DNA from: a virus
Taxonomy: Duplodnaviria; Caudoviricetes
IMG/VR virus record: IMGVR_UViG_3300022723_000184
Coordinates: 96,001-160,000 of that record
DNA: 64,000 nt
Strand: one strand, 5' to 3'
Positions 1-64,000 of the stretch are shown here, one piece after another; position 1 is the first letter of the stretch; each line of letters opens with the position of its first letter. The translations under genes were made by a program, and so were the position numbers. The notes beneath the pieces were generated by a model. It made no database searches. It saw only the letters and a program-made list of their open reading frames with translations, and was not told the DNA's origin.

Positions 1-1
1 G

Positions 2-1036
2 GACCGGCTCCAGGTGGTCGAGGCCCAGCAGGCGGTCGGGATCTTCGCGGGCAACGAGGTGACCAGGGCCCTGCGCCTCAGTGATCTGGATCCACGTCGC
101 CGCGCCGGCATGGGGTCACGGATCATACAGGCGCTGTCCGAGATGGACGAGCAGGATCGCACGGACCAGACCAAGCGGAACCAGGTGATCCAGCAGACGA
201 TCCACGCCGAGATGGATCGGTTGGGTGTCGACAAGAACGATCCCCGCCGTTCCCGTGTGATCGGGGCCGTCGCCGAGAGCGTGTTCGGCGAGCTGACCCG
301 GGGCGTCAGGTCCTCGCAGATCCTGGGCATCGACAACATCGAGGCCCTGCTCCAGATGTCGGACCCGCAGATACGTGAGGCCATGCGACGCGTGCAGTTA
401 GAGTCGATCGCCGGCTCCCGGGTCCGTGGCGCCCTGGAAGGTCTGGGACGCGGCAGCTTTGCTCAGCGATTCATCGGGGCGATCCAGGAGTCGCCCACCG
501 CTCAGCTCGACGACATCCTGTTCGGGACGCTGGGCGTGCCGAAGGACAAGGTCAGCAAGGCCCTTCGCTCATCGCTCAGCGACCTGCAGGGGCAAGCAGC
601 CGAACTCAAAGACCTGGAGAAGCAGGTGCTGGAGGAGAACGACCCAGCCCGCCGAGACACGATCCGCGAGGATATCCGCGTCAAGCGGGCGGTCATCAGC
701 TCGACGATCAACAAGGTCCGGGAGATCGTCGATTCCGAGGGCGGGTTCAAGAAACTGGACGAGGCCGCGGTCAAGGCCAGGGAGGCCAATGAGGCCGAGC
801 AACAGAAGCTCAAGGAACAGACCGATAAAGTGAGCAAAGGGACGCAGACCGGTGTCCGCGATACCACGGCGGACTTGGACAAGGCCGAGAAGGCCAAGAA
901 GGAGACGGGCTCGGCCGCCGCCGCGGCGATCGAGTGGCCGGACCGGTTGGCGGTCGAAGGGACCATCGAGATCCCAAATCTCGGCAAGGGCAAGATGCAA
1001 GGGTTCCTGCTGGGCAAGAACCAGGTGCCGGCCTAG
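2..1036 (+). CDS. 5'-truncated large helical protein, possibly the C-terminus of a tape measure protein
   Basis: Frame open from the window edge; helical/coiled-coil, Ala/Glu/Lys-rich; directly precedes the baseplate genes. Confidence 0.35.
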   Translation, partial: DRLQVVEAQQAVGIFAGNEVTRALRLSDLDPRRRAGMGSRIIQALSEMDEQDRTDQTKRNQVIQQTIHAEMDRLGVDKNDPRRSRVIGAVAESVFGELTRGVRSSQILGIDNIEALLQMSDPQIREAMRRVQLESIAGSRVRGALEGLGRGSFAQRFIGAIQESPTAQLDDILFGTLGVPKDKVSKALRSSLSDLQGQAAELKDLEKQVLEENDPARRDTIREDIRVKRAVISSTINKVREIVDSEGGFKKLDEAAVKAREANEAEQQKLKEQTDKVSKGTQTGVRDTTADLDKAEKAKKETGSAAAAAIEWPDRLAVEGTIEIPNLGKGKMQGFLLGKNQVPA

Positions 1037-1045
1037 GAGACGTAG

Positions 1046-1660
1046 ATGCCTGTCATTTTCCAAGGACAACCTGGCCGGGTGCTTGCGATCAAGGATCCCG
1101 CGGTCCCCTCGGAGATCCGACCGCTCGTACAGCCGGATCCCTCGATCGACATCCAAAGCGAGAAGTCAATCATCACCAACGTGGCGATCAACCAGCAGAC
1201 CAACCACCAGTTCTTGCACACGCTGGGCAACGACATCTACGTCTACGTGTTCGGCGACCGCATTGGCCAGATCAACATCATGGGCTTCTCGTTCATGGAG
1301 ACCTGCGGCGGCAGTGGCGGCGGTAACGGCCAGCACGGCCTGGAGCTGATGCTCAACTGGTACAAGCGGAACAAGCTCTCGTCCCGAAAGGAGCCGGTGA
1401 AGGTGGCGATCGGCGCCGTGACCTTCACCGCGTTCGTCACTGGCATCCAGACGCAGGTCCAGGACCCCAAGCTGTTCCTCACCTCGTTTAACGTGTCCAT
1501 GGCCTTGATCCCGGAGAAGAACGACGAGGGTGGAGGTGATCCGTCAGGTGGCGCCGGCACCATACCGGTTGGCGCCGCGCTGTCCGGCGGTCTGGGTACG
1601 GCAGGCACCCAGTTGTTTGAGACCGGGGGCATCTCCGGGGCAGGTACGGCAGTCGTATGA
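1046..1660 (+). CDS. Putative tail tube initiator/hub-associated protein
   Basis: RBS GGAG; beta-rich 204 aa with Gly-rich tail; position after the putative tape measure gene. Confidence 0.35.
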   Translation: MPVIFQGQPGRVLAIKDPAVPSEIRPLVQPDPSIDIQSEKSIITNVAINQQTNHQFLHTLGNDIYVYVFGDRIGQINIMGFSFMETCGGSGGGNGQHGLELMLNWYKRNKLSSRKEPVKVAIGAVTFTAFVTGIQTQVQDPKLFLTSFNVSMALIPEKNDEGGGDPSGGAGTIPVGAALSGGLGTAGTQLFETGGISGAGTAVV

Positions 1661-2460
1661 TCAACCACGTACGAACACTCCTGTTGAACGTCGACGGGTC
1701 GAACAACCCGGGCCCCACCTTCTTCGGCGAGGAGTACGTCCCGCCGGAGTTCAAGGCCGTGGACTACCCGTCGTTCATCGTCGACATCCGAGAGAAGCTG
1801 TTCGGGGCAGAACCCGACCGGGCGATGCTCAACTACCGCCTGTGGCAGTTCATGCAGGTACTGCACTCGACCGATGACCTGTCCCAACACGTCGAGGACT
1901 TCGACCCCCGCGTGACTTACGTCGACAGCAAGCGGATTGACCTCTACAACCCGGTGTCGTTCGAGCCGGTGGTCGACCAGATCTCCGGCGTGACCGCGGA
2001 GCTGTTCCCGCAGCAGGGGCCGGCAGTGCCCGATCAGAACGGCCGCGTGCGTCACCAGTACGAAGTTGACATTCTCAGCAGCTCCACGGTCCGCGTGAAG
2101 CAAGAGACGCAGCCCATTCGGCAGGAGATCGTCAGCTACACGTTCGCCGACGGTCTGAGCAGCCGCATCAACCTGCTCGACAGCGGGTGGGGCGTGTTGC
2201 TGGGTACGGACAGCGCGGGCACCTCGTGGAAGGTCGAGGTCCGCAACCGACCGCAGTACGACCTGGGCCAGCTCGTTGCGAGCGTGGCGGCCGTCGGTGA
2301 GCCGGTGTTCTTGGAACTATTCGGCCTGGCTCCCGAGGAGCCGATGCTGACCTTCAAGAACCTGTGGGAAACGAACAAGGAAACCCCGTACCGCCTGGGT
2401 GGCTTGCTGCTTGCACTGGCCCGGCGGTCCGATGAAGCACGGAGACAGGTGGTTGGCTAA
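1657..2460 (+). CDS. Phage structural protein (tail module), unknown function
   Basis: ATGA overlap with previous gene; high-GC3 codon usage. Confidence 0.5.
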   Translation: MINHVRTLLLNVDGSNNPGPTFFGEEYVPPEFKAVDYPSFIVDIREKLFGAEPDRAMLNYRLWQFMQVLHSTDDLSQHVEDFDPRVTYVDSKRIDLYNPVSFEPVVDQISGVTAELFPQQGPAVPDQNGRVRHQYEVDILSSSTVRVKQETQPIRQEIVSYTFADGLSSRINLLDSGWGVLLGTDSAGTSWKVEVRNRPQYDLGQLVASVAAVGEPVFLELFGLAPEEPMLTFKNLWETNKETPYRLGGLLLALARRSDEARRQVVG

Positions 2461-4156
2461 GGCCAAGAATTACATCTACACCGACCTGTCCGAGGACGAC
2501 GTCCTCGAAGTGGAGATTGACGGCCAGACGTACAAGGCCGTCAATTTCACGATGTCGTTTGCGCTCAACTCGATCCCCCAGGCCGCGGCCACCCTGGCCA
2601 TCGGCCGGGAAGCTCTGTCTGGCGAGCCGGCGAAGATCGCGGAGACGGCGGCCGAACTGACTTCGATGAAGCCAGTGAAGGTCACGTTCAACGCCGGCGG
2701 CGAGTGGGACTCCGAAGGCACCAAGTGGCCCGGCAAGCAAACGATCTTCGAGGGCTACTTCACCGGGTTTTCGTACAAGAAGCTCTATGGCAAGGTCCAG
2801 GTCGTGGCCAACTTCATCCATTGGCTCGTGGACCTGGGCTTCAGCTCCTGCCTCAACTCTCAGATGCACGTGGGCAACCCGGGCGTCATGCTGGGGCCGG
2901 CCGTCATGTCAGTGCAAATTAACTCGGCGGGCGGCGCAGGTGCCAGTGACAAGAACAGCGCCCTGGTCGCCAACCACATCGGTTACGACCTGATCGCCAA
3001 CAACGTCGAGTCCGATTGGTGGAAGACGATCAAAAGCTATCTGTGTGCACTGGCCGGGGTCTCCGGGTTGGCGACCAGCGCCACTGCTACGTGCGAGGGG
3101 ACCGGCGACATCACGGCGAACGACCGGGCGCTCAGAGCCCTGTCCCGGATTGAGGGAGAGGACCTGGCCGGCGAGTGCTCTCGCGACTACGAGTTCGGCA
3201 AGGCCCTGCCCCTCGAAAGCCGAGGCCAGCGGCAGGTGCCCGATGCCGTGGCGAAGTCTGTGGCCAACTCGTACATGCAGTCCTACTTCAACCAGACGTT
3301 CTGGGACCTGCTGGTTAAGGACCTGCTGCCGAGCTTTGGTGCTGCGGTCATGCCCCTGGTCGACCGGGCGGTGGTCATCGCCGACCTCCCGACCTGGCAG
3401 GGCGTCAGCAACCAGCCCTGGAAAGAGATTGGCCCCGACGAATACGTGGCGATGGAGCAGGACTCGAAGATCCCACAGCCGTTGCGGGGAATCGGCATCT
3501 ACGCTCCGGTCGCCGGTGAGACGAACGTCCAGTCAGTGTCCGGCCCTTACAAGCCGCAACTCGGCGGCTGCTACGTGTCGGACGCCGAGGAGGACTCGGA
3601 CGGCACACTCAAGTACGTGACCGCGCCCCGTTGGTTGTTGGGGGTCCCGTCCGAAGGCCTGTACGCCGGCGCCATGACCGGGAACAAAGAAGAGAAGTCG
3701 ATCAAGTCGGCGACCCACGGCCAAGAGGACAAGATCGACACCCCCGAAGACCCTAGCCCGGTGGATACGTTCGAGACGGTCAACGAGCTGATGGTGCGGT
3801 ACGCCCACTGGCTTTTCACGATGGAATCACTTCGTGGCCGGAGCGCCATCTTCTCTGGTAGACTGAGGTTCGACATCGCCCCGGGGTCCCACCTGAAGAT
3901 CGTGGGCTCACCGGAGCAGTTCCTGGAGACCGACGCCCTGGCCTCCGACGTCTACGGCATGGTCCGTGCGGTCACGATCGGGATCGACATCGAGGCGAGG
4001 GCGGCGGTTACCTCATACGTGCTGTCACACAATCGAAACGAGGCAGAGAACGAGGCCGAGCGGACGAGTATCGAGGAACATCCACTGTTCGGGTCAGCGA
4101 TCGTCAACGGGGCGCCGCTGGTCAAGGCCTTGGACCTGGGGAGCGAAGATGCCTGA
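2432..4156 (+). CDS. Baseplate hub protein (late control D/gp27-like); start may be TTG 2453
   Basis: ~575 aa; C-terminal GRLRFDIAPGSHLKI...GMVRAVTIGID pattern typical of hub proteins; context. Confidence 0.5.
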   Translation: MKHGDRWLAKAKNYIYTDLSEDDVLEVEIDGQTYKAVNFTMSFALNSIPQAAATLAIGREALSGEPAKIAETAAELTSMKPVKVTFNAGGEWDSEGTKWPGKQTIFEGYFTGFSYKKLYGKVQVVANFIHWLVDLGFSSCLNSQMHVGNPGVMLGPAVMSVQINSAGGAGASDKNSALVANHIGYDLIANNVESDWWKTIKSYLCALAGVSGLATSATATCEGTGDITANDRALRALSRIEGEDLAGECSRDYEFGKALPLESRGQRQVPDAVAKSVANSYMQSYFNQTFWDLLVKDLLPSFGAAVMPLVDRAVVIADLPTWQGVSNQPWKEIGPDEYVAMEQDSKIPQPLRGIGIYAPVAGETNVQSVSGPYKPQLGGCYVSDAEEDSDGTLKYVTAPRWLLGVPSEGLYAGAMTGNKEEKSIKSATHGQEDKIDTPEDPSPVDTFETVNELMVRYAHWLFTMESLRGRSAIFSGRLRFDIAPGSHLKIVGSPEQFLETDALASDVYGMVRAVTIGIDIEARAAVTSYVLSHNRNEAENEAERTSIEEHPLFGSAIVNGAPLVKALDLGSEDA

Positions 4157-4874
4157 GACACCCGATATCGATTTCGACCAGGCGTATACGTCGTGGGCCT
4201 CGGACAGGTCTCCGCAGGCCAACGCCACGATCCTGAAGGTTCTCGACCCGGTGATCAGCCAGGCGGTGCAGACACACGTCGGTACGAGCAACCCGCTGCT
4301 CAAGGCCCGGGCCCGGAAGATGACGCTCGGCGCCCTGGGCTCGTTTGACCCGAAGCGGGGCCGGCTCAAGAGCCACTTGTATTCGCAGCTCCAAGGCCTC
4401 AAGCGGCAGCATGCCAAGCAGCAGAGCATCTTCCGGGTGCCCGAGCGGCTGATGTTGGACCGCCGAGGTCTGAAGGCGGCGCAGCAGGAACTGGAAGACG
4501 AACTGGGGCGGGAGCCGACGGACCAGGAGCTGGCGACGCGCACCGGGTTCTCGGTCGACCGGATCTCTCGCATCCGGCAGTTCAGCCCCGCGATGAGCGA
4601 GGGCTTCTTCTCGACGGTGGGCGAGGGCGGCATGGTCCCACAGTCCACGAGCCCGATCAGCCAGCAATCGTCGTGGGTCCAGGTGGTGTACGACGACCTG
4701 GGCCCGCTCGACAAGAAGATCATGGAGTGGACGCTGGGCCTCAATGGCCAACCCCGACTCTCGAACCAGGAGATTGCTTTGAGGCTCAAGAGGTCCCCGG
4801 GCGCCATCAGCCAGCGAAAGGCGCTGATCCAGCAGATGCTTGACGAGGAGCAGGACCTTTCCCCTTTTCTATGA
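4149..4874 (+). CDS. RNA polymerase sigma-70 family factor (FliA/SigF-like)
   Basis: Region 3 motif ELGREPTDQELATRTGFSVDRI; region 4 HTH LSNQEIALRLKRSPGAISQRK; region 2-like helix. Confidence 0.85.
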   Translation: MPETPDIDFDQAYTSWASDRSPQANATILKVLDPVISQAVQTHVGTSNPLLKARARKMTLGALGSFDPKRGRLKSHLYSQLQGLKRQHAKQQSIFRVPERLMLDRRGLKAAQQELEDELGREPTDQELATRTGFSVDRISRIRQFSPAMSEGFFSTVGEGGMVPQSTSPISQQSSWVQVVYDDLGPLDKKIMEWTLGLNGQPRLSNQEIALRLKRSPGAISQRKALIQQMLDEEQDLSPFL

Positions 4875-4882
4875 AACTATGC

Positions 4883-4917
4883 CAGCTCGTCGGCTTAAAA
4901 GCGAGACAAGGCGAGAC
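4883..4917 (+). repeat. Degenerate solitary CRISPR repeat A (sense, upstream of RBS)
   Basis: CAGCTCGTCGGCTTAAAAGCGAGACAAGGCGAGAC resembles repeat CTGCTCATCGGTTTAGAAGATGAGAC; stem CTCGTC/GGCGAG + AC; 31/35 identical to the copy at 33550 (-). Confidence 0.75.
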
Positions 4918-4931
4918 CTCTGAGGTAGACC

Positions 4932-5408
4932 ATGGGTACCGAACCGAAACCACAGTCCAAGGCCGAGATCGACTCGAACTTCGAGGGTCAGATCAAGAAG
5001 CTGCGTGAGCGGGCCAAGGACGAGGCCGACGCGAAGCTGGGCGGCGACAACGCCCAGTGGAACATCCCGGAGCTGGGCGATTGGGACGGCGACCTGTTCG
5101 CGGTCGAGGAGATCAGCGACGCGTTCAAGCGGGAAGAGGCCAACGAGAAGTTCGAGGAGGCGACCAAGGACTCCAGCTCGCCGGGTGTCGCCGGCGACCT
5201 CGGCGTTACCACACTGCAGGTTGACTACTTGGCCTGCATGGACCGGGCCTTCCGGGCCAGGCACACGATGCGACGGCCCCGGACCATGGCCCACATGACC
5301 GGCCGCCGCAAAGGCCACGGCAACGAGCGAGGTACGCTGACCCAGACGGCGTTGGAGTTCGCCCGCAACCTGCTTAAACAGGCCCAGGCGTCGGGAGGTG
5401 GTAGCTGA
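4932..5408 (+). CDS. Hypothetical protein in baseplate module
   Basis: RBS GAGG; coding-like composition; overlaps next start. Confidence 0.6.
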   Translation: MGTEPKPQSKAEIDSNFEGQIKKLRERAKDEADAKLGGDNAQWNIPELGDWDGDLFAVEEISDAFKREEANEKFEEATKDSSSPGVAGDLGVTTLQVDYLACMDRAFRARHTMRRPRTMAHMTGRRKGHGNERGTLTQTALEFARNLLKQAQASGGGS

Positions 5409-5893
5409 TGACCGTGACCGGATCCGTTGCTGCCTACGCCGATCGTCAGATCGACATGCTGGCTTTCCAGAACCCAGGTATCGGGAGCCTGGAACTGGTC
5501 GACTTGATCCTCGTCCCCGACGGCGGCAGCGGGTTCAGCATCGCCGGCATCGCCAAGCTCGCCCAGCGGTTCTTGATCGAGCTGCTGACTGAGCAGGGAT
5601 CGATCCCGTACGACACGGTCCGCGGCTCGACGTTCCTCACCGAGCTTCGGCAGGGTAGGGTGCGTACGACGCCGGCCGCCGAGACCGCGTTCTACCTGGC
5701 GCTGGACCAGGTGAAGCTCCAGCTGCAGCTGGAGGAGTCCGACGACATGCCCGACGACGAACGGTACGGGCGAACGACCCTCGACTCGATCGTGCTGTCG
5801 CCGGCCGATACGGTAAAACTACGACTGACGTTGTTCAGCTTGGCGGGGACCGGCGTGACGCTGTTGCTCCCGATTGAGACTACGCTTGGATAG
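5408..5893 (+). CDS. Baseplate wedge subunit, gp25/GPW-like
   Basis: LAQRFLIELLTEQGSIPYDTVRGSTF motif; size; precedes baseplate J. Confidence 0.65.
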   Translation: MTVTGSVAAYADRQIDMLAFQNPGIGSLELVDLILVPDGGSGFSIAGIAKLAQRFLIELLTEQGSIPYDTVRGSTFLTELRQGRVRTTPAAETAFYLALDQVKLQLQLEESDDMPDDERYGRTTLDSIVLSPADTVKLRLTLFSLAGTGVTLLLPIETTLG

Positions 5894-5922
5894 TGCCAGC
5901 TCGCTGGCGAATAGAGCGAGAC
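5887..5922 (+). repeat. Degenerate solitary CRISPR repeat B (sense, upstream of baseplate J RBS)
   Basis: TAGTGCCAG-CTCGCT-GGCGAATAG-AGCGAG-AC: same 6-bp stem, 9-nt loop and AC tail as the repeat; three compensatory pairs. Confidence 0.75.
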
Positions 5923-5939
5923 GATAAGGCAGGGAAGCC

Positions 5940-7643
5940 ATGACGATTCAGATCACCAACCTGGACGACGTGAACCAAGAGCTTGTCGCGGACAACCTCG
6001 ACGAGATCATCACGCGCCTGCAAGAAGACAACCCATCACTCGACCTCCGGCGAGGCGTCCTCAAGGACCTGCTTGCCGGCTACCACGCGTCGCTGAGCGC
6101 TGCCGAGCAGCAGACGTTGGCCCGGTACCTCAGCGCCCGGTCGCTGCAGCAGATCGAGGCCGATCCGACGCTGGCCGACGAGGGGGTGACCGACGACGTC
6201 CTCTCCAACTACCGGGTCACCCGGCAGCAGGGGGCTACGGCCCAGGGTGAGATCACGATCGTCGTCAGTCAGAACACCACGGTGGTCATCTCCGAGGGAG
6301 CCATCTTCGAGGCCGACGGGCAGCAGTTCGCTAGCGATTCGGTGTTCACGGCCAAGACCGAGGCCGCCCAGATCAACACGTCGACCGACCGCCTGCTTCA
6401 ACAGCGATCGGACGGCAACTGGTTCTTCACCATCACGGTGACCGCGGCCGAAGTCGGGACCGAGGGGAACATCGCCAAAGACACTTTCATGGTGCCGGCC
6501 GTGCCCCCGCCCAACTACGTCACGTCGTTCGCGACCAACGACTTCGTGAGCGGGACCAACACCGAGACCAACACCCAGCTGCTCCAACGATTGCAGGAGG
6601 GGCTCGCGGCCAGGGCCCCGTCCAACCGCACGAACATGAAGGGGATGCTCCGAGAGATCTCCGACGAGGCGTACGCCGGCAACCTGCATAGCTCGATCGT
6701 CGGGTTCGGCGACGAGGAGATGCTCCGTGACCAGCACACGATCTGGCCCGGCAGCCTGGGCGGGCGCTCCGACTGGTACATTCGCACGGTCGAGCAGCTG
6801 TTCCGGCTGACGCTGCAGCGGGAAGCCACGCTCGTCCAGATCGGGACCCGTGGCGAGCTATCGAATAACTGCTCGCCCGGAGGCCCCAACGCCTCGGACA
6901 TCGTAACGGTCTGGCAGTTCGCCCTGGCCCGCGACGACGCCCCCGGTTTCTACGAGATCCGGACGGTACGCCCCCTGGGATTCGATGAGGCCAGCGGCAG
7001 CTTCGAGATCCTGGCCGACATCCGGGGCCTGGACCTGACGGGCGACGGCTTCGTCCCGGACATCGACACCGTGGAGGAAGGGGCGTACAGCCGCTACCAG
7101 ACCACGGTCATCAAGTTCATTGACGACCAGGTTGACCCGACCACGGTCGCGGTCGGGGACACTAGCGCCTACGACGTGTCAGTGGCCATGATGCCCCAGA
7201 TCGGCGACATCCAGGACGACCTGAACACCCGCGACATCCGCAGCTACGGGTCCGACGTCCTGATCAAGGCCCCGGTACCCTGCTTCGTGTCGCTCTCGTT
7301 CACGATCAACAAACAGAACAACGTGCCGGACCCGGACCTCGATGCGATCAAGACGGCGTTGGCCAAAGAGGTCAACACGATTGCGTTCCTAGGCCGGCTG
7401 TACGCTTCGCAGCTGCACGACGTGATCCAAGGCCTGCTCGGAACCACGACCAGCGCCGGCAAGATCGACATGTTCGGTCGCCTGCGTTACCCGGACGGCA
7501 CGACCAAGTACGTCCGTGACTTTGAGGTGCTGGCGATCGACGGGCCGGCCGGGCAAATGGTCAGCCCGAAGACCGTGCAGTTTTATCTGGACGTCGAGGA
7601 CATCTCGATCTCGATCGCGACCAGCGTCCCCGTGCCCTCTTAA
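5940..7643 (+). CDS. Baseplate J-like protein
   Basis: ATAQGEITIV..VVISEGAIFEADGQQF and ITVTAAEVGTEGNI / GTNTETNTQLLQRL motifs of the baseplate J family. Confidence 0.8.
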   Translation: MTIQITNLDDVNQELVADNLDEIITRLQEDNPSLDLRRGVLKDLLAGYHASLSAAEQQTLARYLSARSLQQIEADPTLADEGVTDDVLSNYRVTRQQGATAQGEITIVVSQNTTVVISEGAIFEADGQQFASDSVFTAKTEAAQINTSTDRLLQQRSDGNWFFTITVTAAEVGTEGNIAKDTFMVPAVPPPNYVTSFATNDFVSGTNTETNTQLLQRLQEGLAARAPSNRTNMKGMLREISDEAYAGNLHSSIVGFGDEEMLRDQHTIWPGSLGGRSDWYIRTVEQLFRLTLQREATLVQIGTRGELSNNCSPGGPNASDIVTVWQFALARDDAPGFYEIRTVRPLGFDEASGSFEILADIRGLDLTGDGFVPDIDTVEEGAYSRYQTTVIKFIDDQVDPTTVAVGDTSAYDVSVAMMPQIGDIQDDLNTRDIRSYGSDVLIKAPVPCFVSLSFTINKQNNVPDPDLDAIKTALAKEVNTIAFLGRLYASQLHDVIQGLLGTTTSAGKIDMFGRLRYPDGTTKYVRDFEVLAIDGPAGQMVSPKTVQFYLDVEDISISIATSVPVPS

Positions 7644-7656
7644 AAAGTACTTTTTA
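7641..7656. promoter_or_regulatory. Palindromic operator-like motif TAAAAAGTACTTTTTA
   Basis: Perfect 16-bp AT-rich palindrome between a stop and a start; core recurs at 29933, 48099, 58170, 62496. Confidence 0.6.
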
Positions 7657-7660
7657 GATC

Positions 7661-9211
7661 ATGGCCGACTTCCTCTATCCGACCAACGACTTCGACCGCC
7701 GCAACCGGCTGCTGGCTGAGGTGGCGTCGTTCTGGAACAACGTGTTCGGGCAGCGGGAGTTTGTCCGCGACATCCTGTTCGCCAAGGGTCAGCTGGAGCA
7801 GCAGACGGTTCAGCAGCTGACCGAGCTGTTCGATTCGGTCAGTCGCTTCAAGCTGCCGCCGTTTCATTTAGAGCGATGGTATCTGATCACGCTGCTGGAG
7901 TCTGACCTCAACCAGGGCAAGGCCGCCCAGCTGCTGTACGACGGTGAGGTCGACTACGACCCGACCGGCCCTTTCAAGTACGGGGTCCCCCGACAGCTCA
8001 ATCAGTTCACGTGGGATGCGCCGGCCGAGCTGGTCGACACCGGTGTCCTGGTCAACCGGATCCACGACGCCAGCCTGACGATGACCCGGGGCGTCGACTT
8101 CCTGTTGGAGGACGGGAGCCTGTTCTTCAGGGAGAACCCGTTCGACAACCCGCTGGTCCCGGTCCGCGACATCGTCGTCGGCCAGGAGGTCGTCGACCGG
8201 CAGATCGGTCTGTGGGTCTTCCAGGCCAAGTTTGACTGGGACTACATCTTCGAGCAGTTCGGGTACGTCATCCAGCTGTCGCTGGAGAGCGGCGACGAAT
8301 ACAAGGGCATGATCAACGCGGTGTTCGACGCCCTGGTCGAGGGCACGACCCAGCGGTCGGTCGAGAACGCCTTCGAGGCGATGACCGGCTCCACCCTGGT
8401 CCAGAACCCGACGGAGACCGTCAAGGCGATCGTCGACGAGCCGGGCAGGCAGCTGGTGATCACCGACCAGGTCGTCTACGAGTACAGCGACCTGGTCAGC
8501 GTCATCGTTTCTGTGGGCGACAAGGTCATCGAGGGCCAGGCTCTGGTCGACACGCTCCAGTTCTTCGAGTTCAACCGGGGCCAGTGTCCGACGCAGGAGC
8601 AGTGCCAGGCGGTCGCCTTGGGTCGTGGTTTCCTGGGTCGCGGGTTCTTCGGTGACCTGGTGTTCGAGAACAAGAGCACGCCACTCGTGGTCGAGACCGA
8701 CGACGAGGGGTACACCAAGGTCAGTTGGGAGATCGGCGGGTTCCCGACCGACGTCGTGAAGTTCTTCGACGACCTGCACGCTAACGGGCTTGCCGCCGGC
8801 CAGACGCTGGCCAACCTGCTCGACACCCGGACCAATAAGGTCGGCGAGCCGCAGGCGAGCAACCTACCGACCACAATCAACCCGTTCGAGTTTCTGTGTC
8901 AGAACGTGCTGAGGAACCACGCCTACCTGGCCAAGATCCGGACGGCCGGCTTCGGGCCGGGCGCCGTGGGCATGAACGCCGGAAAGATCCTGAGAAAGGT
9001 ACATCCACCGCAGACTGCTCTAATTATCGCCGCGGAATTGGCTCACACGGACGATCCGATTATCATGGAAGATCCGGGTACGGAGACCGCGCCGGGCTAC
9101 GAGGAGACCGTCTCGACCTACACCGGAATGGTGCAAGCCGAGACGATTTCACCGGATACGGCGATGGACGAGTGCGTGCGGGTCAAGCTGATCTCGGGCC
9201 GCTGCACCTAA
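7661..9211 (+). CDS. Baseplate wedge protein (tail protein I/gp7-like)
   Basis: Follows baseplate J; 516 aa structural-type composition. Confidence 0.45.
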   Translation: MADFLYPTNDFDRRNRLLAEVASFWNNVFGQREFVRDILFAKGQLEQQTVQQLTELFDSVSRFKLPPFHLERWYLITLLESDLNQGKAAQLLYDGEVDYDPTGPFKYGVPRQLNQFTWDAPAELVDTGVLVNRIHDASLTMTRGVDFLLEDGSLFFRENPFDNPLVPVRDIVVGQEVVDRQIGLWVFQAKFDWDYIFEQFGYVIQLSLESGDEYKGMINAVFDALVEGTTQRSVENAFEAMTGSTLVQNPTETVKAIVDEPGRQLVITDQVVYEYSDLVSVIVSVGDKVIEGQALVDTLQFFEFNRGQCPTQEQCQAVALGRGFLGRGFFGDLVFENKSTPLVVETDDEGYTKVSWEIGGFPTDVVKFFDDLHANGLAAGQTLANLLDTRTNKVGEPQASNLPTTINPFEFLCQNVLRNHAYLAKIRTAGFGPGAVGMNAGKILRKVHPPQTALIIAAELAHTDDPIIMEDPGTETAPGYEETVSTYTGMVQAETISPDTAMDECVRVKLISGRCT

Positions 9212-9224
9212 AGGCAGGGAAGCC

Positions 9225-9815
9225 ATGCAAGAAATCATCCTCCCAAACAAGAGCGTCTCTGGTCGGGTCCGCGCCCACGAGGTTCGTGGCGACGTCTGGG
9301 ACCTTCTGACCGCGTGGGACCACAACCAGGTCCTCTACGGCTGGGGGACCGTGGTCGGCACGCTGCTGACCAAGGGCCTGTCCAACTACCGCATCGGTGG
9401 GATGTACCTGGAATACGAGAACGTCGCGGACCCCGACGACCCGGTGTCGGCCCCGACCTTCGACCGGAGCGGCGGCAAGAGCTACTACGACGGCCTGGGC
9501 CTCAGCGCGACCCGCGACTACCTCCGCGTCCCGCTGACCGCCTCGCTCTTGAGCAGCAGCGATGAGACGCTGTTCCCGGACGGCAACGTGATGACGTTCT
9601 TCGCCCAGTCCCAGGGCGTGACGGGGGCCAACGGCAAGGCGTTCAGCGACACGGTCAACTCCAAGATCTACGGAGGGGCCCTGGTCGCTTTCCTGGATGA
9701 GGCGGACGCGGATCAGGATATCGTCTTCAGCCGCTTCTACTTCTCGGTGGCGAACCAGCAGGTGAAGTTGCCCACCTCCCAGATCGGGTTGGAGTGGGAG
9801 ATCACGCTGCAGTAG
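9225..9815 (+). CDS. Tail/baseplate-associated protein
   Basis: Context; 17-nt RBS/start region identical to that of baseplate J. Confidence 0.45.
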   Translation: MQEIILPNKSVSGRVRAHEVRGDVWDLLTAWDHNQVLYGWGTVVGTLLTKGLSNYRIGGMYLEYENVADPDDPVSAPTFDRSGGKSYYDGLGLSATRDYLRVPLTASLLSSSDETLFPDGNVMTFFAQSQGVTGANGKAFSDTVNSKIYGGALVAFLDEADADQDIVFSRFYFSVANQQVKLPTSQIGLEWEITLQ

Positions 9816-9888
9816 CGGCTAGAGTCACACCTTGTAAGCCGGTGCGCTGGCATGGTGACGCTAGTATAGCTAGATAAGGGGCTCAAGG

Positions 9889-11679
9889 ATGAGCGGCTGG
9901 AAAGATCTGATCCAGTTCATCAAGACCGGCGAACCCGTCTTGCCCGGCACCCCCAACCGGGTGACCCGGGACCTCGACGGCAACATCCGGTTCTTGCGTG
10001 ACCTGCTGGAAGCGGCGGAGATCGGCGAGGCCGTCTTCGCCCGTGACGTGACCGTCGAGGCCGGTGCCTCGGTCGGCATGCCCGTCTACTGGGACGTCCC
10101 CTCGAACTCGTTCAAGCGGGGCCTGGCCCAGGTCGACGTCGATCAGGCGTCCGGCGCCATCGAGACCGCGACCACCGCCCAGATCTGGGGCGTGGTCTAC
10201 GAGAAGACCAACACCACCCTCGGCTGCATCCAGCTCTTCGGGTTCACCGACCTCGACCTGAGCCTTGCGGTGGACGGCGACGTTGAGGCCGGCGTCTACT
10301 ACCTGTCTGCCGTGACCCCTGGCAAGCTGGTCAAGCAGAAGCCCGCGGTCAGCGTGGCCGTGCTGGTCGCCGACGGTCAGGGCGGGGTGTTCGTCAACAC
10401 GACGATCGCCAACTTCGTCAACGACCACGTCCATTTCAAGTACAACCTCGTGGCGGCGCCGGCCGGCGACACCAGCCCGCCGACCGTGGGCGACCCGCAC
10501 ACAATCACGTCTCCGGACAGCACACTCGAAGGCTGGCTGCCGGCCGACGACGCGATTTTCGGGGGCAAGGCCCCGGCCGGGGCCGTGTTCGGCTACAACC
10601 TCTCGGCCAACAGCCAGCTGGTCAACCAGTGGCCTCCGGTTCCTTACAACAGCGCGGTCCTCGAATGGGACCGGGGCGAGACCAAGGAGCTGGGCTACAT
10701 CGGGGTGGCCGACAACCTGGTTGTGCTCGACCAGAACGGCATCTGGTGGATGAGCGACTGTTACGGTGACGTGCCGTGGCCCACGGACCTCGACACCAAC
10801 AGCTCGTTGTCGGTTAGCGCGTCCGACGACTGCCCCCGAGAGTTGGAGTTCAAGCTCCGCCTATGGTTTACCAAGCTCTCGTTCCTGACCGATGGCTCGG
10901 TCGTGACCAGCCTGGCGACGGACGACGATCGCATCCAGATCCTGTGCGAGAACGACCCGAGCCAGACGGCCCGGACCGGGCCCCTGCTGCTCCGCCTGGC
11001 TCTGGAGTTCATGATCGATCAGACGGACGTCCGCGGAGGCCTGGCGTTCAAGGAGTTCGACGAGACCACCAACAAGTTCAACCTGGGCCCGATCTGCGAG
11101 GGCATCTTCGCCCTGAGCAGCAACCTGACGCTGACCGGAGAATCGAGTCAGGTGTTGAACGTGGGCGGCACCGACCGGACCGTGCACCAGGGCCTCGTGG
11201 GGATCGCTGTCGACACCCAGGGCGACCAGGAGCAGCCGGTGCAGCTGATCCGGTTGGACGGGGCGACCGAGGAGTTCTACGAGGACGTCCCGTACATCGG
11301 GTTCCCGGACGACGAGCTGACCCGGATCCGTTCACAGATCAACATCCCGGCCACCCTCGCCCTGGTGAGCCCCAAGCTCAAGGTCCGCCTCCGGATCCTG
11401 GGTCGGGCTGCAGGCAGCTTGCCGGCCCTGACCCTGACTGGCCGCCGCCTGCCTCGCGACGCAAGCAGCGCCACGCCGCTGCCCACCGTCGACAGTCCGA
11501 TCACCATCGACACGACCGGGGCCGTGGCGGCCGACGAGTACATCGAAGCCGAGTCCGACCCGATCGACGTGGCGGCCGGCGACGTCTTCCTGTTCACCGT
11601 TGAGCGGAGCGACGCGGATGGCTACACCGGCGAGCTGGGCATTATCCAGCAGACCGGGGTCATCACTACAGGTACCTGA
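9889..11679 (+). CDS. Large tail structural protein, unknown function
   Basis: 596 aa; N-terminal GEPV..GTPNR motif seen in tail-fibre-type proteins; context. Confidence 0.45.
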   Translation: MSGWKDLIQFIKTGEPVLPGTPNRVTRDLDGNIRFLRDLLEAAEIGEAVFARDVTVEAGASVGMPVYWDVPSNSFKRGLAQVDVDQASGAIETATTAQIWGVVYEKTNTTLGCIQLFGFTDLDLSLAVDGDVEAGVYYLSAVTPGKLVKQKPAVSVAVLVADGQGGVFVNTTIANFVNDHVHFKYNLVAAPAGDTSPPTVGDPHTITSPDSTLEGWLPADDAIFGGKAPAGAVFGYNLSANSQLVNQWPPVPYNSAVLEWDRGETKELGYIGVADNLVVLDQNGIWWMSDCYGDVPWPTDLDTNSSLSVSASDDCPRELEFKLRLWFTKLSFLTDGSVVTSLATDDDRIQILCENDPSQTARTGPLLLRLALEFMIDQTDVRGGLAFKEFDETTNKFNLGPICEGIFALSSNLTLTGESSQVLNVGGTDRTVHQGLVGIAVDTQGDQEQPVQLIRLDGATEEFYEDVPYIGFPDDELTRIRSQINIPATLALVSPKLKVRLRILGRAAGSLPALTLTGRRLPRDASSATPLPTVDSPITIDTTGAVAADEYIEAESDPIDVAAGDVFLFTVERSDADGYTGELGIIQQTGVITTGT

Positions 11680-12632
11680 TGCCAACACCCACGTGGAACA
11701 TCGAGTGGCTGAACCACAACTCGCAACGGCGATACCCGCTGTTCGACGACAGCAGCGCCGTTGACGACACCGGCTCGTTCGAGATCCCCAACGACTTCCT
11801 CGTGGAGCTGGACTTGCCCGTCCACGCGGGGCTCGACGTGGACCCGGCCCGCTTCTTCATCAAACACATCGGCGCCTACGCCACAGGGTTCAGCGTTGTG
11901 GTCGGCTACCAGCCGGAGGTGGGTGACGCGGTCGACGTGGCCACGGCCCTGATCAACAGCGACACCCACGCCAAGAACACGCCTTATCAGCTGGGCGGTG
12001 TCGGGGATTTCTCGGATACCAATGGCAAGCTGGTCATCGGACGCCTGGAAGAGATCCTGAAGCAGCCGGCCGGGTTCTTCACGTTCACGCTGGACAACGG
12101 CCGGCTCACTCCGGACACGACCCGGCCCATGATCCGCGGCATCAGCTCGATCCAGATCCGGTCGGGCGACGACGTGAGCGAGCGGATGTACGGTGACATC
12201 GAGCTGCAGCCGTTTGACAACATGCAGATCGTACCGATCATCGTGGCCGGCCAAGACCCGATCATCCGGTTCAGCGCCGTCGACGGCGAGGGCTTGGCCG
12301 AGGTCTGCGACTGCGAGGGCAACGTGCTGACCGCTCCGATCCGCCGGATCAACGGCGTGCCGCCGACGGCGGCCGGCGACTTCACGATGCTGGGCAACGA
12401 TTGTTTGGTGCCGACGCCGATCGAGAACGGCCTTAAACTTGACGACATTTGCTCCGAGCCCTGTTGTGGGTGCGAGGAGTTGGAAGCGATCACCCGCGAC
12501 CTCGAAGCGTTCGGGGCCAAAGCAACGACCCTGGAGAACTTCCTGGTTCGTCTGGAATCCTCGGTGACCCAGATGGACAGCGTGGTTCTCTCAGCGCAGC
12601 TCAGGGACAAGGGCTGCATCGACTGCGACTAA
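11679..12632 (+). CDS. Cys-rich tail protein (paralog family member 1)
   Basis: WLNHNSQRRYP N-terminus; RRING..P..AGDF; CSEPCCGC motif shared with downstream paralogs. Confidence 0.55.
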   Translation: MPTPTWNIEWLNHNSQRRYPLFDDSSAVDDTGSFEIPNDFLVELDLPVHAGLDVDPARFFIKHIGAYATGFSVVVGYQPEVGDAVDVATALINSDTHAKNTPYQLGGVGDFSDTNGKLVIGRLEEILKQPAGFFTFTLDNGRLTPDTTRPMIRGISSIQIRSGDDVSERMYGDIELQPFDNMQIVPIIVAGQDPIIRFSAVDGEGLAEVCDCEGNVLTAPIRRINGVPPTAAGDFTMLGNDCLVPTPIENGLKLDDICSEPCCGCEELEAITRDLEAFGAKATTLENFLVRLESSVTQMDSVVLSAQLRDKGCIDCD

Positions 12633-12643
12633 GGAGAAAAGTT

Positions 12644-13273
12644 ATGCCCTATTCGACTGCCGGCAAAAACCTGATGCTTGACGCGCTGAACGCCGTCAAC
12701 CCGACGACGCCGATCACGCATGCGTCACTGCACGACGACATCCCCGACGACACGGGATCCAACGAGATCTCTGGCGGCACCCCGGCCTACGCCCGCCAGG
12801 CGATCGACTTCGACGCGGCGGCCGGCGGTTCGATGGCCAAGAACGCGACCGACCCGGTGTTCGACGTTCCGGCCTCGACCGACGTCTTCTACGTCGGCTT
12901 TTGGTCGGCGGTGTCCGGCGGCACCTTCCTGGGCTATGCTCCGATCAACGGCGGTGCCATCGACGGGGTGGGTGACGGCCTGGACACCGGCGACATCATC
13001 AACGCGTCGAACCACGGGCTGAACGACGACGACCGCGTCGTCTTGTACGCTCCGGTCGGCCAGTCGCTGCCCGGCGGCCTCAACAGTACGACGCTCTACC
13101 ATGTGGTCAACCGTGTGGCGAACGTCAGTTTCCAGGTCTCGCTGACCCAGGGCGGTGGTGCGGTAACCATCACCAGCGACGGCACCGTCTACTTCCAGAA
13201 GGCCACGCCCGAAAGCTTTGCCTCGCAGGGCCAGCTGACGCTGGACACGGCGACGCTCAAGCTCGAAGAGTAG
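12644..13273 (+). CDS. Phage tail-fibre-associated protein
   Basis: RBS AAGGAG; SLH..P...G.NE.SG..YARQ.I.F...A / VGFWSAVSGG.FL pattern common in tail accessory proteins. Confidence 0.6.
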   Translation: MPYSTAGKNLMLDALNAVNPTTPITHASLHDDIPDDTGSNEISGGTPAYARQAIDFDAAAGGSMAKNATDPVFDVPASTDVFYVGFWSAVSGGTFLGYAPINGGAIDGVGDGLDTGDIINASNHGLNDDDRVVLYAPVGQSLPGGLNSTTLYHVVNRVANVSFQVSLTQGGGAVTITSDGTVYFQKATPESFASQGQLTLDTATLKLEE

Positions 13274-13306
13274 TCGGGCATCGGCACCTGTTGAAAGGAG
13301 GTCAGG

Positions 13307-13792
13307 ATGGCTGCAGGGCCCCTGGCACCATATTCCCGTTACCCTGTGACCGAGTCACGGGTGTTCCCCAATATCCATGAGGGCGCGGGGGCGAACTCGA
13401 AGCACGAAGAGGGTATGGGCGTCGAGGCGTCGGTGGGTGCCGATTCAATTTGGCGACTCAGGTTCCAACTGCCGCCGCTTCTTCCGACAGGTACACCCAA
13501 ATTACTGTTGAAGGCGTTGGCTGCGGCGACCAGCGGCAATGCTCAGGTCAATCCTAAATGGGCCTCGGTTGCAGCCGAAGAGGACGCCTCGTCGGCGACG
13601 CTGAATGCAGAAGGTACGACGCAGGTTACTTGGGCGTCTGGTGACTCGGACGTTTACAAAGAGACGAAGATCGATCTGGACGCCGACACATTGGTGGCCG
13701 GTGAAGTCGTCGTCATGGACCTGACCTTCGAGACCACCAGCTGGACGCTTGCAGTGGTGAGCACATGGAACGCTTTCATTATTTGGGAGTGA
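13307..13792 (+). CDS. Hypothetical virion-associated protein
   Basis: RBS AAAGGAGG; beta-rich 161 aa. Confidence 0.55.
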   Translation: MAAGPLAPYSRYPVTESRVFPNIHEGAGANSKHEEGMGVEASVGADSIWRLRFQLPPLLPTGTPKLLLKALAAATSGNAQVNPKWASVAAEEDASSATLNAEGTTQVTWASGDSDVYKETKIDLDADTLVAGEVVVMDLTFETTSWTLAVVSTWNAFIIWE

Positions 13793-13795
13793 TCC

Positions 13796-15634
13796 ATGGC
13801 CCGCAATCTACCGGCAGGCGGCACTACCCGGATCAACTTCGGTAACCCCACGTCGCTTGACATTACTGGTGACCAGCTCACCATGATGTTCTGGGTGAAG
13901 CGTGCGTCGAGCAGTACGAACCGGTTCATGGCGTTGGCCAAACGCAACAATTCCGGTGACAACGCTTACGACTTCAAATGGCAGCCGACACCTAACGGAA
14001 ACACTCTGCGGTTTTGCCTGGATACAGGTAGCGGTATCGTCTGTCATAACAGCAGCGCAGCTCATACTGAGACCGGCAGCTGGCACCACGTGGCCGCTAC
14101 GTACGACGGCAGCAACAAACGCATGTACTTCGACGGGGTCGAAGATGCGAACACCCCAGCTGAGTCGGGCAATATTATTTCGGTCGCTGAGCCCCTTCTG
14201 CTCGGGGCCAACGACGACACATCACCGGGCGACGAATCCGACGGCGATTACGCCGAAGTCGCCGTGTGGGCAGCACGGTTGACTGCAGCCGAGATTGCAG
14301 CGATCGCCTCTGGTGCCGTTGCTCCGTGGCAAGTCCGCTACAGCGATCTTCGCGGCTACTGGCCGTTATGGGGCACACACGCAACCGAGATTGATCTGTC
14401 GCCGCACCAAAACGGCGGTACGCTCGTCGGAAGCCCCGCCCGTGCCACCCACGCCCCTGTAGCCCCGTTCCAGTCGTTGCGGCACATGTTCAACCTGGAG
14501 GTTGAAAGCCTATTCACCGTCGAACAGAGCAAGGCGACATCGACCGGGACGAATGACGCAGCAATCACCGCCACGCTGGACAGCAGTCCGACTGTCGGCA
14601 ACGTACTGGTCGCAATTTGGGCAAATCGCGGCAACAACGCTGCGGGCTATCCGACGATGCCTGCAGGTTGGGAACGGATGGCTTTGGTTCGCGGCGAGCC
14701 GAACATTGCGATGTTCGTCAAGGAAGTCGAAGCCGGCGAGGCGACCGGCGTCACTGTGACGCACGAGAGCGGTACCGACCGCCAGTGCCTGCAGGTGCTG
14801 GAGATCTCGGGGGCCGATATTCAGAGTATTCGGGCCGCCGCTGCCGACAGTGCTCCGCCGTCCGCGTCGGTAACCTCGAAGACCGCGGGCACGGCGACGG
14901 ATGCACGTATCGCGGCCAAGGTATTTGCCGTAGCAGGTATGGCCATTCGCGATACACCAGGGACCTCCGGCGGTTGGACCAACGGATTCTCCGAGGTGGC
15001 TCAGGTCGGCGACGGTAGTTCGCAGGTGCATCTGGCCGTATCGACGTCGGAGGTACCGTCAGGGACCATCGAGACCACCCGGTCGTGGGCGACGGCTCGG
15101 AACGCCGTGGGGGCACTGCTCCTCATTCGCGAGGCCCAGACACGTAGCGGCGTCCAGAGTCGCCTGCTACCACGACAGTTCCTCGACTTCGGGTCGTCGC
15201 TCAACGCCATGGCCAACGGGGCGGCAGCGGGTTGTGCAGCAATCGATAACACGTCTGATGCGGCACAGCAGGCGTACATCGGCGGCAAGCTGCAAGTCGG
15301 TACGTCGCCGACCGACAATGCACAGATCCGGCTGTATGCCGTTGGCTCCAACGATAACGCGTTTTGGGATGACAACTACAGCGGGGCGTCGGGCAGCCAC
15401 ACACTTACAGCGAACGCAAGACAACTGAAAACACTTCTTGTCGACAGCACTACTGATAAGATCTACGAGTTCGGGGGTATCGATCTGGCCAAGGCCTTCG
15501 GTGGTCGTGTGCCGCGATACTGGGCGATCATCGTCGAGAACCGGACGGGGCAGGCGTTTGAATCGCTGGCCGCGGCAGACGTCAGGGACGGCTTCGAGCT
15601 GCATTACCAGCCGGTCGTTCGACAGCGGAACTAA
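13796..15634 (+). CDS. LamG/concanavalin A-like lectin domain protein, putative receptor-binding protein
   Basis: WHHVAATYDGSNKRMYFDG and GDYAEVAVWAARLTAAEI LamG motifs; C-terminal domain duplicated in the next gene. Confidence 0.75.
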   Translation: MARNLPAGGTTRINFGNPTSLDITGDQLTMMFWVKRASSSTNRFMALAKRNNSGDNAYDFKWQPTPNGNTLRFCLDTGSGIVCHNSSAAHTETGSWHHVAATYDGSNKRMYFDGVEDANTPAESGNIISVAEPLLLGANDDTSPGDESDGDYAEVAVWAARLTAAEIAAIASGAVAPWQVRYSDLRGYWPLWGTHATEIDLSPHQNGGTLVGSPARATHAPVAPFQSLRHMFNLEVESLFTVEQSKATSTGTNDAAITATLDSSPTVGNVLVAIWANRGNNAAGYPTMPAGWERMALVRGEPNIAMFVKEVEAGEATGVTVTHESGTDRQCLQVLEISGADIQSIRAAAADSAPPSASVTSKTAGTATDARIAAKVFAVAGMAIRDTPGTSGGWTNGFSEVAQVGDGSSQVHLAVSTSEVPSGTIETTRSWATARNAVGALLLIREAQTRSGVQSRLLPRQFLDFGSSLNAMANGAAAGCAAIDNTSDAAQQAYIGGKLQVGTSPTDNAQIRLYAVGSNDNAFWDDNYSGASGSHTLTANARQLKTLLVDSTTDKIYEFGGIDLAKAFGGRVPRYWAIIVENRTGQAFESLAAADVRDGFELHYQPVVRQRN

Positions 15635-15651
15635 GCACGGAGGCTACCCAC

Positions 15652-16125
15652 ATGACCACTATCAACTTGGATTACGGGACGGAGGTCGAACACGCGATCA
15701 CGCTGGCCAGCCTGGCGAACAACGGCGCTCGCGGCGGCGATTCGATCGACAACAGCAGCGACCAGAACATCGACGCACAGCTGGGCGGCGTGATCCGGAC
15801 CGGTGCCGTGGCGCCGACGGCCGACAGCCCGATCAACATCTACGTGGTCGGGTCAAACGACGACGTGCTGTGGGACGACAACTACAGCGGCAGCGATGCG
15901 GACCACACGCTCGGAGGTAATGCGAAGCTCGTCCACACAATCCGGGTCGATACGACCACGGGCAAGGACTACGAGTTTGGCGGGATCAGCGTGGCCCAGG
16001 CCTTCGGCGGCGTGCTGCCTCGATACTGGGCGGTGATCGTCGAGAACCTGACCGGACAGACCTTGGACACGACCGGCTCGAACTTCGAGATCAATCACGT
16101 CCCGGTGAACTTTCAGCAGAACTAA
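15652..16125 (+). CDS. Paralog of the C-terminal domain of the preceding lectin protein
   Basis: Shares GSND..WDDNYSG, YEFGGI..A.AFGG..PRYWA.IVEN.TGQ. Confidence 0.7.
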   Translation: MTTINLDYGTEVEHAITLASLANNGARGGDSIDNSSDQNIDAQLGGVIRTGAVAPTADSPINIYVVGSNDDVLWDDNYSGSDADHTLGGNAKLVHTIRVDTTTGKDYEFGGISVAQAFGGVLPRYWAVIVENLTGQTLDTTGSNFEINHVPVNFQQN

Positions 16126-16128
16126 CCA

Positions 16129-19100
16129 GTGGCTACGTACGACCGTCATTACGGCCGTGTGAAGCCACCGCTTCACGCGAAGATCGACTGGGCTCATCCG
16201 CTTGCGGACAAGCTCACGAACATGTGGTCGTTCCGCGAAGGCGCCGGCAGCATCATCCACAACGACGTGCCCAACGGCCTTGAGGGCATGGTCAACACCC
16301 TGACCACGGGCTTCTGGAAGGAAGCGGCTCCTGGCGAGGAGGCCTACCAACACGGCGTGGGTAGGGCGGTGTTCATTGACGCCATTGCCCAACGGATAGA
16401 GCTTGACGATACGGCCATCGTCATCAACGAGGACGATCCGTTTACGGTCTCCGCTCTCTGCCGACCGGACACTGAGCACCCAACGTTTGCTGGCCTGTTG
16501 GCGTTGCGGACTGACACCAGCAACATGTTGGAGATTTTTGCGTCGAGGTCTAGTAGTTACACCCACTTCTCTTTTGGTATCTCGGGCGTCATCGTTCGCC
16601 GGGATGGGCTGCCCGCTGCCAGCGAAGACAACAAATGGAAGCGAATTACGATCACTTACACGGGCGGCGGTTTTGGCGACTCCAACCACTGGCGGATGTA
16701 CCTCGATTCCGAGGAGATTGCCCACGTCAGCAGCAGCGGGTACTCGAACCGTTCCGAGCAGAACCGCATTGGTAGCGTGGGCAGTGATTCGCGTCAATGG
16801 GACGGCGACATCGCGGAAGTTCGGACCTATGCCCGAGAGCTGACGCCCGCCGACGTGCGGGAGATGACGATCAACCCATACGGCATCTACCTGATGTCGC
16901 CGATCGTCTTGGGCTTCTCGCCGCTGGAGGCCGGCGAGGCCGCGGAAGGCACGGGCCGAGGGCACCTCGAAGCCTCGTCGACCAAGACCGCGATCAGCGA
17001 CCCGGCTGAGGGTACGGGCCGGGGTACGGCAGAAGCCGTTTCGACAAAGAACGTTGAGGTTAATGCTGAGACCACAGGCCAAGGTACGACCCAGGCCTTC
17101 GGCCCCAAAATCCGCCTGGCTTCTGCCGAGGTCACGTCGCAGGGCACGGCCCAGGCGTCCGGGTTCCGTGCGGCGTTCCCCGAGGGTACTGGCCGCGGCC
17201 ACATCGAGACGGTGAGCGTCAAGCAGGTCGAGGGCAACGCTGCGGCGTCGGCCCAGGCCACGGGCGAGGCGATCTCGGTCAAGAACGTGGTGGCCGACGG
17301 CCAGGCGACGGCTCAGGCCACGGCCGAGAGCAGCTCAGTCAAACAGGTTACGGCTCAGGTCGAGGTCGCGGCTCAGGGTGCGGCCGACGCCCAAAGCATC
17401 TTCAGCGTCTCGGCCTCGGTCGAGGTCACGGCCCAGGGCCACGGCGAAGCCGTGATGTTCGTCGTGGCCAACGCCCGCCTCGCTGGCGCCCAAGGCCACA
17501 TTGAGGCGGTAAGCACCAAGACCGCGGTCTCGGTTGGGGTCGAGGTCACGGCCCAGGGCCACGGCGAAGCGTCCGGCGAGGCCATCTCGGTCTCGACCGT
17601 CAAGGTCTCGGCCCAGGCCCACATCTCGGCTACGTCCTCGTCGTACCAGCTCAGCCCGACCGGACGTAAACCGATCGGTCCCGACCAACCACCGCACGGT
17701 GCCAACTCGAACTACCCGTTCGTCAAGCTGTCGACCGACATCCAGAAGATGTTGGGTGATTTCTACCTGAGCTACGACGACCCGGACTGCGAGTACGCCC
17801 TGCCCTTCCGCATCGCGTGGATGGCCGGCTTTGGCAGCCTCGACGTCCCGGAGCCCCCCGGCTTCCCGACCAAGGTCCATAAGAAAGACTTGCTGGTGGT
17901 GGATGCCAACGACAAGGTGGTCTTCGACAGCACCAAGGCCATCGACTACGTCGAGATCCCGTGGGCCGGCCGCCTCGAATCGATCGAGTGGACGACCAAC
18001 AACAAGATCTGCCGGGTCACCCGCCACACGGCGTTCAAGCCCGGCGACACGCCGATCTTCTACGACACGTTCATCACTCCCGAGAACGGGCAGCTCGACG
18101 AGCGGACGTACCGCGCCAACCCGCGGCGGGTCACCTCGTTCAAGGTCGGCCTGGTGACGGTGAAGGCCGAGAACGTGATCTGGGACGAGGGTTTCAACCT
18201 GAGCATGACGCCGCAGGACCCGGTTTCCGCCGAGGGCGGGCGCCGCGTGCAGCCGATCGTGTTCACGGCCCGGCCCGGTGACGGCATCGGGCGTGTCCCG
18301 GCCTGCGAGGACGTCGACCCGCTGGTCCGCCGGATCAACAACATTCAGCCGGACGGGGCCGGCAACTTCGTGCTCGACACCTCTGGCTGCTACCGCATTC
18401 AGCGACCGACGCAGCTGGTCAACGACCGGCCGCGGACCGTGGAGCTTGGGCACCCGGACCTGACGGCCGAGCAGGCGGCTGCCGCCATCCAGGTGTTCAA
18501 CGATTGCGGCCCGTGCTGCGAGTGCGACGACTTCGTCAACACGTACGAGGGTGTGCGTCGCCTGGAGAACCGGTACTTCGGCCTGGGCCAGCGTGCCGAG
18601 GCGGCCCGGGACCAGTACGCTCTGAACTTGGCACGGTGGAACGCCGGCCGCGACTGTCGGATCAACAACCCGTTTCGCCTGGTCGTGCAGCAGGAGTACG
18701 GGTGCACGGTGGCCCTGGGCCTCAACCACTGCAACCTGACCGAGGGCTGCATCCGGCCGCTGTACATCCGCCTGACGCTGCAGGTGTACAAGGACGGGGT
18801 GATCGACCCGAGCGTTACGGCCACGACCTTCGTCTGCCCGGAGACCGTCCGCAACGGTACGGACACCGGGTACGAGGACGACGTCTACGAGATGGCCGGG
18901 ACCTACCCGGTGTTCGACACCAAGTTCGGCCTCGCCGACCCGCAGCAGCCGGCCAAGCTCCGGACTCGACTCAAGTTTTCGGGCTGCGACAATGGGCACG
19001 CCCTGAAAATCACGATGAGCGCCCACTACGAGGACGTGCTCAAGGACGATGGGACGCCGGCCAACACCCCGCCCGTCCTCACGCCGGGCGGCGACATTGC

Positions 19101-19194
19101 GACGCTGTGGGACGGGGCGGATGACGAGCTGCCGCCGGCCCGGGCGATCGTTCAGGACACCGTGGCCCTGACACTGGAGGATCCGTGTAGGTAA
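16129..19194 (+). CDS. Tail fibre protein: N-terminal LamG domain, Ala/Thr/Ser repeat stalk, Cys-rich paralog domain
   Basis: WDGDIAEVRTYARELT LamG motif; GTGRG/EVTAQGHGEA repeats; NSNYPF, RRINNIQPDGAGNF, CGPCCEC motifs. Confidence 0.65.
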   Translation: MATYDRHYGRVKPPLHAKIDWAHPLADKLTNMWSFREGAGSIIHNDVPNGLEGMVNTLTTGFWKEAAPGEEAYQHGVGRAVFIDAIAQRIELDDTAIVINEDDPFTVSALCRPDTEHPTFAGLLALRTDTSNMLEIFASRSSSYTHFSFGISGVIVRRDGLPAASEDNKWKRITITYTGGGFGDSNHWRMYLDSEEIAHVSSSGYSNRSEQNRIGSVGSDSRQWDGDIAEVRTYARELTPADVREMTINPYGIYLMSPIVLGFSPLEAGEAAEGTGRGHLEASSTKTAISDPAEGTGRGTAEAVSTKNVEVNAETTGQGTTQAFGPKIRLASAEVTSQGTAQASGFRAAFPEGTGRGHIETVSVKQVEGNAAASAQATGEAISVKNVVADGQATAQATAESSSVKQVTAQVEVAAQGAADAQSIFSVSASVEVTAQGHGEAVMFVVANARLAGAQGHIEAVSTKTAVSVGVEVTAQGHGEASGEAISVSTVKVSAQAHISATSSSYQLSPTGRKPIGPDQPPHGANSNYPFVKLSTDIQKMLGDFYLSYDDPDCEYALPFRIAWMAGFGSLDVPEPPGFPTKVHKKDLLVVDANDKVVFDSTKAIDYVEIPWAGRLESIEWTTNNKICRVTRHTAFKPGDTPIFYDTFITPENGQLDERTYRANPRRVTSFKVGLVTVKAENVIWDEGFNLSMTPQDPVSAEGGRRVQPIVFTARPGDGIGRVPACEDVDPLVRRINNIQPDGAGNFVLDTSGCYRIQRPTQLVNDRPRTVELGHPDLTAEQAAAAIQVFNDCGPCCECDDFVNTYEGVRRLENRYFGLGQRAEAARDQYALNLARWNAGRDCRINNPFRLVVQQEYGCTVALGLNHCNLTEGCIRPLYIRLTLQVYKDGVIDPSVTATTFVCPETVRNGTDTGYEDDVYEMAGTYPVFDTKFGLADPQQPAKLRTRLKFSGCDNGHALKITMSAHYEDVLKDDGTPANTPPVLTPGGDIATLWDGADDELPPARAIVQDTVALTLEDPCR
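16940..17640 (+). repeat. Degenerate ~20-aa coding repeats (GTGRG.A / EVTAQGHGEA)
   Basis: GTCGAGGTCACGGCCCAGGGCCACGGCGAAGC occurs at 17419 and 17539. Confidence 0.7.
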
Positions 19195-19199
19195 GTCGT

Positions 19200-20819
19200 A
19201 TGGCGGTAAGAAATAACCACTGGTACAACGCCAACGAGACTCGCAGCTACCCGCTGGACGAGTCGTCCACGTTGCGCTCCGACCAGGGCGACCTGCTGCC
19301 GAGCGACATCATCACGGACATTAACCTCCGCTACCCCGGCATTTACGGGGACTACCCGTTCCTGGCCAGCGTCGGGATCACCGAGAACCTGGTCAGCCTG
19401 ACGATCCAGGCGGCCACCGCGCCGACCGGAGGACCCGGGCTCAACCCGCTGGCCGTGTTCAGCTTGGCCAAGGACGACCTCGTCGAGGGTCGCCCCTACG
19501 CCCTGGAAGGGCAGGTGGACGGCGCCGGCGGCTGGATCGTCTTCGGGTCGGGCATCCAGGAGCCGTTCACCGGACGCTTCTCCGGGCCCGCACAGGCCCT
19601 CCTGGCCCCGAGGGCGGCCAGGGCCTACAGCACCCTCCCCCTGACCTCCCTGGCCAAGCTGGGCAACCAGCAGGCCCTGACCGGCGTCGTGCAGCTGCTG
19701 GCCGAGGACCCCCTCCAGATCGTCCGTGAGAGCCGGGAGATCGACGGGGTGGAGCGGGACGTGATTGTCCTTCGCCTCTACCAGGCGGGCAACGTGACCG
19801 TGGACGGCCGCGAGGTCAACGTGTTCCAGGCCCTCGGTGGGCCGTGCGTCGGCCGCCCTGAGAGCCAGACGTGCGGCGACCCCACGCCCATCGAGTTCAT
19901 CAACACGGTGGGCCCGGACTGCGACGGAAACCTGACCCTGGTCTTCCAGGGCTGCGCCGAGATCGCCAAGATCATCGACGAGTGCGGGATCGTGATCGAC
20001 TGCGACCAGGGCCTGACCGAGGCCTGCGTGCCCAAACGGCTGCCGGGCGCCGACGGCACCCTGCCCAATGAGTACCCGGACCTCTGCTTCTTCTCCGAGA
20101 GCCCGGAGCCCGAGGAGTCAGAGAGCCCGGAGCCCGAGGAATCGATCAGCGACATTTCTGAGTCACCGGTCGTGGTCGGCGAGCTGCCGTTCATCGAGTG
20201 CTTCGTCCCCGGCGACCTGAGCGCCGGCTGGGATACGAAGGAGGGGCTGTTCGCGTTCATCGACGACAACAGCCCGGACATCTCGATCAGCTGCGAGGCG
20301 GACACCGGTCAGAGCTACGCGTCGCTCGACACGGCGAAAGAGAACATCGCGATCTGGGAGGGCTTCGACGACTCCACGGTCAACCGAGTGGTGACCACGG
20401 ACTTCAAGATGACGATTGGCCCCACCGGCTCGAAGCAGAACGCCGGCGTCATCTTGAACTACCGTCCCGACCTGGCGCTGCAAGGGGCCAACGAATACTT
20501 CTTGGTCCGGGCCGACTACGACACGCAGCGGTTCGAGATCGTTCGGTTCGACGGCTCGTCACTCGTCTTGACCAGCGCCTTCGTCTTCCTCCCAGGCCTC
20601 AAGCTCGACGCTTGGTACCGGATTGTGGCCACGGTCACGATGTCCGGGTCCAAGGTCCTGATCTCGGCCACGATCGAGTCGTTGGACGACAGCAGCCTGT
20701 TCGCTTCGATCGGGCCGATCACTTCCACCCTCTACCTGCCGGACACCGGGTACATGGGGATCTATGCTGACCACGCGCTCAGCCGGTTCTCGTGGTTCGA
20801 GATCAAGGAGGCTCCCTGA
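19200..20819 (+). CDS. Cys-rich tail protein (paralog family)
   Basis: WYNANETRSYPL N-terminus; IEFINTVGPDCDGNL motif; C-terminal beta-sandwich. Confidence 0.55.
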   Translation: MAVRNNHWYNANETRSYPLDESSTLRSDQGDLLPSDIITDINLRYPGIYGDYPFLASVGITENLVSLTIQAATAPTGGPGLNPLAVFSLAKDDLVEGRPYALEGQVDGAGGWIVFGSGIQEPFTGRFSGPAQALLAPRAARAYSTLPLTSLAKLGNQQALTGVVQLLAEDPLQIVRESREIDGVERDVIVLRLYQAGNVTVDGREVNVFQALGGPCVGRPESQTCGDPTPIEFINTVGPDCDGNLTLVFQGCAEIAKIIDECGIVIDCDQGLTEACVPKRLPGADGTLPNEYPDLCFFSESPEPEESESPEPEESISDISESPVVVGELPFIECFVPGDLSAGWDTKEGLFAFIDDNSPDISISCEADTGQSYASLDTAKENIAIWEGFDDSTVNRVVTTDFKMTIGPTGSKQNAGVILNYRPDLALQGANEYFLVRADYDTQRFEIVRFDGSSLVLTSAFVFLPGLKLDAWYRIVATVTMSGSKVLISATIESLDDSSLFASIGPITSTLYLPDTGYMGIYADHALSRFSWFEIKEAP

Positions 20820-21646
20820 TGGCTAAGCGGATCCTCCACCCCGAGTGGCGGGACGAATACGAGACGACCAAGTATCCGTTCGGCGCCGGCGCGACGCTGA
20901 CCAACGGGGTCGACGTGTTCATCGAGGGTCTGTTCCTGGACGCCGTCGTCTACCCGATCGGCGGCCAGGCCCGCATGTACATCTCGAAGGTCAACGTCAC
21001 CCACAACCGCGTGACGCTGACCATCGGCGACCCGTTCAACGCGAACCTGGCTACCGGGTCGTTCGACCTCATCAACCCGCCCGACCGCTTCAAACTGGAA
21101 GACCAGTACGGCAGGCCGGCGGGCATCTTCATCTCTGAGACCCTACGGCTATCGACGTTCCAGAGCTGGGCGGTCGGCGATCACCTGTTCAGCGTGGACC
21201 AGTCGGAGCTGGCGGCCACGGTCTGCGTGCCGACGCCGGAGGTCGGTGTGCGGGGCATCCAGCTGGCCGACGGCAGCCTGTTCACGGGCGACGTCTACCT
21301 GGTGGGCGACGACGGCGTGGTGCTGAGCACCGAGGAGATCGAGGAGCCGACACCGTGCGGCCAGCCCAACCGACTGGTCACCGCGATCCGCGTGGATCTG
21401 GTGGGCGACCCGTTGTTCCGCAGGCGACTGTGTCAGGGCAACAACCTGTTCGCCACGCCCAGGTTCATCAAGACGATCACGTTCGACGACGGCAAGCAGC
21501 AGGTGACCTGTTCGCCCGACCAGGTGGGCGACGTGAAGGTGACGCCGAACAATGATCTGGCCGAGGACACCGTGCTCCGGATCAAGGCGACGGAGGACGG
21601 TATCGTGGTCAGGGCCGAGGGCACGACGCTCTCCGGCGTGAGGTAA
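20819..21646 (+). CDS. Tail protein (paralog family)
   Basis: WRDEYETTKYPF N-terminus; similar layout to 11679-12632. Confidence 0.55.
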   Translation: MAKRILHPEWRDEYETTKYPFGAGATLTNGVDVFIEGLFLDAVVYPIGGQARMYISKVNVTHNRVTLTIGDPFNANLATGSFDLINPPDRFKLEDQYGRPAGIFISETLRLSTFQSWAVGDHLFSVDQSELAATVCVPTPEVGVRGIQLADGSLFTGDVYLVGDDGVVLSTEEIEEPTPCGQPNRLVTAIRVDLVGDPLFRRRLCQGNNLFATPRFIKTITFDDGKQQVTCSPDQVGDVKVTPNNDLAEDTVLRIKATEDGIVVRAEGTTLSGVR

Positions 21647-21650
21647 CTGC

Positions 21651-22196
21651 ATGAAGCACTGTACTAAATGCAACAAAAGGAAAAGCAACAAGGCTTTTTC
21701 GTCGGACGCGTCTAAAGGTGACGGGCTGTATCCTTACTGCCTTGAGTGCCAGAGAGCGTATCACCGAACCAGAAGGAAGCGAAGAAAGCACGCGGTGTCT
21801 GTGGCAGAAAAAACCTGCGCCAAATGCTCTCAAGAGAAAATAGCGTCCGAGTTCTCGACCAATCCGACCAACAAGGACGGGCTACACGCGTACTGTCACA
21901 CGTGTGCGGCAGAAACACGCCGGCGGCGTTACCTAGAACACTCGGACTACTACAAGTCTTTAGCAGCTAAACGAAGAGCCATACGTAGAGGTGCTCGGGT
22001 CGAGACCAATATAAGTCGAAAAGAAATCTGGGAACGTGACGGTGGTATTTGTCAGCTGTGCTTTAGTCCGGTGCTGTTTGAAGATATGCACCTAGATCAC
22101 AAGGTGCCTTTGTCTCGCGGCGGCTCGCACTCGAAAAAGAATACTCAGGTGGCTCATTCCAGATGTAACTTGAGAAAGCACGCTAAGGTTTTCTAG
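21651..22196 (+). CDS. HNH homing endonuclease with repeated Cys zinc-finger units
   Basis: RDGGICQLC..HLDHKVPLSRGGSHSKKNTQVAHSRCN; lower GC than flanks. Confidence 0.9.
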   Translation: MKHCTKCNKRKSNKAFSSDASKGDGLYPYCLECQRAYHRTRRKRRKHAVSVAEKTCAKCSQEKIASEFSTNPTNKDGLHAYCHTCAAETRRRRYLEHSDYYKSLAAKRRAIRRGARVETNISRKEIWERDGGICQLCFSPVLFEDMHLDHKVPLSRGGSHSKKNTQVAHSRCNLRKHAKVF

Positions 22197-23212
22197 TGGG
22201 AAAAGTAGACTTCTACAACGACAACGCCAACCGGGCCTACCCGTTCGTTACGGGTACGGTGCACAGCCGTCCGCCCGGCGTGCCGCTCACGGTCAAGGAC
22301 CTGCCCAACGGGCTGATCGTTGACGCCGGCTTCCTCATGGGCCTGCAGTCAGGTTACGACGCGGAGCTGCACGAGGTGTACCTGCACGAGATCCGTCGGC
22401 AGGGCACCACCTTCTTCATTGAGTTCCGATCGACGGCACCCGGCCTCTTCGAGAGGCCGCTGATCTTCACCCGGGAGATCGGCGACAACACGTACGCCGT
22501 GGAATACGTCGACAACTTCCAGGAGCCGGTGTCCAGCGAGTCGGCGTCGTCCTCGTTCTCCGCCTCGGGCAGCGAGGGACCGTGCCCGCCCGAGCCCTTG
22601 TGGTCCGGGTTCCTGGTGACCGGCAAGCTCTCGGCCTTCGAGACGGCGTTGCCCGCGGACGACGAGATCACCCGGACCGACGATGACGACGGCCTGCTGG
22701 AGCCGGCCCTGATCCAGAGCATGGTGGTCGGGTACATCGATTCGCTGAACGTGGCGAACAACGACCGGACCCGGGTCACGGCGCCTGAAGACTGCCCGCC
22801 CGTGGTCTGGGACTACCCAACGGACATCGTGTACGTCCGAGATACTTGCATCCGAGGCGACGTCCGGCTGCGGCCCGGATTCAACACGATCATCGTTCAG
22901 AATCAGTTCGAGAACTCACTGACCATCACGCCGTCGGTCGGGGCCGGTGCCGGCCAGCCCTGCGAGTCGGTGCCCTTGTTCAACGGCGAGATGCCGCCCG
23001 ACGACAGCATCCTGCTTGAAGGCGGGCCGACGTGCGGCGACGTGCTACGATCGATCAACGGCAAGAGCGGCCGGGTCATTGAGTTCTTGGCCGAGCAGGG
23101 CGTGACGATCTCGCCCGACCCAGAAAACCACAGGCTTACGATCAACGTCGACATGACGGGCCTGGCCCTGTGCTACGAGTCCGACGTGTCCCAGGTGTCT
23201 GAGCAACTGTAA
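22196..23212 (+). CDS. Tail protein (paralog family)
   Basis: FYNDNANRAYPF N-terminus; VLRSING motif. Confidence 0.55.
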   Translation: MGKVDFYNDNANRAYPFVTGTVHSRPPGVPLTVKDLPNGLIVDAGFLMGLQSGYDAELHEVYLHEIRRQGTTFFIEFRSTAPGLFERPLIFTREIGDNTYAVEYVDNFQEPVSSESASSSFSASGSEGPCPPEPLWSGFLVTGKLSAFETALPADDEITRTDDDDGLLEPALIQSMVVGYIDSLNVANNDRTRVTAPEDCPPVVWDYPTDIVYVRDTCIRGDVRLRPGFNTIIVQNQFENSLTITPSVGAGAGQPCESVPLFNGEMPPDDSILLEGGPTCGDVLRSINGKSGRVIEFLAEQGVTISPDPENHRLTINVDMTGLALCYESDVSQVSEQL

Positions 23213-24087
23213 TGGCGAACGGCTCCCAAGATCCTGTTTTCGATCCAGACAAATGCCCTGTGCCATTTGTCCAGCGTATCCCTCAGCGGGACATCATCGA
23301 AGACTGCGACATTCCAGGGCCGCCGGACCCGATCTTTGATTGCCCTGACGCCTCCATCAACATCCCGCCCCCAGTCATCAACCCGATCGTCCCGTGTCCC
23401 CAGGTCGAGACCGAGGTCACGGTCTCTGGCGCCACGTTCACGGTGGAAGTGGAGAAAGAGGATCCGTGTCTCCTGACGTTCAAATACGATCTGACTGTTA
23501 CCGGTGGCGGAGGCGACTGCCCTGAGATAACCGCTGAGGCCTCGATCGATTGCGATACAGAAGAATGCGGGGTGAGCGTAGAAGTAACTAAAGACGCGCA
23601 GCAATGTGCGTATGAGTTTGATTTTGCATTTTCCGTACCAAAAGGTGCCGACGGCGCCCAAGGCTCGCAGGGTCCACAAGGCCCGCAGGGCTCGAAGTTC
23701 GCGATCATCGAGGTGACCGACGACCAGGGCGACGAGCAGTTCCTCGGCCTGTTTTGCACCGAGATGCCTGAGTCGTACTTCATGGACATCATGGATCTGA
23801 AGGTGCAGGCCTATCAGACCGCGGTGCCCATGGACCGAAACTTCCTGAAGGCGTGCGAAGGGAACAGCTTCCGGGTCGTGAGCGTGGTGCCCACGGACCC
23901 GATCCAGTACGGTGCGTTCATCGACGACGACAAGGTGGTGCTCCGCACCCAGGAGCACGCCAAGTGCGACAGGGCGACGGTCATGGTCGCCGGCATCCGC
24001 AGGCACTTCGCGGGCCAGAGATTCCCGGTCTTCTCCCGCGAGCAGAAGGCACAGAACGACCGGTTCTGGGGCTCGGCGTTCGAGTAG
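23212..24087 (+). CDS. Tail fibre-like protein with short collagen triplet repeat
   Basis: GADGAQGSQGPQGPQG; Cys/Pro-rich N-terminus. Confidence 0.55.
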   Translation: MANGSQDPVFDPDKCPVPFVQRIPQRDIIEDCDIPGPPDPIFDCPDASINIPPPVINPIVPCPQVETEVTVSGATFTVEVEKEDPCLLTFKYDLTVTGGGGDCPEITAEASIDCDTEECGVSVEVTKDAQQCAYEFDFAFSVPKGADGAQGSQGPQGPQGSKFAIIEVTDDQGDEQFLGLFCTEMPESYFMDIMDLKVQAYQTAVPMDRNFLKACEGNSFRVVSVVPTDPIQYGAFIDDDKVVLRTQEHAKCDRATVMVAGIRRHFAGQRFPVFSREQKAQNDRFWGSAFE

Positions 24088-24094
24088 GGTCCGC

Positions 24095-26077
24095 ATGGCT
24101 AGGCAACCCATACTGCTGCAGCACCGCTGGGCGCTGGGCGACGCAGTCCTGTTCACGGGCCTGTGCCGAGACATCCAGCTCAACCACCCCGGCAAGTACC
24201 AGGTCTACGTCGACACGCATTTCCGAGACGTGTTTACCAACAACCCCAACGCCACGCTCAAGGAGCGGATGCCGGCCCGTGAGGCTCGACGCATGCGTCC
24301 CGTCAAGATCTCGTACAAGGACGGGATCCGGATGGCCGGACGCGGCAACAAGATCCACATGCTCAGCGAGTACCACCGGGACTTCGAGAAGAAGACCGGG
24401 ATCAGGTGCCCGGTCCGTCGGCCCAAGGGAGACATCCACCTGGTCGGCGAAGAGAACGAGCCGATCGTCAAGGGCCGCTACTGGGTGATCCAGGCCGGCG
24501 GCAAGCTGGACATGACCAACAAGTTCTGGTGGTACAGCCGCTATCAGCAGGTCGTCGACCGCCTGGCCAAGCAGGGCGTCAGCTGCGTGCAGAGCGGGGT
24601 GCGGCACAACAACCACCGGCATCCCGATCTCCGCAACTGTCTGAATCTGGTCAACAAGTTTCAGTCTGCCCGGGAGTTCTTCAACCTGATCAAGTATGCC
24701 GACGGCTTCATCGGTCCGATTACCGGGGGCATGCACGTCGCGGCCTGCTTCGACAAGCCGTGCGTCGTCCTGGCTGGAGGTCGTGAGGAGCCTTGGTGGG
24801 AGGCGTATACGAACGCGTACAATGCGTTCGGCCCCCAGTGCGACCCGGTCAAAGTGGAACACCGGTTCCTGCACACCGTGGGCCTGCTGAGCTGTTGCGA
24901 GGCGAAGGGCTGTTGGAAGAAGCGGGTGGTGCCCTTGGACCCGGCCGACACACTTAAGAACGCGGACAAACTGTGCAAGATGCCTGTACAGCACAATGAC
25001 CAGGCGGTCGGCCAGTGCATGGACATGATTTCGGTAGATCACGTGGTGGAGGCGATAATGAGCTATTACGAGGATGGAGCGATACCGCCGGTTGGCGACA
25101 CGAGCGGGAAGTACCGGGACGAGGATGACGACGAACAGTTCGAGACCCCGAAGCTCGTCGACCCCGGCAACCTCCCGCCGGTGATCAGCACGCCGCCCAT
25201 CGTCCGGAATCGGCCGCAGCTGATAAAGAAGCCGGCGGCCCGCCCTGAGCCCGAGAAGCCCAAGATCCCGTCACCGGCACAGGCCCCGCCCCCACCCTCG
25301 TTCAAGGTCGCGGCGAGCCCTATTATCGGCGGCAAGTTCACGGTCTTCGTCCTGTGCTACGGGCCGTTCCCCGAGCTGGCCAAGCGGTGCCTGGGTTCGA
25401 TCCTCGACACGACGCCGCCCGAGATGCTCGACATCCGCGTGGCCTGCAACGAGTGCTCGCCCGACACGATCAAGTACCTGAGCACGCTGCCCATCACCAA
25501 GACCTACGTCAACCAAAAGAACCGCAAGAAGTACCCGGTGATGCGGGAGATGTTCTGGGACCAAACCTGCCCGATCACCACCAACTACGTGTTGTGGTTC
25601 GACGACGACACGCAGATCGTCGATCCCAACTGGCTGGTCCGGCTCAGCGAAACGATCGTGGCCAACCACCCACACGGCAACCGGATGTTCGGCACCCGGC
25701 TGATCCACGACATGCGGGTGTTCGCCAAGAACGGCAACCGGCCCGACACGTGGTTCCGACAGGCCGATTGGTTTCAGGGCCGCAACTTCCGGGTGCGTGG
25801 CAGGAACATAGAGGCGCCCAACGGCTCGATCATCGAGTTCGCCGTCGGCTACTTCTGGGCTCTGGCCACCGAGACGATCCGGAAGGCGAACATCCCGGAC
25901 CCCCGACTCAACCACAACGGCGGCGACATCACGATCGGCGAGCAGGTGCACCAGGCCGGGGCCAAGATCAAGATGTTCAACAAGGACAAAGTGTTCGTCT
26001 GGTGCCCGAAGAGGGAGGCAGGTGGAAGACGAGGTTACGCGGAAAATTTTCCTTGGTCGGCGGGGCGTGGCGTATAA
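24095..26077 (+). CDS. Two-domain glycosyltransferase: GT9 (heptosyltransferase-like) + Pro-rich linker + GT-A/GT2-like
   Basis: ALGDAVL..; FIGPITGGMHVAACFDKPCVVLAGG (GT9); FTVFVLCYG..CLGSI..VACN..LWFDDD (GT-A DxD). Confidence 0.8.
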   Translation: MARQPILLQHRWALGDAVLFTGLCRDIQLNHPGKYQVYVDTHFRDVFTNNPNATLKERMPAREARRMRPVKISYKDGIRMAGRGNKIHMLSEYHRDFEKKTGIRCPVRRPKGDIHLVGEENEPIVKGRYWVIQAGGKLDMTNKFWWYSRYQQVVDRLAKQGVSCVQSGVRHNNHRHPDLRNCLNLVNKFQSAREFFNLIKYADGFIGPITGGMHVAACFDKPCVVLAGGREEPWWEAYTNAYNAFGPQCDPVKVEHRFLHTVGLLSCCEAKGCWKKRVVPLDPADTLKNADKLCKMPVQHNDQAVGQCMDMISVDHVVEAIMSYYEDGAIPPVGDTSGKYRDEDDDEQFETPKLVDPGNLPPVISTPPIVRNRPQLIKKPAARPEPEKPKIPSPAQAPPPPSFKVAASPIIGGKFTVFVLCYGPFPELAKRCLGSILDTTPPEMLDIRVACNECSPDTIKYLSTLPITKTYVNQKNRKKYPVMREMFWDQTCPITTNYVLWFDDDTQIVDPNWLVRLSETIVANHPHGNRMFGTRLIHDMRVFAKNGNRPDTWFRQADWFQGRNFRVRGRNIEAPNGSIIEFAVGYFWALATETIRKANIPDPRLNHNGGDITIGEQVHQAGAKIKMFNKDKVFVWCPKREAGGRRGYAENFPWSAGRGV

Positions 26078-26078
26078 T
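26073..26078 (+). promoter_or_regulatory. -10 box TATAAT upstream of a rod-like RNA candidate
   Basis: TATAATAC, same as the promoter boxes of the array leader and solitary repeats. Confidence 0.5.
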
Positions 26079-26086
26079 ACTTCCAT

Positions 26087-26197
26087 GGGTAACGGTAACG
26101 CAAAAGACATGGCCGGTTAACGGTTTGGTCGCCTCCTGGTCCTTCAACGAGAAGCGGTTGACGGAGCCAAGAACGCCATGTGGTTGGTCCGTTACCC
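26087..26197 (+). ncRNA. Candidate structured (rod-like) small RNA
   Basis: Nested pairings GGGTAACGG/CCGTTACCC, CATGGC/GCCATG, TTGG/CCAA, CTCC/GGAG, TCAAC/GTTGA in intergenic DNA. Confidence 0.5.
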
Positions 26198-26228
26198 GAG
26201 CCCTGACCACCCCCGTCGGGGGTCGCGA

Positions 26229-26588
26229 ATGAAAACTGGTCCGCAGCTAGTCATCAACCACATGATCTTCTTCGACATGATCGGAGACCCCGCCTTCTAC
26301 TCGAAGGTGCCGGCCTTCTTCTTCATGCGGGACCAGGGTCTGGCCATCCACAAGAAGATCACCGACGCGGTCCTGGAGAAGGCAGGGTGCCGGGGCTGCA
26401 CGAACATGCGCCAGCAGGTCTGGCCGATCTTCCAGGTCTTCGCTCAGCAGGCCTTCCTGCTTGGCCAGGAGAATCCGGAAGCTCTAAAGCCTTTGGGGGA
26501 TTACATTGCAGGGAAGAAGGGCTACCGACCTACAGAAATACTGCTGTATTTCAGATATCAAGGAATAACGCATAAACTTGTAATATGA
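26229..26588 (+). CDS. Hypothetical CxxC protein (paralog of 27723-28037)
   Basis: GCRGC motif; LVI N-terminus; C-terminal beta hairpin like 27723-28037. Confidence 0.55.
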   Translation: MKTGPQLVINHMIFFDMIGDPAFYSKVPAFFFMRDQGLAIHKKITDAVLEKAGCRGCTNMRQQVWPIFQVFAQQAFLLGQENPEALKPLGDYIAGKKGYRPTEILLYFRYQGITHKLVI

Positions 26589-27244
26589 AAACTACAACGA
26601 AACCAAAACACGGAAGATTTAACGACCTAGAAGGTCGCAAATTTTCTAGATGGGCCGTAGTAGGTTATGCAGGCAGGAAACTTACCGGGAAACAGATGAA
26701 GACTTTCTGGTGGTGCCGTTGCTCTTGCGGTACCACTCGGCAGGTGGAGGCGCAATCTCTGAGTTCCGACGGATCTAAGTCTTGCGGATGTTACGAACGC
26801 GAGGTTGCGGGCGAGCACAGGCGAGTACACGGCGGCACAGGAACAGTAGAGTACACAACCTGGAAAAGGCTTCGCAGCAGATGCAACAATCCAAAATCGC
26901 CTGACTGGAACAATTACGGGGGAAGAGGAATAAGGGTATGTGCCGAGTGGGACGCTATTGAAACCGGATTCTCCAAGTTCTTGCTCGATATGGGTCCCAG
27001 GCCAGGCGACTATTATTCCGTAGAGCGCAAGGACAACGACGGACCGTATAGCGCGGAAAACTGCGTATGGGCGACAAACTACGAACAGAGCCGAAACAGG
27101 CGAACTAACCACATGTTTACCTGGGAAGGTGAAACTCTGTGTCTGAAAGACTGGGCAAATCGTTTCAACATTAAATACGACAAGTTGCGTCGCAGGTTGT
27201 TAAAATACGGATGGCCTTTTTACCGGGCAATCACGACAGCGTAG
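26585..27244 (+). CDS. HNH homing endonuclease
   Basis: DLEGRKFSRWAV..WWCRCSCG..KSCGC; YGGRGIRVC.EW; SVERKDNDGPYSAENCVWA; low GC. Confidence 0.9.
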   Translation: MKTTTKPKHGRFNDLEGRKFSRWAVVGYAGRKLTGKQMKTFWWCRCSCGTTRQVEAQSLSSDGSKSCGCYEREVAGEHRRVHGGTGTVEYTTWKRLRSRCNNPKSPDWNNYGGRGIRVCAEWDAIETGFSKFLLDMGPRPGDYYSVERKDNDGPYSAENCVWATNYEQSRNRRTNHMFTWEGETLCLKDWANRFNIKYDKLRRRLLKYGWPFYRAITTA

Positions 27245-27261
27245 ACGCAAGGAGGCCAGGG

Positions 27262-27714
27262 ATGGCCAGAGGCATCAGGCTCACACGACACTCGGTCAAG
27301 AACGCCAACCACTGGCACCTCCGCGCCTTCCGGCTGCGGATCGAGGTGGCCGAGACCAGCCCCGACATGAGCCGATACGTCTTCGTCTACCGGCGGCACC
27401 CTCCGGACCCGTACACCGGCGAGGTCTTCGACGAGTTCTGCACCGTCGCGAGCCCCGTTGACATGAGCGAGTACCCGGTGGGCGCCCCCGACCCCAACCT
27501 GCCGTTCCCGTTCTTCCGAAAGGATTTCATTGAGGTCGACGTCCGGTCGCTCAAGGACTTCGACGAGACGTGGGACCTTGTCGTGAAGCAGGTCTGCGTC
27601 CTGACCCAGGCCCTCGACGACATGGAGAACCTGGTGCAGGACGAGGAGGCGGTATGCGGTACGCTGCCCAGCGGTTCCGAGTCAGTCTCCGAGTCCGAAT
27701 CGGTCTCGTCGTAG
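27262..27714 (+). CDS. Hypothetical protein
   Basis: RBS AAGGAGG; coding-like composition. Confidence 0.65.
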   Translation: MARGIRLTRHSVKNANHWHLRAFRLRIEVAETSPDMSRYVFVYRRHPPDPYTGEVFDEFCTVASPVDMSEYPVGAPDPNLPFPFFRKDFIEVDVRSLKDFDETWDLVVKQVCVLTQALDDMENLVQDEEAVCGTLPSGSESVSESESVSS

Positions 27715-27722
27715 GAGCGGCC

Positions 27723-28037
27723 ATGGCCACAGCAGCACACAAGCTGGTCGTGATCCAGGACAACACCCTGAAGAACATGGCCAAGCAAACGCGGTTCACC
27801 AAGGAGTTCCCGTTCCTTCAGTCGCTCAACCGACTGAACCAGGGCGCCCCGAAGCGAGGTTGCGGCGGGTGCCGATCGAGCAACAACCGGGTGTCCGAGG
27901 TATTCGCTGCGGCAAAGCGTGCGCTGGCCTCGCTGCCGGCCTCGAAGAAGCGGGTGCTCAAGGAGCTGCTTGGGGCTAAGAAGGTGCGGGTTACCTACCG
28001 TCAAGCAGGCGGGAAGACGGTCGAACTGACCTTTTAA
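27723..28037 (+). CDS. Hypothetical CxxC protein (paralog of 26229-26588)
   Basis: RBS AGGAG; GCGGC motif. Confidence 0.6.
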   Translation: MATAAHKLVVIQDNTLKNMAKQTRFTKEFPFLQSLNRLNQGAPKRGCGGCRSSNNRVSEVFAAAKRALASLPASKKRVLKELLGAKKVRVTYRQAGGKTVELTF

Positions 28038-28138
28038 AGTCACGCCTTTTGAACCGGTATGCCGGCATGTTGACACCAGTACGGCTACCTAAATAAACGT
28101 GTTTTTTGCGTCAAAATACATGCAGGCAAATTAGCCCG

Positions 28139-28174
28139 GTCTCATCTTCTAAACCGATGAGCAGGTATTAAGAT
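28139..28174 (-). CRISPR. Solitary CRISPR repeat C with leader end and -10 box
   Basis: 35/36 identical to the array repeat; preceded on - strand by TATAAT-ACCGAGG, like the array leader TATAAT-GCCGCGG. Confidence 0.92.
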
Positions 28175-28196
28175 CCTCGGTATTATAGCCGAACCG

Positions 28197-28227
28197 CACC
28201 CGGCACATCGCCGGGTGTTTTTCTTTT
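28197..28227 (+). terminator. Rho-independent terminator ending the structural operon
   Basis: CACCCGGC-ACATC-GCCGGGTG followed by TTTTTCTTTT. Confidence 0.8.
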
Positions 28228-28328
28228 CACCCCACCCCTCGTCCCGGTAGGCGTCCTGCTTGCCGGGGCTTTCGTCGCGGGCCTGTTGTCCGCGACTACT
28301 ACCACCTCCTCCAGAAGGGAAAATTGTC

Positions 28329-28613
28329 ATGATCGATCACAACCCCGTCCCCGCCATCCTCGTCCAGGACATCATCGACAACCAGGATCTGGGCCGTGCG
28401 ACCAACTTGGTCGCCTACGTCCGCAAGAATCTGCTGACCTCAGCCCGCGAAACAGGCCTCAGCAATATTGCGGTTGAGCGTTTAATCTCCAGCACGTTGG
28501 AACGGCTGACCCGTGGGGTGCGTGAGAATGCACCAAAAGACCGTCGATTTTTGTTCTGGGTCAACGACCGTCTCCTGCGGCGTGAGATCCTCGAAGGCCG
28601 GATCGCCGCGTAA
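28329..28613 (+). CDS. Hypothetical protein
   Basis: RBS GAAGGGA; 94 aa. Confidence 0.55.
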   Translation: MIDHNPVPAILVQDIIDNQDLGRATNLVAYVRKNLLTSARETGLSNIAVERLISSTLERLTRGVRENAPKDRRFLFWVNDRLLRREILEGRIAA

Positions 28614-28648
28614 GCGATCGGCATCGATCCTTCAGAGAAAGGGACAAC

Positions 28649-29113
28649 ATGTTCAAATTCGCACCGTTCCTGCTACTCGTCGTCTGTTCGGCGACACTGG
28701 CCGACCAGTCTGCCGACGAGTCACAGATCAACTGGAATCTGGTCTTCAAGTGCCTTCACATGAAGGAGGCCAGCGGTAAACTGAGCCCCGATCGTGGGGA
28801 CGACGGTAAGGCCCTTGGACCCTACCAGATCCACGAGGTTTACTGGAAGGACGCGCTCAAGGGTGATCCGTCGATCGGCGGGAAGTACGAGGACTGCAGC
28901 GACAAGGCCTACTCCGAGAAGGTGATCAAGGCTTACATGCGACGGTGGCTCGTGGTGAGCCGGGTCGGCAAGGTGATGACCTACGAACTCATTTGCCGGT
29001 CCCACAACGGGGGAGGCCCTAGGGCCTGGCCCAAGCACCCCGGCCACATGCGGTGGCTTCAGGCCTCCCAGGCGTACTGGGAGTCTGCGGTCTTCGATCC
29101 CCTGCGGAAATAG
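28649..29113 (+). CDS. Lysozyme-like (invertebrate-type/destabilase-like) muramidase with signal peptide
   Basis: EASG..GDDGKALGPYQIHEVYWKDA..HNGG motifs; hydrophobic N-terminus ending ATLA. Confidence 0.65.
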   Translation: MFKFAPFLLLVVCSATLADQSADESQINWNLVFKCLHMKEASGKLSPDRGDDGKALGPYQIHEVYWKDALKGDPSIGGKYEDCSDKAYSEKVIKAYMRRWLVVSRVGKVMTYELICRSHNGGGPRAWPKHPGHMRWLQASQAYWESAVFDPLRK

Positions 29114-29149
29114 ACCGAAAATCACAGGTCCCGATTGACCTTGATTGAC

Positions 29150-29185
29150 GACGCAATACCGGCTCATCAGCCGGGAAAACTAGGA
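29150..29185 (+). repeat. Possible decayed solitary repeat D
   Basis: GACGCAATACCGGCTCATCAG.. 22/36 identical to the repeat; 5' half kept, 3' stem arm lost. Confidence 0.4.
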
Positions 29186-29194
29186 GAAGCTATC

Positions 29195-29929
29195 ATGAAG
29201 ACTCTGATCATCGCTATCGCTGCCGTGCTGCTCGTGTGTCCGGCGTTCGGGCAGGAGCAGGAGACGAAACTTCAATCACTCGGCGCTCGTCGGGCCATGG
29301 TCCGCTACAAGGCCAAGGTCGCGAACGCAGAGCGCCTGTACAAGGCCGCACTGTTGCGAGCGGCGAAAGACCTGAAAGAAGAACTTCAAGCCGACCTCAT
29401 CAAGGTTACGAAGACCGGCAACCTGGAGTCCGCCAACCAGGTGAAGGCCGAGCTGGATCGCATTCAGGCGGAAATCGAAAAGATGACCAACCCTGACGCT
29501 AAGCCGAGCAATACGCCCAGCGACTCCGTTGAAATCACTGAGGGCGATCCGAATGTCAAAGTCGGGAAACTCAAGCCCACTCGCGACTGGTGGACGCTCG
29601 CCCAACTCAAAGCAGGTGACAAAGTTTACTTCCGGGCGGCTGGAACATGGGAGATCTTTGGCGTCGGCACCTGCGGGCCTGACGGCGGCCGTGGAAGCAA
29701 GGGCGACAAGAACGACCCGCTCCCCGGCGCTCCAGTGGGCGCAATTCTCGGCAGGCTTCCTGGCTCCACCGACGAGAAGCGGGCTACTGGCTTTGTGATT
29801 GGGCGCAGCGCCGTATTCACTGCCAAGGAGGATGGCGCGTTCCAGCTTCGCGTCAACAAGACGAGCGGCTACATCTACAAGTGCGATGGCGAACTGGCCT
29901 ACAAAGTCAAGGTCGTTCCAGCCAACTGA
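29195..29929 (+). CDS. Secreted protein: signal peptide, coiled coil, C-terminal PA-IL/LecA-like lectin fold
   Basis: KAGDKVYFRAAGTW..CGPDG..PLPGAPVGAILG..FVIG..GAFQLRVN pattern. Confidence 0.6.
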   Translation: MKTLIIAIAAVLLVCPAFGQEQETKLQSLGARRAMVRYKAKVANAERLYKAALLRAAKDLKEELQADLIKVTKTGNLESANQVKAELDRIQAEIEKMTNPDAKPSNTPSDSVEITEGDPNVKVGKLKPTRDWWTLAQLKAGDKVYFRAAGTWEIFGVGTCGPDGGRGSKGDKNDPLPGAPVGAILGRLPGSTDEKRATGFVIGRSAVFTAKEDGAFQLRVNKTSGYIYKCDGELAYKVKVVPAN

Positions 29930-29932
29930 TCC

Positions 29933-29946
29933 AAAAAGTACTTTTT
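29933..29946. promoter_or_regulatory. Palindromic motif AAAAAGTACTTTTT
   Basis: Second copy; abuts solitary repeat E. Confidence 0.6.
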
Positions 29947-29979
29947 AAAATACCCGCATATCGGCTTAAAAGATATGAC
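29944..29979 (+). repeat. Degenerate solitary CRISPR repeat E (sense, upstream of RBS)
   Basis: AAATACCCG-CATATC-GGCTTAAAA-GATATG-AC; 25/36 identical; two compensatory pairs. Confidence 0.85.
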
Positions 29980-29995
29980 GAAAGGGAGGCACACG

Positions 29996-30190
29996 ATGCT
30001 GTGCGCTACCGAAGGCAAGGCGTGCGTCCTCGTCGGATTCATCGCCACACTCGCAGGGATCATCGTGGCAGCGTACACCACGCCGCTAACCGGGATCGCC
30101 TGGGGCATGGTTGCTCTGCTGGGCCTGTTGGCCTGGGTGAACACCAAGCTCGAACCCGCGGACCGCGATGGTCCCGGGAAACGAAACTAA
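29996..30190 (+). CDS. Small two-TM membrane protein
   Basis: RBS GGGAGG; two hydrophobic segments; 64 aa. Confidence 0.6.
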   Translation: MLCATEGKACVLVGFIATLAGIIVAAYTTPLTGIAWGMVALLGLLAWVNTKLEPADRDGPGKRN

Positions 30191-30193
30191 ACC

Positions 30194-30297
30194 CAGGACC
30201 CTGGGTAGCCTCGTCATGTAGGACGAGCGAGAGAGCGACATGGCGTCGCGCATTACTCCCGCTACGTCCCTACCGACAAGGCTACCCCAGGGTCCTG
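30194..30297 (+). ncRNA. Candidate long rod-like RNA hairpin
   Basis: 18-bp closing stem CAGGACCCTGGGTAGCCT/AGGCTACCCCAGGGTCCTG plus inner stems GTAGGACG/CGTCCCTAC, AGCG/CGCT, GCGAC/GTCGC. Confidence 0.55.
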
Positions 30298-30310
30298 ACA
30301 ACCGCTCCTT

Positions 30311-30334
30311 AGCCCCAGAAGGGGGCTTTTCTTT
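30311..30334 (+). terminator. Rho-independent terminator
   Basis: AGCCCC-AGAAG-GGGGCT followed by TTTCTTT. Confidence 0.75.
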
Positions 30335-30395
30335 ACCTATTGCAGGGGCGGAGGTAGGATGAGAAGCTCAACCCTTTTCTGAAGGAGACCGCGTC

Positions 30396-30761
30396 GTGAA
30401 CACCCCCAACGCCGCACATCAGCAGAGCCTCCACGTGGTGGAGAAGGCCTGCAAGTTCGCCCCCGACATGTCGACGGGCACCATCGTGATCGAGTCGTCC
30501 AACGACGAGCAGTTCAACCTTGCGATCGAGGAGCTGCAGAGCGCCGCGGCCCGCAACCTGGCCGCAGGCTACGCCTCGTCGAAGGGCATGGGCGACGCTC
30601 GGATCAACGGGAACGTCGTCGGCCCCTACCCGATCAACGCCAAGGGCGTGCCCCTGGACCAGGTCAAGGACGAGGCCGGCAACACGCTGCCCCCGCAGCA
30701 CCCGGAGATGCAGCCGGCCGCCTACCGGGCGGACATCCCGGTCTGCCGCAAGCTCGTATGA
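30396..30761 (+). CDS. Hypothetical protein
   Basis: RBS GAAGGAG; GTG start. Confidence 0.65.
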   Translation: MNTPNAAHQQSLHVVEKACKFAPDMSTGTIVIESSNDEQFNLAIEELQSAAARNLAAGYASSKGMGDARINGNVVGPYPINAKGVPLDQVKDEAGNTLPPQHPEMQPAAYRADIPVCRKLV

Positions 30762-31252
30762 TCGAGCAGATCACGGCCAAAGAACTCAGGATACAAATGG
30801 AAGCGTTGCCCGAGCAACGCTTCTGTTTTTTGGTGAAGCACGTGCTGCAGGTCGACGACGGCATGGACTGCGAGTCGATGCAGTTGACCGACGTCCTCAA
30901 GCTGGGCCTGGCTGACTGGATGACCAAGCTCAGCGTGATGGACGGAGACAATCAGCAGAAGATCTTCGCCGAGTTCTCCGGCGCCTTTCAGAAGTACGTG
31001 CTGCAGAAGGCCGACACCGGCCGCTGGCCCGTGGCGCAGCTGGGAATCCTGGATTTCCGGTGGGTGGTCCTGAACCCCGTGTTCACCGACGGAAAGGGGT
31101 TCTACGACCTGCAGAAGGATCGCTGGACCAGGAGGCTACCGTACCACGCCCTCACGCTGCTATACTGTGACCTGTCGGCCCTGCTCAGCCGCCTGAGCGA
31201 TCGAATCGAACGGACTCGAAAAAAGGTCGAAGAGCTGACGGATGGACCCTAG
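30758..31252 (+). CDS. Hypothetical protein
   Basis: ATGA overlap; coding-like composition. Confidence 0.6.
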   Translation: MIEQITAKELRIQMEALPEQRFCFLVKHVLQVDDGMDCESMQLTDVLKLGLADWMTKLSVMDGDNQQKIFAEFSGAFQKYVLQKADTGRWPVAQLGILDFRWVVLNPVFTDGKGFYDLQKDRWTRRLPYHALTLLYCDLSALLSRLSDRIERTRKKVEELTDGP

Positions 31253-31970
31253 CGGCAACAACCTGCTGTACGACCAGTCGTTCCGGCGATCGTACCCCAA
31301 ACCCAAAAGCCCGAGATCCAGGCTGCAGCAACTGCTGCACAGCGAGGATACGTACGCGACGACACTGCTCGTCCTATTCGCTGACCGGTACGGGATGGAG
31401 GGCTTGGACTGGCACCCGGAGACCATCCGGCTCCAGCTCCAGAGCGACTTCGGGGTGCAGATCCCGAAGCACACGTTGGACAAGCTGATGGCCGCGATCG
31501 CAATCGTGACCACCGATGCGTTCTACAAGGACCTCACCAGGTTCATCGAGCTGTCGAACATCTTGGCCGGGGACGACTTTGACCCGACCGTGTTCGAGCC
31601 CGCGGACTCCGCCGAGATGGCATGGGCCGTGGCCGAGGCCACGCTGCTTTTTCCGCCGGAGGACGAGACGTTTTCAGACGAGATCAAGGGGTACGTCGGG
31701 TCCGTACTCCGCGACGAGGGCTACGTACGCCCGCCGAAAATCCTGAGCTTTGCGACCGACGCCGACTTCGCGTCCAAGGTCGAGCATGACTTCCAGGATG
31801 ACCCAGAGATGTTCCAGGCGGTATACGCCAACCAGTCGGCGAAGGCCGACGAGATCGACACCCTGGTCATGGACAACCTCCGTGAACTCTTCGGCCAGGT
31901 GACCTCCCTTCCCCTGAAAAACGGGGACACCAGCCAGATTGCCGAACGGATCAAGAAGACCATCGGCTGA
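31242..31970 (+). CDS. Hypothetical protein
   Basis: Overlaps previous gene; high GC3. Confidence 0.65.
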   Translation: MDPSGNNLLYDQSFRRSYPKPKSPRSRLQQLLHSEDTYATTLLVLFADRYGMEGLDWHPETIRLQLQSDFGVQIPKHTLDKLMAAIAIVTTDAFYKDLTRFIELSNILAGDDFDPTVFEPADSAEMAWAVAEATLLFPPEDETFSDEIKGYVGSVLRDEGYVRPPKILSFATDADFASKVEHDFQDDPEMFQAVYANQSAKADEIDTLVMDNLRELFGQVTSLPLKNGDTSQIAERIKKTIG

Positions 31971-32006
31971 CGGCTAAGAGAACAACCGAGCAACAAGGGG
32001 AACGCT

Positions 32007-32297
32007 ATGTGTGCGCCCACGCACGACAAGGCTCCCGGCGACGACGGCCTCTTCAAATTCGTTCGGGTGAACGGCGAGTACCGGTTCACCCTCGCGATGT
32101 TCGGAGGCCGCACCCACAAGTCCCTGGTCGGGGAAGGCGAGACCGCCGAATCGGCCGGGACCATGGACGTCCGGGAAGACTGTTGGAAGATGGCGGACTG
32201 GCGGTCAATGACGCTGGGCATCGGCGTAGACGGCCAGACGGACATAGACAACCTCACCGAGTTGCTCGGTAAACCGTACCGGGACAGGTGGAGTTGA
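32007..32297 (+). CDS. Hypothetical protein
   Basis: RBS AAGGGG. Confidence 0.6.
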   Translation: MCAPTHDKAPGDDGLFKFVRVNGEYRFTLAMFGGRTHKSLVGEGETAESAGTMDVREDCWKMADWRSMTLGIGVDGQTDIDNLTELLGKPYRDRWS

Positions 32298-32302
32298 CCT
32301 AG

Positions 32303-32572
32303 ATGAGCGCAGCCACGATACCCAACTACGGATGCTTCTCCGACGAAGCGAACCAGGACATCGACGAGATGATCGACGTTCTCATCGACAAGATCGAGGA
32401 CGGCGAGCTGACGACCCCTGAGAGACTCGTGGCCGAGATGGCCATGCGAATGAGTGAGATCGGCGACGGTGCGTGCGATACCGTTGTCAAAGAAACTGTG
32501 GCATACCACCTGCGAGATGCAATGGAAGAGCACAACATCCCTGAGTTCGGGATGCTCCTATACGGGTGGTGA
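32303..32572 (+). CDS. Hypothetical acidic protein
   Basis: Compact ORF in operon. Confidence 0.55.
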   Translation: MSAATIPNYGCFSDEANQDIDEMIDVLIDKIEDGELTTPERLVAEMAMRMSEIGDGACDTVVKETVAYHLRDAMEEHNIPEFGMLLYGW

Positions 32573-32635
32573 CCAGAGTCCAGGGCAGGACGCCCGCGAG
32601 GCCGTCCCAATGGACGGGAACAGGAAAGGGATGTA

Positions 32636-32875
32636 GTGCTAGTAGAAGGGCACATTCCACAGCAGAGCGTCGAGGAAGACGTCGAAGCAGCTACCCGCAG
32701 GGAAGCGGTCATCGAGTTCATGAAGCGCCACCCAGGTGTGTGCATAGAGAGCATCGATGGTGAAATGATCAGGGGTCTGTGCGAGAGCTGCAGCAAACCG
32801 ATCATGGAGAGCGACACCGAGTTCAACTACGACTCCGAAGGTGTCTATTGGTGTAAGGATGACTGCGAAACATGA
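32636..32875 (+). CDS. Hypothetical zinc-finger protein
   Basis: CESC..WCKDDC motifs. Confidence 0.55.
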   Translation: MLVEGHIPQQSVEEDVEAATRREAVIEFMKRHPGVCIESIDGEMIRGLCESCSKPIMESDTEFNYDSEGVYWCKDDCET

Positions 32876-33351
32876 GTCACGTTGTTGAGACCGAACCTGA
32901 CGGCCCTGACCAGGGCATCAGAGACCTATACGTGTTGAAGAAGGCCGCAGAACGCTGCGGCCTTGTCTTTAACGAGGGACAGACGCATTTCAGAACTTGG
33001 GCCGACGACCACAACGGTCGTCTGGTCGGGGACTGGCCGCTGCCTGAGGGCCGGACGCTGGACGACGTGGGTAAGTGCGCCCACGCCCTTAGCCTGCCGA
33101 ACGCCGCCAAGTCAGGCGTCGACAGCTACGAGATCGGCGTGGTGGAGTCTAAGAAACATCCGGGCACCTATTCGTTGATGTACGACTTCTGGCGTGGTGC
33201 CCTGGAGAAGAAGGCCGGCAACTGGTGCGAGGACCTGCTGATGTACTACCAGATGGAGGCCGCGAAGCTCGCGGCCGAGGAGCAGGACCATACGTACGTC
33301 GAAGAACAGCTGGCGGACGGGACCTTCGTGGCCCGGGTAGAGGTGAACTGA
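32872..33351 (+). CDS. DUF1257-like protein
   Basis: HALSL..YEIGV..YSLMYDFW pattern; synteny with DUF2997-like and Ycf46-like genes. Confidence 0.6.
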   Translation: MSHVVETEPDGPDQGIRDLYVLKKAAERCGLVFNEGQTHFRTWADDHNGRLVGDWPLPEGRTLDDVGKCAHALSLPNAAKSGVDSYEIGVVESKKHPGTYSLMYDFWRGALEKKAGNWCEDLLMYYQMEAAKLAAEEQDHTYVEEQLADGTFVARVEVN

Positions 33352-33545
33352 TGCCAGAGATCAAGTTCCACTTCCAGAAGGGCGGCAAGGTCAACATGGA
33401 GGTCAACGGGGTGAAGGGAGAAGGCTGCCGCACCCTGACCGCCGCGTACCGCGAGAAGATGCTCGGCATGGTGACGTCGGACGAGCCGACTGACGAGATG
33501 TACGAGGCCGAGACGGAAAACGAACAGGAGCACGAGCACGGATGA
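33351..33545 (+). CDS. DUF2997-like small protein
   Basis: GKVNMEVNGVKGEGCRTLT..LG motif. Confidence 0.65.
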   Translation: MPEIKFHFQKGGKVNMEVNGVKGEGCRTLTAAYREKMLGMVTSDEPTDEMYEAETENEQEHEHG

Positions 33546-33549
33546 AGCT

Positions 33550-33588
33550 GTCTCGCCTTGTCTTGCCTTTAAGTCGGCGAGCTGCATT
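33550..33588 (-). repeat. Degenerate solitary repeat F with own -10 box (TAGAAT, 33595-33600)
   Basis: - strand AATGCAG-CTCGCC-GACTTAAAGGCAAGACAA-GGCGAG-AC; 31/35 identical to copy A. Confidence 0.75.
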
Positions 33589-33615
33589 GTCCGTATTCTA
33601 CTCAGGTGAGTCTAG

Positions 33616-35139
33616 ATGAAACTTAAAAAAGCGATTGAGGAAGCGGTCTCTGCCGGCTATGGCGGGATCTGGGTCCGCTCCCCTGAACACGAAGACGCCA
33701 TCCGCCTGATCAGTGACGTGTGCAAAGAGTTCGGCTGGAACATGGCCATGTTCGACCTGGACCGTGGCTTCCGCATCGTTGGTGCGGAGGAGTCCCATGT
33801 CACCGAACCGAGCTTGGGCGCAGCGCTCAAGGCGTCGATCAAGTGGGTCGAGACGGCGGACGACGTGGAGACCGAGGACTCGCAGTACCTGCTGGTCGTT
33901 CGCAACCTTCACTTCAGTCTGAATAACAGCAAGACGATCCAGATCCTGCAGCACGTGATCGAGGAGGGCGCCGCCCTCGGCCTTCACGTGATCGGCCTGA
34001 CGCCTGAGGGCATCAAGCTGCCGCGGGAGCTGGACAATTACTTCTACCCCACGCACCACACGCTTCCGGACATGGGGGAGCTGTACGACCTGGTGCTTGA
34101 GGTGGACGACGAGATCAAGATGCCCGAGAAGGGATCCAAGGACGCTGAGCAGCTTTTGTCGAACGTGACGGGCATGACCCGTATGGCGGCAATGGGCGCC
34201 TACGGCATCTCCCTGGCCCGCCACAACAAGATGGACCCGGAGACGCTCAGCCAGGTCAAGTCCGAGACCATGGAGGCCGGCGGCCTGTTGTCGATCCACG
34301 AGTCCAAGCAGGGCTTCGAGGCGGTGGCCGGCTGCGACCACATCAAGGACTTCCTCAAAACCGGCATCCTCTCGCCGAATAAGACCGACGTCGTTCGGTT
34401 GCGTGCGGTGATGCTGCTGGGCTGGCCGGGCACCGGCAAGTCGTTCCTCACCCAGTGCCTGGGTAAGGAGACCACCCGGCCGACCGTGGAGGTCGACGTG
34501 GGGGCTCTCAAAGGGAGCCTGGTGGGCCAGACCGAGGAGAACACCCGCAGGGCCCTGGCGACACTGGACGCCATGGCCCCGTGCATCGCCTACTTCGACG
34601 AGATCGAGAAAGCGGTCACGACCAACGCCATGGACAGCGGGGCCAGCAGCGGACAGCTGGGGGCCCTTCTGACGTGGCTGAACGACCACACGTCAGACGT
34701 GGTCTGCGTGTTCACCTCGAACGACATCTCGCACCTGCCTCCTGAGTTCCTGCGGGCGGAGCGGATGGACGGGATCTTCTACTTCGGCCGGCCGACGCGT
34801 GAGGCGAAGGACCGGGCGTGGGAAATCTACGAGGCCAAGTTCGGTGTCTCGGGCGAGCGCCCGGACGACACGGACTGGACGCCGGCCGAGATCAAGACCT
34901 GTTGCCGGCTGGCCGCCCTGTTCGACCGGAGCCTGGTCGACTCGGCGAACCAGGTGGTGCCGGTCTATCGGACCAATGGCGAGAAGATCAACGCCCTCGA
35001 AGAGTGGGCCGAGGACCGATGCCTGAGCGCCGACTACCACGGCGTGTTCACGCGGAAGTCCCGTCCCAAGATGATCGAGCGGCCGGGCGGTGGCGAGAAG
35101 CCTCGCCGGAGGGTCCGCCGCAAGGCTGGGACCAAATAA
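33616..35139 (+). CDS. AAA+ ATPase, Ycf46-like
   Basis: Walker A GWPGTGKS; Walker B IAYFDEIEK; SRH TSNDISHLPPEFLRAERMD. Confidence 0.88.
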   Translation: MKLKKAIEEAVSAGYGGIWVRSPEHEDAIRLISDVCKEFGWNMAMFDLDRGFRIVGAEESHVTEPSLGAALKASIKWVETADDVETEDSQYLLVVRNLHFSLNNSKTIQILQHVIEEGAALGLHVIGLTPEGIKLPRELDNYFYPTHHTLPDMGELYDLVLEVDDEIKMPEKGSKDAEQLLSNVTGMTRMAAMGAYGISLARHNKMDPETLSQVKSETMEAGGLLSIHESKQGFEAVAGCDHIKDFLKTGILSPNKTDVVRLRAVMLLGWPGTGKSFLTQCLGKETTRPTVEVDVGALKGSLVGQTEENTRRALATLDAMAPCIAYFDEIEKAVTTNAMDSGASSGQLGALLTWLNDHTSDVVCVFTSNDISHLPPEFLRAERMDGIFYFGRPTREAKDRAWEIYEAKFGVSGERPDDTDWTPAEIKTCCRLAALFDRSLVDSANQVVPVYRTNGEKINALEEWAEDRCLSADYHGVFTRKSRPKMIERPGGGEKPRRRVRRKAGTK

Positions 35140-35148
35140 GGAGGTCAC

Positions 35149-36360
35149 ATGACCACCATGACCCAAGACACCAACCTGTTCGACAAACCCCAGGTCTCCG
35201 AGAAATCGGTGGACGCGTCACCGAGCGAAAAGCTGCAGCAGGAGTGCTGCGGTTGCCGGCTGAGCTTCAGCTGGCTTGCCTCTAACAAGGGCCTGTCGGA
35301 CGCCGACAAGCAGGGCATGGCCCTGGCCCTGGGCGTGACGGACCGCAAGGCCCTGAGCGCCAGCAAGCGGCTCTTCGACTCGAAGCAGCCGTGGATCAAG
35401 ATGGCCAACGAGCTGCGGAATCGTATCAGCAACTACTGGTACGGCATGACCATCCCGCTGGCCCAGGCCCACACCGACGACGTCCGCCTGGAGGGCGGCG
35501 TCCGGCTGGTCCGCCGTGACCAGATCGAAGAGTTCCACAACCGGATGCTCGCTTACAAGAGCGAGGCCGAGACCGTCGAGCAGAAGCTCGTGGAGCATCG
35601 CGACGAGATCCTCGCGGCGTCCCGGAAGATGCTCGGCAACAAGTTCGAGGCGAGCGACTACCCGGCCCGGTTCCAGCTGTCCTTCCGCTGGGGCTTTCCC
35701 AGCGTGGAAATCCCCAGCTACCTGGAGGAGCTGTCGCCGGAGGTCTACCAGGCCGAGCTGCGGGCCGTGAAGCAGCGGTTCGAGGACACCTACGAACTGG
35801 CCACGAGCGTCATGCTCAGCGAGTTCCAGGCGGTGATCGCGAGCTGGGTCGCCCGGCTGGGTCCGGTGCTGAAGATCTACCCGCCCCGAGGTCACGAGCA
35901 CAACGCTCTGGCCGGGGCCAAGATCGACGAGCGTACCGACAACCCTGACGGCTCGATCACGCTCAAGTTGCGGCACAGGCCGCCGCACGAGAAGAAGAGT
36001 ACGGTCCACGAGATCACGGTCGCCGACGACAACGAGTACGCCTCGTTACGTGCGGCCAAGGACCCGACCGAGAAGCAGACCTTCAAGAACTCGACGGTCC
36101 AGAACCTGCTCGACCTGATCGGCAAGTTCCGGAACCTGGGCGGGACCATCTCGTCGAGTGTCGAGTTCGAGGGCCTGGTGGACCAGGTCTCCCAGCAGAT
36201 CCGTGGCTTCAACGACGCCGAGGACCTGGGCAAGGAGCTGCGGGACAGCAAGCGTTTCCGTGAGGACACGCACAAGCTGATGAGCGAGCTGTCGTCGAAC
36301 CTGGAGGGCCAGGTCGTCGAGTTCACCAAGAAGCGGCGGAAGATCCGCCGCATGAACTGA
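35149..36360 (+). CDS. DUF3150-like protein
   Basis: CRLSFSW..ASKRLFD..GVRLVRRDQIEEF..LGNKFEASDYP; usual partner of this AAA cluster. Confidence 0.55.
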   Translation: MTTMTQDTNLFDKPQVSEKSVDASPSEKLQQECCGCRLSFSWLASNKGLSDADKQGMALALGVTDRKALSASKRLFDSKQPWIKMANELRNRISNYWYGMTIPLAQAHTDDVRLEGGVRLVRRDQIEEFHNRMLAYKSEAETVEQKLVEHRDEILAASRKMLGNKFEASDYPARFQLSFRWGFPSVEIPSYLEELSPEVYQAELRAVKQRFEDTYELATSVMLSEFQAVIASWVARLGPVLKIYPPRGHEHNALAGAKIDERTDNPDGSITLKLRHRPPHEKKSTVHEITVADDNEYASLRAAKDPTEKQTFKNSTVQNLLDLIGKFRNLGGTISSSVEFEGLVDQVSQQIRGFNDAEDLGKELRDSKRFREDTHKLMSELSSNLEGQVVEFTKKRRKIRRMN

Positions 36361-36629
36361 TGAGCGGGACCGTCATTCGGTTCACGAAGGGTGGGGGCGT
36401 TCGTGCGATTTATCATGACTCCTACAAGTTCGGCGCGGTGCCACGGAGGGCATCTCGCGTCGAGCCGATCCAGTCGGGCTCGCAGGCCGGCCGGTGGTTC
36501 GTGGACATGAGCCCGCTGGGCGCCAGGTTTCAGTACTGCCTGCTGCAAACCCACGAGGCGAGGCAGGAGGCGCTCGCCGCAGAGGTCAAACACATCGAGG
36601 AGGTCTGGATCTATGCTGATCGGACTTGA
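36360..36629 (+). CDS. Hypothetical protein of the AAA cluster
   Basis: VRAIY..RRASRVEP..WFVDMSPLG motif. Confidence 0.6.
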   Translation: MSGTVIRFTKGGGVRAIYHDSYKFGAVPRRASRVEPIQSGSQAGRWFVDMSPLGARFQYCLLQTHEARQEALAAEVKHIEEVWIYADRT

Positions 36630-37197
36630 CCGACGACAACTGAACCACGTGATCTTCGCCCTCCGCTTCTTGCAGTCGCAGGTCGAGGTGGACGCGGAGG
36701 TCGAGGACATCCTGGCGGAGTCCGAGCTGATCAAGGGCGAGGACGTCGACCCCATGTCGATGGAGGAGATCGACGAGCTGTGTGAGCACGTCAACACCAG
36801 CAACTTCGGTCGCCTGTACAAGGGCGGCTCGATGTTCCTCCGCAACGCGATCGGCGACGCCAAGGGTAGCGACGGCGAGCACGACTACGAGCTGTCGACC
36901 GTGACGTTTGGCGACAACCCGCTGATCGGTAGCAAGTACTCGGGCTGCTACTGGGGCCCGTCCTGGGAGGACCTGGTCCTGATGGCCAGGGCGGCGGGCG
37001 TCGACGACAACAACTGGGCGCCAGGCGACAAGGTTCGATGGACGGACCCCGACGAGGGCAAGGCCTCGGACGACGGGGTCATCGAGAGCGTGCAGCACCA
37101 GGAGATGGACGCGGTGATCACGGTTAAGCTCAAGAGCGGCTCCGTGGTCGAAGCCCTTCCCCGGGAGCTGCGGTTTTACTGCAAGAAAGAAAAGTGA
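36613..37197 (+). CDS. Hypothetical protein
   Basis: RBS GGAGG; high GC3. Confidence 0.6.
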   Translation: MLIGLDRRQLNHVIFALRFLQSQVEVDAEVEDILAESELIKGEDVDPMSMEEIDELCEHVNTSNFGRLYKGGSMFLRNAIGDAKGSDGEHDYELSTVTFGDNPLIGSKYSGCYWGPSWEDLVLMARAAGVDDNNWAPGDKVRWTDPDEGKASDDGVIESVQHQEMDAVITVKLKSGSVVEALPRELRFYCKKEK

Positions 37198-37238
37198 CAC
37201 CGTACGAGCATGTTGGCCCGAAACAGCACGGAAGGAAA

Positions 37239-37499
37239 ATGAAAATGACCGAAATCACTGAGATCAAGCCTGGCGACATCCTCTGGCAGGGCCACGGCCT
37301 ACTCGGCGGCCGTGATCACGACGACACGGCCACCGGCTACTACGCCACCGAGGCCGAGGCGCTGGCCGCCGTGGAATCGGAGTGGCTGGCGTGGCTGACG
37401 CCCAGCGAGCGAGAGCGCGCTGATACCTACGCTCGGCGATACCGCATCGAGGCCGTCGAGCCCGACGGCACGGTCGGCTCCGCGATCACGATCGACTGA
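37239..37499 (+). CDS. Hypothetical protein
   Basis: RBS GAAGGA. Confidence 0.55.
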   Translation: MKMTEITEIKPGDILWQGHGLLGGRDHDDTATGYYATEAEALAAVESEWLAWLTPSERERADTYARRYRIEAVEPDGTVGSAITID

Positions 37500-37568
37500 C
37501 CCCACCCCCGTCACTCTGCGGAGTGACGTGATGGACGGGTTCAAACACCAAACTGAAAGGAAAACGCT

Positions 37569-37829
37569 ATGAAGAAAATCATCGAAACAGACGAATCGGA
37601 AGGGCTTGAATCTCTACTCGGCGAGCAAGTCACGCTGTGGTGCGAGTGCTACATCTACGCCGGCAAGTTGATCGGCGTGAACACGCACGATGTGAAGCTC
37701 GCCGACGCAAAGATCGTCTACGAAACCGGTTCGCTCAACGAAGCCGGATTCAAGAATGCTCAGTCGCTCCCTGGCGAATCGTGGTATGTGCGCATCCCTA
37801 AAATCGAATCCTATGGGGTCATGAAATGA
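37569..37829 (+). CDS. Small Sm/LSm-like beta-barrel phage protein
   Basis: GEQVTLWCECYIYAGKLIGVN..VKLADAKIVYETG. Confidence 0.55.
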   Translation: MKKIIETDESEGLESLLGEQVTLWCECYIYAGKLIGVNTHDVKLADAKIVYETGSLNEAGFKNAQSLPGESWYVRIPKIESYGVMK

Positions 37830-38020
37830 GCCTTGGCGCTGGCGGCAGAATGTCGTGGTCGCGGTCGCGGTCGTGGTCGCGGTCGTGGTCGTGGTCGTGG
37901 TCGCGGTCGTGGTCGGGGTCGCGGTCGTGGTCGCGGTCGTGCTCGGGGTCGCGGTCGTGGTCGCGGTCGTGGTCGCGGTCGTGGTCGTGGTCGCGGTCGG
38001 GGAGCGACAACAACCGATAG
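37826..38020 (+). CDS. Ser-Arg/Ser-Trp dipeptide-repeat peptide
   Basis: ATGA overlap with previous gene; stop overlaps next RBS. Confidence 0.55.
   Translation: MSLGAGGRMSWSRSRSWSRSWSWSWSRSWSGSRSWSRSCSGSRSWSRSWSRSWSWSRSGSDNNR
37853..38002 (+). repeat. Hexanucleotide tandem repeat TCG(C/T/G)GG, ~25 units
   Basis: Directly visible 6-nt periodicity. Confidence 0.95.
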
Positions 38021-38034
38021 GAGTGTTTAGACCC

Positions 38035-38454
38035 GTGAAGCACGAAAACCAGTGCAGCTATTCCCGCTGCCGATACGAGTATGAATTGCGGCTGATTTAT
38101 GCCAACGTGCAGCTGTGCAACAAGCACTGGTCCCAGCTCTGCGACATCGAGCTGGACCTGGAAGGCCGCACGGCTGCCAAGGTCCTGCAAGCGGAGCGGG
38201 CCTGCCTCAAGTTCTTCGCCAAGTGCGGATCCCGCAAAGCCAAGCGCCTGCTGGACAAGCTGAACGCAGACCCGGACGCCTACACCCTGCAGCACGTAGG
38301 AACCAGGGGCCTGACCGTCGCGGAATACATCGCGTCGCTCGCCCGCCCCGTGGAAGAGCCTACCCCCGTCGAGGAGGACGAGGCCGATGACTCAGACGAG
38401 TTCGGCGGTATCTCCGGTTACATCGAAGATCCCGCGAGTGGTCCTGTTCTTTGA
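38035..38454 (+). CDS. Hypothetical Cys-containing protein
   Basis: RBS AGGAG; GTG start; acidic tail. Confidence 0.5.
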   Translation: MKHENQCSYSRCRYEYELRLIYANVQLCNKHWSQLCDIELDLEGRTAAKVLQAERACLKFFAKCGSRKAKRLLDKLNADPDAYTLQHVGTRGLTVAEYIASLARPVEEPTPVEEDEADDSDEFGGISGYIEDPASGPVL

Positions 38455-38887
38455 CGGGGCCTGCGAGCCAAAGAACCCGGGCGGCGTGCCGACCTGGGGT
38501 TACGTGATCTACCGGGCCGACGGCTCCCTGTGGTTTGAAGACTGTGGGGTGTCCAGGCTCAACAAGTTCCCCAAGACCAACAACGTCGCGGAGTACCACG
38601 CCCTAGGTCACGGCCTGCGTCGGCTACTCGACGAAGGTCACCAGGGCGACGTGATGGTCTACGGTGATTCGCAGCTGGTGATCAACCAGGTGTTCGGCGA
38701 GTGGAAGTGCAGGCCGGTACATCTGACCCAGCTCCGCCGCAGGATCCTCCAACTGGTCTCGGAGCTTAGGGGCCAGGTGATCGGGTCCTGGGTGCCCCGG
38801 GACCGCAACGAGTACGCCGACGCCCTGTCGAAAAAGGCTTACGTGCAGACGACGGGCAGGCAACCACCAGAACGAAGGAGACAGTAA
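38387..38887 (+). CDS. rnhA: Ribonuclease HI
   Basis: LFFDGAC..TNNVAEY..YGDSQLV..RNEYADALS (D-E-D-D). Confidence 0.9.
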   Translation: MTQTSSAVSPVTSKIPRVVLFFDGACEPKNPGGVPTWGYVIYRADGSLWFEDCGVSRLNKFPKTNNVAEYHALGHGLRRLLDEGHQGDVMVYGDSQLVINQVFGEWKCRPVHLTQLRRRILQLVSELRGQVIGSWVPRDRNEYADALSKKAYVQTTGRQPPERRRQ

Positions 38888-38890
38888 CGC

Positions 38891-39148
38891 ATGGCGAGCC
38901 GTGCTGAAGTGCAGATACAGTGGGCGGAGAAGGCGGCTGACATCTTGCTCGACCGAAGGATCGTGGAGATCCGCTACATGTCCGACTTCCACATGGCCCA
39001 GGAGATGTGGAGCGGACCCGCCCCGATCATCCTCGTCCTCGACGACGGGACCAAGATCTACCCGGCACGGGACCCTGAGGGCAACGGCCCGGGGGCGTTG
39101 TTCGGCGTGAAGAGGGACGGCGAGGACTTCTGCGTCCCGCCGGTCTGA
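38891..39148 (+). CDS. Hypothetical protein
   Basis: RBS AAGGAG; RDPEGNGPGALF motif. Confidence 0.6.
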   Translation: MASRAEVQIQWAEKAADILLDRRIVEIRYMSDFHMAQEMWSGPAPIILVLDDGTKIYPARDPEGNGPGALFGVKRDGEDFCVPPV

Positions 39149-39160
39149 TAGGAGAGACAC

Positions 39161-40048
39161 TTGGCCAAACGCAAGTTCACGATGCACGAGCAGATGATCT
39201 TCGACGTAATCCGCAAACAGGCGGGCACGCTGTCGAAGGCGGCGTTGGAAGGCGTGATGAACGCCGTCGACGCCAACGCCTCCGAGATCAAGATCACGCT
39301 CGACGAGGGCAGGATGACCCTGTCCGACGACGGTAAGGGGTTCCGGTCCAAGAAGGAGATCGAAGACTACTTCGAGACCTTCGGCCGACCTCACACAGAG
39401 CAAGAGCAGAAGGTCTTCGGCAAGTTCCGTATGGGTCGCGGGCAGATGTTCGCGTTCGGCAGGAACCTGTGGGAGACCGGACGATTCCGGATGGACGTCG
39501 ACGTCAAGGACAAGGGCCTGGATTACGACCTGAAGGAGCTGTCCGAGAAGGAGCGGGCGCCCGGTTGCTCGATCACGATCGAGCTGTACGACCAGTTGCT
39601 GCCGAGTGACGTCGACAAGACGGTCAGGGACCTGGAGCTGTGGTGCAAGTGGGCGCCGCTCCGTGTGGTGCTCAATGACCGGGAGATCAGTTCGGATCCC
39701 GCTGCCCAGGAGTGGCAGTACGAGACGGACGAGGCCTACGTCAGTCTGACGGGTGTCGGCGGTCTGACGATCTACAACCAGGGCGTGTTCGTCATGGACA
39801 TTCCGGCCTACCGGTACGGGACGGGCGGCGAGGTCGTGACCAAGATGGGTCAGGATCTTGACGTCAACTTCGCCCGCAACGACATCCTGGCTTCGTGCCC
39901 GATCTGGAAGAAGGTCTCGCCCTTCATCGACCAGCGGGCCACGGAGAAGAACACCAAGAAGCGGGCCCTGGACGACGGCGCCCGCCAGAGGCTGGCCCAC
40001 CAGTTGAAGGCCGGCGAAGAGATCGAGTCTCATCTTCTAAACCGATGA
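39161..40048 (+). pseudogene. GHKL (HSP90/MORC/rIIA-like) ATPase, truncated by a CRISPR repeat
   Basis: EGVMNAVDA, DDGKG, GKFRMGRG motifs; last 7 codons come from the inverted repeat; likely C-terminal remnant at 40077-40130. Confidence 0.7.
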
Positions 40049-40062
40049 GCAGGTATTAAGAT
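40027..40062 (-). CRISPR. Solitary CRISPR repeat G with leader end and -10 box (TACAAT, 40070-40075)
   Basis: 35/36 identical to the array repeat; 46 nt identical to copy C. Confidence 0.92.
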
Positions 40063-40139
40063 CCTCGGTATTGTAGTCTAGCAAGAAGGACTTCGTGTTC
40101 GACTGGATCAAGAACATCATGCTCATTTAGGAGGTTGTT

Positions 40140-40406
40140 TTGAAAACCATTTGGAAATTCCCGCTCGAAATCGTCGACCAGCAAGAGGTCGAGATGCCTG
40201 CCGAAGCAGGCGGCATTCACGTGGAGATGCAGAACAACCAGCTGTGTTTGTGGTCGATGGTAGATCCCGAGGCGCCCAAGGTGTCCGTCAAGATCCGTGT
40301 CGTTGGTACTGGGCACCCTATCCCGGACGCCGACAAGCTGACGCACTTGGGCTCGTGCCTGATGGCCGGCGGTGCCCTCGTGTGGCATGTGTTCAAGAAG
40401 GACTAG
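40140..40406 (+). CDS. Hypothetical phage protein
   Basis: RBS AGGAGG; KTIWKFPL..LCLWSMVDP..VGTGHPIP..LVWHVF. Confidence 0.7.
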   Translation: MKTIWKFPLEIVDQQEVEMPAEAGGIHVEMQNNQLCLWSMVDPEAPKVSVKIRVVGTGHPIPDADKLTHLGSCLMAGGALVWHVFKKD

Positions 40407-41074
40407 AAGGGGTCGGATACGCGGCCTAACCAGTTTACCACCGTCGGGCCGAGGTGGTAGGCGGCGGTCTGCTCCATGTAGACCACGCGATCGCGTTCGG
40501 CCCACTGCTTCGCAAATTGGATGTCGCAGGTCTCGGCGGTCTGAAACCGTTCGGGGTACGGCTTCCGTTGCGAGGTGTGGTAGAGCTGGAAGTAGCCTCG
40601 GACCAGGCCGTGCTCGAAGGCGGCTGAGTCCGGGGGGATGTACGCCAGGCGGGTGTGATACGGGATGAACGGGTCGGCCTGCTTGATCGCATAGCGAGAG
40701 GGTACGACGAACCTTGGCGCCCCGTACAGCTTAGTAGGGTCAGGGACGACCCGGTGCAGTTGGTCGATCGTCTTCTCGGGGATCACGATGTCCGCGTCCA
40801 GGTGTAGTATCCAACCAGGGGACGCATCGAAGATGCCAGCGCACCGGCTTAGCAGGTGCGACAGTGCCTTGCCCTTGTTGAACGGTGCACCGCCCTCGTA
40901 GAAGGCGTCGGTGCGGACAAGAGAAAAGCCCAGGTCCTTGCAGACCTGGGCCGTGTGTTCGTCTTGGTTGTCGGTCACGACGACGACCCTGGGGGTCAGC
41001 CGCTTCCAGGACAGGCCGGCGATCTCCAGGGTGTCGGCGTAGTTGACGCTGACACTGACGATCGTCGGCTGCAT
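40403..41074 (-). CDS. Glycosyltransferase, GT-A fold
   Basis: VSVSVNYADTL..VVTDNQD..FNKGKAL..ILHLDADI. Confidence 0.8.
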   Translation of the reverse strand: MQPTIVSVSVNYADTLEIAGLSWKRLTPRVVVVTDNQDEHTAQVCKDLGFSLVRTDAFYEGGAPFNKGKALSHLLSRCAGIFDASPGWILHLDADIVIPEKTIDQLHRVVPDPTKLYGAPRFVVPSRYAIKQADPFIPYHTRLAYIPPDSAAFEHGLVRGYFQLYHTSQRKPYPERFQTAETCDIQFAKQWAERDRVVYMEQTAAYHLGPTVVNWLGRVSDPF

Positions 41075-42243
41075 CAGTAGGTGACACCCGCGGCGTGGAG
41101 CAGTTCGTCGGAGACCCGGTCCGGCTCGCTGGCCGCTTTGGTCATGATCGGGGCGATGCCCGCCTCGGTCGCGAGCTTGTCGAACAGCTCGGCGTCGTCC
41201 CGAGGCATGGTCTCGGCGATCTCCGCGAGCTTCTCGGCGTCGACGTTGTCCAGGCCCCCGGAGACCTCGTTGGCGACGTCGGAACCGAACAGGTTCTGGA
41301 TGTCGGCCAGCTTGATCTTGCCGAAGTCGTTCTTCGAGTAGATGTTGCCCGTAAGCATGGCGCAGGAGCCCTCGACCGCGGCCCTGGCCTCTTTGTAGGT
41401 GGCCTTGAAGATCACGTCCTCGGGCCGGGGCAGGGTGTCGGTGTACCGGCCGGCCAGGTTCATGGCCCGGTCCATGATGTCGACGGTCTCCGCCAGCTTG
41501 ACCAGGGCCTCGGGGACCAGGGCGTGACGGGGCTTGGAGGCCACGGTCTCCGCCAGCTTCATGATCGCCTCGCGGTGCTCGGCCGTCTTGGCCAGGCGGG
41601 CCCGGTTCGTCAGCATGGCGACCACGTCGTGGGGGTTGCACACCCCGTGGCCGGCCTGCTTCTCGATGAAGTTCTCGTGCTGGCCGAGGCCGGCGCCGTA
41701 CCGGGCGGCCTTCTCCAGGATCTTCTTGGCGATGACGTTGCGGTCGGAGAACGGCAGCTGGTCCCGGTACTGGGCCAGCCAGTCGGCGGCGGCCCGGACC
41801 TCCTGAGCGTTCTTGATCCGGAGGTTGCGGACCTTGGAGCCGTCGTCGCCCGTCCAGACGTAGGCGAAGTCCTCGTCCGGCAGCTGGTCGTCGGCGTTCT
41901 TGGTCAGCTCGACCTCGCGGGTGGCCAGCTCGTCGCAGGCCCCCTTGATGCCCCAGTACTTGGCGAAGTGATCAAGGCGTTGCTTGATGTGCGCCTGCTT
42001 CGTAGGATTGTACCCTGCCTTCTTATCGTGGAAGTACAGGTGGCTGAGCCAGGTCGACGCGGAATTGTGGCAAGGGTACCGCCTGTTCAGCTCGTCGCCG
42101 TAGACCGTCGGCGGGAGGTCCTGGGGCCGCATGGTCTGATCCATGTTGGCCTGTTTCACGAACCCGGGGATCGGGTAGAGTTTGGAGAGACGGTGAAGTT
42201 CTGCCCCGTTCGCGTCAGAGACGTGGTCGAAGGTCGTGCTCAT
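41074..42243 (-). CDS. Hypothetical protein (possibly head-associated)
   Basis: RBS GAGGT; 389 aa; high GC3 on - strand; TGATG coupling to the GT gene. Confidence 0.65.
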   Translation of the reverse strand: MSTTFDHVSDANGAELHRLSKLYPIPGFVKQANMDQTMRPQDLPPTVYGDELNRRYPCHNSASTWLSHLYFHDKKAGYNPTKQAHIKQRLDHFAKYWGIKGACDELATREVELTKNADDQLPDEDFAYVWTGDDGSKVRNLRIKNAQEVRAAADWLAQYRDQLPFSDRNVIAKKILEKAARYGAGLGQHENFIEKQAGHGVCNPHDVVAMLTNRARLAKTAEHREAIMKLAETVASKPRHALVPEALVKLAETVDIMDRAMNLAGRYTDTLPRPEDVIFKATYKEARAAVEGSCAMLTGNIYSKNDFGKIKLADIQNLFGSDVANEVSGGLDNVDAEKLAEIAETMPRDDAELFDKLATEAGIAPIMTKAASEPDRVSDELLHAAGVTY

Positions 42244-43906
42244 GGCTAAGGCACCTCGTAGTCTGAACATCCATGTTCCCTGGGCCGAGGTCGCCGAGGC
42301 TCTGGAGTTGCCCCTGAAGAGCCAGACACTCCCCGCTACGACCAGATGCCCATTGTGCGGCGGACGCCGCTTACGTATCTATCAGGATAGCACAAGCGGG
42401 GGGTCATGGCACTACTGCGGTGATTGTAAATCCCGCGGTGACATGATAACACTGGCCGGTTCCGTGTGGAAAACGGACGTCTACGAGACGCTCGACAGGC
42501 TGAGAGATGCTGGCATCGATCTGCCCGATACGCAGTTAGGGTCGCCCCAGGTCGTCAGTTACGCCGATCGACAGAAGCGACAGGCCACGATCAGCGAACT
42601 TTGGAAGCTGGCGCAGCGTCAATTGTGTGCCGGCCGGATGGGGGGAGTCGCTGACCTGCAGCGGAAGTACTATCTTCGGTTCAAAGGCGACCGTGAGCGG
42701 GTGGAGGACGGGCCGGCCAAGCTATACGGGGCCCTGACCGTCAAGCAGGCGGAGCGGGCGTTGTACAGCCCGGGGTCGTTGAACAAGTACGGGCGGACGA
42801 AGAACGCGCACCTCGCCTTCAAGGGCCGCAACTGGGGCGATGTCCTGGTCATGCCGTTCTACGACATGCCCCAGCGGATCTGTGCCCTCAGCTTTATGGG
42901 GCGCCGCGGCAATCCGAAGACCGACCAGGTGTTTTACACGACGCACACCAGCGCGATCGAGGCGGGCCTCGGCGGGCTGCCCTCGATCGAACTGGCTCAT
43001 GACCCGGACACGGTGATTGCCGTAGACGACTGGCTGTTCTACTTGCGGGCCCAGATCCGCCACTTCCGCAGCTCGTACATCCCGATGCCCATGGTCGTAT
43101 GGCGGGACGAGGGCAAGATCAGGACCCAGCGGGCGTGGAACGCGGTCAGTGACAAGAACATCGTGTTCTGGGGGTTTAACTTGGACGCCCGGATGATCCG
43201 GCACGCGATGGAGACCGACGGCATGATCTCGCTGCTCGGGCCCAAGGAGTTTGTCGACGACCAATCGGTCGGCCACTTCCTGCGGGACCACCGGGGCACC
43301 GACCTGCCCCGCGACGTCATCCGGGCCGCGAGGCCGTGGCGCAAGGCTCTGGCCCACTGGCTCTCGTGCAATAGGCCGGAGCACGGCCACAATCTGTTCA
43401 AGGCCCTCGAAGAGCTGGGCGAGGACGTCAGCCACATCCTGAACCAGATCGGCAAGGGCCCGACGACGATCGCCCGACCGGTCATGCGGAGGTCGGCCGA
43501 GGTCGGCCCCTACACGATCTCCGAGCGAGGCGGGTGCTGGTACCACGACAGGTACAGGACCCGGCCCGAGCTGATCATGGATGCGGTTCTCAGGGTGACC
43601 CATGCGATCAACGACCTGCGGTCGGGTGACCTATGGTACCGCGGGTTCATCGAGTACCGCGGGCAGCGGATCTATTTTCTGGAGCCGGCCAAGACCATGG
43701 AGGGCCGGACCCTGTTCTGGATCCGGGACAAGGTCAGCGCCGCGGGTCTCGGGCTGCTGCGGTACAGCTCGATCTGGTCACGGGGTGGGAGGCACAATCT
43801 GTACCAGGTGGCCGTGACCTTCGACGAACCGCGGTTTGTGAATGAAGACCTGGCCTTGCACGTGCAGGAGATGCGTGAAGCCGGGCACCTGATCGATCCG
43901 ATCTAG
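42242..43906 (+). CDS. DNA primase-like protein (N-terminal zinc-binding domain)
   Basis: RCPLC..WHYCGDCKSRGDMI CHC2-like motif; central Toprim-like region weakly conserved. Confidence 0.55.
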   Translation: MAKAPRSLNIHVPWAEVAEALELPLKSQTLPATTRCPLCGGRRLRIYQDSTSGGSWHYCGDCKSRGDMITLAGSVWKTDVYETLDRLRDAGIDLPDTQLGSPQVVSYADRQKRQATISELWKLAQRQLCAGRMGGVADLQRKYYLRFKGDRERVEDGPAKLYGALTVKQAERALYSPGSLNKYGRTKNAHLAFKGRNWGDVLVMPFYDMPQRICALSFMGRRGNPKTDQVFYTTHTSAIEAGLGGLPSIELAHDPDTVIAVDDWLFYLRAQIRHFRSSYIPMPMVVWRDEGKIRTQRAWNAVSDKNIVFWGFNLDARMIRHAMETDGMISLLGPKEFVDDQSVGHFLRDHRGTDLPRDVIRAARPWRKALAHWLSCNRPEHGHNLFKALEELGEDVSHILNQIGKGPTTIARPVMRRSAEVGPYTISERGGCWYHDRYRTRPELIMDAVLRVTHAINDLRSGDLWYRGFIEYRGQRIYFLEPAKTMEGRTLFWIRDKVSAAGLGLLRYSSIWSRGGRHNLYQVAVTFDEPRFVNEDLALHVQEMREAGHLIDPI

Positions 43907-46860
43907 TCGAGATCCCAGTTCGGGTTCTCGGGATTCAACGCATCCATGATCGCACGGTCGATGCCGATGTTTTCGATCTCGGCAAGGTTCGGCCAGTTGC
44001 CAGTCGCCTGGTACAGTGTGATCAGGCCGAGGTTGGTGGCCTGGGCGAAGTCGTCGGACAGCGCAGGATCCCGGATGATCGTGTAGATGTCCTTACCCAG
44101 GCGGCTGTCGACCTTCTCCTCGACCAGGGCCAGGAACTCCCGGATGAGGCCGGGGTTCTCGGCGTCCTTGTAATCGTCTTGAAAGAACCGGAGCCAGCCG
44201 GTCTTGATCTGTTGGCAGGTGAGCTGCAGGGACCGGGGCTTGTCGACCAGGTAGTAGTCGCGGGGGTGGCGGTCCGTCCGGGGCTTGGGAACGATGATGC
44301 CGCCGACGGCCGCACGCTGCAGCTGGCAGGCGATGATCCGGTTGTAGGGGAAGCCGGCCTGATTGATGAACGTCTCCCGCAAGGAGCCGGCACCCGTGTA
44401 GTCGTGAGCCATCAGGTGACACTTGAACCGGGTGAGAAGGGCAATGGCCAGCCGGGCTTCCCGGGCATGGTCGTGGGGCGTCAGCGAACGCAGGGCGTAC
44501 AGGCAGTCCACCCGACCATCGGGCATCATGCCGAGGACCGAGTAGGTCGTGAAACTGATGCCCTGTTCGCCGCCGCCGCCCCAGTCCACGCCCAAACAGC
44601 GGAGGGTGTACTCGCCGATCTGTTTCTGGGCCTCTTCGACCTCGTTCTTCCACGGAAGGCACGCGGCCTTCATCAGGTCGGTGAGCGTCACGAGCTTCGA
44701 GCCGGTGTCGTAGCTCTCGCCGCAGACCTCGTTGTAGAACACATGGATCGGGGTGTTGCCCCGGCCCTCACGCTTGCCGAGAAGGACGTCCCACTTCTCG
44801 GCGTTGCCGTAGTGCATCGGCATGATGATCTGCGGCACGTGGTACCCGGCGAACGTCCAACGCTTTTCCGGGTGGGCATGAACCCAACGGCCGTGCAGCT
44901 TCGGGTGGATGGGCCTCCGGCACTTGGCGCAGATTACGGCCGGATTGTTGAAGGAGATGTCGTCACGCAACGGGCCGATCATCTTGTCGAGATCGTGGGT
45001 CATCGCCGGTACGTTATGGTAATTGCAGCGGTGACATTTGATGACCCATTCGGCCATCGAACTGTCTCGCCAAAGAGTTTCGATCGTGTTTTCGAGGGTC
45101 TTTGGAGTGCCCGCAAACGACTCGATGCCTCCGTACTTCGATCCGGACATCGTTTCCCGGATGATCGGGATGAAGTCTTTGTCGAGGTCCTGCACTTCGT
45201 CATAACAATTATGTGTCAGCACACCTTCAGCGAAGAAGCAGTGTTCTCGTTGCGTGTTGATGTCCCAAACCGGTTTGAGGTCAAGACGTTTTACGTGGAC
45301 TACGTGTACAAACGATGTCTCACTTTTCGACACTCTGGCCCGCAGACGGGATTCGATGCCGCAATCTGATGCTGCTTCGCTTCTATCGTTTTCCCGCACA
45401 TCGAACAGGCAATTTCGGGGCGAGGTTTCGCGAGCTTGTAAGACATCATCTTCGGGACGAACGCGGATACGTTTTCGGACAGTTTCCTGGAGTCCGCGGC
45501 CGGCAGGTAAACTAAGTGATAGAGCTTTCCTGTACGAGAGTTTATGGACGGGTGACGTTTGGCCGACAACAATTCTCGTCGCTGTAGGTCGGACGCGATG
45601 AGGTCCACTTCCCTTTCGGTGAACCCTTGCGTGTTGAAGTGGATAGTACTTCTTTGTCGTGCCCCGTCGTCCATGAGCTAGTAAGCGATTCCTCGCCAGT
45701 CGAGTCGTTCTAGCCAATCCTGACTGACGCGTTTCTTTCCTTCCGGACAGGTCAGCGCATACAGCGGAGCCAGCTCCACGGCGCTTACGGTGTTGAACAC
45801 GCAAGATACTTTGCCCCAGCCTTTGTTTTCTTTCACTCTTGGTGGTGTGGACACGTACTCGCCTAAGACTGCTGCCTTGTGTCGGCAGTACGCTTCTCGA
45901 GACCCGCCGTGGCGGAAGCATACCCGCGGGTTTGCTGTGTTGCTCGATTTTGACAGGCAAGCATCCCCGAGCAAACAGCCGAGTAGAAGTTGTTCTTGCT
46001 CGCAGGTCAACGGAGGCACCTTCTTCGGTTTTCTCCCCGGGCGAGAAAAGGGTCGACAAGCGGATCCATTCGCCCTCGGCGGTTTTGAACCGAGAGTCTT
46101 TTGTACACCTAAGGACCGAGCCATTGGAAAACCGGACTTCGTAGATCTGCTGGACGCCTTGGAAGATTTTTTCGGTAACGACATCGTCGACAACCTTTCC
46201 GTCGTTGTTGACGGCCGGCACGATGTCCCCAGTTCTGGCTTCGTCGATCCGGATACCGCCGCGGTTCCTGGTTTCGATTATTGTATCGCCTACGAAGCAG
46301 TTCTGGTCAGCGGAAATACCACGAGTACGTTCGGCGTCGAGGAACGCGAACGAGAAGATCATCTGGCTGTTGTTGCGGAAGGTACGTTGCAGCACAGAGC
46401 CAATCGTGTTCGTGCCGGTGAACACGTTGACCACGGGCGACTGCTCGATGAACGGTCGGATGTAGTTCTGGCTGAATCGCCGGATCATTTCAAACAAGGG
46501 CGTGACGTACAGCGTCGAGAAGTACGGCAGGCAGTTCGACTGCACGACGCCGCGACTTGCCAGGCTCGTCGACTTGGAGACTTGACGGCCTGTTTTGAGC
46601 AGCGACTTGCGGGCCATGCGAGTCCGGAAGAACGGCTCGAACGGGAAGTAGTTGTCGAGGCTGTACGGTTCGCCCTTGAGGTTGAGTAGCAGCGGGAGCA
46701 GGGGTTTCAAGGACGCCACCCTGCTTTTGCGCATGAGGTGGGCGGCCACCGTAAGTCGGCGGGTGTTGGCGTCCTCGAACCCCGATAGTTTTAGGCCGTC
46801 AAGGATCTTGGGCGAGACGTCGAGGCCCATTTCCTTGATGACGTCGGAGACAACTGACAT
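43903..46860 (-). CDS. terL: Terminase large subunit (GpA-like) containing an intein
   Basis: KTGRQVSKSTS P-loop; YDEVQD Walker B; LGVDWG nuclease; CxxC; C-terminal DDFAQA. Confidence 0.85.
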   Translation of the reverse strand: MSVVSDVIKEMGLDVSPKILDGLKLSGFEDANTRRLTVAAHLMRKSRVASLKPLLPLLLNLKGEPYSLDNYFPFEPFFRTRMARKSLLKTGRQVSKSTSLASRGVVQSNCLPYFSTLYVTPLFEMIRRFSQNYIRPFIEQSPVVNVFTGTNTIGSVLQRTFRNNSQMIFSFAFLDAERTRGISADQNCFVGDTIIETRNRGGIRIDEARTGDIVPAVNNDGKVVDDVVTEKIFQGVQQIYEVRFSNGSVLRCTKDSRFKTAEGEWIRLSTLFSPGEKTEEGASVDLRARTTSTRLFARGCLPVKIEQHSKPAGMLPPRRVSRSVLPTQGSSLRRVRVHTTKSERKQRLGQSILRVQHRKRRGAGSAVCADLSGRKETRQSGLARTTRLARNRLLAHGRRGTTKKYYPLQHARVHRKGSGPHRVRPTATRIVVGQTSPVHKLSYRKALSLSLPAGRGLQETVRKRIRVRPEDDVLQARETSPRNCLFDVRENDRSEAASDCGIESRLRARVSKSETSFVHVVHVKRLDLKPVWDINTQREHCFFAEGVLTHNCYDEVQDLDKDFIPIIRETMSGSKYGGIESFAGTPKTLENTIETLWRDSSMAEWVIKCHRCNYHNVPAMTHDLDKMIGPLRDDISFNNPAVICAKCRRPIHPKLHGRWVHAHPEKRWTFAGYHVPQIIMPMHYGNAEKWDVLLGKREGRGNTPIHVFYNEVCGESYDTGSKLVTLTDLMKAACLPWKNEVEEAQKQIGEYTLRCLGVDWGGGGEQGISFTTYSVLGMMPDGRVDCLYALRSLTPHDHAREARLAIALLTRFKCHLMAHDYTGAGSLRETFINQAGFPYNRIIACQLQRAAVGGIIVPKPRTDRHPRDYYLVDKPRSLQLTCQQIKTGWLRFFQDDYKDAENPGLIREFLALVEEKVDSRLGKDIYTIIRDPALSDDFAQATNLGLITLYQATGNWPNLAEIENIGIDRAIMDALNPENPNWDLD
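45208..46299 (-). mobile_element. Intein (364 aa) with frame-shifted, inactivated LAGLIDADG endonuclease
   Basis: Starts CFVGDT, ends FFAEGVLTHN before Cys; LLGCLLGDACL and IAY*LMDDG motifs lie in another frame. Confidence 0.9.
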
Positions 46861-47029
46861 GAAAGATCAGTCCTATCATCAAGCAGACCGGGACGAGGGC
46901 GTGGATTGGCTCGCCAACCTGCTCGAAGTCCTGTTCTCCAGCCTCTGGGCAGTCGTGGTCGTCGTTGCCACGGGCCTCTGGGGCCTGTTATGCTGGGCAC
47001 GTAAGATGTTGTCCAGCAAGAGCAAGTAG
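46859..47029 (+). CDS. Small membrane protein
   Basis: RBS GGAG; one hydrophobic segment; start shares CATG with terL. Confidence 0.45.
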   Translation: MKDQSYHQADRDEGVDWLANLLEVLFSSLWAVVVVVATGLWGLLCWARKMLSSKSK

Positions 47030-47056
47030 GTTTCACTATAAGGTGCGGAGGCTAGG

Positions 47057-47305
47057 ATGGCTACACACTCTCGCAGTGCCCGTAACTTCCTGGAGCGGAA
47101 CGGGGTTTACTCAACCCGCCGTTCACCGGTCACGCCGCGGCTCGACACCACGAAAGCCGGGCTCCGGGTGAACACCATCCCGTTACAGCAACCGTCGTTG
47201 AACCCAGATCTTTTGCTGGATAACAACGGTGCCCCTCCGACAGATAGGGGGATCACGGACCCCTGGCCTCCGCCGCAGGAGGTGTCTGATGAGTCAGAGG
47301 AATAA
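47057..47305 (+). CDS. Hypothetical protein
   Basis: RBS GGAGG. Confidence 0.45.
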   Translation: MATHSRSARNFLERNGVYSTRRSPVTPRLDTTKAGLRVNTIPLQQPSLNPDLLLDNNGAPPTDRGITDPWPPPQEVSDESEE

Positions 47306-47477
47306 CGGAGCTGACGTCGTATTTCAGTTCTTCCTCTGGATTGTCGTGGGCGGCATGGTTTTTACCTACGTCTGCGACATCTGGTTGCACTGGGTGCCGA
47401 TCGGTCTAGCACTGCTTGTGTCCATGTGGACGGGGCAGTCGATGCAAAAGCAACGATCGGATACCCGAGACCCATAA
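47289..47477 (+). CDS. Small membrane protein
   Basis: RBS GGAGG; two hydrophobic segments. Confidence 0.5.
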   Translation: MSQRNNGADVVFQFFLWIVVGGMVFTYVCDIWLHWVPIGLALLVSMWTGQSMQKQRSDTRDP

Positions 47478-47496
47478 CCGCACCAACCGAAACCTG

Positions 47497-47889
47497 ATGA
47501 CCGCAACCACCGCAACCTTGATAGCCGCTCTGGCCGTGTGGGAGATAGTCGAGATCTGGCACCACTCCCAGCTGTTCGCTGGGCGGCGTGCTTGGCTCGA
47601 AGCGCAGGACAACTGGCTGGCGGACCTATTGCTGTGTCCGTTTTGCCTGTCCGTATGGGTATCGCTCATCGTGCTCCTCACCGTGGGGACGAGCGTTCAC
47701 CTGGAGCAACACTGGCCCCGGTGGCTTTGCGACCTGGTACTTCTCCCGGTACTTGTCTTTGCAGTCGCACGCCTGGCCAACCTCTTCAACGACCTGACTC
47801 GAAAATACTGCAGGACCCCCAAGGACTGGACCCTGGGGGACGACAACGAGCATCAGGCGGAAGAAACCGAGCAAGGTGAAGAGCAGTAA
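47497..47889 (+). CDS. DUF1360-like membrane protein
   Basis: WLADLLLCPFCLSVWV motif. Confidence 0.65.
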   Translation: MTATTATLIAALAVWEIVEIWHHSQLFAGRRAWLEAQDNWLADLLLCPFCLSVWVSLIVLLTVGTSVHLEQHWPRWLCDLVLLPVLVFAVARLANLFNDLTRKYCRTPKDWTLGDDNEHQAEETEQGEEQ

Positions 47890-48098
47890 TCTGACGACGC
47901 CCTCGTGGCGTAGAGCAACGCGGTAAGGGGCCAGGGTTTCCGGGCCCCCTCTCTGCAGGCGGGAAAAAGCGTAAGCGGGGCGAGGCTGGCCCACAGCCGT
48001 TTGAGTCCTGGAGTGGCCACACCACTGGTCCTGGCAAGCCTGCCGTCGGATTTTTCTTTTGGTCGCCTTCATGGGCCTCCGTGCCCGTGGGCCGATCT

Positions 48099-48112
48099 AA
48101 AAAGTACTTTTT
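48099..48112. promoter_or_regulatory. Palindromic motif AAAAAGTACTTTTT
   Basis: Third copy, 12 nt before an ATG. Confidence 0.6.
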
Positions 48113-48124
48113 GAGAGGAGCGTC

Positions 48125-48520
48125 ATGGCCGAAGACCAGATGCCCGAGGAACAAGAGAAACGGCTGCCGTTCGACGAGGAGATCGCGGCCAGGTTCAAGG
48201 ACACGATCCACCGCTGTCTGACCGACTTCCCGGAGCTGCGGTCGGTGATCGTGGCCTTCGACTGGGCGGGCAACCTGAACGATGCCCCGATCAAGGCGGG
48301 CGTCTGGCAGGGCGAGCGGGGAGGCGTCGACAGCGCGGCCGGCATCGTCGGCAGCATCCAGCAGACCATCAAGGTCATGGAGCAGCAGTTCCTGCGACTC
48401 CACAAGCTGGAGCAGGCGATGCGAGAAGAGCTGACCGTCATCGGTCAGGAGCTGGTCAGGAAGAAGGAAGAGCTGGCCAGGCTCAGCGAAGGAAGCAAGA
48501 ACCCCGATGCCGAAGCCTGA
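48125..48520 (+). CDS. Hypothetical coiled-coil protein
   Basis: RBS GAGGAG. Confidence 0.65.
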   Translation: MAEDQMPEEQEKRLPFDEEIAARFKDTIHRCLTDFPELRSVIVAFDWAGNLNDAPIKAGVWQGERGGVDSAAGIVGSIQQTIKVMEQQFLRLHKLEQAMREELTVIGQELVRKKEELARLSEGSKNPDAEA

Positions 48521-49070
48521 GTTTTTTCAAGACGTCCTCGACCGGTTCAAGATCGATGAGTGGGACATGGTTCTGGTCGGGGACGGCAGCGGCTCCAAGT
48601 GGGGCTACCCCGTCGGCTGGGGCGTGACCGCCGTACTCAAGAAGCAGATGGATCGCCGGGTGTTTTACGGGGCTATGAACGATGGCACCGTGAACATCGC
48701 GGAGGTCATGGCCTACCTGCAACCACTGATGTGGTACATGGCGGAGGTCCGCAAACAGCGAAAACAGAAGGGCACCACTGCCCGCAAACACGTTGTCCAC
48801 ATCATCACGGACAGCGAGTACGCCCGGAAGGTGGGCGAAAAAGGTCACCTCGACTTCAACACCAACCAGCCCCTGTGGGCGGTGTTCGAGTTCGTCAAGC
48901 GTCAGGCCATCGAGCTGCACTGGCACTGGGCCGAACGCGAGGAGATCGCCCTCAACATCTACGCCGATGCCTTGAGCAAACGGGCACGGAAGCAGGTGAA
49001 AGAGAACGACCAGGTCCAGAGCCTGGCCGGAGACGGCTATTCGGCCGAGGAGTTCAATCCATGGGAGTAG
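48507..49070 (+). CDS. Second RNase H-like protein
   Basis: LVGDGSG..VNIAE..ITDSEY..NIYADALS (D-E-D-D). Confidence 0.75.
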   Translation: MPKPEFFQDVLDRFKIDEWDMVLVGDGSGSKWGYPVGWGVTAVLKKQMDRRVFYGAMNDGTVNIAEVMAYLQPLMWYMAEVRKQRKQKGTTARKHVVHIITDSEYARKVGEKGHLDFNTNQPLWAVFEFVKRQAIELHWHWAEREEIALNIYADALSKRARKQVKENDQVQSLAGDGYSAEEFNPWE

Positions 49071-49453
49071 AGGAGGCCACCGTCCTCTCCAACCACGAGA
49101 ACCGGCTGAGGCTGATCCTCGACAACTACAAGAACTGGTTCAAGGCAGAGCACGACACCGACGCGATGGTCGTGTTGATGTCCGACGTGTTCATGCGCCT
49201 TGACGCCCTGGATATCGGTGAGCAGGACATCATCGACCAGGCCGACGCCGAGTCGCTGGCCCTGTACGAAGCCCTCAACGCCTTCTACGGAAAGAAAGGT
49301 CAGTTCGCGGCCGCGATCGACAACGACCACGTCCAGCTCGACCTCAAGCAGTCGCAGGTCGGAGATGCGTGCTCTCAAAGAGAAGATGCCGGCCAAGCCG
49401 GTAAAGCCGATGCTTCCAAAGAAGCGTCGCAAGAAGAGGAAAAGGAGTTCTAA
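49061..49453 (+). CDS. Hypothetical acidic protein
   Basis: Overlapping ORF; high GC3. Confidence 0.55.
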   Translation: MGVEEATVLSNHENRLRLILDNYKNWFKAEHDTDAMVVLMSDVFMRLDALDIGEQDIIDQADAESLALYEALNAFYGKKGQFAAAIDNDHVQLDLKQSQVGDACSQREDAGQAGKADASKEASQEEEKEF

Positions 49454-49455
49454 GC

Positions 49456-49674
49456 ATGGCAAACCCTAACCAAGGACATCTCGTTCTCAGTCGCCAGCGC
49501 GACGAGAAAATCATGATCGGAGATGACATCATCGTGCAGGTCGTGGACATCCGGGGCGACAAGGTTCGCATCGGGATCTCGGCGCCGCCCAACGTCTCGA
49601 TCGACCGCGAGGAGGTCTTCCTCGCGAAGAAGCGTGAGCAGGAGGCAAGGGCCGATGTCCGCAGCAACCACTGA
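49456..49674 (+). CDS. csrA: Carbon storage regulator CsrA/RsmA
   Basis: LVLSRQRDEKIMIGDDIIVQVVDIRGDKVRIGISAPPNVSIDREEV. Confidence 0.95.
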   Translation: MANPNQGHLVLSRQRDEKIMIGDDIIVQVVDIRGDKVRIGISAPPNVSIDREEVFLAKKREQEARADVRSNH

Positions 49675-50491
49675 GGTCAAGGACGGCGACCCCCGGGTCC
49701 GGGTCATCCGCGACTCGGGCCCGGAATCGCCACGAGATTGGGACAACCTTGGGACCATGGTCTGCTGGCACCGCAACTACAGTCTGGGCGACTTCGAGAA
49801 GACCGATAAGGGTCGTAGGGCGAAACCGAAGTATGAGACTTCGGCCTACATGTTCCTCGACATCCTGCGGGATGCCGAGGCGAGCCTGGAGGTGTTGCGT
49901 CCGGTCATCTTGCAGCTGATCAAGGACCCGGACAACCGCTGGCGATACAAGCAGTACTGGCTGGATGATGCTCGGGAGGACAAGCAGCAGGCTTGGCTCG
50001 ACTTCATCGACGACCGGATCACGTACGGCTACAACAGCAAAGAGCACCGAGCACTGGCCCAGGCCGCCTCGGAGGTGGCCTACATCCTGCCGCTGTACCT
50101 GTACGACCACAGCGGCATCACGATGAACACCAGCGGTTTTAACGACCGCTGGGACAGCGGGATGGTCGGGTACATCTTCCTCACACACAAGCGGTTCGAC
50201 GAGGAGACCAGCTGGAAGGACGAGACCCTTGAGGCCAAGAAGCAACACGCCGAACGGGTTCTCAAGGGCGAGGTCGAGACCTACGACCAGTATCTCCGCG
50301 GCGACATCTACGGGTTCGTCGCGGAGAAGGCATCGGTCTGCGAGTGTTGCAGTACCGTTGAATGGGAGGAGACCGATTCGTGCTGGGGCTTTTACGGCAC
50401 GGACGAAGACAACGGGATGAAGGACCACCTGAGCCCCGAGTATCATGAGGCTCTGAAGGCGGCTCTGGAGAACCCGGAGTACGGAAGGTAG
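49655..50491 (+). CDS. Hypothetical phage protein
   Basis: RBS GGAGG; PLYLYDHSGIT..WDSGMVGYI..SCWGFYG motif. Confidence 0.7.
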   Translation: MSAATTEVKDGDPRVRVIRDSGPESPRDWDNLGTMVCWHRNYSLGDFEKTDKGRRAKPKYETSAYMFLDILRDAEASLEVLRPVILQLIKDPDNRWRYKQYWLDDAREDKQQAWLDFIDDRITYGYNSKEHRALAQAASEVAYILPLYLYDHSGITMNTSGFNDRWDSGMVGYIFLTHKRFDEETSWKDETLEAKKQHAERVLKGEVETYDQYLRGDIYGFVAEKASVCECCSTVEWEETDSCWGFYGTDEDNGMKDHLSPEYHEALKAALENPEYGR

Positions 50492-50494
50492 CGG

Positions 50495-50845
50495 ATGCTT
50501 TACAGCGTCGACAAAAAGCTGATGACAAAGGTCCCGCACGCGCAGGACTACGAGACGATCCGCGGTCGGATCTCCGACCCGGAGCTGGCTGCCTTGGAAT
50601 CGGCCATCAACATGGCCCTGAACACGGCCGACGTGTTCCGGGCCCGACAACTGACACCCAATCCGATTCAGGGCTCGGTGTACGAGCCGGTCTACAACGC
50701 GGTCGGGCAGCTCGTTGAGCCGTCGTCCAAGTGGATCGGTCTGTTGATCTGGCACGTCCTGATGGAGCGGGACGACAGCTGGATGTTCCAAAACGCGGAC
50801 CCCGACGACCCGGAAGCGGGCAAGGTCTACTGGAGGATGTTCTGA
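50495..50845 (+). CDS. Hypothetical protein
   Basis: RBS GAAGG. Confidence 0.6.
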   Translation: MLYSVDKKLMTKVPHAQDYETIRGRISDPELAALESAINMALNTADVFRARQLTPNPIQGSVYEPVYNAVGQLVEPSSKWIGLLIWHVLMERDDSWMFQNADPDDPEAGKVYWRMF

Positions 50846-51393
50846 TGGGGATCGTGCTCAGCAACAAGTACGGGGGGAACCCTTCGATGAACCTGTGCTA
50901 CTACTGCCAGAAGGAGGTCAGCGACATTCTTCTGATGGGCCGGATGCGGGACGACGCCGAAGCGCCTCGACAGATGACTTACCACATGGACCCCTGCAAC
51001 AAGTGCAGGGAGTTCATGCAGCAGGGGGTCATACTGATCGAGGTCACGAGCGAAGAGGAGATGGTGAAGGTCGAGCAGGAGCAGCGGGAGTGGCAGAACC
51101 AGTATGGTTACCTCCCCGACCGCAAGAAACCGTTCCCCGGCTACTTCATACCGAACCCGACGAGAGCGGGCGGCTGGTGGGTGGTCAAGGACGACCTCAT
51201 CCGCCGCACCATCGGGCGGGAGATGGCCGACTACATCATCAAGCACCGCTGGTGCTTCTTGCCGACGGAAGCGGCCAAGGCCCTAGGCCTGCGAGACGAG
51301 GAAGGAGTCATTACGACGTGTTCAAACGACTCTGGCGAAAATTCACAGGAGCCGTCATCGGAGCCCGGCGAGTCTTCCTCGTCGACCGACTGA
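50845..51393 (+). CDS. Hypothetical zinc-binding protein
   Basis: CYYC and CNKC motifs. Confidence 0.65.
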   Translation: MGIVLSNKYGGNPSMNLCYYCQKEVSDILLMGRMRDDAEAPRQMTYHMDPCNKCREFMQQGVILIEVTSEEEMVKVEQEQREWQNQYGYLPDRKKPFPGYFIPNPTRAGGWWVVKDDLIRRTIGREMADYIIKHRWCFLPTEAAKALGLRDEEGVITTCSNDSGENSQEPSSEPGESSSSTD

Positions 51394-51444
51394 TCGTCGT
51401 TAAAAACAACAAGGTTGTCTACGACGGGCCGTTAGGAGTGCAGG

Positions 51445-52140
51445 ATGCTTTCAGGTATTGAGATCCAGGAGGCGGTGGTCCGCCAGAACGAGTTCGAGAT
51501 CGGAAAGGCCAGGCTCGACAAGGGCATTTGCCCGTTCACCGGCAAGAAGGTCGGTGAGTTCGTGCGCAGCGGTAGGGACCAAAGGCTGGACTTCCAAAAC
51601 CAGGTGAAGAACCGGCCGAGGATCAAGATCGATCCGTTCAACGCCGGCCAGCTGAACCCCAACAGCTACAACGTGCGGCTGGCACCGGAACTCCTGGTGT
51701 ACGACATTCCCCACCACAACCAGACGCTCGGCGGGTTTGAGGCCTACGTCTACCCGCTCGACATGAAGCGGGCCAACCCGACCCGGGAACTGACCATCCC
51801 GCGGAGCGGGCTGATCCTGGAGCCCGGCGTGCTGTACCTGGGCAGCACGATCGAATACACCGAGGCCCACAACGTGGTCCCCCAGCTCAACGGCCGGTCA
51901 AGCACCGGCCGCCTGGGTCTGGATGTCCATGCCACCGCGGGCTTCGGCGACGTGGGGTTCTGTGGGACTTGGACGCTGGAGATGAGCGTGATCCACCCGC
52001 TGCGTATCTACGCCGGCGTGGAGATCGCTCAGCTGGCCTACTTCGAGATCAGTCTCAGACACGAGACGTACAGGTCGAACAAGTACCAGGGCCAGCGAGA
52101 GACCCGCGCCAGCGGGATGCACAAGGACTTTGGTGGCTAA
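51445..52140 (+). CDS. dcd: dCTP deaminase
   Basis: NPNSYNVRL; GRSSTGRLG; AGFGDVGFCGTWTLE; IAQLAYF. Confidence 0.93.
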   Translation: MLSGIEIQEAVVRQNEFEIGKARLDKGICPFTGKKVGEFVRSGRDQRLDFQNQVKNRPRIKIDPFNAGQLNPNSYNVRLAPELLVYDIPHHNQTLGGFEAYVYPLDMKRANPTRELTIPRSGLILEPGVLYLGSTIEYTEAHNVVPQLNGRSSTGRLGLDVHATAGFGDVGFCGTWTLEMSVIHPLRIYAGVEIAQLAYFEISLRHETYRSNKYQGQRETRASGMHKDFGG

Positions 52141-52475
52141 TGGCTCACTTCTATGGCACCGTCGATGGGCGGAGCCGGACGGAAGGGACCAGATGCGGGA
52201 CCCGGTCATCGGGTCTCCGGACGGTGGCCGCCAGCTGGGCGGGCGCCGTACAGGTCAACCTTTACATCGACGAGAACGGGGCCGATTGCTGCGAGATCCG
52301 CTTCATCCGCTGGGAAGGTTGCGGAACCGACAAGCTGGTCTACGACGGTCCGATCGACCCTGGTGATCAGATCTCCGACCTCCTCGACCAGATCAAGGAG
52401 GAGCGGACGCTGCATCACGAAGACATCAACAAGCCGGGTCCCCGGCGTAAGGTACGGAGAGGAGCGATCACATGA
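52140..52475 (+). CDS. Hypothetical protein
   Basis: TAATG coupling. Confidence 0.6.
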   Translation: MAHFYGTVDGRSRTEGTRCGTRSSGLRTVAASWAGAVQVNLYIDENGADCCEIRFIRWEGCGTDKLVYDGPIDPGDQISDLLDQIKEERTLHHEDINKPGPRRKVRRGAIT

Positions 52476-52915
52476 GCGAGGACCACAACTGGAAAGTGTT
52501 GGAAGACGCGATCGACATTGCGGCGACCGGCCACCAGAAACAGATAAGGGCCGACGGTCGACCCTACATCGTCCATCCCGTAAGGATGGCGATGCGCCTG
52601 CTGCAGAAACACGGGCCGCTGCTGGCCGCGGTGGCCATGCTCCACGACGTCGTGGAGGACACCGACTACACGCTCGACGACCTGGCCGGGCTGTTCCCGC
52701 AGCACGTGGTTAAGGCGGTCGACAACCTGACGCGGCGTGACGGCGAGACATACGATGACTTCGTCGAGCGGTGCGGGGCCAACCCCTGGTCCCGCCTAGT
52801 GAAAATGCACGACCTGCGAGACAACATGCGGGACGTGGACGAGTTCAAGCCGTCGCTCCGCAAGCGATACGACAAGGCCCTCGGCCGCCTGGAGGAGATC
52901 GATGCCCAAACATAA
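52472..52915 (+). CDS. HD-domain (p)ppGpp hydrolase-like protein (Mesh1/SpoT HD)
   Basis: AATGHQKQIRADGRPYIVHP; MLHDVVEDT; VKMHDLRDN. Confidence 0.88.
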   Translation: MSEDHNWKVLEDAIDIAATGHQKQIRADGRPYIVHPVRMAMRLLQKHGPLLAAVAMLHDVVEDTDYTLDDLAGLFPQHVVKAVDNLTRRDGETYDDFVERCGANPWSRLVKMHDLRDNMRDVDEFKPSLRKRYDKALGRLEEIDAQT

Positions 52916-53315
52916 GCCCGGGATCAACCCGGCCACCCTGCGGCCCTCCAAGACGGCGGCCGGCAACTTGCTGTGCCTGACGATCTCCAGGATGGTCATC
53001 GGGAACAAGGACCAGTTCGTGCGGCGAGTGCAGTTGTCGCTGTTCGACGAGAAGACCGAGTTGTCCGTAGGCTTCGCCATGTTCCCGGAGGACCAGTTCA
53101 TCGACGCCCTGGGACACCTGTTCCCTCGGGGCGAGTTGGACGGCGCCAACCTGGAAGACGGGCCGGAGGACGTCGAACAGCTCAACAAAGAGCTGGACGG
53201 CCTCAACGACCTGATCGATGGCAACGCCTTCAACAAGGACTCTGAGAGATACCGGGCCATGGCCCGGCAGGCCGAAATCCGCGAGATCCTGGCCGAACTA
53301 AGAGAAAACACATGA
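52902..53315 (+). CDS. Hypothetical protein
   Basis: RBS GGAGG. Confidence 0.6.
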   Translation: MPKHKPGINPATLRPSKTAAGNLLCLTISRMVIGNKDQFVRRVQLSLFDEKTELSVGFAMFPEDQFIDALGHLFPRGELDGANLEDGPEDVEQLNKELDGLNDLIDGNAFNKDSERYRAMARQAEIREILAELRENT

Positions 53316-53339
53316 GCCATTTTGTGGCTTTGGTGTTCA

Positions 53340-53550
53340 CAGACCGTGAGCCCGACCAGCACAGGTTGCAGGAAAGCCGGTCGAGTTGGAGTTCGACGGC
53401 CACGGCGGCCCCGGGTCGGCCCTCGGGGGCTGGCGGATCCTGACCGAGGTCCTCTGATGACCCTGTTCTCGGAGCGGGCCACCCGAAGGGCCTACTGGGC
53501 CCTGGGTGGTCCGGAGAACAACCGCTGCTGGCGGCCGAGTCGCCAACAGG
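53340..53550 (+). ncRNA. Candidate structured leader RNA upstream of cas12m
   Basis: GC-rich non-coding stretch with nested stems TGTTCTC/GAGAACA, GGCCACCC/GGGTGGTC, AGGGCC/GGCCCT. Confidence 0.4.
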
Positions 53551-53575
53551 CTGCTCATCGACAAGAGGATGAGAC
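53551..53575 (+). repeat. Degenerate solitary repeat H in the cas12m 5' UTR
   Basis: CTGCTCATCG-ACAAGAG-GATGAGAC: first 10 and last 8 nt identical to the repeat 3' part; exactly 20 nt before the ATG. Confidence 0.88.
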
Positions 53576-53595
53576 AAAAAAAAAAGGAATAGCGC

Positions 53596-55365
53596 ATGGG
53601 ATTCAATAAGGACCCAGAGGCCCGCTGTGTGGTTTACCAGTACGGCGGCAAACATCCGACGGAAAACGAAGACGAAGCGATCAACCAGCTCGCCAAGGCG
53701 AACCGTTTTCGGAACCGGCTCGTTGAGTTGGAGCTACAACGACGTGAAGAATACCACGCTGCGTTCTCGGGTTACGGAGACCTGGCGGAGCCGTCAAATC
53801 AGCTTGAGACGCTCAACGAGCAGCTGACCGCTGCGGTGGCAGAACTTAAGGCGTGGAGACAATTGAACGGCACTCGAAGTCAACACCCGACGCTAACCCC
53901 GCAGATCGTTTCGCTACGGGCTCAGGCTCGCCAGCTACGGACACAGATCAAGTCGATCAAGGAAGCGGCCAAAGGCGATCCTACGGTGCAGGCGGCAATC
54001 GAAAAAGCAAACCAGCAGCACCGAGATCAGACCAAAGCTGCGTACGGCGCTGTAAGAGAATCGAACCCGGAGGCCGAGGACGCCAGAGACCGGCATGGGT
54101 TGTTCTGGGGAACGGCCCTCCTAGTTCAAAGGGCAGCGACACAGTTCCAGAAGGGCCCTCCCCCGAGGTACAAACGTTTCGACGGGACGGGAACTATCGG
54201 CGTGCAGCTGCAGAACGGGATGTCTGTGGAGGATCTGTTCACTCCGGGCGGCAGCGTCTGGATTGACCCCGTTCCTCCGGAGGCCTGGGACCCGCAGACG
54301 CCGAGAGGTCAAAGGCGAAAACTCGCAAGAACGATGCTACACATGCGGATCGGCGGGAAGCCGCAGGCCTGGGTGATTCTAAAGCTACCTGTCACCGTGC
54401 ACAGACCGCTGCCTGCAGGAAAACTTATCAAGTGGGTCACGGTCACTCGGCGTAAGTACGGTTCACAGGCGCGGTGGTATGTAAACGTCACGACGGATAT
54501 CAGGTCTGGTGGCACGCTTCACGATGATGTTGCGGCTGCCGGATTTGTGGGTGTCGACCTGGGTTTCAGGTTGTTCAAGCCCGCAGAAAGCAGCTCAGGC
54601 AAGCGATCGCTCCGAGTGGCTGTATGGGCCGGAGATGACGGGGAGACAGGCGAACTTCGCCTCGACGCGAGGTTTATGTCCTACATCTCAAAGGCCGACG
54701 GTTTGAGGTCGATCCGGGACAAGCGGCTTGATCAGATCAGAGCGGCGCTGCTTCCGTTGTGTGACGAGGCGGGTACGCCGGAGTGGTGGAAAGACGACAC
54801 TCAACACATGGCCAAATGGAGGTCTCCTCGAAAGCTGTATCACTTGCTCCACAAGTGGAAAGACAACAGGTGGGATGGCGACAAAACGCTGTTCGATCTG
54901 TTGGTTAAGTGGGTAGTTCAGGACCGTCACCTCCACGTGTGGGAAGCCAACAATCGCCGAAAAGTAGCGGCTCGTCGCCTGGACATGTACCGGAACCTGG
55001 CGGCCTCTTTGAGGCGCAAGTACGCGGTTATCGGGATCGAAGACATCGATTGGCGGATCTGGAGCAAGTTGGCCCTGCCCGAAGAAGAGGAGACCAAGTC
55101 AAAGAAGTTCCGTGTTCAAAAGAAACATGCGGCGGTCGGTCTGCTTGCAGAGACGCTGTCGAATTGCGGGGCACAGGTTGTACGTTTGGATCCCGCTTAC
55201 ACGACGAAGCGGTGCAACGCCTGCGGCAAGATCACCGAATTTGACGCTGACCGGCACCTGCGACATACGTGCGAACATTGCCATGCGGAGTGGGACCAAG
55301 ACTACAATGCGGCAAAGAACCTGCAAGACATGGCGAGCGGCAACGCCGTAACGCAAACCGCGTAG
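53596..55365 (+). CDS. cas12m: Type V-M CRISPR effector Cas12m-like (589 aa)
   Basis: LFWGT, RYKRFDGTGTIGVQLQ, VHRPLP, KWRSPRKL, EANNRRK motifs as in Cas12m; RuvC D321/E482/D569; CNAC..CEHC zinc finger; adjacent array. Confidence 0.88.
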   Translation: MGFNKDPEARCVVYQYGGKHPTENEDEAINQLAKANRFRNRLVELELQRREEYHAAFSGYGDLAEPSNQLETLNEQLTAAVAELKAWRQLNGTRSQHPTLTPQIVSLRAQARQLRTQIKSIKEAAKGDPTVQAAIEKANQQHRDQTKAAYGAVRESNPEAEDARDRHGLFWGTALLVQRAATQFQKGPPPRYKRFDGTGTIGVQLQNGMSVEDLFTPGGSVWIDPVPPEAWDPQTPRGQRRKLARTMLHMRIGGKPQAWVILKLPVTVHRPLPAGKLIKWVTVTRRKYGSQARWYVNVTTDIRSGGTLHDDVAAAGFVGVDLGFRLFKPAESSSGKRSLRVAVWAGDDGETGELRLDARFMSYISKADGLRSIRDKRLDQIRAALLPLCDEAGTPEWWKDDTQHMAKWRSPRKLYHLLHKWKDNRWDGDKTLFDLLVKWVVQDRHLHVWEANNRRKVAARRLDMYRNLAASLRRKYAVIGIEDIDWRIWSKLALPEEEETKSKKFRVQKKHAAVGLLAETLSNCGAQVVRLDPAYTTKRCNACGKITEFDADRHLRHTCEHCHAEWDQDYNAAKNLQDMASGNAVTQTA

Positions 55366-55439
55366 CCGATCGATCTGTAGTGTGTACAAGTAGTTGTGGC
55401 GGCTACGGAGGGCCGCTGCACTTCTGTCAAGGGTGCCGA

Positions 55440-55502
55440 CGATCGAACCGCTCGAAAACGGCCTGATAACCATGTACGCACGTGTAGGTTATAATGCCGC
55501 GG
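55440..55502 (+). promoter_or_regulatory. CRISPR leader with -10 box TATAAT (55490-55495)
   Basis: TATAAT 7 nt before repeat 1; same end motif at solitary repeats C and G. Confidence 0.7.
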
Positions 55503-56247
55503 ATCGTAATACCTGCTCATCGGTTTAGAAGATGAGACGCGGCATTGATTGCCTTCTTGAGTTGCTGCTCCAACATCGTAATACCTGCTCATCGGTTTAG
55601 AAGATGAGACATCGCCGCATCGCTGGAAGCGGGCGTGGCGTCGGCGGATCGTAATACCTGCTCATCGGTTTAGAAGATGAGACCTTTCTCTGTGTCCGAG
55701 ATAACGGGGTCACTAATGTCATCGTAATACCTGCTCATCGGTTTGGAAGATGAGACAAGCATCCGAGCAGCCGCTACAAGGACAAGATCGGCATCGTAAT
55801 ACCTGCTCATCGGTTTAGAAGATGAGACTAGTCGGGCAATTGCTCGAACGGCACAGAGATATCGTCATCGTAATACCTGCTCATCGGTTTAGAAGATGAG
55901 ACGCTTACCGGTGGCCGAGGCCAAGGCGCGATGGAGAACATCGTAATACCTGCTCATCGGTTTAGAAGATGAGACACGGTGGATCCGGTCGAGCGGCTGA
56001 TCCTTCACATCATCGTAATACCTGCTCATCGGTTTAGAAGATGAGACCCGGTGATCGACGCGGTCCTCGAGAACGCCGAGGACATCGTAATACCTGCTCA
56101 TCGGTTTAGAAGATGAGACAAGTGGATCAGGTTCTTCTCATCGTAATACCTGCTCATTGGTTTAGAAGATGAGACGCGGACTGCCCCGAGATGCGGCGCC
56201 GGCTGTGGGTAATCGTAATACCTGCTCATCGGTTTGGAAGATGAGAC
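55503..56247 (+). CRISPR. CRISPR array: 11 x 36-nt repeats ATCGTAATACCTGCTCATCGGTTTAGAAGATGAGAC, 10 spacers
   Basis: Repeats start at 55503, 55575, 55648, 55721, 55793, 55867, 55940, 56012, 56084, 56140, 56212; spacers 36-38 nt except spacer 9 (20 nt); 3' hairpin CTCATC/GATGAG + AC. Confidence 0.99.
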
Positions 56248-56302
56248 GAAGATGAAACAGAAGGCGAGACAACGACTTGATCGCTAAGGATGGAGAAAAT
56301 AG

Positions 56303-56878
56303 ATGACGACAACCAAAAAGACCCCGCGAGACATGTTGCGGGAAAGTCTGGCCAACCACAGGCTGGTTGAGCTAGTCCGGACGACGGAGGCCGTGGTCTT
56401 CTCGCTCCAACGCGAAGGGACCAGAAACATGTCGACGATGATCACGTTCACCCGCGAGGGGATCGTGCTCCAAGGAGACCTGACGCCTCAGACCTACGGG
56501 TCGGTTAGCGCCAAAGGCTACGGCGAGCGGTGGTTCGCTAGCAAGCTCAGCGTCAGCTATCTCTGCGAGAAGTTCTTGCAGCGGAAGTTCCGCCTGGAGC
56601 TGTTCAAGCATGCTCTTGGAGATTCTGGGTGGCGGTGCGCCGCGGGGATCTCCGAGGAGAACGCCAACCAAATCGCCAGCGAGACCGAGCTGGAATGCGG
56701 GTGCGACGCCTACGGGAAGCTAATGGACCTCGGCCTCGACCCTGATACCGTTCCAGGCGTCGGCTACGATCCTCGGGAGGCCGACGTCCTGTGCGAGATA
56801 CAACGGCGGTTCGCCGAGCTGCACCGAGAGATATACGGAGACCAGGTGCCCGAGATCCGGGTACCTGAACGATCATGA
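56303..56878 (+). CDS. Hypothetical protein
   Basis: RBS GGAG. Confidence 0.6.
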   Translation: MTTTKKTPRDMLRESLANHRLVELVRTTEAVVFSLQREGTRNMSTMITFTREGIVLQGDLTPQTYGSVSAKGYGERWFASKLSVSYLCEKFLQRKFRLELFKHALGDSGWRCAAGISEENANQIASETELECGCDAYGKLMDLGLDPDTVPGVGYDPREADVLCEIQRRFAELHREIYGDQVPEIRVPERS

Positions 56879-57141
56879 ACCAAGAAAACCTGGCCCCATT
56901 CAGGGCCGTTATCGTGGCCGAGATCCGGACCACGCTTTCCGTTAAAGGTCTGAACGACCCACCAGAGGCCCTCGTCGACGAGCTGTTATCGCTTCCCAGG
57001 GTTGTCGAGACCAGTAACTACACGTCGCTCGACGTCGTGTTGAGCTATGTGGGAATCGGGGAGCTGGAGCTGCGCCTGACCTCGGACAAGGTCGATATCA
57101 TGAGGGTGATCCAGAAGCACGAATCTCGGGCCTCATCCTGA
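56875..57141 (+). CDS. Hypothetical protein
   Basis: ATGA overlap. Confidence 0.5.
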   Translation: MNQENLAPFRAVIVAEIRTTLSVKGLNDPPEALVDELLSLPRVVETSNYTSLDVVLSYVGIGELELRLTSDKVDIMRVIQKHESRASS

Positions 57142-57185
57142 CGGGTGCTCGGGGAGAAGAGATTCCACTACAGGTGCTCGGGGAA

Positions 57186-57330
57186 CATGAAGGCGGTGTA
57201 GCGACGCCAGGGAGTGGTCGCGAAGCGACCACCGGCTTCATGTTTATTTAGGACCTTAATACCAGCGCCCTGACGGGCTGGTGTTAGTATACTCTCTATC
57301 TAAGATAGAGAGTAGGTTTAATTAAACCTA
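57186..57330. promoter_or_regulatory. Cluster of inverted repeats (possible origin/operator region)
   Basis: CATGAAG/CTTCATG, GTGGTCGC/GCGACCAC, TACTCTCTATC/GATAGAGAGTA, palindrome TAGGTTTAATTAAACCTA. Confidence 0.5.
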
Positions 57331-57340
57331 TAGGGAGATC

Positions 57341-58165
57341 ATGGTCGACACACCTTTCACCTATAAACCTATGCCATACGTCGGTCTGGAGGCTGCCAGG
57401 GAGGCGGTTCTCAAGCCGATCTTGAAGGGCATACGCAAGGAGAAGGCCCTCAAACGCCCGCTCGACGAGCAGCACGCGATGCTTCAAAAGCTGTGGCGCC
57501 TTCGGGCCTTGGTCCTTGGAGAACACAACTGGTCCCGGGCCGAGCACGGCCGGGGCCTCCAGTACCTCCGCAACTGCCCGCCGTTCGGTGTCCACTACGG
57601 CGAGCGGAGCCGTGCCCGGCACTGTGGTGCGGTCAAGGTCTGCCCCAACTGCTTCGCGAGGCGCAATGTGATGGCCGCCTTCCGGTCAACCGAGTGGTTG
57701 TTCTATCTCAAGAACAACAAGCCGGTCATCGCCTACGACCTGGTGTGCATCCGCCGGACATGGGTTCGGGACGTGGAACTGAGCCAGGCCCTGGAGATGG
57801 GTCGGGCCAACCGGAACATGTACCTAGGCAAGTTCACGAAGCCGGCAGGGGGCATCACACTGACCACGCTGGAGCCGGCCAAGACCGGTTGGCAGCTGGC
57901 CCTGGCCACGATCGTCGCGGCCCGCGAAGAGGACCTGCCCGACCTGGGCCAGGCCGACGTCCAGCGTCTGGGTGTCGATCACATGACCAAACGCCGCATG
58001 GCCCGGATGATCGGATGGGCCATGCGCTACCCGCTGGGCATGATGTACGGCTCTGAGGGCCGGGCAGCCCAAATGCTGACCGTGGCCGGCGAGGCCCGAA
58101 CCCGTCAGCTGGTGTCTTCGGGCGCCATGCGGAACGAAGGAGTCCGGAAGATGTCTTTCCGGTGA
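57341..58165 (+). CDS. Hypothetical protein with C-x5-CPxC zinc motif
   Basis: RHCGAVKVCPNC; RBS GGGAG. Confidence 0.6.
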   Translation: MVDTPFTYKPMPYVGLEAAREAVLKPILKGIRKEKALKRPLDEQHAMLQKLWRLRALVLGEHNWSRAEHGRGLQYLRNCPPFGVHYGERSRARHCGAVKVCPNCFARRNVMAAFRSTEWLFYLKNNKPVIAYDLVCIRRTWVRDVELSQALEMGRANRNMYLGKFTKPAGGITLTTLEPAKTGWQLALATIVAAREEDLPDLGQADVQRLGVDHMTKRRMARMIGWAMRYPLGMMYGSEGRAAQMLTVAGEARTRQLVSSGAMRNEGVRKMSFR

Positions 58166-58169
58166 ATCC

Positions 58170-58183
58170 AAAAAGGACTTTTT
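58170..58183. promoter_or_regulatory. Variant palindrome AAAAAGGACTTTTT
   Basis: One mismatch to the motif; intergenic. Confidence 0.5.
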
Positions 58184-58216
58184 AGATGTCGAATCAATAC
58201 AGTTGCCGGCCCGTCG

Positions 58217-58648
58217 ATGAAAGCGAGGCCCGAGATGGGTAAGCGGTCAAAATTGAAAAGACGAGTCGACGCTTGTCAAGGTGGCCAGACCTTGTTGATC
58301 TGGACCGAATCGTACAACCCGTTCCAGTTGGGTGGCTACGTTCATGGTCCGGTCGGGATCCATGTCAAGGTCGGCCAGCGACTGCCGTTGGGTAAGGGCT
58401 ACTACGGTTACCTCGTGGTCAACCCGTTGAACGGTGAGACCCACGTGGCTGAGGAGCTGACCGGGGCCCTTATAGGTCCTAGCCTGGCGTCGGTCCGTAA
58501 AGACGTGGCCGCGGGTGACGGTAGGACCATGAAGAACCAGATCGATGCGGCACTAGCTCGCAAGGCGGGGGTAGTAGTGGTCCAGGACGAAGAGGATTTT
58601 TGGCAGCGGCTGCAGCCGACTGTCGTCGACGAAAGTGAGGAGGAATAG
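58217..58648 (+). CDS. Hypothetical protein
   Basis: ORF coupled to next gene. Confidence 0.55.
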   Translation: MKARPEMGKRSKLKRRVDACQGGQTLLIWTESYNPFQLGGYVHGPVGIHVKVGQRLPLGKGYYGYLVVNPLNGETHVAEELTGALIGPSLASVRKDVAAGDGRTMKNQIDAALARKAGVVVVQDEEDFWQRLQPTVVDESEEE

Positions 58649-59211
58649 TGGCCAACAACTATTGGGTCTTCAGCACCATGCTCCCGCTCGACAACAACGA
58701 GCAGAAGAATTGGTGGTTGGACCAAATGGAAGAAGTGTATTACACCGAGACCCGGGATGAGCAAGGGAAGCTCACGGAACTCGAACTGGTGGAGTGCGAG
58801 CAAGACGAGGTGCCTGAGCACGATACTGAGGTGCCCCGGATCGTTGGTGAAAGCGCACAGCGCGTTTTGACCGGCAACGGCGACGTCCACGACATCGACC
58901 TGATGGAGGCCCTGGAGTTCGGCCTCGACTTTCAGTGGAAAATGGAACAGGACGGCGACAAGCCGGCGGTCTGGATCTATTCGGACGACGGTGGTAATGC
59001 CTACCACGCGGCCCTGGTGGTCCGTAAGATGTTCCAGCACTTTGAGCTGCCCCGCAGTTGGTGGATGACCTGGGCCACGTACTGCTCTAAGCCCCGTGTG
59101 GACGAGCAGAGCGGTGGCGCCGTCGTCGTGACCCGCGAGGGTATCCATTGCATGGACGCCCAGACCTGGGCCAGGAACAAGGTCAAGGCCAGAGGAGAGT
59201 TCGATGGGTAG
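58648..59211 (+). CDS. Hypothetical protein
   Basis: RBS GAGGAGG; WAxYCSKPRVDEQSGGAVVV motif. Confidence 0.65.
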   Translation: MANNYWVFSTMLPLDNNEQKNWWLDQMEEVYYTETRDEQGKLTELELVECEQDEVPEHDTEVPRIVGESAQRVLTGNGDVHDIDLMEALEFGLDFQWKMEQDGDKPAVWIYSDDGGNAYHAALVVRKMFQHFELPRSWWMTWATYCSKPRVDEQSGGAVVVTREGIHCMDAQTWARNKVKARGEFDG

Positions 59212-59494
59212 ACTCAAGCCCCGTGGCCTCCCGCCGGAACCGGACGACGACTGGAATGAGCCGGAGCTGAGCTGGGAGGACGCCGCCGAACAGTGCCAAA
59301 CGATCTATGACAAGATCGAGGATGCCAGCCCAGGTCTGTGGGACCGGGCCTACGACTTTTTCGAGAGCATCCAGGAGAAGGTCAAGGACATGAAGGAGTC
59401 GATCGAAAGCCGGCGACGCGCTACGCCCAAGCAGAAGGCTGCGTTGGACAAGATGGAGGCGGGCGTCGATCGGTGGTTGGAAAACGATGAGTGA
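59204..59494 (+). CDS. Hypothetical protein
   Basis: RBS GGAG. Confidence 0.6.
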   Translation: MGRLKPRGLPPEPDDDWNEPELSWEDAAEQCQTIYDKIEDASPGLWDRAYDFFESIQEKVKDMKESIESRRRATPKQKAALDKMEAGVDRWLENDE

Positions 59495-60008
59495 AAGCAT
59501 CAACAGCCCCCCGTACCCCAGGATGACCGCTACCTCGGCGAGTCTCTATCGGAGGCTTAGCGAGTTGCGGGAGTGGGTGCTGGAGGAAATCGAGATCCTT
59601 CGGGAGGAGATCCCGGATCAGGTGGAGCGGTTGGAGGTCCCAGAGAAAATCCCTCCGACGACCGTGTGGGGTAACGTGAGCGTCGCCGACAAGTTCTCGG
59701 TGCTCACCCATGCACGGCACATCAGGGAGAGCTGGGACCACATCATCCGCGAGCACGAAGACGCGTGGAATTCGGCGTTGGCCCTCAAGAAAAGGGTGAT
59801 GTTGGTGAACAGCGCGATCACAGGTCTGAGCGAGGCGTTCGTCGACCCCGAGACGCGAGAGGCCAAGGAGCAGGAGTACTTCGACAAGACGCGGAAGCGG
59901 ATGAAGATCATCCGCCAGCAGATCGGTCGTGCACTGACACCTGAGGGGCTCTTCGAGGAAGATGACGAGGACAAAGACGATTTTACCGATCTTGGACCCG
60001 TCGGCTAA
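59487..60008 (+). CDS. Hypothetical coiled-coil protein
   Basis: Overlapping ORF; high GC3. Confidence 0.55.
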   Translation: MSESINSPPYPRMTATSASLYRRLSELREWVLEEIEILREEIPDQVERLEVPEKIPPTTVWGNVSVADKFSVLTHARHIRESWDHIIREHEDAWNSALALKKRVMLVNSAITGLSEAFVDPETREAKEQEYFDKTRKRMKIIRQQIGRALTPEGLFEEDDEDKDDFTDLGPVG

Positions 60009-60858
60009 GCAACAGCTGACGCTCCAGGATGCTGTGAAGCTCGGGCTACCGATCGTGCAGTCCCACGGCATCGGTGTGGACAGCACCGCGGTGACCGTGG
60101 GCATGGTGCAGCGAGGCATCCGTCCTGATCACATCCTGTTCGCCGACGTGGGCAACGAACTGCCCGAGACCTACGACTACATTCCGGTGCTCAACGAGTA
60201 TCTGGAAGAGAACGGCTTCCCGCAGGTGCAGGTAGTGAAGTACGTACCTAAGAAGTTCAAGGGCGAGCCGTACGACACGCTGGAGACCGACTGCCTGACC
60301 AAGTCGATGCTCCCGAGCCTGGCCTACGGGTTCAAGGGCTGCAGCAACAAATGGAAGATCGGCCCGCTCGACAAGCAGGTGAAGCAGGTTTACAAGGACC
60401 ACCTCAAGGGCGGCGGCCAGGTGGCCCGGCTGATCGGTTACGACGCGGGCCCCAAGGATTGTGCCCGAGGCACGCACGCCAAGGACTCGAAGCAGTGGCG
60501 GTTCGTCTACCCGCTCCGCGACTGGGGCTGGGACCGCGACGAGTGCCTGCGGCAAATCGAGAAGGCCGGGCTCCCAGAGCCTACGAAGTCGGCCTGTTTC
60601 TTCTGCCCCTCGACCAAGAAAGAGGAGCTGCGGTGGTTGGCGATCACCCATCCTGAGCTTGCCAAGCGGGCCGTTCAGATGGAGGACCGGGCGCAATCCA
60701 CGCTCAAATCGATCGAGGGTCTGTGGCGTAACGGCACCAAAGGCACCAGAAAACCAGAGGCCAAGAAGCCGGGCCGGTGGCGTAAGTACCTGGAACAGGA
60801 AGGCCTGCTGGAGCAGGTTATGATGTGTGGCGAGGAGTTCGACCCCGAGGACTTCTGA
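59962..60858 (+). CDS. PAPS reductase family protein (PP-loop, Fe-S Cys)
   Basis: SHGIGVDSTA; FADVGNELPETY; CSNKWKI; KSACFFCP. Confidence 0.82.
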   Translation: MTRTKTILPILDPSAKQQLTLQDAVKLGLPIVQSHGIGVDSTAVTVGMVQRGIRPDHILFADVGNELPETYDYIPVLNEYLEENGFPQVQVVKYVPKKFKGEPYDTLETDCLTKSMLPSLAYGFKGCSNKWKIGPLDKQVKQVYKDHLKGGGQVARLIGYDAGPKDCARGTHAKDSKQWRFVYPLRDWGWDRDECLRQIEKAGLPEPTKSACFFCPSTKKEELRWLAITHPELAKRAVQMEDRAQSTLKSIEGLWRNGTKGTRKPEAKKPGRWRKYLEQEGLLEQVMMCGEEFDPEDF

Positions 60859-61021
60859 TCCCCGTAGGCTGGCCAGGGAGGGCCCTGACAGGAGCCAGCT
60901 TTGTGTCGACAACCTAAAGGCCTAACAACACCGATCGTGTGGTCGGTGTTGTCGCGTCCATAGACAGGAGGACCGTGGCCATCAAAACAGCACCCATGTT
61001 AGGAGGCTTGCCTATTGAAGA

Positions 61022-61288
61022 ATGGGCGGGCCGACGGGTGATCTGGCACGGAGCCAAAAAGAGGCGGGAACCCGACTACTGAACTCCCAGTTCGTGGAGG
61101 TGAGCGGAAACCCGAAGCGGGCCGTTATGGCCAACCAGGCCAAATCCGCGTACAACACGGACGGCGGTGAGGAGGCTCGCAGGGAGGTGGGCAAGAACCC
61201 CGAGTGTTTCCCCAGCGTGTTCGCGTTCTACGAGCACCACACGGGCGACAAATACGTGCCCGGAGCGATCCGGGCGATAGGAGGCTAA
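61022..61288 (+). CDS. Hypothetical protein
   Basis: Short ORF; start uncertain. Confidence 0.35.
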   Translation: MGGPTGDLARSQKEAGTRLLNSQFVEVSGNPKRAVMANQAKSAYNTDGGEEARREVGKNPECFPSVFAFYEHHTGDKYVPGAIRAIGG

Positions 61289-61289
61289 G

Positions 61290-61859
61290 TTGAGTACGGA
61301 GCTGCAGGACAACCTGTTGAACCTCCTGATCGACATCGAACGCCAAGACAAGCTCGCCGGCCTCGGCATCCGAGACGGTATGGGCCTGGGCGATGCGATC
61401 GACAGGATGAAGGAGATCGTGTCCGGGCCGCTACCGGTCTGGATCTACGCCGATCTCAGCACCTGCCACATAACCAAAGACGACTCGTACAAGTTCAGCT
61501 CGTGCGCCCAAGACACCAAAGGGCAGACGCCTTGCGTCGTGTACGAGTACGAAGAGGGTTTCTGGGTCTACGTTCCGAGCAAGCAGGAAGATCTGGACGA
61601 TTACATCAAAAACATGCTGGCCTTCGGGTTCAGTACGGCGGCCACGTCGCTCGTGCGGCTGGCCAACAGGCAGAGGCTGGCTTTCATCCGTCTTGACAGT
61701 GACGGCACCATTGTGTCTGACCTGGAGCATTACGAAACAGAGAACTGTGGTTCTGATCCACGCCCCTGCGGGACGTGCCCGGAGTGCAGTGCGACTTGCT
61801 ACAAGACGCCGTCCGGGATCGTTTGCGAGAACGGTCACGGCGGCGTCCTGCCAACTTAG
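61290..61859 (+). CDS. Hypothetical protein with C-terminal zinc ribbon
   Basis: DLSTCHIT..RLDSDG; CPEC..CENGH. Confidence 0.6.
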   Translation: MSTELQDNLLNLLIDIERQDKLAGLGIRDGMGLGDAIDRMKEIVSGPLPVWIYADLSTCHITKDDSYKFSSCAQDTKGQTPCVVYEYEEGFWVYVPSKQEDLDDYIKNMLAFGFSTAATSLVRLANRQRLAFIRLDSDGTIVSDLEHYETENCGSDPRPCGTCPECSATCYKTPSGIVCENGHGGVLPT

Positions 61860-61868
61860 AGGAAACAC

Positions 61869-62993
61869 ATGGCTAGAAAACCTGTGGCGGTGATGTATGC
61901 CGACGGCCACCTGGCTGACAGGGCATGGTCCTGGCGCCCTATCGAGGGCGACTCGTACCACTCCCTGCACCAGATCATCACCGCAGCCCGCAAACGGGAG
62001 GTGCCGGTCATCGGGGCCGGCGACCTCATCGATAAGCATCGGAACACCGCTCGGCCGATTCACATGCTCCACCGGGAGCTGGATCGGCTGGCGGACAAAG
62101 GCCTGGAGTTCTTTTTTGTCCAAGGTCAACATGAGTTTGATGACGTGCCATGGTTCTCTGCGAACTCGCAGGCCTGCCACATCCACAAGAAAACGATCGA
62201 CGTCGGTCCTTTTAAGGTCTACGGCCTCGACTACCAGCCGGCCGGCCGGCTCCAACAGGAGCTTGACCAGATCCCGGCCGACACTGACATCTTGGTGGCT
62301 CACCAGGTGTGGGATCTGTTCATGGGAGACATTGCCGCCCCGCAGGGAGGCATCCACGACGTGCCCGTGGTCAGCACTGTGTTCACCGGGGACTTTCACG
62401 AGTTCAAAGAGGTCGACACCCGGGGCAAGGACGGCCAGGAGGTTCACGTGGTGAGCCCGGGGTCCGTGTGCATGCAGTCCATCGACGAACCACCCAAAAA
62501 GTACTTTTTGATTTTGCACGACGACGGGACCTTCGAGCGGCGCCGCCTAAATACTCGGCCTATGCTCGATGCTTCGATGTTGCTGACGCAGGACAACATG
62601 GACCACTTCGCCGAGACCATCCAGGGCGAGCTGGAGAAGATGACCGAGGAGGCAGCCGGGTTCAAGATGCCGGAGGAGGTCTGCAAGCCGCTGCTACGGG
62701 TGACGTACTCCTACCGGCTCAAGGACGTCAAACGGCGTGTCATGAATCTGGTGGGCGAGCGGGCCCACATCTTCTGGAAGGAGCTGCCGCCGGAGAAGCC
62801 GGAGGCGCAGGAACGTCGGAAGAAGCGGGTGGTGGGCCAGAAGCACGCCACTACCCTGGACACCAAGCTGGGCCCCTACCTGGAGGCCACGGACCAGAAG
62901 CGGCTGTTGGGGCCGTGTCAGAGGCTGCTGCAGGCCAACGATGTTGGGGCCGAGCTGCAACGTATGAGAGCGGAGGCCCTCGGTGAAGGATGA
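61869..62993 (+). CDS. Mre11/SbcD-like metallophosphoesterase nuclease
   Basis: ADGH, AGDLID, GQHE, AHQ, GDFH, SPGS motifs. Confidence 0.85.
   Translation: MARKPVAVMYADGHLADRAWSWRPIEGDSYHSLHQIITAARKREVPVIGAGDLIDKHRNTARPIHMLHRELDRLADKGLEFFFVQGQHEFDDVPWFSANSQACHIHKKTIDVGPFKVYGLDYQPAGRLQQELDQIPADTDILVAHQVWDLFMGDIAAPQGGIHDVPVVSTVFTGDFHEFKEVDTRGKDGQEVHVVSPGSVCMQSIDEPPKKYFLILHDDGTFERRRLNTRPMLDASMLLTQDNMDHFAETIQGELEKMTEEAAGFKMPEEVCKPLLRVTYSYRLKDVKRRVMNLVGERAHIFWKELPPEKPEAQERRKKRVVGQKHATTLDTKLGPYLEATDQKRLLGPCQRLLQANDVGAELQRMRAEALGEG
62496..62509. promoter_or_regulatory. Palindromic motif AAAAAGTACTTTTT inside the Mre11-like CDS
   Basis: Perfect copy encoding KKYFL. Confidence 0.4.
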
Positions 62994-63645
62994 CGGCATC
63001 GACTACAAGGTCGTGGACCTGGGCACGAAACTGGGCAGCTCGCTGGGCGTGTTCCTCGACAAGGGGAGCATGTACTACGGCAGCCACGTCAAGCAGATCC
63101 AGCCAGGCGAGTGCCTGGGCATCGATCTGAAGGACCAATACCAGCAGGATGTCGAGAAGCGAGGCTTCCAGTTCCGGGCCATGGACGTACTCAAGGACTT
63201 CCAGTATCCGGTGGCCGACTACTACCTGGCCTGGGACTTCCTGGAGCACCTGCCGAGCATCGAGGATTCGAACAATGTGCTCGGCGCGATGATCGATCAC
63301 GCCGTCAAGGGCGTGTGGCTCAAGATGCCCAGCTTCGAGCAGTGCGAGGAGGGCGAGGGCCAGCTCAGGGAGCACGGGCTCAGGTTTACCTGGACCTACT
63401 GGAAAGGGCACCCGTCGCATTACACGCTGGCTGACGCCACACGTGTCATCAGCCGCGTGGCGCCCGGGGCCCGCATCAAGCACAAGCACCAGCGGATCAT
63501 CCTTGATTCGTCGAGTAAGTTCGTCGTGCCAATCGACGCACCGATCGACACGAACGAGTACAAGCCGGAGCACGGGCCCAAGCCTTTCGTCAGGTTCGAC
63601 CCTCCGGTAATCGGCTGTCACGAGCTGATCGTTTACCTGGATTGA
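62983..63645 (+). CDS. SAM-dependent methyltransferase-like protein
   Basis: VVDLGT..GIDL..AMDV..AWDFLEHLP. Confidence 0.65.
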   Translation: MKDDGIDYKVVDLGTKLGSSLGVFLDKGSMYYGSHVKQIQPGECLGIDLKDQYQQDVEKRGFQFRAMDVLKDFQYPVADYYLAWDFLEHLPSIEDSNNVLGAMIDHAVKGVWLKMPSFEQCEEGEGQLREHGLRFTWTYWKGHPSHYTLADATRVISRVAPGARIKHKHQRIILDSSSKFVVPIDAPIDTNEYKPEHGPKPFVRFDPPVIGCHELIVYLD

Positions 63646-63774
63646 GGTGGCCAGTGCTCAAAGAGAACGGGTTCTACACGCTTCTCAAGAAGACTAACCC
63701 GGAGCTGTGCGATAGCATCGAAGAGATGCGCCAGGTCGTTCGGCAGAAAGAAGCGAGGTCGAGACAAAGGTAAT

Positions 63775-64000
63775 GTGGATCAAGAAAGCAGTCTTCAAGA
63801 ACTTTGGCCGGCACGCGGTATTGGAGCTGGACTTCACCCAGGGCCTGATCGGGATTTTCGGGCCCAACGGGTCCGGCAAGTCCACGATCACCGACGGCAT
63901 CTACGCGGCCCTGACCAACGACTGGTCGCGGTTCGCCGGGGTGAAGACGGACAACATACGTGACACGGCCGACGAGAAAGACGAGTCGAGTGTGTATATC
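63775..64000 (+). CDS. Rad50/SbcC-like ATPase, N-terminus (runs off the window)
   Basis: LELDFTQGLIGIFGPNGSGKSTITDGIYAAL. Confidence 0.85.

Follow-up and report, generated by a model that had tools for sequence, protein, structure and literature searches.

Cas12m, the effector of type V-M (formerly V-U1) CRISPR systems, has been split into four clades according to its RuvC triad, and clades 3 and 4 carry mostly D-E-D (Omura et al., PMC10442227). Changing the H-D-D triad of Cas12m2 to D-E-D did not restore cutting, and the authors of that study left open the hydrolysis of DNA by the D-E-D clades (Omura et al., PMC10442227). H-D-D Cas12m binds the non-target strand in a magnesium-mediated manner, and in Cas12m2 a His-Arg pair in the WED domain reads C(-1) and the 3' end of the crRNA handle (PMC10442227). 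The orthologues that have been tested comprise four D-E-D, two H-D-D and two N-D-D proteins, none of which cleaves dsDNA; the D-E-D set (Table S2 of that study) consists of the Ms, Ap, Tf and Un proteins, with UnCas12m coming from an IMG/VR viral contig (Bigelyte 2024, PMC11013384). Purified MsCas12m, a D-E-D member, has no cleavage activity on DNA or RNA, whether in cis or in trans, and pre-crRNA processing survives in its D274A derivative (PMC11013384). The processing of pre-crRNA by MmCas12m is likewise independent of RuvC (D485A). Adaptation genes are typically missing from V-U1 to V-U5 loci (PMC11013384). A further D-E-D protein, MvCas12m (D305/E463/D555), is found in myxophage MV-1 (bioRxiv 10.64898/2026.09.14.751636). 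Our literature search found no report of nuclease activity in Cas12m3 or Cas12m4.

The locus described here belongs to a virus record of 201,946 bp (IMG/VR), and the window that we analysed is a stretch of 64,000 nucleotides made up of bases 96001-160000 of that record. The genome, rated 90% complete by CheckV, carries nearly all of its 218 gene calls on the + strand; a baseplate wedge protein and structural proteins of the virion are among its products and place the locus in a tailed phage. The cas12m gene (53596..55365, +) is an intact frame of 589 aa with an ATG start, and the start codon is correct because the N-terminus (M-x-F-G...) aligns with those of homologues. Alignment and model together map a coiled-coil REC domain (helices 25-154), the WED residues H269/R270 (54400-54405, +) and a CCCC zinc finger spanning C540-C562 (55213-55281, +). 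The RuvC residues lie in the motifs GVD321LGFR, IGIE482DID and DQD569YNAA, with D321 encoded at 54556-54558, E482 at 55039-55041 and D569 at 55300-55302. Searches of the neighbouring genes with PHROG and Pfam returned little; on the upstream side they recognised a dCTP deaminase and an HD domain, and the downstream proteins received no assignment. The dCTP deaminase-like and HD-domain (HD_4) genes are directly upstream of the cas12m locus (51445-52915); an HD_4 gene is also found downstream of cas12m on contig L002, which is otherwise unrelated to this phage.

The phage protein is a full-length Cas12m of type V-M. It matches the PADLOC Cas12u1 profile with an E value of 1.8e-98, residues 11-580 aligning to profile positions 3-530 of 533, while Pfam and NCBIfam recognise its C-terminal TNB/TnpB part only. 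Its best sequence matches in the PDB are all to Cas12m proteins: 23vw (5.9e-67), 8hhl (Cas12m2; 1.5e-26), UnCas12m4a (9e-22) and 8pm4 (GoCas12m; 2.5e-19). The entry 23vw_A is TfCas12m, its sequence text being the same as that of QNB45423.1, and it aligns with a score of 230 bits and about 33% identity by eye; the closest solved relative is therefore a D-E-D member that has been tested as non-cutting. With the AlphaFold model (pLDDT 86.6) as query, the top four Foldseek matches were Cas12m2 and GoCas12m structures with TM scores of 0.56-0.65, the best (0.65) having E values of 7e-30 for Cas12m2 and 4e-28 for GoCas12m; Cas12f and TnpB scored far lower. The predicted fold has the coiled-coil REC, the WED and the RuvC with an inserted zinc-finger TNB domain that characterise the family. 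H269 is present in 155 of 158 family representatives and R270 in every one of the 158, both being invariant in the alignment of homologues; the C540/C543/C559/C562 zinc finger is conserved among the same representatives, and the alignment shows that the phage protein has every residue that is invariant in the family. A six-frame Pfam search of the whole 201,946-bp genome, in which the controls gave matches, found no Cas1, Cas2 or Cas4. An earlier note on this DNA, made from the sequence alone, had proposed a phage-borne Cas12m-like effector that keeps D321, E482 and D569, in a window that lacks cas1, cas2 and cas4. The full-length Cas12u1 match in a tailed-phage genome bears out the first part, the family alignment shows the residues to be kept and correctly numbered, and the absence of adaptation genes extends to the entire 202-kb genome. 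Taken together, the profile match, the fold, the HR pair, the handle of the array, the lack of an anti-repeat and the lack of cas1, cas2 and cas4 give the locus all of the sequence-level characters of type V-M.

The earlier note also held that the D-E-D triad sets this protein apart. We searched 1.84 billion cluster representatives with a profile and obtained 3,402 matches at E<=1e-30, a set that includes distant Cas12f- and TnpB-like proteins; in the 158 best full-length representatives of those matches D-E-D is found 137 times (87%), and the other 21 have scattered triads such as NED, DKD, HDD and NDD. D-E-D is the ordinary, ancestral state of Cas12m and need not signify nuclease activity, and the triad does not distinguish the phage protein. 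The premise that the Mycolicibacterium Cas12m has a non-canonical triad and binds without cutting is sound: the published triad of Cas12m2 is H-D-D, and the protein lacks cutting activity (PMC10442227). The suggestion of a cutting relative, which had been drawn from the triad, finds no support in the four D-E-D orthologues that leave dsDNA uncleaved. A canonical D-E-D triad, which the phage protein has, is required of a nuclease-active Cas12 such as a Cas12f-like protein but does not suffice, as those orthologues show. Competence in RNA processing, also put forward as a possible distinguishing property, fails to separate the protein from its relatives since the Mm and Ms proteins already process pre-crRNA without RuvC; by analogy with those two, a D321A substitution would probably have no effect on processing by the phage protein.

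A true RNA-guided nuclease, whose D-E-D site would cut or nick the target DNA or act in trans on ssDNA or RNA, in contrast to the H-D-D Cas12m2, is an unlikely description of the phage protein. Its attractions are that none of the three catalytic residues or their motifs has been lost, either here or in the sister protein P0002 and three other phage-borne homologues, that Omura et al. raised the possibility for the D-E-D clades (PMC10442227), and that the identity of the phage protein to the tested orthologues is only about 33%. They have to be set against the absence of dsDNA cleavage in four D-E-D orthologues, the nearest solved relative and one viral protein among them, against the lack of DNase or RNase activity of MsCas12m in cis or in trans, and against the failure of a restored D-E-D triad to make Cas12m2 cut. 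Residues of the triad have also been lost repeatedly and independently (21 of the 158 representatives), and a function that depended on nuclease activity would not tolerate such losses. Strong yet not absolute conservation points to a role that probably stops short of DNA cutting. Metal-mediated (Mg) binding of the non-target strand, as in the H-D-D proteins, is the obvious candidate for what the D-E-D residues may do.

A CRISPR array (55503..56247, +), which the earlier note does not name, begins 138 nt past the cas12m stop codon. Its 11 repeats, each 36 nt long (ATCGTAATACCTGCTCATCGGTTTAGAAGATGAGAC), alternate with 10 spacers that measure 36-38 nt, apart from one of just 20 nt. All 10 spacers are unique and non-self, and nine of the 11 repeats show either no differences or differences confined to the loop. 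In the stretch 56120-56175 the short spacer, spacer 9, is followed by a repeat with a stem substitution (C to T) that leaves a G-U pair; a small deletion in the array may lie behind this. A TATAAT box (55490..55495, +) that ends 7 nt before the first repeat is a candidate promoter for the array, and a promoter scan of the cas12m locus found no full sigma-70 match. When the array repeat was compared with the lone copies found elsewhere in the phage genome and with repeats from another three Cas12m arrays associated with phages, a pseudoknot of two helices emerged, formed by repeat positions 9-11/20-22 and 14-19/29-34, in which 98.9% of cells pair and five of the nine pairs show compensatory change. 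The helices occupy the same positions as those in the PmCas12m crRNA. No anti-repeat word of at least 9 nt is present within 2.5 kb of the locus, pointing to a single crRNA with no tracrRNA.

Targets for the spacers were sought in the phage's own genome, in GenBank phages and in PLSDB plasmids, as well as in IMG/VR using the first 24 nt of spacers 1-3, and none was found. The mean GC content of the spacers (0.61) is close to that of the phage (0.625), as might be expected if their targets came from the same host environment. The repeat family gave only four single matches, which are probably due to chance, among 185,579 GTDB species genomes, no match in metagenome contigs, and in IMG/VR one real array (on contig G001) together with two chance matches. 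The view of the earlier note that the spacers come from host machinery is unsupported by this survey, there being no array of this repeat family in the 185,579 species genomes.

The nearest relative, P0002, is 46% identical and has a 10-repeat array on an AT-rich, phage-like contig of 87 kb with which this phage has only cas12m in common; no close relatives of cas12m emerged when IMG/VR and JGI metagenome contigs were screened with peptide patterns. A tree built from 160 sequences joins the phage protein to P0002 (support 1.0) on a long branch whose deeper placement it does not settle. The phage-borne copies do not form one clade, because those of Virus Rctr197k and of G001, a 106-kb IMG/VR contig with a 629-aa homologue and a 9-repeat array, branch elsewhere in the tree. 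The cas12m gene has the lowest GC3 (0.673; median 0.858) and the lowest codon-usage score of the 142 phage genes of at least 150 aa. From these sequence comparisons, the simplest and most likely reading is that the effector and its array were acquired horizontally as a module.

Alternatively, the module might be a passenger that the phage captured recently and that has lost its function. The module is an extreme compositional outlier, no spacer has a target in the phage's own genome, GenBank phages, PLSDB or IMG/VR (spacers 1-3), and the array contains one 20-nt spacer and one repeat with a stem mutation, all as might be expected of a passenger. However, the frame is intact over 589 codons with all of the family-invariant residues present, nine of the 11 repeats are identical or have changes in the loop only, and the sole stem change gives a G-U pair. 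In addition, the diverged lone copies keep their pairing, a sign of long-term selection for the handle in this genome. We regard a defunct module as very improbable.

The lone copies of the repeat are spread over the genome. The covariance model detected 13 of them outside the array at E<=0.004, in addition to a weaker match in the cas12m leader. At least 14 lone Cas12m repeats are present, all of them intergenic or abutting the 3' ends of genes. A copy that is 1 nt off the array repeat (28139..28174, -) has a TATAAT box 7 nt upstream, and an identical one (40027..40062, -) has TACAAT upstream and overlaps the stop of a + strand gene (39161-40048). Of the diverged copies, one precedes the ATG of a 64-aa gene by 16 nt (29944..29979, +), another precedes that of gene 4932-5408 by 24 nt (4873..4907, +), a third lies within a block of minus-strand genes (40826..40862, +) and a fourth, with compensatory changes in its stem, follows a TATACT sequence (9824..9859, -). 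A further copy (5887-5922, +) was confirmed by eye. Outside the window there are, in genome coordinates, five copies on the - strand (5222-5257, 7620-7655, 46773-46808, 53583-53618 and 163592-163627) and two on the + strand (72751-72786 and 174582-174617). All six of the sense-strand copies end 11-24 nt before a start codon, and five antisense copies have a -10-like box (TATAAT, TATACT or TACAAT), 7 nt and then the repeat, which is the layout of the array itself. Both helices are kept in the lone copies through compensatory changes. No lone copies are present near the gene in three Cas12m relatives, and the 106-kb relative (G001) has none anywhere.

The GC content of the array repeat is 42%; that of most diverged lone copies is 51-62%, with one at 33%. 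This contrast, taken with the low GC3 of cas12m, raises the possibility that the lone copies may predate the present module or stem from an earlier, more GC-rich one. A 29-nt motif (1 mismatch), which is the only long self-match in the phage genome, is common to the sequence that follows the 28139 repeat (28103-28136, -) and to the intergenic genome positions 189125-189153 (-), with TTATTTAGGT coming after it in both places. We considered the former as a guide carried by the lone repeat and the latter as its target, and rejected this; there are mismatches at guide positions 2 and 9, and the two sites probably share a promoter-like element.

The copy in the cas12m leader is a repeat-derived hairpin, or psi-repeat (53539..53575, +; covariance-model match E 0.21). 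It starts with GTCGC, has an exact CTCATC/GATGAG stem and ends with GAGAC, and its core, CTCATC-N8-GATGAGAC, had an expectation of 0 in 100 shuffles. Within the 2.5 kb examined, it is the only place outside the array with a repeat word of at least 9 nt. Within the next 20 nt come an A10 tract, the ribosome-binding site AGGAA and then the cas12m ATG, so that what lies 3' of the psi-repeat is the ribosome-binding site and start codon of cas12m itself; a sigma-70 scan found no separate promoter. There is no such hairpin upstream of cas12m in the three relatives that were examined. The position of the psi-repeat in the leader suggests that Cas12m might regulate itself by binding the leader of its own mRNA.

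A broader proposal is that Cas12m mainly regulates the phage itself through the lone handles, of which there are at least 14, by sitting on ribosome-binding sites and start codons, its own included, or by defining the 5' ends of mRNAs. This is possible, if doubtful. The 13 copies at E<=0.004 and the leader copy, with helices kept by compensation, speak for it, as do the placement of six sense copies 11-24 nt upstream of an ATG and of five antisense copies 7 nt after a -10-like box, and the lack of such copies near the gene in three Cas12m relatives. Nevertheless, a well-kept array of 11 repeats with 10 unique, non-self spacers indicates a conventional role against invaders too, and a regulatory role through RNA binding has been shown for no Cas12m; the proposal is, besides, compatible with defence against rivals and does not replace it. 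Our tentative formulation is of a non-cutting Cas12m turned regulator that might bind handles 11-24 nt before several phage start codons, including its own, and might also take up single-repeat guides that are separately promoted. If that were true, the phage would draw two uses from a single CRISPR protein of horizontal origin, which would be a weapon against rivals and, at the same time, a post-transcriptional switch subject to its own negative feedback.

We think it probable that the phage carries a complete, minimal type V-M module, acquired horizontally, whose product is a non-cutting, RNA-guided DNA binder directed against rival elements. Cas12m would bind the pseudoknotted 36-nt handle through H269/R270 of the WED domain and, by analogy with tested orthologues, would itself trim the array transcript; the spacers would then guide it to the PAM-flanked dsDNA of rival phages or plasmids, where it would clamp on and, if it behaves as those orthologues do, block their transcription or replication without cutting. 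Secondarily, the hairpin before its own ribosome-binding site would allow Cas12m to bind the mRNA leader and limit its own synthesis. The model draws on the family, the fold, the array, the structure of the handle, the conserved residues, the missing adaptation genes and the outlying composition that we observed in this phage, while binding without cutting and self-processing are taken over from tested orthologues. Three points count against it: the protein and its sister P0002 form a long branch and match the tested orthologues at only about 33% identity; the retention of D-E-D in 87% of the representatives argues that the triad still does something; and no protospacer was found for any spacer as searched (for IMG/VR, spacers 1-3).

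The phage protein is a divergent new member of its family and not a novel type. The claim about the effector as it was first stated matters little, D-E-D being normal, the tested D-E-D members being non-cutting and phage-borne Cas12m being on record. It is a compact and divergent orthologue, with 589 aa and no relative above 46% identity in the collections, and as such could extend the Cas12m toolbox of programmable DNA binders and could provide another test case for the role of D-E-D in a non-cutting family. The context is more valuable: this phage combines the effector with an array, with structurally intact lone handles numbering a dozen or more and with a handle-like hairpin in the effector's leader, and so offers a favourable natural setting in which to ask if viruses reuse CRISPR proteins to control their genes.

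Among known systems, TfCas12m of Thermanaerosceptrum fracticalcis, entered in the PDB as 'CRISPR-associated DNA-binding protein Cas12m' (23vw), is the best match and aligns with residues 14-578. It has in common with the phage protein the D-E-D triad (its D306/E459/D550), the HR motif that reads the handle, the CCCC finger, a similar size and a single crRNA. TfCas12m is bacterial and chromosomal whereas the protein described here is phage-borne; the lack of cleavage would probably be shared. MmCas12m2 (8HHL/8HHM/8HIO) and GoCas12m (8PM4) have the same coiled-coil REC, WED HR pair, RuvC with inserted zinc finger and pseudoknot positions, but they are H-D-D (H317/D485/D579 in MmCas12m2 and H322/D497/D590 in GoCas12m) and only 22-23% identical to the phage protein, and the zinc finger is HCCC in the Mm protein instead of CCCC. 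UnCas12m (IMG/VR Ga0104756_100012943; Bigelyte 2024) and MvCas12m resemble the present system in being virus-derived D-E-D proteins with an adjacent array and no cas1, cas2 or cas4, and UnCas12m, when tested, did not cleave dsDNA. Their descriptions set them apart, with lengths of 583 aa for UnCas12m and 610 aa for MvCas12m and triads at other positions, and scattered lone repeats have been reported for neither.

Virus Rctr197k (KX853510, 197 kb) is also similar. Its homologue, a D-E-D protein of 622 aa with 33% identity, has an array after its gene, and the 36-nt repeat of that array has the same pair of helices. The protein, however, is on another branch of the tree, and its gene, labelled 'similar to transposase' beside a 1.5-kb CRISPR, was never annotated as Cas12m. 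With Rctr197k in GenBank and the myxophage in a preprint, phage-borne Cas12m is already on record. The Rctr197k genome (L007, KX853510; 640-900 and 1-408) also has a second, different CRISPR of four repeats by another 'transposase-like protein', approximately 5 kb from the Cas12m locus.

The repeat copies outside the array have parallels of their own. CreR and other crRNA-like RNAs (bioRxiv 10.1101/2023.03.10.532045; PMC10120712) are alike in that a degenerate repeat is found beside a cas gene, with possible feedback on the Cas protein. CreR, however, guides the effector to cas promoter DNA by partial complementarity, whereas the psi-repeat of the phage lies in the sense leader before the ribosome-binding site. 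The solitary repeats of viruses, or Racrs (PMC10651486), are likewise lone repeats in a viral genome; they mimic the repeats of the host and disable its Cas proteins, while in this case the phage itself encodes the matching Cas protein.
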